Source: Dictyostelium discoideum (Eukaryota). From it: a stretch of 64,000 nt of DNA. Where the stretch lies: the NCBI GenBank assembly GCA_000004695.1, contig CM000150.2, forward strand, positions 3,296,001 to 3,360,000. The letters run 5' to 3'. Position 1 is the stretch's first letter. Every line of letters starts with the position of its first letter. A program made the translations under genes and the position numbers. This document shows positions 1-64,000 of the stretch, in pieces. The notes beneath the pieces are model-generated. The model was not told the origin of the DNA, ran no database searches, and worked only from the letters and a program-made list of their open reading frames with translations.

Positions 1-2
1 TT

Positions 3-614
3 AAATCTGGTGTATTATCAATTAAAGAGAATAAAAAAGTAGAAACTATATCAAGCGTAAATGTCCAAACAAAAGTTGAAAAAGATGAATGGATTTCAAT
101 TGAAAAGAAACCAAAGACAGCTAAACAATTAGTTGATAAGAAAGAAAAAGATGAAACATCACCATCACTCCTAAACAAAGGTCCAAAAGATAATTTATTA
201 ATTAGAAATTTATTAGTTGAAGAACCATTAGATTACCCATCACCAATAAAACCATCACAACCAATTAAAAATATTACTAAAGAAGTTAAAAAAGATATTC
301 AACCAAAAGAAAATAAAAAAGAAAATCAATTAAAAGAAAATAAAAAAGAAAATAATAATAATAACAACAATAATAACACTAATAATATATCAAAAGAAAA
401 TAATACTAAGAAGGTTTCAAAATCATCTACTTCAAATACATTAAAAAATAATAATGATAATATAGTCAATTCAACAAATAAACAAACCAACAAATCAACC
501 ACCACCACATCCGAAAAAGATCTTTCTATAATCTCATCATCTTTAATAATGAATTTAGTTGCTGTAGTTTCAGTTTTAGTTTTAGGTTTTATTCTTAAAT
601 ATTTATTTGTTTAA
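3..614 (+). CDS. 3' end of a gene starting outside the window. Lys/Asn-rich tail with a single C-terminal transmembrane segment (…SSLIMNLVAVVSVLVLGFILKYLFV*), i.e. a tail-anchored membrane protein of unknown family.
   Basis: Seen in sequence: frame 3 is open from the window edge to TAA at 612-614 (not in the ORF track because there is no in-window start). Composition is coding-like (K/E/N-rich, not homopolymer) and ends in a ~20-aa hydrophobic stretch followed by a stop. Confidence 0.4.
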   Translation, partial: KSGVLSIKENKKVETISSVNVQTKVEKDEWISIEKKPKTAKQLVDKKEKDETSPSLLNKGPKDNLLIRNLLVEEPLDYPSPIKPSQPIKNITKEVKKDIQPKENKKENQLKENKKENNNNNNNNNTNNISKENNTKKVSKSSTSNTLKNNNDNIVNSTNKQTNKSTTTTSEKDLSIISSSLIMNLVAVVSVLVLGFILKYLFV

Positions 615-1166
615 ACATATATTAGTTAAATAAAATAAAATATTTTAATTAAAATAAATTAAAAATAAAGAAAAAAAAAAAAGTATTAAAATTAGAAATA
701 AATAAACTAAACAAAAACAAAATTTTATTAAAAAAAAAAAATATATATATATAAATTCCCCAATCATATGATTTTTCTAAATTTACAAATTCATTTACTA
801 TTTGATAAATAGTAATATATTAAATTAAATTTTTACAAAAACAAAAAAATTTTTTTTTTTTTTCTTTTCTAAACACAATAATTTAATATTATATAAAATC
901 AAATAAAAAAAATTATTAATTAATTTTACACCTTAATTCCTTGATAGGGATAAAGGTGTAAAATAAAAAAAAAAAAAAAAAAAAAAAACATAGTATTAAA
1001 TTACAACACGCACCTTTTTTCCCCAACTATTATTACAACAAAATTAAAAATAAGTAAAATTAAATTACAAATTAATAATCATTTTTTTTTTTTTTTTTAT
1101 GTGTTCGGTCAAATATTATAACTTGTATAATATTTAACAATTTTAAAAGTACATTTTTTATTTTTT

Positions 1167-1200
<34 letters not shown>

Positions 1201-1320
1201 GTTTACATAGGATTATTAATTTGAGTTAAATAAATATTACTTAAATAATATTATTTACAGTGGTCGCTTTTTTTTTTTTTTTTCTCGAATATTTAATAAA
1301 GTTTGTTAATGATTTTCGAT

Positions 1321-1636
1321 TTAACAAGTTGTTGGGATTCCATCTGGGTATTGAAGTACATATCCTTTTGTTGGGAAACTAGTAGAATCGAAATATCCTG
1401 GTGGTAATCTAGAAATTTTATTAATTCCATTGTTTGAATTAAAACTATTTGAATTAAATATGTTTTTATTATCGATATTTGATTTATTAAAATTATAGAT
1501 TGATTTTAAAGATGCTAAAATAAAGGAAAAAAAAAAAAATAGTAATTAGTATTAAGTAAAATTATTATACAGATTTTTCAAAAATAAAAAAAAAAAAAAA
1601 AAAAAAGTTTAATTAAATCTTACCAAAAATTGCCAT
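1321..1636 (-). CDS. Small two-exon gene, join(1321..1514,1624..1636). Encodes a 68-aa Asn/Ser-rich peptide (MAIFASLKSIYNFNKSN…GYVLQYPDGIPTTC*). Hypothetical.
   Basis: Seen in sequence: ATG at 1636-1634, 13-nt first exon, GTAAGA donor, AT-rich 109-nt intron ending TTTTAG. Exon 2 is in frame (phase 1) down to TAA at 1321-1323. Only the structure supports it; no homology recognised. Confidence 0.3.
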
Positions 1637-1765
1637 TTTATTAATTATAATTTTATAGTTTTTTTAAAAAAATATTTTATCTTTTATTTTATTATTATTA
1701 TTTTATTTTGTTTTAATGATCATTGTATTGAAAAAAATAAACTTTAAATAGTTGATTGTTTATGA

Positions 1766-1806
<41 letters not shown>

Positions 1807-2041
1807 AATAAAATAAAAATAAAATAAAAAAAATTAATATATAAATAAATTATATTTATTTGTTATACATAACTTCTTTAGGGTTAAATTCATTATTATT
1901 ATTATTATTTTTATTATTAACATTAATATTATTTGATTTATGATTTGAACTTGTACAAACAACTTTCCTTTTTTAATAATTAACATTAACACAACCCCTT
2001 AAACACACCAACCCCCAAAACATAACACCAACACCACACAT

Positions 2042-2052
<11 letters not shown>

Positions 2053-2095
<43 letters not shown>
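2053..2095. repeat. (CA)~21 dinucleotide microsatellite inside a CA/ACC-rich island (about 1960-2300) in otherwise AT-rich intergenic DNA.
   Basis: Seen in sequence: uninterrupted cacaca… run, flanked by 'acatacatacacataca' and 'caacccccaaaacataacaccaacaccacac'. Confidence 0.9.
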
Positions 2096-2097
<2 letters not shown>

Positions 2098-3497
2098 ATT
2101 TTAAATATATATATTTTTAAAATATATTTTATATTGTATTTAATATGTTTATATATATATTTTATTTTTTTTAAATATAATATTTATACCAATACACTTC
2201 ATACATTAACAACCCACAAAAAAAAACACACACATACATACATAAAAAAATATCTCACCAACAAACACATTCTCTCTTTTCACCAAAAAAAAAAAAACAA
2301 ATACATGTAAAATAACAAATCTTAAATTATCGTTTAAAAATTATTATTATTATTATTAATTTTATTATATTTTTTTTTTTTTTTCACCGCAATATGATAG
2401 TGGGTGATATCATTCATACTTTTTCAAACATTAAAGAGGTAGATTTAAATTATATTTGTAAGGCAAAATAACAAAAAAAAAAAAAAAGAATTATTTTGAT
2501 AATAGTTATAATAAAGCCAGTGGGGGGAGAGTGGGTGTGGTTTTTTTTTGTTATTATATGCTTGAATAACAAATTATAGAACAACCTCAAAAAACATTAT
2601 GTGAACAACAACAAATAAAAGAAATTTAAAATAAACTCCATAAAAATATCGATTTAAAATCATTTTATCCATTTTTTTTTAAAAAAAAATTGTTTTTATG
2701 GTAAAAAAAAAAAATAAACACCTCATTAAACTCCCAATTATTTCAAATAAAATATCAAAAATGAAAATTACATTAAAATTAACATTGATTTTAAATATTT
2801 TCATATTGTTATTGTCATTTTGTAAGACTTTTAATTTTTTTGTTTTAATTATTTTTGTTTTGGTTTTGGTTTTTTTTTTTTTTTTTTTTTTATTATTATA
2901 ATTTAGTTTACAATTTTGAAAATATCTTTTTTTTTTTCTTTTTTTTTTTATTTTAAAGTCTTATAAAATGAAATTACAAATTTATAGTTTGTAAATTGAA
3001 TTTTTTTAAACTAATTAATATTTTTTCCCCAAGTTTGGTTTAAAATTCAATGAAATTTGATTATTAGATATTTCTCGTCATCTATCATTTTTTTTTTTTT
3101 TAAAATATTTTTTTTTTTTTTCAGATTAGTTTTTTTTTTTAAAACAAAAAATCAATTTTTTTTTTTATTAAAAATAAACATTAAAATATAACCTAATAAT
3201 CTCTTAAATCTTATTTTATTTTATGATACACCATAAAAGATTTTTTTTTTGTCTAATAAAAATCAAAATATAAGAGCAAGGAAAAAGATTTTAATGGTAT
3301 TAATAATTACTTTTTATGATAATTTAACAATTTTAATTTCTTTTGGAAATTAAAAATATTAATTTCTTTACTTTTTTTTTTTTTTTTTTTTTTTTAAAAA
3401 ATAAAAAAATTAATATGATAAGATTTTTATTTTTAAAAGATTTTAAAAGATTTTTGGGTAATTTATTTATTTATTATTAAAAATTGTTTTTTTTCTA

Positions 3498-3557
<60 letters not shown>

Positions 3558-3623
3558 ATATAGATTTTTAATTTTTTATTATTATATTGTTTTTTTATTA
3601 TTATTTTTTTATTTATGCTTTTT

Positions 3624-4197
3624 TTACCACCATGGTTTATCTTTTTTAAATTTAGATAATTCATCAGTTTCGAATAAATAATATGGACGTCCTGGTATCT
3701 TTTGGTTGTATGTCCAATCATTTGTAAACATATCATAATTTTTTTTATATTTTTCACTATTACATTTTTCCATATTACTAATTGTTTCATTATTTTTAAT
3801 TATATTATTTGATTCATCTGATATTGAGTTATGATTAAAATTACTATTTGATGTCGATGCATCGTCATTTGCACAGCCAACATTGTCATCACTTTCAGTT
3901 ATATTTTTTAAATTAATTTCTATTATAGAGTCATCATTTTTTAAATCTATAGATTTATGTTCAACTATATAAAATTAATATCAAAATAAAATCAAATTAT
4001 ATTAATTAATTATCGATCAAATATAATAATAAAATAGATAAAATCGATAAAAATGTAAAACATAAAAAAATAATTATTATTATAAATTATTATTATTATT
4101 TAAAAAATTGATTAAGATTAAAAACAATATTTTTTTTTTTTTTTTTTTTTAGATTTGATATTGTGCGATTTAAAATTAACTTACTAATAATTGTCAT
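3624..4197 (-). CDS. Two-exon gene, join(3624..3964,4185..4197). Encodes a 117-aa protein (MTIIIEHKSIDLKNDDSIIEINLKNITESDDNVGCANDDASTSNS…DMFTNDWTYNQKIPGRPYYLFETDELSKFKKDKPWW*). Hypothetical, no family recognised.
   Basis: Seen in sequence: ATG 4197-4195, 13-nt exon 1, GTAAGT donor, 220-nt AT-rich intron, acceptor …tttatatag. Exon 2 is phase-consistent and extends the track ORF 3554..3790 upstream without stops; stop TAA at 3624-3626. Confidence 0.45.
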
Positions 4198-4492
4198 TTT
4201 TTTTTTTTTTTTTTTTTTCCCTTATTATTATTTATTTAAAATTTACTTTATATTAAAAAATGTTAAAATTACTAAAATATTTTTTAATTAATTAAAAAAT
4301 TAAGAATTAAAAAATATAATTAAAAAATAATTAAAAATTATATAAAAAAAAAAAAAAAAAAAAATTTAATAACTAAAAAATATTAAAAAAAAACAATTAA
4401 AAAAATAAATAAAAAAAAACAAATTATAATATATTTAAAATACTATTTTTATTTATGAATATATATATTTATTTTTTAAATTATTTTGTCAC

Positions 4493-4555
4493 TCCCACAC
4501 AAAAAATTCACACACTCACCTTTTATTTGTACATTTCACCCACTCCCACACACAA
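4493..4555 (+). promoter_or_regulatory. Two copies, ~45 bp apart, of a C-rich 'ACTCCCACACA(C)AAAAA' element (near-matches to the dictyostelid DUSE motif [A/T]CCCA[C/T]AA). They sit immediately upstream of a less AT-rich ~150-bp segment that ends in a long T-run (4708-4745).
   Basis: Seen in sequence: tcccacacaa at 4493-4502 and tcccacacacaa at 4544-4555. Downstream, 4600-4707 has unusually high G+C (…tgctggtggattg…catgatagtaggtgtgtttcaac…gattaatcatacaatagattcgaatttaacaccctctggtt) and is then followed by T-runs. Confidence 0.3.
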
Positions 4556-5230
4556 AAATTTTCTTTTTATTGCTGGTGGATTGTAAAAAATTGAAAAATA
4601 ACCATACTCATGATAGTAGGTGTGTTTCAACATTACTTTTTCTCATTAAATATTGTGTGTGTTTAATGATTAATCATACAATAGATTCGAATTTAACACC
4701 CTCTGGTTATTTTTTTTATTTTTTTTTATTTTTTTTTTTTTTTTATATAATTATATTTTTTGACTTTATTAATAAAAAAAAATAAATGGGATGGTGTTAT
4801 ATTTTTTTTTGGTAATTTTTTTCTATATTTAATATTATTATTTTTTTTATTTAAAAATATTATTTTCCTTTTTTATTTTATTGAGACCAAAATTAGAACC
4901 ACCGTTTTTAATTGATGTTCCCAATCTTGGTTAATATATTATATATATAAATAAATATATATAAAAATTAAACTAGATACTCAATACTTTTATGAGATAT
5001 ATCAGTTAACCTATTTATTTCAAACTCCCCATTCCATGAAATTTTAAATATAAATAATAACAATAATTTATTTTACAACTGTTTTTTTTCTTTTATTTTT
5101 TTTCTTTTTATTTTTTTTTTTATAATTGATATTTTTTTACAACAATTATTATAAGAATGGTTTTAAGAATGGTTTTTTATTTTTATTTTTATTTTTATTT
5201 TTATTTATTATTATTATTATTTTTTTTTTT

Positions 5231-7141
5231 TTAATTTGTAACATTCATTGGTGGTACTTGTAAATATTCAACATGTTTTTCAATTGAAATTTCTAAACCA
5301 TTTGTATCTATTTCAGTATCAAAAATTTCAACAGATTCTAAACCATCAACTTTTCCAATAATCTCTTGTAATTTATTTTTTGTTACAGTACAATGATCTT
5401 TGGTGATTAAAATCATGAATCCACCACCACCAGCACCAGCCAAAGAATAACCATAAGTATAATCTTTGACAAGGTTAAATATTTGAACTATCCTTGTTGG
5501 TTCAGAACCAACAGCCATGGCTTTCTTTTGATTCCAATATTGTAATAAACAGGAACCAATCTCTTTGATATCACCTCTAATTAAAGCTTCCTTCATTGTT
5601 TTAGTGGTTTGAATGAGTGCTTCAGTATTTGAGAGAATCTCTTGAGTTTTAGCATACCATCTTCTAATTACATCTTGTAAAAGATCTCTTGCCAATCTTG
5701 TTCTACCAGTGTAAATTAATAATAAATGATCATTTATGGTTTGAATGGTTTGATCCGACATTGGTAATTGATTGGCAGTTACCATGATTTTATCTGATTT
5801 GCTATGGAATCTTGTACAGGAACCCTCTTTGAAGCCACCTAAAACACCACCAATTTGATCTTGCCAACCACCACCAGTTGTTAACATTTGTTCAACTTTT
5901 AGCACAGCATGGAATAAATGTTGATCAGAGTATTTATAACCATAAGCATAGGCCATTGCAGTTATAAGACCAGCTGCCAATATACTTGAAGTGCCTAAAC
6001 CTGAACCAGTTGGTAAATCTGAACTTGAGGTTACTTCCATACCACCACCTAAACTCTCCAATTGTTGTTTCAAAGTTTTACAAACTACAACACATGCTGT
6101 AGTGGTTGAGGTTGTAATAGTTTTTGCTTTTCTACCATCGACAGAACTGACATTATTGAAATTAATGCCATCACCATAATCGATTAAACCCAATTGAAGG
6201 AAACATGATTTTAACAATGATCCAGGAGCATGTGGTTGATCATAATCCATTAGATCATTTAATGAACGACAAATGATTGAATCACCAGTTTGACCAACAC
6301 GAAATATTAACACTGGTTCATCCAATCTTCTAACACGTGCTTCAATTGATTTCTTACCACGAATACGAATTGCAGCATTTAAAACCACACCACCATGTTC
6401 ATAACAAATTGGAGGTGTATCTGTCCAACCACCTGCTAAATCGATTCTAACTGGTAAAGAAACACAAATCCAATCTTTTGTTGTTGTTGTTGTTGTCGTT
6501 GGACTATTTGATGGATCTAATGGTTTCAATTCAGTTGGACAAGTATCAACTATATTTTTAATAACGATTTGACCAGCACCTTCATAATGTCTAGCAACAC
6601 GTATCATGCTTTCATAAGAGGTTAACCATTTTCTACGTTCCTTTATCAAAGAGAGGAAACCTTTTCTTTCATCATGATTTCTAAAATAATTGAATGACTT
6701 TTCAAATTGACTATTTCTAGCTGGACCAGAACGTAAACCACCTTGATTATTAACATAGATTGCCAATGTATCAGAGATACATGATAATAATCTACCAGTA
6801 TATTGTAATGGACATGATAATGAAATTCGATCCAATGTTTCCAATGCTTTACTTAATGGAATATTACATTCTGACCATTTCTTTACAAATGGTAAAATCG
6901 ATTGATCAATACCTTGAACTAATATATGTTCAATTTCCATTGAATCAACTTGAAATGATATCTCTCTTCTCCACTTAAATCCTGCTTCAATATCACCTTC
7001 AATCATCCATTTACTTGAATATTCTGATGCTCCTGTTGTAAATGATGTTGTACATGGTTTAATTCTTTCTGAATTTGAAATTATATTATCAACTAAATTA
7101 TTTGTATTAAAACTATAACAATTTTCATTACTATTATTTAA

Positions 7142-7201
<60 letters not shown>

Positions 7202-9445
7202 ATCAATATTATTATCATTATCATTATTATTATTAATATTATTATTAATATTATTATTATTATTATTAATATTATTATTATTATTATTATTACAATTGTT
7301 TGAATTTGAATTTTCAACAATTAAAACACCATCACCAACTTTATTTTCACTTAATTGTTGAACTTGTTGTTTAACTTCTAATTGAGTATAATCTAATAGA
7401 TAAGATTCACCAATGATATCAGCAACAGAGATACGTTTTGAAGATCTCCAACGACCAATTACAGATAATGGTGGTGATTCTTTATTTTGAATCCAAAGTG
7501 AAGCTTCATACATTTTTTCATCTTGATCATTGACAATAATTGGAAAAAGTCTTGCAGTTCTAAGTATTTTAGGTACACCTTTTGACCAAAGTTCATCGGG
7601 TGATACACCACTTGATAGTAAGAATTCTTCCCAATTTCTATTTGCAATTCTCGCAGTTGGATCATTATAGAAAGAGTTTAAATCATCTTCAATGCCTAAT
7701 ACTATTAATGCTTTTGGTGATTCAGAGATTGAATGTTTGATTTTAATTGATTTTAAACGAATTTCATTTACCATCATATTTGAATGAATATGAAAAGTTT
7801 CAAACAATGATTTTACACCGAAAACAATTGAACGTTCACCAATTGACCAATTACCAGTGAGTATAGAATCATAGATCACTGTGGTATCAAATGATTTACC
7901 TTTACCCATAAGAATACTATTTACAATGATACCTTTAACCGAATCTTGACAATCAATGAATGAATGCATCTTTTTTGAAATTATACTTTTTTCACCACTT
8001 GCACCAACACCAATATTTGAATTAATGAAATTTAAATAATCGGTTGGATTCTTTAAATAATAATAGGTTCCTTTAATTTTAATTGATCTAATTGGTGTTG
8101 TTCTAAATGAATCCCAAACCACTTTTCTTGCCTTTCTAACCAACGATTTGTGAGAACCATAGAAATAAGGTTGATTTAAATAACTTTCAAAAGTTTCATT
8201 CTTTGTCATTGAACATAGAATGTCAGGGAAAACACCAAATTTTAAAAGTTGTGAACCCGAGTCAACACCCAAATAAGTGCATGAATCCAATGGTGATGTA
8301 TTATGAAGATACAATAGTTTCTCTGTGGTTTTCTCACAAAAGAATATGATACCAGTATAAATTGAAGCAGTATCATCATTCTTTGAAATGAATCCATTTA
8401 CTTGTAAATACTCCTTTGGTTTCTTATAGGCAATCTCTAAGATTTCACCAGTCTCTTCATTAATTTTACACATACCATGATTTGTATAATAATCGGGGCC
8501 AACATTCATTGTGATCACAGATACACCCGATTGTTTCCAAAGTGTTTTACTCTTTAGATTTGAATCTTCTCTATTGAAAAATATTAAAGATTCAGTACTT
8601 GAAACCATAAAACCTGATTGTAAATTCAATACAATATCATTTAAATTTGATAATAAAATATCAATTGGATAAACTGGTTCATCACCGACATATTTCTTAT
8701 TTGACTTTTCATTTTTATTTTGACCATCTTGTTGTTGTTTATTTTGATTCTGGTGATGTTTAATAATATCAATATTTTTTAAAGGCATCATTGAGAATGA
8801 TTTTGTACATAAATTTACTAATGGTGCATGTTGATGTATACCACCATTTAAAAGTAATAAAATTCTTTTATTCTTTAAAATATCAACATCTAAATAACTT
8901 TTACCTGATAGTGCACTTAACTTTTCAGTTATTACAAATAATGAATTTATCATTGATGATCCACTTCCAACTTTTGTATAATGAGGTTTATGTAAATTCT
9001 CTTCATTTTCATCAATTTCATCACCATTATCATCAATATTATTTTTAATACCATGATTATGATATATTTTATGTTTTTCATTTTTATTATTATTATTATT
9101 ATCATTTTTATTTTTATTATTACTTGATTGATACTGTAATGGAATTTCACCAAATGTCTCTTGTTCTTCTTCATCATCAATTTCTTCTTGTGATTTTGAT
9201 CTTCTTTTTGTTTTCATTGGTCTATAACCAGTATTTATGTATGGATCAGGTATTGATATTAAAAATGTTTTCTTTGAAATTATACCTTCATTTTGTCTAT
9301 TTTGTAATTCTTTTAAAAACTCTTCAGCATGTTCATATTTTGGTGCTGTCACTGCTATAGCATCCCAATAAATATCTTCTTCTCCATTTTCATTTAAATT
9401 TTTATTCTCTCCAATATAATTATGTTGATAACTATGAAAATTCAT
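5231..9445 (-). CDS. L-fucose kinase (fucokinase, FCSK/FUK homolog). N-terminal fucokinase domain plus C-terminal GHMP-kinase domain, 1404 aa, single exon. Carries a ~60-residue poly-Asn insertion.
   Basis: Seen in sequence: continuous 4.2-kb ORF. GHMP motifs PTGSGLGTSSILAAGLI and the C-terminal GAGGGGF are present. N-terminus (…WDAIAVTAP…) and mid-region (DSCTYLGVDSGSQLL…FPDILCSMT) align from memory with human FUK (WTVIILTCQ…; DACTYLGLDSGARPV…FFDILHCMA). The poly-N is encoded by (AAT)n at about 7140-7320. Confidence 0.85.
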
Positions 9446-9523
9446 TTTATTATAAAATCAACACATATGTTTATAAATAAATTTAAATAAATATAAAATT
9501 AATTTTATAATAATTTTTTTTTT

Positions 9524-9606
<83 letters not shown>

Positions 9607-9787
9607 ATATGTTTTGTTTTGAGTGTGTTGGTGTTAATTATAAATGAAAAAAATTAAAAAAAAAAATTCAAAAAATTTAATTCAAAAAATTAATAATAAA
9701 AAATTTAATTTGAAAATGAAATTTCAAATAAAAATAAAAATAAAAAAAATAAAAAAGTAGAATATGTATTTGGAGGAGTGTCCAAAA

Positions 9788-12565
<2,778 letters not shown>

Positions 12566-13434
12566 TGCTACCTATTAACTTTTCATTAACAAAATTTATA
12601 TGTGATTATGAAAAAAAAAAAAAATAAAAAAAAAAAACAAAATGAAAAAAATCTTATGTACTTTGAAAATTAATAAAAAAAAAAAAAAAATTTAAAAAAC
12701 ACCCTTCCTTTTTTATTTTTAATAATAATTATTTTCAAATAGCCTTTTTTAGACCAAATCCCATTAAAAAAAATTAAGAATTTATTTTGGTATAAAAGGT
12801 CCAATTTTTTTATTTTATTTATATGGACAGTCTCAAAAAAATTACCTTTAATAAATAAAATTAAAAATTTAAAAATTAAAAAAAAAAAAAAATAAAAAAA
12901 TAATTAATCTAACATTTTTTTATTTAATCTGGTCCATTATTTGATTTTTTTTAATTCAAAAGGAATTTGGATATTGTAAAAAGGAATCTACCAAATTTGA
13001 ACCATAAAAAAACTCAAAATGATTTTTAAATTAACAAATTTTTAATTTATTTGGTGTATAAATGTTTGATTAAATTTTACCAATTAAATCAAATAAATTT
13101 TTTTAAAATATATTCCTTCTCATTGTTCCTAAAAATGGAAATACAAAAAATCTTAAAAAATGTTCTAAAATTAAAATTAAAATTAAATTAAAAAAAAAAA
13201 AAAAAAGAAAATCTATGGATGATTAAATTGTTTTCAAAATAAATATATTATCACAATCGGATGTGATAAAATTAAACTATTTATTAATTATTAGGGAGAG
13301 GGAAGATTTTTTTTTTTCCAGAACTTTTAATGATATTTGATTATTATTATTATTATTTTATTATTATTTGTTTATTTATTATTATTATTATTTTATTATT
13401 ATTATCAGTATTATTATTATTTTTATTTTTATTA

Positions 13435-13544
<110 letters not shown>

Positions 13545-13630
13545 TGTGCTATTATTATTTTTTATTTTTATTAATATTATAATTTATTTATTATTTATTA
13601 TTATTTATTTATTTATTATTTTTTAATTAT

Positions 13631-13659
<29 letters not shown>

Positions 13660-13664
<5 letters not shown>

Positions 13665-15768
13665 GATATTGATTTTCATTTGGATGGTAACCTCTTGGTG
13701 GGTGAGTCATATAAGAATAAGGTGGAACTTGTTGATTTAAACGATTTGAAGGAGAATCTTGTTGTGGTGAATTTTGAGATACAACTTGACCTTGTTGTGG
13801 AATTATCATTGGTTGCACTTGAGGATAACCTTGTGGTGGTGGTTGATAAAATCTTTTATTACCACCTTGAATACCTTGGGGTGGCATTGGGTATTGAGGA
13901 TGTGGTACGGCATAAGGTGGGTGAGCACCTTGGAATACAAATGGTTGATTGGGTGGACCATTTGAGATGACTAAATTAGCACCGGGTGGAATACCTTGAA
14001 TGAATTGTGGTGGTGGTTGTTGTTGTTGTTGTTGTGGTTGTTGTTGTGGTGGTAGATGGCCACCTCTTTGGACACCCATTGGACCTCCAGGTTGACCAGT
14101 TTGTTGTTGTTGTTGCTGTTGTTGTTGATACATTGTTTTTGGAGCACCGCCTGCAGATGGTTGAACTACACCGCCCTGTGGCTGTACGATACCTTGAGGT
14201 TGAACGATACCTTGTGGTTGAACGACACCACCGCCACCTGGTTGTAAAGAACCTGGTGGTTTCATTGTGTGTACATTTACACCAGGTGGTACTTGTTGTA
14301 ATTGTGGTGGTACCATATGATGATGTGGTTGTAATTGTGGATGACCTTGTTGTGAATAAAATTGTGGATTGAATTGAAGTTGTGGAGGTGGTTGATGACC
14401 AACCATATGATGATGTGCTCTCATTTGATAGGCTGCAGCATATGGATCCTCTTCATAACGTGGATAAAATGGATCAACCCAATACAATGAAACTTGATCG
14501 GGTGATTCTGGTTGTAATTGTCTCTTTCTCATTGAATCATAATAGATCTCATTGATTGGTGTAACACTATCAGTATTTGATTCAGTTGTTGATTTAAATG
14601 ATGGTTGTGGTTTATTAACTACAACTGGTACAAATTCTTTTGCATTTGGATTTAATTTTAATTTTGATAATTTAGTTACAGTTGTAGTATTATTATTATT
14701 ATTATTGGTGGTATTAGTAGTGGTAGTAGTAGTATTAGATGATGATGATGATTCATCTTTCTTTTCAACTAATGTAGAAGATTGATCTTTATCTTTTTCA
14801 TCAGATTTTTCTTTTTCTTTTTCTTTTTCTTTTTCATCAACTTTTTCTTTTTCTTTTTCCTTTTCTTTTTCTTTATCATCAGATTTATTTTCTGTTAAAA
14901 TTGTAGTTGTGATTGGTGTTGTAGTTGATTTATCATCTTCAGTAGTAGAGGGGGTGGTAGAATTTGTTGCTGTTGTTGTGGTGGTGGTGGTATTTGTAGT
15001 TGGTGGTGAAGTAGTAGAAGTATTTGTACTTGTAGAAGAACCAGATAATGATAATTGAGTTGGAGTTGGACGTGGTGAACCAGAACCAATTAATGGTGAA
15101 CCAGGTCTAGATTTTGATTTAATTACTAAATTACTACTAAAACTTTTTAATCCTTGAGTTTCAGAACCACGATCAACATTGTTAATTTTTAATTTAAAGT
15201 TATTGAAATCATTTACAAATTTCTCTGGTACGGTTGGAGTTGCCAATTCCAATGATAATGCTTTCACCAAACCATGATTTGAAACGATGGTTGGTACTGG
15301 TGATTTTGGAGCTTGATCACTATGGACCGATGAGAGTAATGGTGTGCCGTTTGGACCAACATTGCCACTACCATTTACTGGTGTGGTTGAAATGTTTGAA
15401 CCAGATTTATTCATTGATTTATTAGTTGGTTCCGATAAGATTTGTCTGTATCTTGTGTAAGCAACTGAACGTGGTGATAAATTTTCACGTGGTGATCCCA
15501 TTACATCTTGATCAATTGTTGATTGATGTAAACGTAATTTTGAAATTGTTGGTGATTCTCTATCACCTAATGGTGAATTAACATTTGTATTTGTTGCTGT
15601 TGGTGTATTATTTGTACTTGTAGTTGCAGTAGTAGTAGTTATATTTTTTGGTGTTGATGGTGTTGATGGTGTTGAACTTGTACTAGATGATGATGGTGAT
15701 TCATTTGTTGTTGTAGTAGTTGAAGTGGATGTAGAAGCTGTTGCTGTTGCTGTTGTTGTTGGTTGGGT

Positions 15769-15856
<88 letters not shown>

Positions 15857-17064
15857 GTTTGTTTTTTATCTTGATGAGTTTGTTGGTGTTTTTTATCTAC
15901 AATTGGTGGTGAAGTTACTGATGGAGTTGATGGTGTATTATTATTATTATTACGTTTGGATGGTGGAATATAAACAGATGATGATGGTGTTGGATTTTGA
16001 GTTGGTGGTGAAGTTGTAGTTGATGTTGTTGAAGTTGGAAGTAATCCTTTTCTAACAACAGAACTATAACGTTCCTCTTCATCATAATCTGCACCTTCAA
16101 CAAAACCACGTTCTTCTAATAAATGAATATTACCTGATTTTTCCTATTTAAATGAATAAAAAAATAATAAATATTAATATTAAATTTTGTTTTGTATATT
16201 TTTTTTTTTTTTTGTATTTTTTTTTTTTTTTTTTACATTTTCAATTTCTTGAGCTTTCTTTTCAGCAACAGATTGATTTATTTTATAAAATTCGGAATCT
16301 CTATCTAAACGAGTTGTATAAATTTCTTCTTCATAAGTTGTTCTAACACCAAATAATTTTTCATTTGTTTCAAATTGATCCCAATTTGCAGGTTTTTTAG
16401 CCTCACTATTTGCAGCGAAATCATCGAGTGATTCGCCAACTGATGGGTCGGGTGTCCATGGTGTTAATTCACGTTCTTTTAAGTTACCATCAAATCCACT
16501 CAATTCTGTATCTGTAATGAATGATTGTTGATCTCTATTCATAAAACTATCTCTATAATGATCCAATACTACACCTGTTGCTGTGATTTGTAGGAAATCT
16601 TTGGCTTCAATGATAACCAATGGTAGTGGTAATGTTGTGATAACTCTATTGTTGGTATCTTTTTTTCTTGCCATTTTTAATGCAACACCCCAACCACCTC
16701 CACTACTACCTGTTGATGTTGATGTTGTATGTAATATACCCTCATATACATCACCATTCTTTAAGGTGACACTTACATTTTGACCTACTAAACTCATTGA
16801 CATAAATACTGTTCTCTCTTTCATTGCTGTTAAACTATCGAATGGTTGTTGTTGTTGTTGTTGTTGTTGCTGTTGTTGTTGTTGTTGTTGTTGATGATGT
16901 TGTTGATTATGGTGTGATTGATGAGGTGATTTATTATTGCTGCTATTTCTATTATTATTATTATTATTATGTTTAGGTGATCCATAACCACCACCTCCAC
17001 TATTATTTCCACCGCCACCACCGCCACCACCTACAAATTTCTTTTTATCTTTTGATTGACTCAT
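13660..17064 (-). CDS. Ataxin-2 homolog, join(13660..16143,16237..17064), about 1100 aa. Has an Lsm domain, LsmAD domain, long poly-Q, an (EK)n block and a C-terminal PAM2 motif (PABP-binding), followed by a Pro/Gln-rich tail.
   Basis: Seen in sequence: exon 1 carries Lsm (LVGQNVSVTLKNGDVYEGILHTTS) and LsmAD (ANWDQFETNEKLFGVRTTYEEEIYTTRLDRDSEFYKINQSVAEKKAQEIEN). Then GTAAAA donor (16236) and a 93-nt AT-rich intron with aaatag acceptor (16144). Exon 2 is open in the same frame into track ORF 13660..15501 with no stops. PAM2 is LNPNAKEFVP. Confidence 0.8.
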
Positions 17065-17511
17065 TTCTCTTGTCTGTATGTTTAGGTGTATGTATGTATG
17101 TATGTATGTGTGTTCTATGAGTATTTAAAAGTATATATATGTGTGTTTGAGACTACAAATACTAATTAGTATTGTTTAAATTTTTGGCTTTATTGCTCTA
17201 TTGGTTTTATTGTTATTGTTATTGTTATTTATTATTATTAACTATTGTAATTATATTATTATTATTATTATTGCGCAAATATTAATATAAGATATGAACG
17301 TTTATTATTATTATTATTATTATAATGTTGAATACGTTCTTTGATTTTTCTTTATTTTAAAGATTTTTTAAAAATAGACTTTTTAAAAAAAAGAATTATT
17401 TATTTTTTTTTAAAGAAAAAAAATTTACAAAAAAAAAAGTATGGTGTTGTGATCCACTGAATGTGTAAAAGTTTAAGTTTGTAATGTAAAAAAAAAAAAA
17501 AAAAAAATTGA

Positions 17512-17553
<42 letters not shown>

Positions 17554-18043
17554 AAAATTAAAAATAAAAAATATAAAAAAAAATAAAATAAAAAAAATTT
17601 TAAAATTGGAATTCACATTTGGTTGACCGAGAACCTCCCATATTTACATATCGGCAAATGAAATCACCAATTTTCCAACTTCATTAAAATGTTAGTTATA
17701 CATTATTTAATTATATACCAAAATGTATACAAAATATTAATTTTTTTTTTTCCTTAAAAAAAATAAAATAAAAAAATAAAAAATTTTTGAAAATCTAAAA
17801 TAAATCTTTGTGTGTCAAAAAAAAATTAAATATAAATTATTTTTTTAATTATTATTATTATTATTTTATTATTACCTAATAATAATAAAAAAATAAAAAA
17901 TAAAAATTTTGATTATTTCCTTAATTAAAAGGAAAAAAAAAAAAAAAAAGAAATAAGGTATTTTATTTTGGTATATTTTATTGGAATCCAATCTTTTGAA
18001 GAAAAACATGTCAATTGGACTCACATTTTTTAGAATCCTAACT

Positions 18044-18054
18044 GGAGTCGAACT
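18044..18054 (-). promoter_or_regulatory. External B box (exB) of the tRNA gene, a B-box-like AGTTCGACTCC about 30 bp downstream of the tRNA 3' end.
   Basis: Seen in sequence: rc of ggagtcgaact. Established knowledge: Dictyostelium tRNA genes commonly carry an extra B box (consensus GGTTCGAANCC) 20-40 bp downstream. Confidence 0.5.
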
Positions 18055-18084
18055 AGTGACTTTGTTTATTTTATCATAAAATAT

Positions 18085-18155
18085 GGGGAGATCCGAGAAT
18101 CGAACTCAGGACGCTACCACCCAAAGGTAGCATTATACCACTTAACTAATCTCCC
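18085..18155 (-). tRNA. tRNA-Pro (anticodon UGG), 71 nt, no intron, CCA not encoded.
   Basis: Seen in sequence (minus strand): GGGAGATTAGTTAAGTGGTATAATGCTACCTTTGGGTGGTAGCGTCCTGAGTTCGATTCTCGGATCTCCCC. It folds with a 7-bp acceptor stem, D-loop with GG, anticodon stem CTACC/GGTAG, loop TTTGGGT (anticodon TGG), T-arm CTGAG-TTCGATT-CTCGG and discriminator C. Confidence 0.85.
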
Positions 18156-18317
18156 ATTTTGATGAAATTTTTAGTTTTTTTGAAAAAAAAAAGGACGATT
18201 CCGATCCCCCATTTTGGTCAAATTGGGGTTTTAATTAAAATAATATCCCAATTAATAATTTTCCTTATTGGTGGAAGTTTGAAAAAATATTCCACTTAAC
18301 TAATCTCCCATTTTGAT
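18138..18317. repeat. Perfect 26-bp direct repeat CCACTTAACTAATCTCCCATTTTGAT at 18138-18163 and 18292-18317. On the minus strand it is the first 19 nt of tRNA-Pro plus 7 nt of its 5' flank. Two further shorter copies of the CCCATTTTG(G) core lie at about 18208-18222 and 18347-18358.
   Basis: Seen in sequence by direct comparison of the two segments; the second copy lies 154 bp upstream (tRNA sense) of the intact gene. Confidence 0.7.
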
Positions 18318-18817
18318 ATTTTGAACATCATTAAGCAGCTACATTACTCCCATTTTGGGATGTTTAACATTTGGCAATATCTAAATTTCAGTATAAAAGT
18401 ATTTGAAAACAAACAATAAAACCATTATGATATGTTTAGAATATATAAATAGAATTTGTTTGTGTTTAATAATGATTTATACTTAAACTTCATTATATTA
18501 TATTAATTCATTTTTTTTTTTTGGTTTTTAATCAGCTCAAAAAATAGAGCTAAATATTGTTCAACTAATATAATTCAATTACACAAATCAAAAAAATATT
18601 AAATTATTTAATATTTGAATTCAAAAATAATATAAAGTTACTTTAAAATTTATGTTGGAAATTATCAAAATTATTAACTAAACCTAAAAATATTACCATG
18701 ATACAAGATAATAAAAAAATAGGTTCAAGTATGCTTAGGGTAAATTAATTAAAAAATGTTTACCGTATTTTGAATATTTTTTTTCCAAAAAAAAATAAAA
18801 TAATAATGTTACAAATA

Positions 18818-18915
<98 letters not shown>

Positions 18916-18987
18916 TAAAAAGATTTATAATTTTAAAAAAAAAAATTCGATTTTTTAAATAATTTTATTTTGTTTTTAATAAAATTT

Positions 18988-20018
18988 TTAGAATAATAAA
19001 GCAATAATGGCAACAATTAATAAGACAAATGATGGCAAAATAACAGATGAAGATGATGGGGTGTTACAAACTGGGTAAACTGGTGCATCACCACAAGTGT
19101 TTGTTTGAACAATACAATTATTGTTATCACAGATTTCAGATCTACAGTGTTTCATGAGACATGAATCTGGACCTAATTCGATATTTTCAATGCTTGGACA
19201 TTCATGTTCAATAGCACATGTGGCCAAGTTTTGGACAGAGGTTTGACAATTTGAAGCCAAGTTGAATGGACTAGCAGTGCATTTACCAGTTATAATTTGT
19301 GAGGTAGAAGTACATTGGCAACTTGAACCATATGCTGATGGACAAGAGTTGGCGATATCCATACAATCACCAGTTGGGATTGAGTTTTGTGGAGATTGAC
19401 AGGTACCAGCTTGGCAAACTAAAGTAGCAGCACATTCGTAACGGAAACCAGAACCTAATTGAACAAATGAAGAACCGTGGACTGAACAAGTGTCACCTTG
19501 GACTTTGTTGAAATTTGATTGACAGAATAAATCACCAGAGTTATCACCTTGTTTGGCACCACAATAGTTGTTGTATGGGCATTGACCGTCTCTAGTACAT
19601 TTTGCACCGGTAGCATAAAGTGTTCTACATTGGACTGGAGTATTTAATGAGTTAGTACCATTACAGAATTGACCAAATGGACATTGACCATCGTTAGAAC
19701 AAATAACGTGTGGTTTCAATGAGCAAATCTCTTCATTACATGTTAAACCATTACCACATTGGTAGTCTGAATTACAACTTTCACCAAAACCTAAATAATC
19801 TGGCATAGCACAAGTTTGTAAATTACCTTTGGTGGTTGTAACAGAACGACATGCGAATGGTTCTGCACATTCTGTGAATGGGGTGCCACAAGTTTCTCCT
19901 AAACCACTTAATTTAGTACAAACTGGGGTAAAGATTACTGAACTAGATGGACAAAAAGTACCATATTCACATGTAATATCAACTACACTATTATCTGTAA
20001 AATTACTATAAATTTATA

Positions 20019-20074
<56 letters not shown>

Positions 20075-20261
20075 AAAATTAGATTCTTTAAAATAGTAGG
20101 AAGAAATAATAATAACCAAAAAAAAAAAAAAGATTAAAAACTTACTAATTATTAATGTTACAATTTTCACCTTCTTTTACACAAACACCAATAGAACAAT
20201 ATTGAGCATTCGTTGCTACAATTGAAGCTGCAAGAGCTAAAAGTCCATAAATAAACTTCAT
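18988..20261 (-). CDS. Cysteine-rich secreted, probably GPI-anchored, surface protein. join(18988..20005,20146..20261), 377 aa. Signal peptide MKFIYGLLALAASIVATNA, many spaced Cys (about 50), and a C-terminal SSSSVILPSFVLLIVAIIALLF hydrophobic tail typical of a GPI signal.
   Basis: Seen in sequence: exon 1 (ATG 20261-20259) ends at a GTAAGT donor (20145). A 140-nt intron ends ataaatttatag. Exon 2 joins in phase 2 and runs open through track ORF 18988..19806. Family not recognised beyond cysteine-rich extracellular. Confidence 0.6.
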
Positions 20262-20964
20262 TTTAATTTTATATATTTATATATTTTTATTTAAAAAAAA
20301 AAAAATATTAATAATTAAAATTTGGAAAACTAAATTATTTAAATAATTTTTTTTTTTTTTGAAAAATCAGAAAAAAAAAAAAAAAAAAAATTATTAATAA
20401 TTAAAAATAAATTATAAAAATTTTGTTTTTAATTCATAGAAACTATAAAAATATCTTAAAAAACTGCTGTAACACGATAGGATATTTATAACTTTTTTTC
20501 AATTTTTTTTTTTTTTTTTTTCTGATTTTTTTATTAATTTGATTTGGTTTTAAATTTTTTTTTTCTGATTTTTTTTTTTTTTTTTTTTTTACTTAATTTT
20601 TTTAATAAAGTAAATAATTTTAATTTTTTATATGTAAATTTCGTATTTTTATTTTTATAAATATTTTTTTTTCTTTTTTTTTTTTCTCTCTAAATAATTT
20701 TAATTTTTTTATTTAATAAATTTTTTTATTTGTTGATTTTTTTATTATTTTTAATATTATTTTCCATTTTTTTTTTATTATTATTACGTAAAGCTCTTCA
20801 ATGAAACTTTTTAAGTTAACCATTTCTGATTTGAAATTTTATCAATTTTCAAAAAAACGGAAAAAATATCTTTTTTTCGATTTTTTTTAGCTTTTCAAAA
20901 TTTTAACCTTTCACAAAATTTATGAAAGAAGAGATCACACAAAAAGATTCAACTGATGAATTAT

Positions 20965-21006
<42 letters not shown>

Positions 21007-21581
21007 AAATAATTATTATTAGAATTAATCTAATCAGAAATTTTAAAAATAAAAAAAAATAAAAATAAAAATAAAAACAAAAAAAAAAAAAAAGGTATGA
21101 AAACCTGTCACCTGACTATCCTTAAAATTTGATAATTATCTTTGAATAAAAAAAAAAAAAAAAAAAAAAATGGAAAATAATATTAAAAATAATAAAAAAA
21201 ATAATAAATTAAAATTGAACAAAAAAATTTTTTTTTTAAAAATAAAATTTTGTGATTGACTAAATTTAATTATAACAATCAATATATCCATAAACATCAC
21301 AAATAAACGAATCACCAATTCTTAAAATAAAACTTAAAATATCTTTAGTTTATTATTATTATTATTTTTTATTTTATTTTTTTTTTATTTATTTTATTAT
21401 TATTTTTTTTTTTTTCTATCCCCAACTCAAATTAATGAATTATTGACCAGAATTTGTTTTTTTTTTTTTTTTTTTTTGATATTTTTGATCTTTTCATTTT
21501 TTTAATCCTTTTTTTTTTTTTATTTTTTTGAAAAAAAAAGAAAAAAAAAGGTGGAAATTTACATGAAAAAAAGGTGGAAAT

Positions 21582-22816
21582 TTAATGATGTATAGCAGTT
21601 AAATTGGAAGTTGAAGAATGTTTTTGAGATAATAAATTCATTTTGTGTGTGGATGGATTTCTTTTTGTTGGTGTTAAATTACTACTATTATTGGATATTC
21701 CACCACTGCCGCCCAAAGTAGATAAACGTTTTGTTGGAGTTTGAGAATTTGAAATAATTTTGTTGAACGAATTTGGATTGTTTTCAATTGAACCAACAGA
21801 AATATTGTTATTATTATTATTATTGCTATTAATGTTATTATCACAAGAAAAATAACTTAAAAGATTATTTGAACTTGTATTATTACTATTATTATTATTT
21901 TCTTGGTTGGCAATAGTAGAGAAACGTTTTGTTGGAGTTGAAGAACCACTATTATTTACAGAGGGTGAACCAGAGGTAATATTTCTAGTTGGTTTTGGAC
22001 TTGAAGAGATTATTGATAAACGTTTACTTGGTGATAATAAAAGTGATGGCGATGATCTGAATACATCCTTTGATTTTTGTAATTTTGATAAACGTAAATT
22101 TAATGGTGTTGATGGTTGTTGTTGTTGTTGATAAAGTGGTTTTTGTACTTCACTTGATCTTGATAATTGATTATCGAAAACTAAAGATGAATCAAATTCT
22201 TCTTTAAGATCTTTCATAATTAATGAATCAATATCAACATTTTCAATAGTATCAATTTCTGTTGTAGTTGTTGTTGTTGCAATAGCTGTTGGTACTGGTT
22301 CAGTGGCGATTTCAACATTATCAACATTACTATTGATTGTTGGTTCAATTTCAGTAATAATTTCTTCTTTTTCTTCTTCTTTTTCTTCCTCTTTCTCAAC
22401 TTCTTTTTCTTTATCAGAATTATCTTTGATTTCATTTTCTAACATTTCTTTAAATGATAAATATACAGTGGTGTCCTCTTGAATTGGACTTGATGGAATT
22501 GAAATTTGGTTTTGATTCAAAGATTTTGTGAATGGTGATGAACATGTTCCTTCAGTGGTGGTGGTAGTTGTAGTAGTTGTAAAGTTGGCATTATTATTTT
22601 TTAAATTATGAATTGGGGTTCTAGAGATTTTAAGGGAAGGTGATCTTGGATCAAAATTCATTTTAATTGGAGTTCTTGTGAATTTGATTGATGGTGATCT
22701 TGGATCAAATAATAATAATGAAATTTGTTTCTTTGGTTTAATTTGAATTGGTGATCTTTTAAATTTATTATTTGATGGTGATCTTGGATCAATTAATAGA
22801 TTATTATTATTATTAC

Positions 22817-22889
<73 letters not shown>

Positions 22890-23144
22890 TGTGGTATTTT
22901 TAATTTTATTTAATTGAATTGGTGATCTTTTAAATCTATTATTTGATGGTGATCTTGGATCAAAGAAAGCTTGATTACTATAATTTTTTTTAAATGGTGT
23001 TCTTTTAATTGACTTTGATGGTGATCTTGGATCAAACATTTCTATTTTATTTTCATTATTTTTTTCATCACCTCCGATATTATTATTATTATTATCATTT
23101 ATTTCTGAGCCAAAAGAAAGAAATTGTTTTTTAAAAAATTGCAT
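21582..23144 (-). CDS. Ser/Asn/Thr-rich 520-aa protein with five copies of a [FI]DPRSPS-x(1-3)-[KR]-x-[ST]P repeat and an acidic (EKEE)n block. Function unknown.
   Basis: Seen in sequence: repeats MFDPRSPSKSIKRTP, FFDPRSPSNNRFKRSP, LIDPRSPSNNKFKRSP, LFDPRSPSIKFTRTP, NFDPRSPSLKISRTP at spaced positions in the ORF. A poly-N (AAT)n tract lies at 22800-22890. Confidence 0.55.
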
Positions 23145-23210
23145 TTTTTTTTTTTTTTTTTATTTTTTTATTTTTTTTTTTTATTTATTTATTTTTGTTT
23201 TATTGTACAA

Positions 23211-23297
23211 TTATTTATATTTATATTTATATTTATATTTATATTTATATTTATATTTATATTTATATTAATATTATATTTATATTTATATTTATAG
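23211..23297. repeat. (TATTTA)n hexanucleotide microsatellite, about 14 units.
   Basis: Seen in sequence: atttatatttatatttat… run in intergenic DNA. Confidence 0.85.
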
Positions 23298-23466
23298 TTA
23301 TGAAAATATATTTATATTTATATCTATCTCTATATTTATCTTTATCTTTATATTTATATTATCTTTATCTTTATTAACTTTAAAATTTTAATAATAATAA
23401 TAAAAAAAAAAAAAAAAAAAAATTATTAAATTTAATAATAAAATAATTTATTGCAAAAAAAAAAAA

Positions 23467-23474
23467 ACCCATAA
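23467..23474 (+). promoter_or_regulatory. Exact match to the Dictyostelium upstream sequence element (DUSE), ACCCATAA.
   Basis: Seen in sequence: aaaaaaACCCATAAtttttcc. Established knowledge: DUSE ([A/T]CCCA[C/T]AA) lies about 60 bp upstream of many dictyostelid small ncRNA genes (snRNAs, class I RNAs etc.). Confidence 0.45.
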
Positions 23475-23504
23475 TTTTTCCAACAGTTGGCATAAATTTT
23501 CAAA

Positions 23505-23652
23505 ATATTGGCGCGATTGTTTTAAAAAAATCAGGGGAAAAAATAATTTAAATTATTTAAATTGTGAAATTTTAAATGTCACTTTCATAAAAATTTTATA
23601 AGGGTGTTTGTCCATAGTAGGTTGGTGTTTGTCGCCTTTTTTTTTTTTTTTT
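23505..23652 (+). ncRNA. Candidate small ncRNA (Pol III-type), about 110-130 nt. A comparatively G+C-rich segment begins about 35-60 bp after the DUSE and terminates at a 16-nt T-run. Family unassigned.
   Basis: Seen in sequence: …tattggcgcgattgttttaaaaaaatcaggggaaaaa…gtcactttcataaaaattttataagggtgtttgtccatagtaggttggtgtttgtcgcc followed by T16 (23637-23652). Contains an AAUUUUAUAAGG stretch reminiscent of an Sm site. The boundaries are inferred, not observed. Confidence 0.3.
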
Positions 23653-23945
23653 ATAATTTTGTGTATAACAAATTTCTTTGGAAATGCTCGCAGATTTATT
23701 TTTTGAAAAAAAAAAAAAAAAAAAAAAAAAAATTGTTGTGAGCAAATTTGGCAATATTAATATTTACAATTTATGATTTATTTGGATTTAAATAAAAATT
23801 CATTTTTATGTTATTATGTAAAGAATTATTATTTATGTGTGGTTTGAGGTTTATGTACATTTATCAATAATTATTATTATTGTTATTATTATTGTTAATT
23901 ATTGTTATTATTTTAATATTAATTATATTAATTATTAATTATTAT

Positions 23946-25002
23946 TTATTGATTTGAACAACCACTAGGTACTGGAAAACTTGAAGTATCATCTCTTTTT
24001 GGATATCTATCAAGTGTAGCGTAGTGATTTATAGTTTTCTTTCTTCTTTGCATTTCAGTTTCATCTGGATATTCTTTCGTTGGTTCCCATAAACAAATAT
24101 AAGGATCTATACCACTCGTTGCTATACATGGTTCATTTGGATGACATACAACACTATTTACATGTGAATCGTGGCCTTCTAAAATTCTAACGATTTTTGC
24201 AGACTCTTTATCCCAAATAAATAGTTTTGAATCATCTGAACCAGATACTATATATTCGGAATTTGGACCATAAAAATTTACAGATTTAATAGTTTGTTCA
24301 CTAACATGACCAGAATAAACTTGTTTAAATGTTTTTGGTAAAAATGGTTTGGAATTATTCTTTTCACTATCTTGTTGATCTTCTTCATCCTTATCTTCAT
24401 TATCATCGCCATCATCATCACTTTCATTTCCATAATAGCTATCATCACTTTCGTCATCATCATCTTCTTCTTCTTCTTCACCATTATTACTATCATCTTC
24501 GGTTAAATTTTCTTGGTCATTATCGTTATCGTCACTATTATCATCGCCGTCATCATCATCATCATCATCATCTCTTTGTTCAATTAATCTTGCCTCAACT
24601 AAAAGTTGATGATAATAATCAAAAATAAGTGATAGATCTTGTTCATCACTATCAAGTTCATCTTCATAATTAGCAACATTATCATTTTCACTATTATTAT
24701 CATTTTCAAGTTCTTCTTCTTCTTCTTCTTCTTCTTCTTCTTCTTCTTCTTCTTCTTCTTCTTCTTCTCCCTCTTGTTCTTCTTGTTCTTCCTCTTTTTC
24801 TATTTTTTCATTTTCACTATCATTTATTCCATTTTCCTCTTCTTTGTCATCTTTAGTACTCTTATAATCTTTTTCAATTTCTTTCTCCTCTTTATCATCT
24901 TCCTGTTCTTCTTTTTCATTTTTCATTTTAAAATTTGAATCAGAATTATCTGTTTCATCATTTAAGCTGCTAATGGGTGAGGTTGTTGTATTTGGAGGAG
25001 TT

Positions 25003-25075
<73 letters not shown>

Positions 25076-26896
25076 TATTATTGCTACTACTACTACTACT
25101 ATTGCTATTACTACTACCAATACTACTATTACTACAACTACTTAAACTTATATCACTATCTGTTTTTGCTTTTTTCTTATTTCTTCTCTTCTTTTTATTT
25201 AGTTTGCCAATTTTAGTACTTTTGATTGGATTTTCATTTTTATTACTATCAGTATCGGTTTTATTACTTTCATTTGATCCACTATCATTAATACTACCAC
25301 TACTACTATTACTAGTACGACTTACAATACTTGAACTACTATCTCTTCTTGATCCACTATCATTAATACTACCGCCAACACCCCCACTACTACTACTACT
25401 ACTACCACTACGGTGACTACTTCTACCACCACCACTACTACCATTACTACTATTAATATTACGACTATGACCACGTGAATGATTTGATCTTTTCTTTTTC
25501 TTATTTTTATTTTTATTTTGATTTGAATAATCTTTAAAATAATCTAAAGAATATTCTTTTGAATAATTCTTTTTCAAATCATAAAGATAGATATTATCAT
25601 TTAGATAGGTAACGACGATTTCATTACCATTCTTACTGAATGCACAACCAGTGGCTTCATCCTCCGATGGGAAAGGTACCTCTATATTACGATATATATT
25701 TACAAATGATTCACTTGAATGATTTGGTATCATTCTTTGATCGAATAATCTTACCGTTCCATCCGATGATGCTGTAATGAAACTATATCCATCAAATGGG
25801 TGATATTCAACTGAAAATATTGTTGTTTTTGGTATAGATATTGAATATCTAAAACTTCTTCTTAATGGTAATGGATCAAAATTAATTAATAAACTATTAC
25901 CATATTTTATTGGATTTTCATTTAAAGTGGTTTTATTTGTAGTTGTTGTTGTTGTTGTTGTTGATGTTGTTATTGATGAAGAAGGTGAATCTGTTGTTGA
26001 AGTGGATTGTTGTAGTTGTTGTTGAAGTGGTAATGCCATAGTTCTACCTCTACCACCACCAATTACTTGAGGTAGAATTGCTCTATAACCATCATTATTT
26101 GAAGGAGCAGTTTGAATTGGTTGAATTTCCGTATCTTTATATTTTAGTCTAACATCAAAAAGCCTAACTGATCCATCACTAGAAGATGATAAAAATACTT
26201 GTGGTTGAGTTGGACAAACTGATAACTTTAATACTTTTTTACTATGATGTTTATAAACTGTACATTTTTGATTCTCAATATCATAATATCTAATATCCGC
26301 ATCATTTCCACCAGATATAACTTTTCTATTATCATTATTTAAAAAATTGGTTGCAAAAACATTTGTTGAATGTCCACTTTTATTTATTTTTTCAAAAAAA
26401 TAAGAAAAAAAAAAAAGAAAATTATATGTTAATATATCTATACATAATATATATATTATTTTAAAATTCTAATGGTATTACTTACTATAAAGTTGTTAAA
26501 CATTTCCTTTTACCAACATCCCAAATACGAACAGTTTCATCATCACCACCTGAAACAATCAATGATCCATCATCGTTGAAATTAATTGAATTAACACATT
26601 CCTACAAAAAATTTGAAAAGATTTTAAAAAATAAAAAAAAAATAAAGTTAATAATTAATTTTTTTATTTTTTTATTTTTTTGGCAAAAAATGTGTGGTTT
26701 TTTATTTTTTTTTTTATTTTTTATATCTCATTTAATTAAAAATGTTTATACAAACATTATGTCCATGAAGTTCAGTTTTCTCTAGAGTTTCAATGGCATA
26801 ATTTGATTTTGAAAATTCATCTTTTAATTTATTGATACCACTTCGATTTTCTGACAATTCTCTTTCGCATAATAATTGATTGAATTTATTTATCAT
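23946..26896 (-). CDS. DCAF8-family WD40 protein (DDB1/CUL4-associated factor, DCAF5/6/8/WDTC1 group). join(23946..26376,26486..26601,26756..26896), about 895 aa. Has a huge Ser/Asn/Glu/Asp-rich insertion between the WD blocks.
   Basis: Seen in sequence: exon 1 [15 protein letters not shown]…[12 protein letters not shown] ends at a GTTTGT donor. Exon 2 (acceptor ttttttgtag) [38 protein letters not shown] ends at GTAAGT. Exon 3 (acceptor aaataaaag) starts [33 protein letters not shown] and ends …[83 protein letters not shown]. The blocks correspond to DCAF8 motifs recalled from human (GH.GCVN…FN..G..LASGSDD; SGHKSNVFQAKFLP…; [27 protein letters not shown]…[22 protein letters not shown]). Confidence 0.7.
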
Positions 26897-27636
26897 TTTT
26901 TTCTGGAATTCTTTTTTTTTTTTTTTTTTTTTTTATTTTATTTATTATTTTTTTTTCTCTTTAGAGTTACTTTACCCAATGATTCCCCCATAAAGTGTAC
27001 GATTTTTATTTTTATTTTTATTATTATTATTGTTATTATTGTTATTTTTTTATTTATTTTACTATTTGTTTACAATTGCTAATATATATAGATTTATTTA
27101 TTTGAATATAAATATTATAAAATTGAATATTGATACCCTATTGAAATAATCCTTTTTTTTGTTTCTTTGGTTTTTTTTTTGTTACTTTAGTATCTTTAAA
27201 ATAAAAAAATAAAAAAACAAAAAAAATAAAAAAAATAAAAAAAAAATAAAAAAAAAAAAAATAAAAAAAAAAATAAAATAAATAAAAAATAAAAAAAATA
27301 AAAAATTTAAAAATTGTTTAAACTAAGTAAGTATTTGGAATGTTTAAAAAAAAAAAATAAAAAATTAAAATATAAATTTGGAAAAAAAATATTTTTTTGA
27401 GGTCAAGGATTACTGTTAATATTTTTATAAATTAATTGAAAGATAAGATAAAATTTATAAAATACAAATAAAAATTTTTTATTTTTTTTAGTCAGTTTTT
27501 GGATAAAAAGCAATTTTTTTTTTTTAATATTATTTTTTTTTTTAATATTATTTTTTTTTTTTATTTTTTTTTTTATATTATTTATATCTTTTTTTTTTTT
27601 TTTATTTAATTAAATCTTTTTTTTTTTCTTTTTTTT

Positions 27637-27675
<39 letters not shown>

Positions 27676-27736
27676 CTTTTTTCTTAAAATTGTAAAAACT
27701 TGGGAAAAAAAAAAATTGAATGAAAATTTTTGATTT

Positions 27737-30004
27737 TTAATGTCTACCTCTTTTTTGTCTGGCAGAATGTTCTCTTTGACCAATTTGTTTATCTCTAAAT
27801 GATTTAAGTGATTTTCCTCTAACTTTTTTAGTTTTGAGAGTGAGAACGAATGGTTTGGTGACTTTTGCTTTGTATTCATTTGTAGTGGATTTACCAGTTT
27901 TATCTCTTCTACTTGCTTTACTACCATAACCACCATCTCTACCCTCCTTTGCTCTTGCAATTCTTTCCAATTTCTCTTCTTTCTTCTTTTTATGAGCACC
28001 TTGTAAATCTTCTGGTCTAATTAAACCATGAACATTTTCACCATTTTCATCATCATCTTGATCCATATCTTCATATTGTTTATTATTTTCTCTAGCTTCT
28101 TTTAATATTCTTAATTTTCTAATTCTAATTAATTCTTCATCTGTTAAAACTTTAATATCATCAGTTCTTAAAACTTCAACTTTTTCTTTTTGTTGTGATT
28201 TCTTCTTTGTTGGTTTAATTTCTTCTTCTTCTTCTTCTTCAACTTCTTCCTCAACTTCTTCCCATTCTTCATCATCATCGTCATCACCTTCAATTTCTTC
28301 ACCTGATTCCCAATCTCCTTCTTCGTCATCTTCCAATTCTTCTTCATCTACTTCTTCTTCATCTTCTTCATCCTCAACCTCTTCATCCTCTTCACCTTCT
28401 TCATCATCATCATCAGAAACCCATTCAGAATTATTATCATCATCAGCAGTAGTAGTATTAACATCTTCCCAACCTTCATCATCAGAATCAGAATCAGAAT
28501 CATCATCAGATTCAAATTCTTCACCAGCTTCAATTGCGTCTAATCTTGCATTTAATTCTTCATCCATTAATAAATCTAAACCGTCAATACCTTGACTAAC
28601 TTTTTGATGACCAAAAGCTAATAAACCAATATCAGTTTTATTTTTACCTCTTTCTTTCTTTGGTAACATTGATGGATAATTATCTTTAAAGAATTGAAGT
28701 AAACTTTTACTTGCCATGGCAACACCTTTTTCTTTCTTTTCTCTATACTGAATGAGATCAGCTAAAAGCACTGTATCAATTGCTAATGGACAACGTGAAC
28801 AAATTGAACGAATTGTATTTAACCCAATTGCAATAACATCGGAACCACAACCATCATTAACGAAATATTTGGCGATTGTCATAACCAATGGTTTCAATAC
28901 ATCCGGATCAACCAATTCATGACATGACTGTGCCAACACTGCCAATAGATATGTGATATTCTTTTGATGTGGTTGTAAATATTTTTGAAGGAATGGATAG
29001 AAATTGTAAACCATCAATTTATGAACGTAAATTAAACGTGATATAAAATTCATTATCATAATTCTAGTCTCAAACTTTTCAGTTGTCTTTACCAATACAT
29101 TGAATAATTTATCACAGTATCCTTGTGGGTCGTGAATCAACTCAATTGCTGGGAAATTTGGTTGCAACTTATTGTCCTCCTCTTGTTTGGCTTTCTTTAA
29201 ATCAACTTTACTCTTTGCTAAACGTGTTATTCTACCCTTTGTCTTTTTACCAACACGATGTGCCAATGATTTCTTTCTAAAGTTATCCTTTGCTCTCTTC
29301 TCTTTCACTGCTTCATCCTCTTCCTCTTCATCTGGTTTATCTGGATTATCAATATGTAAAAAGAAATTTAATGTTGTAATTAAAATCTTTGAATTTTTTG
29401 AAAATACACCATTTGAAATAACATTAACAGTCTTTGTATCGTGCCTATACATATATATTGTTTTTTTTTTTTTTTTTTTTTTAAAATTAAATTTATAAAA
29501 TTAATAAAAAGAAGATTTCTAAATTTCCACCCCTTATTTTTTTTTTTTTTTTTACTTACCAAATCTTTTTTCTAAATAATTCTATCATAACTTTTAATGA
29601 CATTTTTGAAGCAATTTCAGAATCATCATTCATCATTGTAAACATGAAATTTTGAAGTGTTCTATTTAATTTTTGATTCTTTTGTTTTAAATTTGTATTT
29701 TTAATATCAGCAACAATATGTGAATATAATAATGAACGAAGTGGTTTATCATGAACTCTAAATAATTTGAAAAATAATGATAACATTTGAATTTGTGGTA
29801 ATAAATTACGATTTCTCATTAAAATTAAACTTTTTGCTAAAATTCTTCTTAATTCTGGTTCTAAATTATTACAATTATTTTCTAATAAATCTGAAATTTG
29901 TTTTGGAAATTCTGATAATTCTTTTGGATAACATACACAAACCTTAATTTTAATTAATTAATAATAAAAAAAAAAAAAATTTGTATTAATATTATAATTT
30001 TAAC

Positions 30005-30035
<31 letters not shown>

Positions 30036-30298
30036 ATGAAAATAATAATCATAATATAATAATAATAATTATTATTATTATTATTAAGTTAAATAAAATA
30101 TTCTTTAGTTATACTTACATGACTTAAATAACTAACTAATTGAGAAAAATGTTTAAATTCTTTAGTTGGTTTTAATTGAAAGATTTGTAATTGTGTTAAA
30201 TAATGTTGGTATTGTAATAAAAATTCCTCTTTATAAGCAGATGGATCACGTTTTGTTAAATTTTGAAGTTGTAAAAGATCTAAAATTCTTGTACCCAT
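27737..30298 (-). CDS. SDA1 (SDAD1) homolog, a nucleolar 60S-ribosome export/assembly factor. join(27737..29444,29560..29942,30119..30298), about 756 aa, with an acidic (D/E)n block.
   Basis: Seen in sequence: exon 1 MGTRILDLLQLQNLTKRDPSAYKEEFLLQYQHY…LSH plus GTAAGT. Exon 2 (V)CVCYPKELSEFPKQ…LRSLLYSHIVADIKNTNLKQKNQKLNRTLQNFMFTMM…MSLKVMIELFRKKIW (donor GTAAGT after …TG). Exon 3 (acceptor tgtatag) HDTKTVNVISNGVFSK… ends …SFRDKQIGQ…*. Collinear with human SDAD1 recalled from memory (…[21 protein letters not shown]…, [37 protein letters not shown]…[39 protein letters not shown]…, C-terminal SFREKQLALRD). Confidence 0.75.
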
Positions 30299-30543
30299 TT
30301 TTTTTTCTATAAATTAATTGTTTGGCGTACCTCCCTTTTACGATTGATTATGAAAAAAAAAAAAAAAAAAAAATTTAGGAAAAAAAAAAAAAAAAAAAAA
30401 AAAAAAACCGACCGAAAATGATTTTTTTTTTATTTTATTTTTATTTTATTTTTTTCTTTTATTTTTATTTGGCATTTGAATTTTTTTTTTTTTTTTTTCT
30501 TAACAAAAATTTTATTTTTAGAATTTAATTATTTACTAAGTTC

Positions 30544-30676
<133 letters not shown>

Positions 30677-30878
30677 AGTTTTTATAAAAAAAAAGTTTAA
30701 ACATTAATTTTAATATATAAAAATAATTAATTAGCTTTATTAAAATTTTAATCATGAATACATGATCTACTTTTTTTATATAAATAAATAAAATTAAATT
30801 GAAAATTAATAAAATAAATAAATAAATAAATAATTAAATAAATAAATAAATAAATTTTGAATAAATATTTTTTTTTTT

Positions 30879-31583
30879 TTATAAATTAAACTCTTCATCA
30901 TAATTTACTAATGGTTTGAATGATGGTTCACCTTCATCTTCATTTGGAGAGTAGATAGGTCCGGTTAAAAGTAAAGGAATATCACTGCTATTTGATCCAA
31001 TCAAACCAGTGAATCCTTCATTTAGTTGGATATCCATATTTTCATTATTTTTAATTTTAATTGAAGATAATGGTGGATTTTCAATTGAAATTTCATTTTC
31101 AATGAAATGTCTGAGAATTATTTTGTTCTCAATGTTTTGAAAATATAAATAACATTCAATTAATAAAAATTTAATGCCATTTTTATCTCTATTTGAGAAT
31201 TTGTTATATTTATATTCTCTACCATCCTTATCTACCCCAAATCCTTCAGGATTCATACTACTTCTAAATTTAATATTTTTTTCATTAAATTTTCTGGGAA
31301 GTCTTTTTTTATCTTTGAGTACTAAATGTAAACTACCAACTAAAAAATAAAAAAAAATAAAAAAATAAAAAAAAATTATTATTTAATTCTGATTTAAAAA
31401 ATTTATAATATATAATATAGATAAACACTTACTTAAAGGTGTGGTTTCCATTGATTGATCAATATTTTTAATTGGAATTAAATAATCGTCAATAAAAACT
31501 GACAAATTATTATCGACAATAGAATTAGCATAAAATAAAATTTTAGCATAAATTTCAAAGGATAATTTATTTTTTAAATTTAT

Positions 31584-31586
<3 letters not shown>
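30879..31586 (-). CDS. Two-exon gene, join(30879..31339,31433..31586). Encodes a 204-aa protein (MINLKNKLSFEIYAKILFYANSIVDNNLSVFIDDYLIPIKNIDQSMETTPL|IGSLHLVLKDKKRLPRKFNEKNIKFRSSMNPEGFGVDKDGREYKYNKFSNRDKNGIKFLLIECYLYFQNIENKIILRHF…PIYSPNEDEGEPSFKPLVNYDEEFNL*). Hypothetical.
   Basis: Seen in sequence: ATG at 31586 (the track's upstream 'M' at 31625 is TTG inside a poly-A tract). GTAAGT donor at 31432, 93-nt AT-rich intron, ttttttag acceptor. Exon 2 is phase-consistent and extends track ORF 30879..31256 upstream with no stop. Confidence 0.5.
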
Positions 31587-31621
<35 letters not shown>

Positions 31622-32325
31622 CCAAAACAAAATTAAATAAAAATAAATATTCAATGGTTAAAAATAAATAGAAATGAATTAAAAAAAAAATTACATTTAC
31701 ATTTATATGTTTTTTATTTTTTTATTTTTTTTTATTTTTTTTTATTTTTATTTTTATTTTTGATCTCAAATCTTAAAATCAAAAATTATTATATTAAAAT
31801 TATTTGTATTTTGTTTATTTTATTGAGTTCAAATAATTGAAAAAAAAAAACAAGAATGCATTGTTAATGATACTATGAGAAATTTTTTTTTTTAATTTGT
31901 ATTCATTGCCAATCCCCTTTATAAACTTTTTTTTTTTTTTTTTTAAAGACGGATACTATTTTTAGATAATAACATGGTTATTATTAATATTATTTTTTTT
32001 TTATTTTTTTATTTCTTGTTTTGAGCTTATCATCAATAATAGTTTTTTTTTTTGAATATAATTTTCATTAATTTTTTATTTCTACTAAGTCGGTTATGAA
32101 AAAACAAATTTATTATCAAAGAATGTGTTTTGCCACACTTAATTAACCATTAATAATAGTAGATATAAAAAAAAAGAGAAAAAAGAATATATTAATGAGT
32201 TGATTATTTTTTGTTTTTGGTAGTGGTTGTTGTTGTGTGGAGTGAGAGAGTTGTTGTGTGAGTGAGCGAGTTGGTGTGCTTTTTTTTATTTTTTTTTTAT
32301 TTTTTTTTTTTTTTTGTGTTTTTTG

Positions 32326-32378
<53 letters not shown>

Positions 32379-32714
32379 TATGTTAGTATTGTTATATATA
32401 ATTTTATTTGTGCACGCTTTACAATTAATTTGGCTTTTTTTTATTTATTTTTTTATTTTTTTTTATTTTTTTTTTTTTTGATTACATATTATAGTATTGT
32501 TTTTTATATTTTTTATAATAAAAAAGTTGTAATGTTTATAAAAAATCAATTAACTTCCCTTACCCAAAAACCAAAGAATATAAAAAATAAAAAATAAAAA
32601 ATAAAAAATAAAAAATGAAATTAAATTTGGAATTGTGATCGCTTATGATTTTTTTTTTTTTTTTCGATTTCACTTTGAGATTGCTAAAAATAACTGAAAA
32701 AAAAAAAAATGTGG

Positions 32715-32748
<34 letters not shown>

Positions 32749-32823
32749 CCCTCAATAACTTTCTATAAAATTTTATTTATCGTATTAAATAAATAAATAA
32801 ATAAGAAAATAAATAAAATTAAA

Positions 32824-33816
32824 ATGGGACATTTAAAAAATATTTTATTTATTTTAATTATAACTGTTTTTGCTGTTAAATCAAGTGAGGTGTCAAAATA
32901 TAAAGCCTTTTCAATATCTGGCCCAGGATGCGATTCATCATTAAAAATTAATTTAAATGAGGCAACATGCTCATTAAATTGTGGTGTTTATTTATCAATT
33001 GAAAGTCAAACAGATCAAGATACTTTCAAATCTAGAATTTATTCAACCAGTAAACAATCATCTGAAAGTAAACAAGAAAATTCATCAGAGTTTTTGTCAT
33101 CTGACTCACATCCGTCATCGGATTTATCATCATCGGATTCATTATCGTCATCTGATTTATCATCAGACTCATTATCGTCATCTGATTTATCATCATCGGA
33201 TTCATTATCGTCATCTGATTTATCATCATCGGATTCATTATCGTCATCTGATTTACCATCAGAAACAACACCCTCCCCCACAACACCAGGCCCTTCAACA
33301 CCTGCCCCCACAACACCAGGTCCTTCAACACCTGCACCTGCTGACCCTGCTCCTGCTGATCCTGCACCTGCTGATCCCGCTCCTGCTGATCCTGCACCTG
33401 CTGATCCTGCACCTGCTGATCCTGCACCTGCTGATCCTGCACCTGCTAATCCTGCACCTGCTGATCCTGCACCTGCTGATCCTGCACCTGCTGATCCTGC
33501 ACCTGCTGCCCCTGCACCTGCTGATCCAGCACCTGCTGAACCTTCCACCGCCGCTCCTGCTGCCACTGTTCCAAGTGAAAATTTAGTAGCCTCAGTAACA
33601 AATTGCGTCAGTGAAAATAAATTAGAGGAAGTAGATATTGTTTGTTCCGATAAACCATCAACTTTTACAATTCTTGGACAACAATTCTCTGTTACATGTT
33701 TTGAAAATAGTCTTATTGAGGAAAATGAACAAGATGGTTCAAACTCTCCAAAAATCTCTGTAAAATATTCAACTTTAATTTTTATTTTATTTATTACTTT
33801 TTTAATTTTATATTAA
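32824..33816 (+). CDS. Secreted mucin-like, probably GPI-anchored, repeat protein of 330 aa. Has a signal peptide, a Cys-containing N-terminal module, (SSDLSSSDSL)n, about 17 tandem PAPAD pentapeptides, a Cys-containing C-terminal module and a hydrophobic C-terminal tail.
   Basis: Seen in sequence: MGHLKNILFILIITVFAVKS… signal. A 15-bp DNA unit cctgctgatcctgca is repeated in tandem at about 33340-33530, and a 30-bp unit at about 33110-33250. The C-terminus …KYSTLIFILFITFLILY* is hydrophobic. Confidence 0.6.
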   Translation: MGHLKNILFILIITVFAVKSSEVSKYKAFSISGPGCDSSLKINLNEATCSLNCGVYLSIESQTDQDTFKSRIYSTSKQSSESKQENSSEFLSSDSHPSSDLSSSDSLSSSDLSSDSLSSSDLSSSDSLSSSDLSSSDSLSSSDLPSETTPSPTTPGPSTPAPTTPGPSTPAPADPAPADPAPADPAPADPAPADPAPADPAPADPAPANPAPADPAPADPAPADPAPAAPAPADPAPAEPSTAAPAATVPSENLVASVTNCVSENKLEEVDIVCSDKPSTFTILGQQFSVTCFENSLIEENEQDGSNSPKISVKYSTLIFILFITFLILY

Positions 33817-33858
33817 AAATTCAGTAAAGATCTTTATCCCATTGTATTCTAAAACTAT

Positions 33859-33900
<42 letters not shown>

Positions 33901-34424
33901 AAAATTCTAATCAAACCTTTATACTTTTATGTTTTAAATTGTTTCTTTATTTATTAAATATATATTTAATCTTTATTTCCAGTTTTTATTTTTAAATTTC
34001 TTTTTTTTAATTCCAGTTTTTATATTTTTTTTTTTTTTTTTTATTTTTTTTTTTTTTTTTACTTTTGTTTAAATTGTCACTTCTTAATATTTTATTTGTT
34101 TTTTTTTTATTTATTAATTTTTTATCATTAATTTTTAATATTTAATTATTTATTTTTTACTTTTTTAATTATAGTTAAAAAAAAAATTTTTCCCTTTTTA
34201 AAAGTAATAATAAATAATTAAGAGGTGAAAGAAATAAATAATAAGAAATTTCAACAAATTTTAATATAATAAATATTTATTATTTAATATTTAATATTTA
34301 ATATTTATTATTTTTTTATTTTTTAATTTTTATTTTTTTATTTTTTTTTCATTTTTTTTCAACTTTTTTTTTTTTCATTTTTCATTTTCGTTTTGATCAA
34401 CAAATAGCCACTACAAAAATAAAA

Positions 34425-35198
34425 ATGTTGAATAATTTAATTAATAAAAGATTATTTACTTTAAATAATACAAAGAAATTATTTTTAAATTCTCAACCAA
34501 AATTATATAGTTATAGTAATAAAAACAGACTTTTTTCAACAAATTCAACAAATTCAACAAACCCAACAAATTCAACAAATCCAACAAATCCAACAAACCC
34601 AACAAATTCAACAAATCCAACAAACTCAGCAAACTCAACAAATAATAATGATGAATATGAAGATAGAAATTATGATGAATATATTAAAAAAGGAATTTTT
34701 TTAGAAGATGATGATGGACAAACAAGAATGTATAAAATCTTAAAACATAAAATGCGTGAGACAGAAAAGGAACTTAGAGAAGGATTAAAAATGAGTGATG
34801 AAGAATTTTTTAAAGGTAAATCATCATCAAAACAAATTTTCCTTAGTAGACATGGCACAATTACATTGGCAGTGACATTAGCAATTTTCACAGCAACTGC
34901 AATGTTCTTTTATTTTGGAAAGAGAAAACACATTTTATTATCACAACAAGTCGATTATCATACAACTGCAATCACCAATGAATTAAATCAATTAACAAGT
35001 GATAATCAAAAAATTTACGATTCTTTATCTTCCTCTCAAAATCAAGATCAATTAATAACTTTATTAATTGATAAAATCTTAATTGAAAAAGGTATTCTCA
35101 ATAATAATAATAATAATAATAAATCAATAACCCCAGCTGAATTAAATAAAATAAAATCAGAATTAAAATCAATAATTGTAAATAGTATTAATAAATAA
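34425..35198 (+). CDS. 257-aa protein with a presequence-like N-terminus (MLNNLINKRLFTLNNTKKLF…RLFST), an (STNPTN)n repeat, an acidic stretch, one predicted TM helix (ITLAVTLAIFTATAMFFYF) and a coiled-coil-like C-terminus. Possible mitochondrial membrane protein.
   Basis: Seen in sequence: ORF with non-homopolymer composition; 9-bp repeat ccaacaaat at 34545-34640. No family recognised; the targeting call is inference from N-terminal composition. Confidence 0.45.
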   Translation: MLNNLINKRLFTLNNTKKLFLNSQPKLYSYSNKNRLFSTNSTNSTNPTNSTNPTNPTNPTNSTNPTNSANSTNNNDEYEDRNYDEYIKKGIFLEDDDGQTRMYKILKHKMRETEKELREGLKMSDEEFFKGKSSSKQIFLSRHGTITLAVTLAIFTATAMFFYFGKRKHILLSQQVDYHTTAITNELNQLTSDNQKIYDSLSSSQNQDQLITLLIDKILIEKGILNNNNNNNKSITPAELNKIKSELKSIIVNSINK

Positions 35199-35387
35199 AA
35201 AATAAATAAATAAATAAATAAATAAAAAAAAACAAAAAAAAATCCAAAAAAAAAAAAAAAACAATTGTTTTTTGGTTTTTGATTTGTTTCAACCAAAAAA
35301 AAAAAAATATCTGATTGTGTTGATGGCCATTTTATTTTTATTTTTCATTTTTTTTTTATTTTTATTTTTTTTAATTTTTTTTTTTTT

Positions 35388-35431
<44 letters not shown>

Positions 35432-35674
35432 TAAGCTCAACTTTAGATAATGCTCATCATCGCCAACAAATAATAAATTTATTTATTTATTGTTTTTTGG
35501 TTTTTTTATTTATTTATTTTTTTTTTTTTTTTTGTTTTTTCCACACAACCCACATTTTTTTTTTTTTTTTTTTTTCCCATTTTTTTTTTTATAGCCTCAA
35601 AAAAATAACACACAAAAACAAATAATTTATCTTTAGTAGTATCTATTTATTTTATATTTGTTTTTTTTATTATT

Positions 35675-35710
<36 letters not shown>

Positions 35711-36297
35711 TTATTATTTATTTAAGATTGAAAGTCAAATAATATTGTACATACCAATATATTTTATAAAAAAGCACTTAAAATTTTAACATACACATAC
35801 ACCAACACCACCACACTTATATATACAACCCAAACACCACACTATTCACACAAACTTAATCAATAATTATTATTATTATTTTTTTAATTTTTTAAAAAAC
35901 ATTTTGGAGAAAAAAAAAAAAAACAAAAAAAAAGACAGAAAAAAAAAAAAAAAAAAAACACATCATACAGAAAAGTCATCCATTCATCCATAATTTTTGT
36001 CATTCATTCATTCGTGTATTTACTTTTCATATATAAACTTTTTTTTAATAATAATAATATTAGTTATAAAGCAACTATTATAATAAAATAAGTTACCTTT
36101 ATTATAAATTTGTTTAATTAATTAATCAATTAATTAATTAATTAAAACCAGATTGATTTTAAAAAAAAAAAAACAAAAAAAAAAAAAAATAAAAACAAAT
36201 AAAAAAATCACAAATAAAATAAAAATAAAATATAAGACAATAAAAAAAAAAAAAGTGGTATTGGAGAAATAGTAAATAGAATATAATATATAAAGAA

Positions 36298-37504
36298 ATG
36301 AGTAGAAGGAAAGCAACACCAGTTGGAGAGGATACCCTTTTTAATAAATTTTTAATAGTCGGACTTGACCCAGACACATTCCAATCATCATTAGCTTTCC
36401 AATGGATACCAAAGAAAATTGGTGAAACACCATCACCAAAAGAAATTGAAAGAGAAGATACTGATAATAGAAAAGTTATTGAATTTTGTTTTCCAGAATC
36501 AAGTGATGAATGTTCAAATATTATGAAAAAAAGGTACATACATAATTTATCACATTTTAAACATTTTTTTTTCCTTTTACTAATAATAATAATAATTTTT
36601 TTTTTTTTTTTTTTTTTTAAAAAAAAGTGATACTACAATTAAATTTTTTTCATTTGTTTTAACAGATTCATATGGTAATAAAACAATTGCATATTGTAAA
36701 AGATTTATGAGATCAATTGAACCAATTTGTTATTGTATTATAAGTAGAAAACCATTCTTTAAATTATTTGATAGAGTATTCATTGCAATTCAAGAAAAGT
36801 ATGAAATCAAATCGAAAAATAGTATTCATAATTTACTTTCAGCTTTAATAGCATATCCAATTCCAAAATCTTCAACAACCATTGAATTAACAACTACTGC
36901 TACAAATTCTGCAACTGAAAATTGGGTATTTCCATTTTTAAAACCAAGAACTAATTTTGATCATGTAAGTACATCTATATTAATATATATATATATATAA
37001 TATAAAATATATATATTAAAATATAAAATATTAAATATTAAATTAACATTTATTGTAATTTTTAGATTGATTATGAACTTATACATAAAATGAATCCAGC
37101 ACATATTATTAGATTATTTGAATTTGCAATTACAGAGAGTAGAGTTATATTGTTATCAAAGGATATATCAGTTGTATCCAATGGTATTTTAGCATTATCA
37201 TCATTATTATCACCATTGGTATGGCAACATATTTTCATTTCAATTTTACCAAATGCATTAATGCCATATGTTGCTGCACCAATACCTTTTTTAGTTGGAA
37301 TTTTAGAGTCATCACTTAAATCATTTTATCAACAACCAACTGAACAAGTTATTCTCTACAATTTAGATACTTTGGATTTCATAATAGATCCTGATACAAA
37401 ATCATTATTACCATATCATATTAGAATTTATTTGGATAATTATTTAAAAGAATTTAAAACTCAACATCCAACTTGTATGTAAAAAAAAAAAAAAAACATT
37501 TAAA

Positions 37505-37579
<75 letters not shown>

Positions 37580-38327
37580 TATTAATACTTTTTTTATTAT
37601 TTTTATATTTTTTATTTTAAAATAGATAATAATGATTTTGATTCAGAAATTAGAAAACCATTTTATTCAGTAATTTATCATTTATTTCAACATTATTCTA
37701 ATTTTATGTTAAAGAGTGGAGCAAATTATAGTTTTTTTAAAGATCAATTTTTAGAATCACCATTAAATTCACAAAATAAAAAATTATTAGAAGTTATATG
37801 TAATTCTCAAATGGTTGAAGTATTTTTTGGTGAAAAGGAGAATGAATTCTCTGATAGTGGTGAAGTGAATTGTGAATTCTTGAATGGCGCAAGAGAGAAA
37901 GCCGATGAAATACCATTCTTTTCAAGAAAGAAACTTGGTCAATATGATTGTCCAGCATGTTTAAATTCGACTATATCATTTTCAACTTGGGATTTAAATG
38001 GATTCATAATTCATAGGGAATGTTTAAAATGTCGTACTTGTGAAATGGCCTTTGAAAATCCAACCGATGATAAAGATAAAATTGAAATAAAGAAAATTAA
38101 TGATGGTGAAGCTATAAAAATCTATTGTACAGATTGCAGAAGTAAAACATTTATGAACAAAATTAAAAATACCTCTTCTCATTCAAAACAAAAATTTTAT
38201 AATTTCATTAAAACTGATAATTTATTTCATAATTCAATTGTATTAAATAATAATTATAATTCAAATAATTTAAATGTAAATAAAGATAATAATAATATTA
38301 ATTATAGTAATAACTATAGTAATAATA

Positions 38328-38402
<75 letters not shown>

Positions 38403-38746
38403 GCGTTAATAATTATGGATTTGGACCACAACATCCTTTACCTATGTCAGTGTCTCACGAAATTCATAATTTCAAATTTAAAAATAGTACAAATAGCAAT
38501 AACAATAACAATAACAATAACAATAGCAACTCCAACACCACCACCAACAACAACACCAATAATAATAATAGCAACAACCAACCAACGCAAACATTACATA
38601 TACAAACTCAACAACCATTGACACCATCAAAACTGGTTGTACCAAAACCATTAAATACTCAAAATAAAGGAAAATCACTTTCAAGTGCTCAATTCGCTCA
38701 AATTTTAACTAATCATCATAATCATACGCAACAAAATAATAGTAAT

Positions 38747-38813
<67 letters not shown>

Positions 38814-39301
38814 TTAATAATAATAATATTATTATTAGCAATGGAAAATCAGGATCAGGTGGTATTCCGTTACAAAAATCATCATCTTTAGGTAATAGCT
38901 CAAGTGGTACTGCCAATATTACAAGTGGAAGTTGTATTACTTTTGGAAATAATTATAGTAACAATATTGGCGGTGGCGGTAGTAGTAGTAGTAATAGTAG
39001 TAGTGGTAATAATAGTAGTAGTAATAGTAGTACAAATTTAAATAAACAACTAGTTGATAGATTTAAACCTCCACTACCTCCTACTCCTGGTGAAAGAAAG
39101 GAAAGAGCATTAGAACAAATGAAACAAAGAAATATTCATGTTGTCATTGAGGATTATCAATATACTGCTGATAATAATAATAATAATAATTATAGCAACT
39201 ACAACAACAACACAGATAGTTCAATTCCTTCATTTTCATTTTCATCTAGTCCACAAAATCCACCACCACCAATTTCACCAAGAAGCCAAAACAACAACAA
39301 C

Positions 39302-39392
<91 letters not shown>

Positions 39393-40250
39393 TCAATAGT
39401 AATAATATCACCACATCCAATTTAACTAAATCAGTATCATATAGTGGAACAATTAATAAACCTGCTATACCAGCCCGTAGTTTTAACAAAGATATTGAAA
39501 AAGAAGATTTAACTCAATTTCAAAATAGTAATAAAAAAAATGCACCCCCACCAGTACCAGAGAGATCAAAAACTCCCCCACCTCCCCAATTATCATCGTC
39601 ACCATCATCATCATCTAATGAATCATCAACAAAAATATCACCCCCATTTCTTTCACCAAGAAGAAAATCAAATCCTGCTATTTTACAAGTTTATGCTCAA
39701 CAACATCAACATCAGCAACAACATCAACACCTACAAAAAAAGAGTATACACATTAAATCATCACCTTTAAATCCAGTATCAAATCCTATTCCAATTACTA
39801 GAAAAAATAATAATAATAACAATAACAATAGTAATACATCATATTCACCATCACCACCTGCAATACCACCAAGACAATTACCACCAAAATTATCTAAACC
39901 AACAACTAGTTTCACAAAACTTCCTGATTCAACAATTTTAAAAAAAGCAGCAAAACCAACTCCTCAAATTTTCGAACCATCTTCCTCCTCACCACAACAA
40001 CAACAACCCCCATCTCCCATTAAAAGTTTTAACAAAAATAGTCCAAATAGAAATAATAATAATGGAAATAACAATGGAAATAACAATGGAAATAACAATG
40101 GAAATAAAACACCATCGCCACCTCCACTTCCAACTAGAAAAGTAAATGTTATTAATAATAATAATGGTAATGGAAATAAAACACCATCACCTCCAAAAAG
40201 CAATATTGCTAATCCTTCTTCAATAGCTATAAAACCAATTGTATTTGATG

Positions 40251-40330
<80 letters not shown>

Positions 40331-40461
40331 CCACCTGCAATTCCTGCAAGAACTCCTCCTAAAACATCCCCACGCACAATGGTTAAAGAATACAATAACA
40401 ACAATATTTATTATCACAATCAATTTCAGTATAAACAACCTCCAAAACAACAACCACCACC

Positions 40462-40524
<63 letters not shown>

Positions 40525-40672
40525 CTTATCAACCTCACCCCCAGAAATTAAATCACCAAGAAGACTCAATAAAACATGTCATAATTGTGCAGAACCATTA
40601 AATTGTAAGATACCAATTACTATGTTTGAAAATAATTACTATCATCAACATTGTTTCAATAATAGTTATTAG
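36298..40672 (+). CDS. DENN-domain protein (uDENN-cDENN-dDENN) with two Cys-rich zinc-finger-like motifs and a very long poly-N/poly-Q/Pro-rich C-terminal region. join(36298..36533,36628..36964,37066..37474,37626..40672), about 1342 aa.
   Basis: Seen in sequence: exon 1 …LFNKFLIVGLDPDT…VIEFCFPESSDECSNIMKK (donor AG|GTACAT). Exon 2 begins SDTTIKFFSFVLTDSYGNKTIAYCKRF… (the canonical uDENN FSFVLTD..G.R.YGYC motif) and ends at a GTAAGT donor. Exon 3 is cDENN (…ITESRVILLSKDISVVSNGILALSSLLSPLVWQHIFISILPNALMPYVAAPIPFLVGIL…) ending at a GTATGT donor after …HPT. Exon 4 is dDENN (…FDSEIRKPFYSVIYHLFQHYSNFM…FFKDQFLESPLNSQNKKLLEVICNSQMVEVFF), then CPACLNS…HRECLKCRTCEMAF…CTDCRS and a C-terminal CHNCAEPLNC…HQHCF. 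Phases are consistent at every junction. Confidence 0.7.
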
Positions 40673-41064
40673 TTTATGTAAAAAAAAGAAAAAAAAAAAA
40701 AAAACAATTCTTGTTCAAATAAAACTATTTTTATCCTATTATTCATTTAAAACACACTTTATTATAAACCCCACTTTTTTTTATTTTTTTTTTATTTTTA
40801 ATTTATTTTTAATTTTTTCTCTTACACCAACACTTGCTGAAAAATTTTATTTTTTTTTTTATTTTTTTTATTTTTTTTTTGTTTTTTTTTTTTTGAAATT
40901 TGGTTTATTGTAAAAAAAAAAAACCATTTTCGAAAAGTCATTTAATTAGATATATTATTTTTTTTTATTTTAAAAACCCAACTCTACCACCCAACTATTA
41001 TCATGATATAATTTTAAAAGAATTTTTTTTTTTCCCAATAATTTTTTTTTTTTTTTTTTGTACA

Positions 41065-42927
<1,863 letters not shown>

Positions 42928-43031
42928 ATAAAATAAAATAAAAAATGTACATATGTAAACAAAAAAAAAAAAAGACAAGATATAAAATCTAAAAGGGATG
43001 TGTTTTTTTTTTTTTTAACTTTTTTTTTTTT

Positions 43032-44129
43032 TTATTTTTTTTTGTTTTGATTTTGATTTTTTAAAGGAGATTGTGGCGAAGATGTCGCAGTGGTTGTTGT
43101 AGTTGGTGAAACTTGTTGTTTAATTTGATCAAGTAATTGGTTAACAGAAATTGATAAATCAAAATTAAAATTTAAACTATCAATTATACTTGAAGGGATT
43201 TGAGGTAAAGATTGTAGTTCAATATTTGGTTCGGGGACCTTAAAAGAAAGACTTCTTCCGATTTGATAGATTTTGTTTAGAGTTTCATCAAATTCTTTGT
43301 TTCTTACTAATTGAAGGTAAGCTTTATAGAGATCCATTGCAGTCTTTGCATCTTCTACAGAACAATGAGTCTCTGATTGAATATCAATCTTTAGGAGGAT
43401 ATAAGCCAAGAAACGAAGTGAGAGCTTTCTTTGATTCTTTAGTTGAAACAATTCTACGGTATCGATGATTTGATTTGGTGGTACATAAATATTAATGATA
43501 CGGAAATCCTTTTTCAAACCATGTCCAACAAATTTCACACCTTGGTCAACGAGATAACGAAGTTTAAGATAACAACTCTTTAGGGTTATAACATTTTTAG
43601 TGGATAACTTTGGATCTAAATCACCGGGATTAATACCACTGAAACGAGTTAGATAATCTGTTACAGGTTCAATGGATTGAATGTAATCGTCAAAAAATGC
43701 TTCACCATTTTCACGAATGATTGAAACACGTGCTAAACTAAAATTACCAGGTTGAATGATAACTCTTTTACCATCAGAACTAACCTCTGTTTCCTCTGGA
43801 CCAATAGAAACAAATTCTGTATCAATAGCGACGAGATCATTCTCTTTAGGTATGGTATTTGCTGTTGCTGGTGTAAAATTGATTGGTGTTTTACATGTTA
43901 CCATATTATTTTGTAAATAAACTTCTTTAGTAATGGTTGAAATATGTGGTGGTATTGGAATATTTGTTATTGTGGTATCGGTAGAACTATTGCTAACTAC
44001 CTTATTATAGTACAAAATTGATGGTGTCTTCCAATTAGTATCAAAATGTGTTACATCGGTTGGTGAACATTCATTAATTTTGAAATCATTGAAATTAAAC
44101 CATGTTGAATCGATATAATTTGGACGATG

Positions 44130-44200
<71 letters not shown>

Positions 44201-44824
44201 AAGTGGTTGTGTTGTTGGTATTATTTTCATTATCACTATTACTACTATTATTATTTGATCCAAGTAATTCTAATGATTCTTCTTTAAATTCCTTATTATA
44301 AAAATCAGAAACTTTAATTTGAGAAACACAATGACCTTGTTTTGGTATCCTTTTCACTTGATCTTTTATATGTGATACACATGCAGTCAATTCATATAAT
44401 TGACCATCTTTGTTGATTTCTTGTGTTAAATCTTTTGGATCAACATGATGTTTTGATTTCTCTGGATTATTTGGGTATTCTGTAATAAATAATTGACCAT
44501 TATCGTCGATTTTAATTCGAATTTTTAATGGTAACCATGTTATCTCTTCAATTGGAGTTGCAGTGTTGGTAGTTGTTGTTGTTGTTGTAGTTGTTGTTAA
44601 TTGATTATTATTTATTAGTATTGATAAAGATGATGGAGATAATGAAGTTGAAGAATTTGATGAAGTTGAAGAATTTGATGTAGTTATTTGATGTGTTGGT
44701 GTTGAAATCGGCGTTGATGATTGATGGGTTTGATGAGTTGGTGTTGAAAAATTTGGTGGTGATAATGTCTTACCATTTGGTGTTGATATATTTGTATTAT
44801 TAATTGGTTGTGAATTTGTATTAC

Positions 44825-44888
<64 letters not shown>

Positions 44889-47581
44889 AGTTGAGGGTGG
44901 TACTGTTATTGTTGATGTTGATGAAGTTGTCGTTGTTGTTGAAGATTGCGATTGTTGTAAAGGTATTGATGATGGTGTTGCATTAAAAGTTTTCGAACCA
45001 GGAATAATATTTGCAACTTCATATTTCCAATATTCTTCATTTTCTTTTTTTAAACAATTTGCATTTATACATAAAATATTTGGTAATGTTTTGAGTTGTT
45101 TCTTTTGAAAGGTTGATGAAAAAGTTGAACATTTTTCACACCATGCAGGTGACTTAATTTGCTTTGTTAAACTAAGTTTTAGTAAATTACTAAAAGTTGA
45201 ATCACCGCCCAACTCTTGCGGTGTATTTGGATAAACGATATCATATTGGAATTGTCTTGATTGTTTTTCATATTGATGTCCACAATTTATACATTTATTT
45301 GATGAAGTTGTAATTGATCCAAATAATTTATCAATTATCGTATCATTAATATTACTTATACAATTATTATTTGTATTATTTGTATTATTATTATTATTAT
45401 TAGTATCATTATTTGTATTTAAATTATTATTATTATTATTATTATCATCATTGTTATTATTGTAGGTTGGAATTGGAGGAGTTAATTCTTTTTGAATTTG
45501 ATCTAAAAGGAATCTATTAAAATTTGCAATTAATTGAGTTAAAGGTATTTGTGGATCAGGTGAATCACCAGATAAGAAAATACTTAAGGCAGCAGTTTGA
45601 GGAATTTGTTTTAATACTCTAATAAAGTTACTGGTGTCAACAATGTTACCTTGACATTTATCCATCATTTGGAAAACAAAACCAAGTTCACAGCTAAGAC
45701 AATAGTTTCTAGTACATAAATGATTCAACATTGTCTCTTTAATTTGTGGTATGAAATAAAGGTTTTGAATACAACTATTGGTATAACTATTTGGTAATAT
45801 ATTCTCTAATCCTGCAAATTTAGTTTTATTATATTCCACCATATCAAAATCTTCAACTCCAAACTTTTTAAATTTCATTTCTCCCCATCTATATGATTTG
45901 GGTGGTCTAATATGTGACATTGATGATATTGTTAAATTTGATAAAGTTTTTTTGCTACCATCTTCATATGCTTTACCACGAATCTATTTTATTAATTTAA
46001 AAATATAATAATTAATTAACATTTTTTAAAATATTTTATAAAAAATAAAAAACAAAAAAAAAAAAAACTTACCTGTTTTCTTGAAATACCAGTATTTGAA
46101 ATATAACCAACGAAATCATGTTGTTTTAAATGAACTAATAAAGATGAATTAATTGGTCTAGTTGGTAAACCAACGGGATAAGATAAATTTGGTTTCCAAT
46201 AAGAGAGTGGGAATTGATCATAAGGTGGCACAGGGGGTGGTTGATCAAAGATTACATCGCTTAATGGAGAATATTCATCCATTTTCTGAGGTCTTGATAA
46301 TTGGGTGAATGGTACACATTCAGTTGGATAAGGATTAATGTTGACGTGAATATCCTCTTTTTCAGCCCATTGATGAACTAAACCACCACTATCACCAAAT
46401 GCCATACACTCGCCTGTTGGTGCGATATCAAACGATTGTAAATAACCAAACAAAGAATCTATTTGAAGATAAGGTGGTGATTGGGATTGAATATCGCCTT
46501 GAACATCACAAAGGTAAATTTGATTACTAGACTCACTAACAACCACAACCGTTGAATAGAATATTGGATGGAATTTAACGATTGATGGTCTTTTATATTG
46601 AATTGGTGGTAGAGATCTCATGGTCTTTATATCGTATACCCTAACAATTGGATCGATATACATTTGACCCAATCTTGGTGAACAACCACAACTAACCAAA
46701 AGGTCACCTTTAATATCGACACTCTTTATATCGCCTTTATGAGCGGGTAATGAACTTTCAATTCTCCAAGTTCTAGGATCCAACATTGATATCTCACCAT
46801 TGGTTTGACCACACCATAAACTTCTACCCCTGTTGATGGTTTTAACACCTGATGACATCGTCACCTCTTTCACCACTTTACCTGTAAAGAAATCCACAAC
46901 ATATAATGTATTTTGATCTGATCCTATCACTATCTCTGTGTTTTCAAAGTTTGAAAATGAAATTGCATTGAAATCTTTCATCCTATCATTCTTTATTTGA
47001 TAAATGGGTGCTCCACCTCTACTATGATATGATAATGCTGTCTTTGATAATGATATAATACCTTCTGAATCCACTAATAAATCTTTAATCTCTGTTTTAT
47101 CTACAAAAAAACTTGAAAATCTATCTAATGTTGGATTAATTAATGATGATATTTTACCCTTTTTTTTAAAAAAAAAAAATAAAAATAAAAATAAAAAATT
47201 AGATTTTATTAAAATAATAATAATAATATAATAATATTGTTAATAAAAATAACATACATTTTGATAACCAACCCAAAGTAATTCTTCCCAATGATCAAAT
47301 TTTAAACTTGTAATTGGATTTTGAGAATTTGATGACGGATATTCAGGTACAACTCTCATTTCGAACCAAGTACCATCATAATAACCATCATCTTCTGGCT
47401 GATCAATTTCATAACCTGTTTGGTGAGGTGTGTATCCATATAAACCATTATTAGGGTTATATATAGGTTGTGGTGGAGGTGCACCTCCATTTATATTCGG
47501 ATTATAAAATGGTTGATTATTATTTGGTGATGGTGATGGTGATGGTGATGATTGTTGTTGTTGTGTTTGTGGAGGTTGTTG

Positions 47582-47664
<83 letters not shown>

Positions 47665-47830
47665 GCGATTGATTTCCTAAATTATATGATAATGTTTGAG
47701 ATTGTAATGGGGATCCACGAATTAAATGATCTTGTTGGTAATTACTATAGAGTAATCCATGTTGAGGTTGTTGATGATTTTGATTCTTCTCTTGACCACC
47801 ATAGACTCCTGTATTTGAACTACCATACAT
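43032..47830 (-). CDS. PAN2 homolog (catalytic subunit of the PAN2-PAN3 poly(A) nuclease): WD40 N-terminus, UCH-like domain, C-terminal DEDDh exonuclease. join(43032..45983,46073..47158,47258..47830), about 1536 aa.
   Basis: Seen in sequence: exon 1 ends …SLKFDHWEELLWVGYQN plus GTATGT (compare human …HFDLHEELLWVGSHGG). Exon 2 (acceptor aaaag|ggt) GKISSLINPTLDRFSSFFVDK…MAFGDSGGLVHQW…FVGYISNTGISRKQ plus GTAAGT (human AFGDSEGCVHLW…FIGYAPNPRTRLRNQ). Exon 3 (acceptor aaaatag) IRGKAYEDGS…KKFGVEDFDMVEYNKTKFAGLEN… (UCH) …LVAIDTEFVSIG…DYLTRFSGINPGDLD…GHGLKKDFRIINIYVP…SETHCSVEDAKTAMDLYKAYLQL (DEDDh). Track ORFs 47240..47830, 46016..47074 (its 'M' is GTG) and 43032..45920 are its three exons. Confidence 0.8.
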
Positions 47831-48215
47831 TTATTTTTTTTTTTTATATTTATTTATTTTTTTCAACTATCTATATATACTTTGTATTTCTTCACACTTT
47901 CTCCTCTATTTTTTTTTTTTTTTTTCTATTGTTTTTATTTTTATTTTTATTTTTATTTTTATTTTTATTTTTATTTTTATTATTGTTATTACAAACAAGA
48001 TATAGTTTTATAAATAGATATATATATATATAATATTTATTTAATTGTTATTATTTCTGTATTATTACTGTTTATTCTATTTAAAAATTATTTTTTTTTG
48101 AAAAACAAAAAAAAAACAAAACAAAACAAAAAAATACAATAATGTGGTTTGAGAAAGAATGTTTATATGTTTTTGTTTAAATGTTTGAAAAATACTTTTT
48201 TTTAATTTAATTATT

Positions 48216-48262
<47 letters not shown>

Positions 48263-49213
48263 TTTCCAAACTAATAAGTTTAGTTTTTAAATTATCATAT
48301 GATCTAGTTGAGCCTCTTTTTAAATTATCATATGATTATCTTGTTTAGCTTTAATAAAGAAAAAAAAAAATTAAAAAAAAAAAAAATTTAAAAAAATTCA
48401 AAAAAAATTCAAAAAAAAAAAAATTAAAAAAAAAATTAAAAAAAAAAAAATTAAAAAATCTTGAAAAAGAATTTTAATAAACAAAAAAAATAAAAAAAAG
48501 TAGGAAAATTGAATATTTGTTGTATAAAATAGGGTATTTTTATAAAAAAAAGAAACCCAATTAATCTTTTTTTTACCATTTTTATTATTTTTAAATAAAT
48601 ATTAATATATTAACCAATATATTTAACTTCTTTCTTTTAATAATATATTTTTCCATTATTATTTTTTTATATTTTTTTTATTAAATTTAATAAGAATTGT
48701 ATTAAATAATAAGTTAAGGTAAATATTTTTAATTTAGGGAAAGACAAAATATAGTTTTTTTAATTTTTTATAATTTTTTTTAATTTTTTTTTTATTAGCA
48801 ACATTGACAAAAAAAAAAACAAAAACAAAAACAAAAAAAAAAGAAAAAAAGAAAAATAAAAAAAAAAGAAAAAAAAAAAAAGAAATTCTTTTTTTAAAAA
48901 TAAAAAAAATAAAAAAAGGACCTTAAAAATTTAAAGATATCAATATATATATATCTCAACCAAAATTACATAATTATTTAATTTTTTTTTTTATTTTTTT
49001 TATTTTTTTATTTTTTTATTTTTTTATTTTTTTTATTTTTCAATCAAGATTTGGGGCACCACAAAAGTTTTATCATATTATTCATATATACGCTTATAGA
49101 CAATAGTAATAATAAATATTTGTAAAATTAATTATGATAATAAAAAAAATAACAAATAAAATAAAAAAATAAAAAATAAAATAAATAAAAAAAAAATAAA
49201 TTAAAAAAATATA

Positions 49214-49263
<50 letters not shown>

Positions 49264-49399
49264 AAAAATTCATAAAAAATAAATACAACTATAATAGTAA
49301 TAATATACTTTGAATAAATAAAACAAGAAACAAATAGATAAAATAGAGATTAATAAAAATAAAACATATAATATATATATTTATATACAATAAAGAAGG

Positions 49400-49499
49400 A
49401 TGAGTAGATTACAACCTCAACAACAACAAAGAGGTCGGTCATCATCATTTAAAGATAATTTTCAAATTCAAAAGCCATTACAATCATTAACGCCATCAG

Positions 49500-49576
<77 letters not shown>

Positions 49577-49963
49577 AATAATGCGAACAATAATAATAAT
49601 AATAATAATAATAAATTTAATAACCAATATATACAACAAATGAAGAATGTTGAAAATGATATAAAAAAATGGATTGGAGAGAAATGTAGTTCATCATTAT
49701 CCGATGACTTTTTAGAGAAAGATTTAATGGAATCATTATGTACAGGTACGATATTATGTGTTTTAATTAATATGATTAAACAAGGTACGATTCAAAAGAT
49801 TCATTTACAACCAAATTATTTACAAAGAGTTGAAAACATTAGAAATTATCTTAGAGCTTGTTGGTTATTTGGATTACATTCGAAATATTTCTTTCCAAGT
49901 TCTTATTTACTTAGTATGACTATTGAAAATAATGATAATTCTAATTCATCAAAAACAACTACA

Positions 49964-50042
<79 letters not shown>

Positions 50043-50324
50043 GAGCTATTATCACAAGTCCAAATAAAAATGGGGGTGTTAATACAATGATTGTAAATTT
50101 AGAATATAAAGAAAAGATCATGATAAATTTAACAGAATTATGTAAAATTTCATTAAAAATTAAAAATTTGTAAGTATTTTAAGTATTTCTTTTCAATTGA
50201 AAAGAAATAAAAGTAAATTTAAAAACAAGAATATTCTTTATTAATGTTACATATAATTGTATTATTTAGTGGTAGTTTTTTACAATTATCATCATCATCT
50301 TCTTCAACGCCACCTCCCCCAATA

Positions 50325-50356
<32 letters not shown>

Positions 50357-50723
50357 TAACAATAATAATAATAATAATGATCTTTTAATAAGCAATAACA
50401 GTAGTAATATATCTTCACCAAACTCATTTTCCGATTCACCAATGGGATTTTCATCATCTATTAATTCTAGCTCAAATAATTCAAATTTAAATACACCAAA
50501 TAATTATAATAATACAAATAACAATAACAATAACAACAACAACAACAATAATAATAATAATAATAATATTAATAATCTAACACCACAAATGATTATTTCT
50601 TCACCAACATCGACATCATCAACTCCACCATTACCACCATGTGCAAATAATATAAATAATAATAATTTAAAGAAAAGGACAAAAATACCCAAAAATAATA
50701 ATAATAATAATAATAACAATAAC

Positions 50724-50787
<64 letters not shown>

Positions 50788-51903
50788 TTATAATAAAAAG
50801 AGATTGTAAAAAAGTTTATAGAAAAAGAAAATCATCAAATTGTGATAATGATGATAATGGTTCAAATTCAGATTCAGATTCATCAGATTCATCAGATTCA
50901 TCAGATTCAGATTCGGATTCATTGTTAAGTAGTGATGGTACACCAATTATTTTGTCACAAAGTAGTAATCCAGAATCTGTATCATTTAAATCATTTATAA
51001 AGGAGATATTACATTTAAAGAATATAATATCAAAACAAGATAAAACTATAACTTCTCAAAAACAAACCATTGAAACATTGGAAAAAGATTTAGAATTTCA
51101 AAAACAATTAACAAAGAAATTGTTGAGTTCACCAATTGATCTCTCTAATTTCATTGAAACCTCCTCTGACCCAAATGGTGCTATACCAGTATCTATACAA
51201 GCATTCACTAGACAAATTCAACAGATTCAAACACTTCAACAACAAAATCTATCACTTGAAACTGAATTATCTAAAACCAATGAACATCTTTCAACTAATA
51301 TAAGGAAAAATTCAAAATTAGAGAATGAAGTATTATCAATTGAAACAGAGTTATTAAATTTACGTATGAAATATGCAAATACTCTTTCATCTTCAAATTC
51401 AAATGGAAATAATAATAGCAATAATAATAGTTTAGGTTGTAATAATAGTATAAATGGTAGTAGTAGTGGCGGTGGTGGTAATAATTCATCTACTTCAAAA
51501 GGTACTTTATCACGTACAATTTCACAACCATTTCCATTAAGAAAATCAATTTCTCATTCAAATATAATAACCTCACCTGTCAATTCACATCAACAACAAC
51601 AACAACAAAATCAATTATCTCAATCACAAACGACTTCACCAAAAAATACTTCTGCAAGTTATAATAATGGTATTTTAAGTAAATCTTCAATTGTTAGTAA
51701 TACTAATACTAATAGTACATATAAATTTGGTTCATCTACTGGTATATTAAAAGTTTCTGCAACTCTTCAACAAAAACAACAACAACAACAGCAACAACAG
51801 AATCAGCAACAACAACAGAATCAGCAACAACAACAACAGAATCAGCAACAACAGAATCAACAACAACAGAATCAACAAAAACAGAATCAACAACAACAGA
51901 ATC

Positions 51904-51940
<37 letters not shown>

Positions 51941-51954
51941 GAATCAACAGCAGC

Positions 51955-51997
<43 letters not shown>

Positions 51998-53919
51998 GAA
52001 TCAACAACAACAACAAAATAATCAATTATCACAATCACAACAATTACAACAACAACAAAATCAACAAATAAACAATTTAATAGATTCACCATTAATAATT
52101 TCAAATTCATCAAATCAACAAATTGAATCAGAATCAATTGAATCAGATTCAGATTATGATAAAGATATGGTAGATTTTGGTAAAAAGATAGTATCAGCGT
52201 TAATATCATCAAGTAATCATGTTGAAATGAGTGAAATTTATAAAATGAATGATATACTGACAAATGAAACATCAAGAAGACAAATTTGTATAGTATTGGA
52301 AGAGGAGACAAAAATCAATCAATTAAAATTACCAATGAATGAAAATTCATTCGAAGTTACACTTTATCTTGTAAATACAATACTACAATGTATACACGAA
52401 GCACCAAGTAAAGATTATTTTAGTTTAAAGTTAATAATGGAAAGTAGTAGAATACTTAATAGAAAAAAAGTTAATGGCTCTTGTGAATTCATTCAAGAGT
52501 TTATAAAAGATCATCCAACTTGGAAAGATATTAAATTTTGGGAAGAACAATATTGGGATGAATTAATTATAAAACATCAACAATTTAGTGGTAGTGGTAG
52601 TAGTAGTAGTAGTAATACAGGTGGTTCAATTGTAACAACAATGACAACAACAACAACTGTAACAAGTGCAATTACCTCTTCATCATCTACTACTAGTGAT
52701 GATTTTGATGTTGATTATACTGAATTGGTTAATACACTTTTGATATCATATGTATATAATTTAGCAAGTTGGGGATTATCAAAGAGTGATGTTAAAGAAT
52801 TTACAATTTCAATGTCAAAGAAATCATTCTTAAAATCGAATGAATTGGAGAAACTTATAGAGCAAGTAACTTCAACGGTTGAATTATCATTTACCTCGGA
52901 TCATAATGTTTGTAAAGGACCACATTCATTCGTTTTGAAAAGTTTTAGAATCATATCGGAATGTAATTATTGTAGACAATATATTTGGGGTGTTAGAGGT
53001 ATCGTTGCACGTGAAGCATTTGAATGTGTTGGATGTAAATATAAAACTCATAAGAAATGTTTGAAAGAGGCATCTGAAAAAACATTTTGTTCATCACCAA
53101 ATGTTGGTGCACCATTCAATGTTAAACATGAAATGCATGTTGGTCTTGCAATTCAAGGTTTACCCTCTGGTTGGCGTACTCTCTTACTTCAATCTGGTTT
53201 TCAAGATTATGAAATTCAACAACATCAAGAAGATGTATTAGATGTTTTAGAATTTCATCATGTTTATAATGAAAAACAACAAAATTCAATTAAATTATTA
53301 ACAAATAATAGTAATAATAATAATAATAATAATAATAGTAATAATAATTTACAACAACAACAACAACAAAACCAACAATTAAAACAAAAATTAAATATAA
53401 CTAATAATCAACAAAATAATACAATAATAAATATTAATATAACTTCACCTTCAATTAGTGTTAATAATAATACATATAATAATAATAATAATAATAACAA
53501 TAATAATGAAATAAATCCATCATCACCAAATAATAATAATAATTATTATGATTCATTATTAGAAATTGAAGAACCATCATTTACATTAAAAGATTTAGTT
53601 TCATTAGAAAATCCTATTGATTTATATAAAGTAAGGGAGGTTGTTGGTGGTGGATCAACAGGAAAAGTTTATGTTGGTGAAAATTCAATAACTGGCGAAA
53701 AGGTAGCAATTAAAAAGATGAAAGTAGATAATAATAATATTAAAAATATAATTAATGAAATTAGTACAATGAAAAATTCAAAACATAAAAATGTAATTAA
53801 ATATGTTAGTTCACATTTAGTTATAAATCATATTTGGTTAATTATGGAATATATGTCTTATGGTTCATTAACTGATTTAATTAGTAACTGTATAAATATT
53901 CAATGTAATGGTAATAATC

Positions 53920-53951
<32 letters not shown>

Positions 53952-54536
53952 ACTTATTTTATTGAATCACATATTGCATATATTTGTCAACAAGTTTTAC
54001 AAGGTATGGACTATATTCATAAAGGTCATAGAACTCATAGGGATATAAAGAGTGATAATATTTTATTGGGTAAAGATGGAAGTGTAAAAATTGCAGATTT
54101 TGGTTTCGTTGCAAATTTAACTAGAAAGAAACTTCAAAGAAATAGTGTTGTTGGTACACCCTATTTTATGGCACCAGAATTAATCAGAGGTAATCAATAT
54201 AATCATAAGGTTGATATTTGGAGTTTAGGTATTTTAGCAAGAGAATTATCAGAAGGTGAACCACCCTATGCAAAATATCCACCAGTTAGAGCATTATTTT
54301 TATTAACTTTAGAAGGTGTACCAGATTTTAAAGAACCAAATAAATGGTCATCTGATTTCATCGAATTTGTTAATCTATGTTTAAATTTAGATGATAAAAG
54401 AAGACCTGATGCTCATTACCTTTTAAGACATCCTTTCTTAAAAAAAGCTTGTTCTTCAAGAGAATTTGCTGATAAAGTTGAAGAAATTTATAATACTCGT
54501 AAAAATCAATTCTCTGATATTAATTTTAATTTTTAA
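49400..54536 (+). CDS. STE20/PAK-family serine/threonine kinase with N-terminal calponin-homology (CH) domain, C1 (DAG/phorbol-ester-type) zinc finger, CRIB/PBD motif and C-terminal kinase domain. join(49400..50169,50270..54536), 1678 aa. Possibly the Dictyostelium pakD-type gene (assignment uncertain).
   Basis: Seen in sequence: CH domain (…KKWIGEKCSS…LCTGTILCVLINMIKQGTIQKIHLQPNYLQRVENIRNYLRAC). Exon 1 ends …IKN+TT at a GTAAGT donor (50170); 100-nt intron, acceptor tattatttag. C1 is HNVCKGPHSFVLKSFRIISECNYCRQYIWGVRGIVAREAFECVGCKYKTHKKC. CRIB is SSPNVGAPFNVKHEMHVGLA. Kinase subdomains are GGGSTGKVYVG…VAIKKM…HRDIKSDNILL…DFG…GTPYFMAPE. Long poly-Q/poly-N linkers. Confidence 0.75.
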
Positions 54537-54620
54537 AATTAATAAATAAAAAAAAATAAAAAACCAAAAAAAAAAACAAAACAAAACAAATAATAATAAA
54601 AGTAATAAATAAAATTATTG

Positions 54621-54674
<54 letters not shown>

Positions 54675-54708
54675 CATTTTAATTTTAATTTATTTATTTA
54701 TTTATTTA

Positions 54709-55586
54709 TTATATGAAAAAACCTAAAATAAAAGCAATTGGTACAATAATATAAATTGGTATGAATGGAATTGCAATATGACCAATTTTACCAATTAAAT
54801 AAAGGTATAGTAATATTAAGAAAGCACAAACCAAACCAGTTACAGTCATGTCGAAACCAGGTTCATTTAATTTTGTAAGTAAAACCAAAATATTTGTACC
54901 AATGAAAATAAAGAAAGGAATGAATTTAATTGACCATGATAATAAATAAGTTGTTTGAGAAATTAATTCTAAAATCGTATAAATTGTAAAGTAAACTATA
55001 AAACTTGGATAAAAGATTCTAAAATTCTTTTTAAAACCTTTGGTTCTATAATTCTTTTGTTTTCCATTATCATTTCTTGAGTCGTTTCTTAATAACATTG
55101 CTAATCCTAAGAATACCCATAATGGTATTAAAACATAAAATAAATTTACATCTGTATCTGATGGTGAATTTAATTTAACCGATACTAAAACTACAAATAT
55201 ACCTAATGAACATGTTGATAATATTGACCAAATAAAATATCCAATATCTGATGATTTCAATGCTGATGATCCTGCAAAGAATATTAATAAAATAAATGTT
55301 ACATATAATGGTGAAAATATTCTTATCCTATTATTTTTTTTAAAAATTTTGATTGATTATTTTAAAAATGTTTAGAAAATAAAAAAAATAAAAAATTTAA
55401 TAATTAATAATTTAAATTAAAAAAAAAAAAGAATGAATTTTAGATAAAAAAATATAATATTAACACTTACCAACTCCAAGAAGTTAGTTTACCTGATATT
55501 CTCATTAAAAAAAAAATTAACCATATAACAAATGATATATTTAAAAATATCCATGATGAATATTTTATTACTTTTCTTGATGACAT
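54709..55586 (-). CDS. Multi-pass membrane protein, join(54709..55327,55471..55586), about 244 aa with at least 6 predicted TM helices. Possibly TMEM185-like (weak).
   Basis: Seen in sequence: exon 1 MSSRKVIKYSSWIFLNISFVIWLIFFLMRISGKLTSWS plus GTAAGT (55470). A 143-nt AT-rich intron ends …aataatag. Exon 2 is phase-consistent and extends track ORF 54709..55260 (whose 'M' is TTG) upstream: …IRIFSPLYVTFILLIFFAGSSALKSSDIGYFIW…. Confidence 0.45.
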
Positions 55587-56106
55587 TTATTTATTATTTT
55601 AAAACTTATTATTTTGTTATTATTATTTGATTTATTATTTTATTATTATTATTATTTATATTACAATTATAATTTTTTTTTTTTTTTTTTTTTTTTTTTT
55701 GTTTTAAAACTTTTAATAAAAAAAATAAAATAAAAATTAAAATAAAAAAAAAAAAAAAAATGGTTTATTTTCAGATTTCAAAAAAAATCAAAAAAAAATT
55801 TTCAAAAAAAAAAAAAATTAAAATTCCCAAAATAAATTCTTTGAAAAAATTTTTTTTTTTTTTTTTTTTATTAATTTATATTTAAGTCGCGCAATAGTTA
55901 AAAGAGAACTTAGGTGTTAATTTGGTTTGGTAAAAAATAATTTTTATATTTATTATTTAAATATATTTTTTTTTTTTTTTTTTCAATAATTTTTTTTATT
56001 TCTTTCTTTTCAATTTTTTACTTTTTTATTTTCATTCATTTTTTTAAAAAAAAAAAAAAAAATTTATTTATTTATTTATTTATTTTACTTATAGATAAAA
56101 AGAAAA

Positions 56107-58728
56107 ATGACATCAAATTATCAATATCCCAATCCAAAAAGTTATACAAATAATAATAAAAATTTCGATCAACATTATGTATGGGGATGGAATGAAGGAC
56201 GACAATTAGGAATTGGTCATTACCAAAATGGTATGGAAATTGTTAAAGAACCCTATAGTTTAGGTGGTTCACATAATTTTGATACGAAATCAATATCAAT
56301 AGGTATGGCTCATTCACTAGCTATCGATAGTAGAGGTCAACTTTATTCATGTGGTAAAACTGCATATGGTAGATTAGGTTTGGGTGATTATTTATCACAA
56401 AATCAACAAAATATAAAAGAATTTACACAAATTAAATTAAATAAAGATGATAATGATGATCATGATAACAGTTATAGTTATAGTTATACTAGTAGTAGAA
56501 TTAATAATAAAATAAATAATAAAATAAATAATTCAATTAATAACTATATTAAAGTTAATAAAATTTCATGTGGTAGTGCACATAGTGCATTTATAACAGA
56601 GAATTTTCAATTATTTACATTTGGTAAAAATGATCAAGGTCAGTTGGGTCAAGGTTTAATAAATGAATTACATTCACCAAAGAGAGTTATTTATATTCAA
56701 TATAGTTTCAATCCAAATGAAATTGATCAAAGTAAAGCAATCACTGAAAAATCTACAAACTATCATGATAATGTCGATTTGGTGGCATGCGGTTTAAATC
56801 ATACTGTATTCAGTTTAAAAGATGGTTGTGTTTATTCAATGGGTAGTAATAAATTTTCACAATTAGGTTATCAGAGTACTATAAATGATAAAGTTTCACC
56901 AATTGTACAACCTGATGGAATTGTACAACCATCACCACCACTACCACTATTAGAACATAGACCAAGATTAATTGAATCTTTAAATTTACCACCACAACAT
57001 TTAGAACAACGTTTTACAAATATAAAATCAATATCATGTGGTTCAAATTTTACTGTTTGTATTAAACAAGGTAATCTTTATACTTGGGGTACAAATAATT
57101 TGGGTCAATGTGGTTTTAATCCAAAAGAAAATGATGATATTATTACAACAACTTCATCGTCATCATCATCAACCACTACCAATAATAATAATAATATAAT
57201 AATTAATAAACCAAAATTATTAATAATTTATGGTGATAAATCAACATTATCAACAGATTCAAATAATGGTAATGGTAAAAGAGTATTTAATTTTACTCAA
57301 GTTTCATGTGGTGTTGATCATTGTTTAGCATTAACTAATAATGGTCAAGTATTTGGATGGGGTGATAATAAGTATGGTCAAATTGGTCAATTAACATTTT
57401 CATCCGTTATAAAGATTGATACAACCACACCAATTAGAATTGGTGAATCATTAACCAATGAATTTATTACACAAATTTCAAGTGGTGCTTATCATTCAAT
57501 GGCATTAACTAAATCAAGTATAATCTATGCATGGGGTTTAAATGATAAGTGTCAAATTGGTGAAATTGGTAAAAATCAACAAGAAATCATTCAAACTCCC
57601 TGTCGTGTTAGATTTACAAATGCCAAAGAAAATTGTGCACCCATTTTACAAATATCTGCAGGTGGTAGATCATCAATGGCTATTAAATATTCACCCTCAA
57701 AAGTTGATATTAGACCATCGACCTATTTCGATGACATTTTAAGAATATTAGAAAATAAAAGTTTTCAAGACTTTAATTTAAACATTACAGATAATGAAGG
57801 TAAAATTAAAGAAATGTTTAAATTAAATAAACTATTTTGGAATAGATCATTGGTTTTACAATCATTGAAATCAAAAGAATTAACATCAACATCCTCAACC
57901 AATGTTGCAATTGAAAAATCAGAATTTATCAAAACTTTTAATGATTACTCAATAAAAGAAATCATTCAAGATCTATATATTGATGCACCAAGTAATCAAA
58001 GTTTTATTACAACTTCAATTTCTGAATATTTATTCTCAATGATTAATCAATCATCATTTTCTGATGTTAAAATTAAAGTAATTTGTAGAAATGATCAAGA
58101 TGATAAAGAAGTGACAAAAATTTTTAATGCACATAAATGTTTATTAGTAAATAGATCAGAGAAATTCAAAACATTATTAGAATCAAACTATTTTAAAGAA
58201 TCTATAGATGGTGTAATTACAATCGATGATTCGCCATCATTTCAAGTTTATGAAACATTTTTAACCTATTTATATACTGATGTATTAAATTTAAATAATG
58301 AAAATGTCATTGATTTATTTTTATTATCACACAGAGAATCTCAAAATAGAATGAAAGATTTAATTGAAGAATATTTATTCAATTCATTAGATATTGATAA
58401 TGTTTCAAACATTTTCGAATTGGCTTTACAATTAAATGATAATGCTATTTCAATCGATTCAAAAGGTATAAATAACTTTCTCATTGGTCAATGTATTTTC
58501 TTTATTGCTAAAAATTTAGAACAAGTTTCAAAAACTGAATCATTCATTAATTTATCTGATAATTCAAAAATAATTTTATCATCAAATTCAATTAATTTAA
58601 ATAATTCAAAATCAAATAAATCTTTAAATAATAATAATAATAATAATAATAATACCAACACTAATGATGATAATAATGATAATGATTTAAATAATGGTAA
58701 TAATGGTAAAAAATGTATTATATGTTAA
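56107..58728 (+). CDS. RCC1-repeat and BTB-domain protein (RCBTB1/2-like), 873 aa. Seven RCC1 blades then a BTB/POZ domain. The C-terminus ends …GKKCIIC.
   Basis: Seen in sequence: repeated RCC1 signatures (YVWGWNEGRQLGIG; LYSCGKTAYGRLGLG; FTFGKNDQGQLGQG; VYSMGSNKFSQLG; LYTWGTNNLGQCG; VFGWGDNKYGQIGQ; IYAWGLNDKCQIGE). BTB is FSDVKIKVICRNDQDDKEVTKIFNAHKCLLVNRSEKFKTLLESNYFKE…ITIDDSPSFQVYETFLTYLYTD. Confidence 0.8.
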   Translation: MTSNYQYPNPKSYTNNNKNFDQHYVWGWNEGRQLGIGHYQNGMEIVKEPYSLGGSHNFDTKSISIGMAHSLAIDSRGQLYSCGKTAYGRLGLGDYLSQNQQNIKEFTQIKLNKDDNDDHDNSYSYSYTSSRINNKINNKINNSINNYIKVNKISCGSAHSAFITENFQLFTFGKNDQGQLGQGLINELHSPKRVIYIQYSFNPNEIDQSKAITEKSTNYHDNVDLVACGLNHTVFSLKDGCVYSMGSNKFSQLGYQSTINDKVSPIVQPDGIVQPSPPLPLLEHRPRLIESLNLPPQHLEQRFTNIKSISCGSNFTVCIKQGNLYTWGTNNLGQCGFNPKENDDIITTTSSSSSSTTTNNNNNIIINKPKLLIIYGDKSTLSTDSNNGNGKRVFNFTQVSCGVDHCLALTNNGQVFGWGDNKYGQIGQLTFSSVIKIDTTTPIRIGESLTNEFITQISSGAYHSMALTKSSIIYAWGLNDKCQIGEIGKNQQEIIQTPCRVRFTNAKENCAPILQISAGGRSSMAIKYSPSKVDIRPSTYFDDILRILENKSFQDFNLNITDNEGKIKEMFKLNKLFWNRSLVLQSLKSKELTSTSSTNVAIEKSEFIKTFNDYSIKEIIQDLYIDAPSNQSFITTSISEYLFSMINQSSFSDVKIKVICRNDQDDKEVTKIFNAHKCLLVNRSEKFKTLLESNYFKESIDGVITIDDSPSFQVYETFLTYLYTDVLNLNNENVIDLFLLSHRESQNRMKDLIEEYLFNSLDIDNVSNIFELALQLNDNAISIDSKGINNFLIGQCIFFIAKNLEQVSKTESFINLSDNSKIILSSNSINLNNSKSNKSLNNNNNNNNNTNTNDDNNDNDLNNGNNGKKCIIC

Positions 58729-58770
58729 ATAAACTAATTTTATTTTTAAATTTTTAATTTTTCCTTAATA

Positions 58771-62939
<4,169 letters not shown>

Positions 62940-63759
62940 CTCTAAATAATTTTTTATCTAGCGCCAATAAAAAAAAAAAAAATTAAAGATTGAAGGGCTC
63001 ATGAAAAAATTTTGAAAAAAATTAAAAAATAATTGTTTTTAAAAAATTTGAATTTACAAGAATTCTATTTAGGAGAAAAAAAAAACAGTTAAAAAATTTT
63101 ATTTTTTTTATTTATTTATTTATTTATGTATTTACTTATTTTATTTATTTATTTATTTATTTATTTATTTGTTTATTTATTTTTTCAATGTGGTGAAAAA
63201 CATGGAAAAAAAAATATAAGAAATTATAAAAAAAATAATAAAGTGAAAAAAAAAATAAAATAAAAAAAAAAAATAAAAAACAATGAAAAAATAAAAAAAA
63301 AAAAGATATTTTTTGATAGTAAAAAAAAATAAAAAAAAAAAAAAAAGGAATAATTTTAAATTTCGAATAAAAATACCAAACTTAATTTTTTTTTTTTTTT
63401 TTTTTTTTTATATTTTTGGATCCAATTATTTCCAATTTTTTTTTTTTTTTTACAAAAATCACAAATTTAGTAAATCAGTCTTAATTTTCGAAATTAAATA
63501 AAATAGTAATAGCAACAATCATAATGGTAAGAGAATAATAATAATAATAATAATAATAAATCACAACAACAAAATAATAATTCAAATAGTGCACCAAATA
63601 CCCAACTTTACCAAGTTTATTTTTTTTTTGTTTTTGTTTATTTTTTTTTTTTTTAAAGTTAAATAAATTGAATATAAACAAAAAAATAAAAAAAAAAAAA
63701 TAAAAAAAAAGCAAACCAAATTTGATTTGATCAACCAATTTTTGATGACCAAAAAAAAA

Positions 63760-63798
<39 letters not shown>

Positions 63799-63877
63799 AA
63801 TAAAAAAAAAAAATAAAAAAAAAAATAAAAAAAAAACTTTTTTTTTTATTTTTTTTTTTTTTTTGGGTTTTTTTCTT

Positions 63878-63925
<48 letters not shown>

Positions 63926-64000
63926 TTTTTTGCCACACTTTTTTCACATTGTAATTCTAAAATTTGTGTGCGTTTTAAAAACCAAATAAAAAATATCTCA

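Follow-up and report, generated by a model that had tools for sequence, protein, structure and literature searches.

The Dictyostelium discoideum kinase PakD looks like a CH-SBF2-C1 cassette fused to a group-I-type PAK

At one locus in a 64,000-nucleotide stretch of Dictyostelium discoideum DNA (the window), a STE20/PAK kinase appears to share a polypeptide with a CH domain, a C1 zinc finger and a CRIB motif. This raises the questions of whether a single transcript carries all of these domains, and whether each is the actin, lipid or Rac input that its name implies. The best explanation as a whole, which we hold with high confidence, is that the locus is pakD, a two-exon gene for a 1678-residue protein that would combine a domain cassette with a group-I-type PAK, with the domain roles inferred below. 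Its features, in window coordinates, are as follows.

49400..50169, + strand: pakD exon 1, aa 1-256 plus two bases of codon 257, with a poly-Q/N head and the CH domain (ORF, in-frame upstream stop, exact primer match)
49649..50152, + strand: calponin-type (type 3) CH domain, aa ~84-251, with a poly-N loop (aa ~178-226) ahead of the last helix (Pfam, PDB, AF2/Foldseek, cassette alignment)
50170..50269, + strand: pakD intron, 100 nt, GTAAGT...TTATTTAG (TAG end), 15% GC (sequence, frame, orthologue junction, cDNA PCR)
50270..54536, + strand: pakD exon 2, aa 257-1678 plus stop codon (continuous ORF, published primers)
50931..51320, + strand: conserved helical region, probably coiled-coil, aa ~478-607 (weak Pfam coiled-coil matches, orthologue conservation)
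52155..52901, + strand: SBF2-type helical domain (PF12335), aa ~886-1134, with a Ser/Thr-rich insert at aa ~1029-1066 (Pfam, phmmer, alignment, AF2)
52923..53090, + strand: C1 zinc finger with non-canonical spacing (x17, x9), aa 1142-1197 (Pfam, spacing, alignment, PDB)
53103..53258, + strand: PBD, made up of the CRIB core (aa 1202-1215, 53103-53144) and a PAK1-like inhibitory-switch region (..VLDVLEF..) (Pfam, PAK1 alignment)
53625..54440, + strand: STE20/PAK kinase domain, aa 1376-1647, into which 21 residues are inserted, a poly-Q run among them (Pfam, PDB, motifs)

The gene is D. discoideum pakD, an identity that the initial annotation had offered as a possibility. Four published PakD cloning primers (PMC4010531) each have an exact single match, at 49400-49433, 52149-52180, 52764-52788 and 54498-54533 (0 expected by chance), and the published description of a 190 kD protein with kinase, DAG-binding, CRIB and CH domains (PMC4010531) agrees with the computed 190.8 kDa and the domains scored by Pfam. 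PakD as described by Goldberg et al. 2006 (PMC1420674) and Phillips & Gomer 2014 (PMC4010531) is the same gene, with no difference in identity. An exact look-up of the 1678-residue product in a protein collection returned no entry, so the match to the annotated pakD model is indirect; a word-index search for homologues of aa 885-1265 was likewise empty, which we read as a limit of the search method, since the collection contains a 72%-identical orthologue. A further study of PakD was reportedly made by Garcia et al. in 2014. According to published genetics, PakD has roles in chemorepulsion by AprA/CfaD and polyphosphate, in the control of proliferation and in the regulation of actin; cells lacking pakD (pakD-) show defects in actin and filopodia, and the protein is found mainly at one intracellular punctum and also at the rear cortex and in protrusions. 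The four-domain architecture is already published, with genetics studied since 2006-2014, so that the observation itself is not new. PMC1420674 and PMC4010531 mention neither an SBF2-type domain nor the non-canonical nature of C1 and CRIB, nor a relation to kinase-less CH-SBF2-C1 proteins.

Joining 49400..50169 to 50270..54536 gives an open frame of 1678 residues in two exons, as had been proposed. The exon 1 ATG is preceded, at a distance of 9 nt, by an in-frame stop. Only the donor GT at 50170 preserves the frame, and in-frame acceptors are found at 50269, 50275 and 50392. Alternatively, the locus could hold two separate genes, one for a 257-residue CH-only protein (49400..50173) and one for a 1430-residue kinase that begins at the ATG at 50244. 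Both ORFs, 49400..50173 and 50244..54536, are indeed complete with an ATG start, and unspliced RNA meets a stop codon at 50171-50173. However, PCR on vegetative cDNA with primers flanking the intron (49400 and 52788) yielded the 5′ fragment of pakD, and the whole construct was sequenced (PMC4010531); this amplification spans 50170..50269, the intron for which the initial annotation had suggested confirmation from cDNA. The same construct restored the response to rAprA/rCfaD and, in part, colony spreading (PMC4010531). The ATG at 50244 sits in AT-rich sequence that has consensus splice sites, and the Tieghemostelium lacteum orthologue (KYQ92738.1) is contiguous across the junction, where it keeps the residues GSFL immediately after the splice site. 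In addition, exon 2 encodes a Gly (G187 of the query) that follows the last CH helix and is present in at least 90% of aligned cassette CH regions. Given the cDNA PCR, the splice sites, the continuity in T. lacteum and the exon 2-encoded Gly, the two-gene reading was rejected as almost certainly wrong, and the separate CH exon is assigned to the same transcript as the kinase.

In the spliced product, Pfam domains follow in the claimed order of CH, C1, PBD/CRIB and kinase. All four scored above cut-off (Pkinase 210 bits, PBD 33-40, C1_1 29-35, CH 38), but the CH domain was not detected in a scan of the whole protein and scored only on the isolated segment (profile positions 3-78 of 109). Between the domains lie long poly-Q/poly-N tracts, as described initially; N makes up 16.7% and Q 11.7% of PakD, and one Q-rich tract runs for 86 residues.

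The assignment of the kinase to the PAK-type STE20 class held up, as a PDB search ranked PAK3, PAK1 and PAK2 best (254-233 bits, vs 214 for MST1/2). The catalytic motifs are all present (GxGxxG as GGGSTGKV, VAIK, HRDIKSDN, DFG and GTPYFMAPE). PakD resembles PAK1/2/3 not only in its kinase but also in having a CRIB and a putative inhibitory-switch segment (VLDVLEF) upstream of it, and in having a phosphorylatable residue, here Ser, at the position of PAK1 Thr423. By these motifs, the C-terminal third of PakD is a group-I-type PAK module in which a CRIB and a PAK1-like inhibitory-switch segment precede a catalytically intact STE20 kinase.

The canonical CRIB ISSP..F.H..HVG named in the initial annotation is absent. 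The actual sequence is CSSPNVGAPFNVKHEMHVG, for which alignment to PAK1 sets the register V-G-A-P-F-N-V-K-H-E-M-H-V-G; in the core, VGAPFNVKHEMHVG, P, HxxH and VG are retained and three of the eight consensus positions are changed (I to V, S to G, F to V), so that "canonical" was an overstatement. In PAK1, H83 and H86 are the histidines needed for GTPase binding. Beyond the core, VLDVLEF is conserved in an alignment of the inhibitory-switch region with 1F3M_A, the autoregulatory fragment of PAK1 (22.5 bits, E 4e-4; PAK1 residues around 70-140). In the low-complexity sequence after VLDVLEF a PAK1-type kinase-inhibitory segment was not recognisable, which, together with the off-consensus CRIB, sets PakD apart from PAK1-3. 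By analogy with PAK1, the CRIB/inhibitory-switch region may keep the kinase inactive until GTP-bound Rac binds. Conversely, the CRIB may be degenerate and Rac binding lost, leaving a PBD for autoinhibition or dimerisation only, with activation via the cassette or phosphorylation. The three changed positions speak for such a loss, and no Rac partner of PakD has been reported (PMC8305917), yet both GTPase-binding histidines and VG are preserved, the motif is nearly identical across three dictyostelid species, and the Pfam PBD score lies far over the cut-off (33.4-39.9 vs 21.3 bits). We therefore consider degeneration unlikely and favor a PBD that would still respond to Rac.

The C1 finger had been given the spacing H-x12-C-x2-C-x13-C-x2-C-x4-H-x2-C-x7-C, whereas the real one is H-x12-C-x2-C-x17-C-x2-C-x4-H-x2-C-x9-C. 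All eight zinc ligands are present, and Pfam C1_1 scores 29.4-34.6 bits vs a cut-off of 26.5, barely over it in the full-length scan (29.4). An alignment that took in typical and atypical C1 domains, with PKC delta as a reference sequence, showed replacement of Pro11 by Ile, Phe13 by Glu, Gln27 by Glu and Gly28 by Ala, retention of Trp22 and Gly23, and four extra residues in the β3-β4 loop. PakD thus departs both from the typical zinc-ligand spacing (x13/14, x7) and from the groove consensus (Pro11, Gly23 and Gln27 with short β1-β2 and β3-β4 loops). In C1 domains, Pro11 and Gln27 matter for ligand binding and the β3-β4 loop lines one side of the ligand groove; because PakD lacks both residues and has the enlarged loop, diacylglycerol binding is doubtful. 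The best PDB match was PKC iota, whose C1 is atypical. The kinome paper, which reports that Dictyostelium has no PKC and that three of its kinases have C1 domains, raised the idea of PakD as a PKC stand-in, and a true diacylglycerol/phorbol-ester sensor would suit that role. The Pfam score, the full set of zinc ligands, the retained Trp22 and Gly23 and the C1-bearing kinases of a PKC-less organism are compatible with it, as is P0011, a cassette relative with a typical-looking C1 that has Pro11 and KQG. Against this, Pro11 (Ile or Val), Phe13 (Glu) and Gly28 (Ala) are replaced in all three PakD orthologues and Gln27 (Glu) in two of the three, and the loop insertion and the match to PKC iota point the same way; moreover, plc- cells respond normally to AprA/CfaD (PMC4010531). 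A diacylglycerol sensor appears improbable, and the C1 is probably an atypical protein- or membrane-contact finger.

The CH segment matched calponin in a PDB sequence search (36 bits, E 4e-8). An AF2 model of the exon-1 residues only gave pLDDT values of 87-95 for the last helix, its top Foldseek matches were the CH domains of calponin-2, transgelin-2, Vav3, PIX and IQGAP1, and the segment aligns with the CH domains of cassette proteins. Pfam scans of the whole protein and of segments yielded one CH copy only; the second CH of a tandem CH1-CH2 actin-binding domain (alpha-actinin/spectrin type) was not found, and tandem proteins ranked under single-CH proteins in the fold search. The domain is a single type 3 CH of the calponin/transgelin/Vav/IQGAP/PIX class. 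Single type-3 CH domains are generally insufficient alone for F-actin binding and are often regulatory or scaffolding. Could the CH nevertheless tether PakD directly to F-actin, as an actin input? The confirmed fold, the actin and filopodia defects of pakD- cells and the presence of PakD at the cortex and in protrusions would agree with such a tether. However, a lone CH of the calponin type, broken up by a poly-N loop, says little for actin binding, and PakD resides mainly at the punctum, which makes direct tethering unlikely; we favor a regulatory or scaffolding domain that is probably not an autonomous F-actin binder. The notion of three clean inputs (actin, lipid, Rac) consequently fits poorly with a single CH, with a C1 so altered in Pro11, Gln27 and its loop, and with plc- cells that still respond to AprA/CfaD.

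The list of four domains was also incomplete, as two conserved segments between CH and C1 had been overlooked. The first, at aa ~478-607, had no more than weak Pfam matches to coiled-coil families, and the orthologues of T. lacteum and Synstelium conserve it strongly; it is probably a coiled coil. The second scored 34.8 bits against Pfam SBF2 (PF12335; cut-off 22.1, profile positions 51-149 of 227) as a segment, but was not detected in the full-length Pfam scan. The T. lacteum orthologue scored 29.2 bits, and AF2 predicts an all-helical structure, with a block-mean pLDDT of at least about 90 across most of each half. A local phmmer re-search showed matches to PakD aa 885-1140 in 85 of the 150 representative proteins among the matches listed. 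Pfam SBF2 scored in 38 of 62 scanned homologues (the longer ones), one of which is a true DENN-SBF2-GRAM-myotubularin protein. The PakD segment resembles the SBF2 of MTMR5/MTMR13 and KIAA0513 in exceeding the gathering score and in being predicted all-helical; in MTMR5/13, however, SBF2 lies behind a DENN Rab-GEF module, whereas PakD has no DENN, GRAM or phosphatase domain.

By the domain matches, the N-terminal two-thirds of PakD is a cassette of calponin-type CH, conserved helical region, SBF2-type domain and C1. Proteins of other Amoebozoa and of one holozoan show the order CH - helical region - SBF2 - (C1) but have no kinase, and 23 of the 85 SBF2-type matches (among the matches listed) have the same N-terminal CH. 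Kinase-less examples include Heterostelium album PPL_09479, D. purpureum DICPUDRAFT_156272 and transcripts of Clastostelium (P0004, where SBF2-C1 follows the C-terminal half of a CH, the model beginning inside the CH) and Amoebidium (P0013, CH - SBF2-type - weak C1). These proteins share with PakD the calponin-type CH (28-34% identity), the SBF2-type domain (21-35% identity) and their order, and some of them the C1 tail HKKCLKEA...x9...C; unlike PakD they have no PBD or kinase, and some end in RhoGAP, RhoGEF or PH/SH3 domains. Since the cassette also occurs without a kinase, PakD looks like a cassette fused to a group-I-type PAK. The kinase-less occurrence and the reading of PakD as such a fusion appear to be new here; a literature search found no paper in which "calponin homology", "SBF2" and "C1 domain" come together. 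In this limited sampling of 155 hits in a 50%-identity-clustered library, the fusion was seen in dictyostelids only.

The cassette may place the kinase at the published PakD sites, the intracellular punctum, the rear cortex and the protrusions. A broader proposal, which we put forward tentatively and think somewhat more likely to fail than to hold, is that the cassette (CH, coiled coil, SBF2-type, C1; alone or with RhoGAP/RhoGEF/PH/SH3) is older than its fusion to the PAK, that it rather than the CRIB sets localization to the punctum and rear cortex, and that SBF2 would be a general Rho-pathway adaptor and not a DENN accessory.

The statement that this is not a metazoan PAK arrangement was borne out, as C1 and CRIB occur together on a PAK kinase only in dictyostelids among the hits examined. 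PAK1-3 have no CH, SBF2 or C1, and instead have proline-rich Nck/PIX-binding motifs; in metazoa the PAK partner PIX supplies a CH in trans, whereas PakD has a PIX/calponin-type CH on the same chain. A metazoan kinase combining C1 and CRIB does exist, since MRCK (CDC42BPA/B) carries both, with a kinase and a coiled coil, on one polypeptide like PakD. MRCK differs in its AGC/DMPK-type N-terminal kinase, in a CRIB that follows PH and CNH at the extreme C-terminus, in having no CH or SBF2, and in domain order and origin; the MRCK-1 match to PakD was marginal (E 0.57).

With pakD and its architecture known, nothing here is new for PAK biology. The results mean that the C1 should not be presumed a diacylglycerol sensor or the CH an actin binder, that the CRIB is non-canonical, and that the SBF2-type domain belongs to a cassette common to kinase-less proteins, which could steer domain-deletion work on the punctate localization of PakD and its role in chemorepulsion. 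Antisense ORFs within pakD, with poly-L, poly-V and poly-Y translations, were set aside because they simply mirror the low-complexity poly-Q/N tracts.

Each of the four primers printed for cloning the pakD ORF in Phillips & Gomer 2014 (PMC4010531) has one exact match in the window, where none is expected by chance:

49400-49433, + strand, pakD primer at the start codon
52149-52180, + strand, pakD primer
52764-52788, - strand, pakD primer
54498-54533, - strand, pakD primer at the last codons

Together with a computed product mass of 190.8 kDa, these matches identify the gene as D. discoideum pakD, which the initial annotation had named as a possibility. The C1 domain of PakD was already remarked in the 2006 kinome paper (PMC1420674). 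The architecture of the protein is already described in papers dating from 2006-2014, so the finding is a known one.

The gene model rests on two ORFs detected by scanning the window and on the intron that separates them in the sequence:

49400..50173, + strand, ORF containing the CH exon
50244..54536, + strand, ORF containing the kinase
50170..50269, + strand, pakD intron of 100 nt, from GTAAGT at 50170 to TTATTTAG at 50269

Joining 49400..50169 to 50270..54536 creates an open coding sequence of 5037 nt that encodes 1678 aa. The GT at 50170 is the sole donor that keeps the frame open, and the ATG at 49400 has an in-frame stop 9 nt upstream. Both the coordinates and the length of the product, as originally proposed, are therefore correct. 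The two ORFs belong to the same transcript rather than to separate ones, as a 5′ pakD fragment was amplified from cDNA of Dictyostelium at the vegetative stage with primers at 49400 and, in reverse, 52788, which flank the intron, and the whole PakD construct was sequenced (PMC4010531). In the mutant, PakD-GFP restored the response to recombinant AprA and CfaD and, in part, corrected the colony-spreading defect (PMC4010531). The region is extremely AT-rich, with 22-26% GC in exons, 15% in the intron and 5-11% in the flanks, and coding tracts of poly-Q and poly-N are abundant across it.

Three in-frame acceptors (50269, 50275 and 50392) are available for the pakD intron. A 1318-aa orthologue of the product from Tieghemostelium lacteum (KYQ92738.1, “p21-activated protein kinase”) is unbroken over the splice junction (EIKEKIIINILELSKISSKISSSGSFL vs. 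EYKEKIMINLTELCKISLKIKNFGSFL), and the alignment across the junction scores 86 vs. 26 ± 5 for shuffled sequences. The predicted splice thus has independent orthologue support, and the alignment favours the acceptor at 50269, which retains “GS”. The second in-frame AG, at 50275, lies 6 nt past this main acceptor (TAG TGG TAG, 50266-50275); splicing there could drop two residues (G and S) in a NAGNAG-like variant.

A whole-protein Pfam scan identified the kinase domain (Pkinase, aa 1376-1647, 210 bits) and a PBD (aa 1202-1253, 33.4 bits, cut-off 21.3). All catalytic motifs are present in the kinase domain, which is closest to PAK3, PAK1 and PAK2 (254-233 bits), with MST1/2 behind at 214 bits. Relative to PAK3 it carries a 21-residue insertion. 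The register of the CRIB sequence, CSSPNVGAPFNVKHEMHVG, was set against the autoregulatory fragment of PAK1 (1F3M_A; VGAPFNVKHEMHVG vs. ISLPSDFEHTIHVG) in an alignment that continues through the inhibitory-switch region, GLPSGW..LL...VLDVLEF. The Pro, both His residues and VG are retained; the departures are I->V, S->G and F->V. The PBD is real, but the description of its CRIB as canonical is not accurate. Kinase type and PBD together demonstrate that PakD is a PAK. The kinase insertion contains a poly-Q run (53913-53957, aa 1472-1486), and a near-pure Q/N tract of 86 residues occupies 51547-51804 (aa 760-845).

The same scan detected a C1 domain (C1_1, aa 1142-1195, 29.4 bits, cut-off 26.5) with the sequence HSFVLKSFRIISECNYCRQYIWGVRGIVAREAFECVGCKYKTHKKCLKEASEKTFC. 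Its spacing is x12, x2, x17, x2, x4, x2, x9, with x17 and x9 replacing the x13 and x7 reported earlier. The phorbol-ester/DAG groove of C1 domains is formed by Pro11, Gln27 and two loops. Alignment with typical C1 domains showed Pro11->Ile, Phe13->Glu, Gln27->Glu and Gly28->Ala in PakD, along with four additional residues in the β3-β4 loop. Because groove residues Pro11 and Gln27 are replaced and a groove loop is enlarged, DAG binding appears doubtful from the sequence. These changes recur in the Tieghemostelium and Synstelium orthologues, and among solved structures the PKC iota C1, an atypical one, matches best; we infer that the PakD C1 is atypical. The AprA/CfaD response is normal in plc- cells (PMC4010531).

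CH was absent from the whole-protein Pfam scan. When the N-terminal segment was searched alone, CH scored 38 bits (cut-off 26), covering only profile positions 3-78 of 109. The last helix, missing from this match, sits beyond a poly-N loop: aa ~230-251 pair with the final helix of related CH domains, and the AF2 model gives it a pLDDT of 87-95. The best Foldseek PDB matches were the CH domains of calponin-2, transgelin-2, calponin-1, Vav3, EB1, alpha/beta-PIX and IQGAP1, and sequence searching agreed. On these grounds PakD has one CH domain of the calponin (type 3) class rather than a tandem actin-binding domain. The domain would not be expected to bind actin autonomously.

Pfam therefore scores all four domains of the CH-C1-CRIB-kinase series initially listed, which overlooked a fifth. 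A globular region at aa ~886-1134, between the large poly-Q tract and C1, matches SBF2 (PF12335; 34.8 bits, cut-off 22.1), and a conserved helical stretch (aa ~478-607) lies N-terminal to it. With PakD aa 885-1265 as query, HMMER was run exhaustively over 1.84 billion representative proteins and returned 155 matches. Among those listed, only two, from the dictyostelids T. lacteum and Synstelium polycarpum, have the entire SBF2-C1-PBD stretch plus a kinase; other listed kinases have either a PBD and no C1 or a C1 and no PBD. A word-index protein search gave no match for a query although the collection it scanned includes a relative 72% identical to that query; its negatives are unreliable for low-complexity eukaryotic proteins.

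In a local phmmer search with aa 885-1140 against the best 150 of the 155 matches, the SBF2-type region was found in 85. Pfam SBF2 was scored by 38 of the 62 longer proteins in this set, 23 of the 85 have an N-terminal calponin-type CH domain as in PakD, and one listed match is a true DENN-SBF2-GRAM-myotubularin protein. C1 directly follows the SBF2-type domain in several listed matches, and the tail HKKCLK(E/D)A...x9...C is common to the C1 of PakD and of these cassette proteins. Relatives include Heterostelium album PPL_09479, D. purpureum DICPUDRAFT_156272 and transcripts from Clastostelium recurvatum, Cavostelium apophysatum and the ichthyosporean Amoebidium parasiticum. These comparisons demonstrate that the N-terminal two-thirds of PakD is homologous to a kinase-less CH - helical - SBF2 - (C1) cassette of other lineages. 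The SBF2-type domain and an origin by cassette fusion are possibly the sole novel elements here: a literature search found no paper on this point, but domain databases may annotate it already.

Other SBF2-type matches terminate in RhoGAP, RhoGEF or PH/SH3 domains. Recurrence beside such modules hints that the SBF2-type domain may be tied to Rho-family signalling, apart from the DENN/Rab context in which it was named. Individual arrangements include CH - SBF2-type - RhoGAP (P0032) and SBF2-type - PH - SH3 (P0014); RhoGEF occurs once.

PakD would be autoinhibited in the manner of PAK1, with GTP-bound Rac lifting inhibition, and the cassette would serve as a localisation or scaffold module. In published work, PakD-GFP marks a single intracellular punctum and occasionally the rear cortex, and AprA causes neither chemorepulsion nor inhibition of proliferation in pakD- cells, whose filopodia are enlarged and in which inhibition of cortical Ras fails. 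As regards metazoan PAKs, the view that this arrangement is not a metazoan one is correct. Metazoan PAKs recruit a CH domain in trans via PIX, whereas PakD carries one on its own chain. Metazoan MRCK kinases combine kinase, coiled coil, C1 and CRIB in one protein, although the domain order differs and their kinase is AGC-type.

The surroundings of pakD contain the following:

37706-40672, + strand, long ORF, 988 aa
43032-47830, - strand, upstream neighbour, multi-exon PAN2 homologue whose ORFs score PAN2_N, UCH_1 and RNase_T
54709-55260, - strand, small ORF of 183 aa, hydrophobic, several likely transmembrane stretches, no Pfam match
56107-58728, + strand, downstream neighbour, gene for an RCC1-repeat and BTB/POZ protein
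58995-62939, - strand, long ORF, 1314 aa

A Pfam search of the 988-aa and 1314-aa ORFs gave no family at E <= 1e-4. The 183-aa ORF is convergent with pakD and ends 172 nt from its stop codon.
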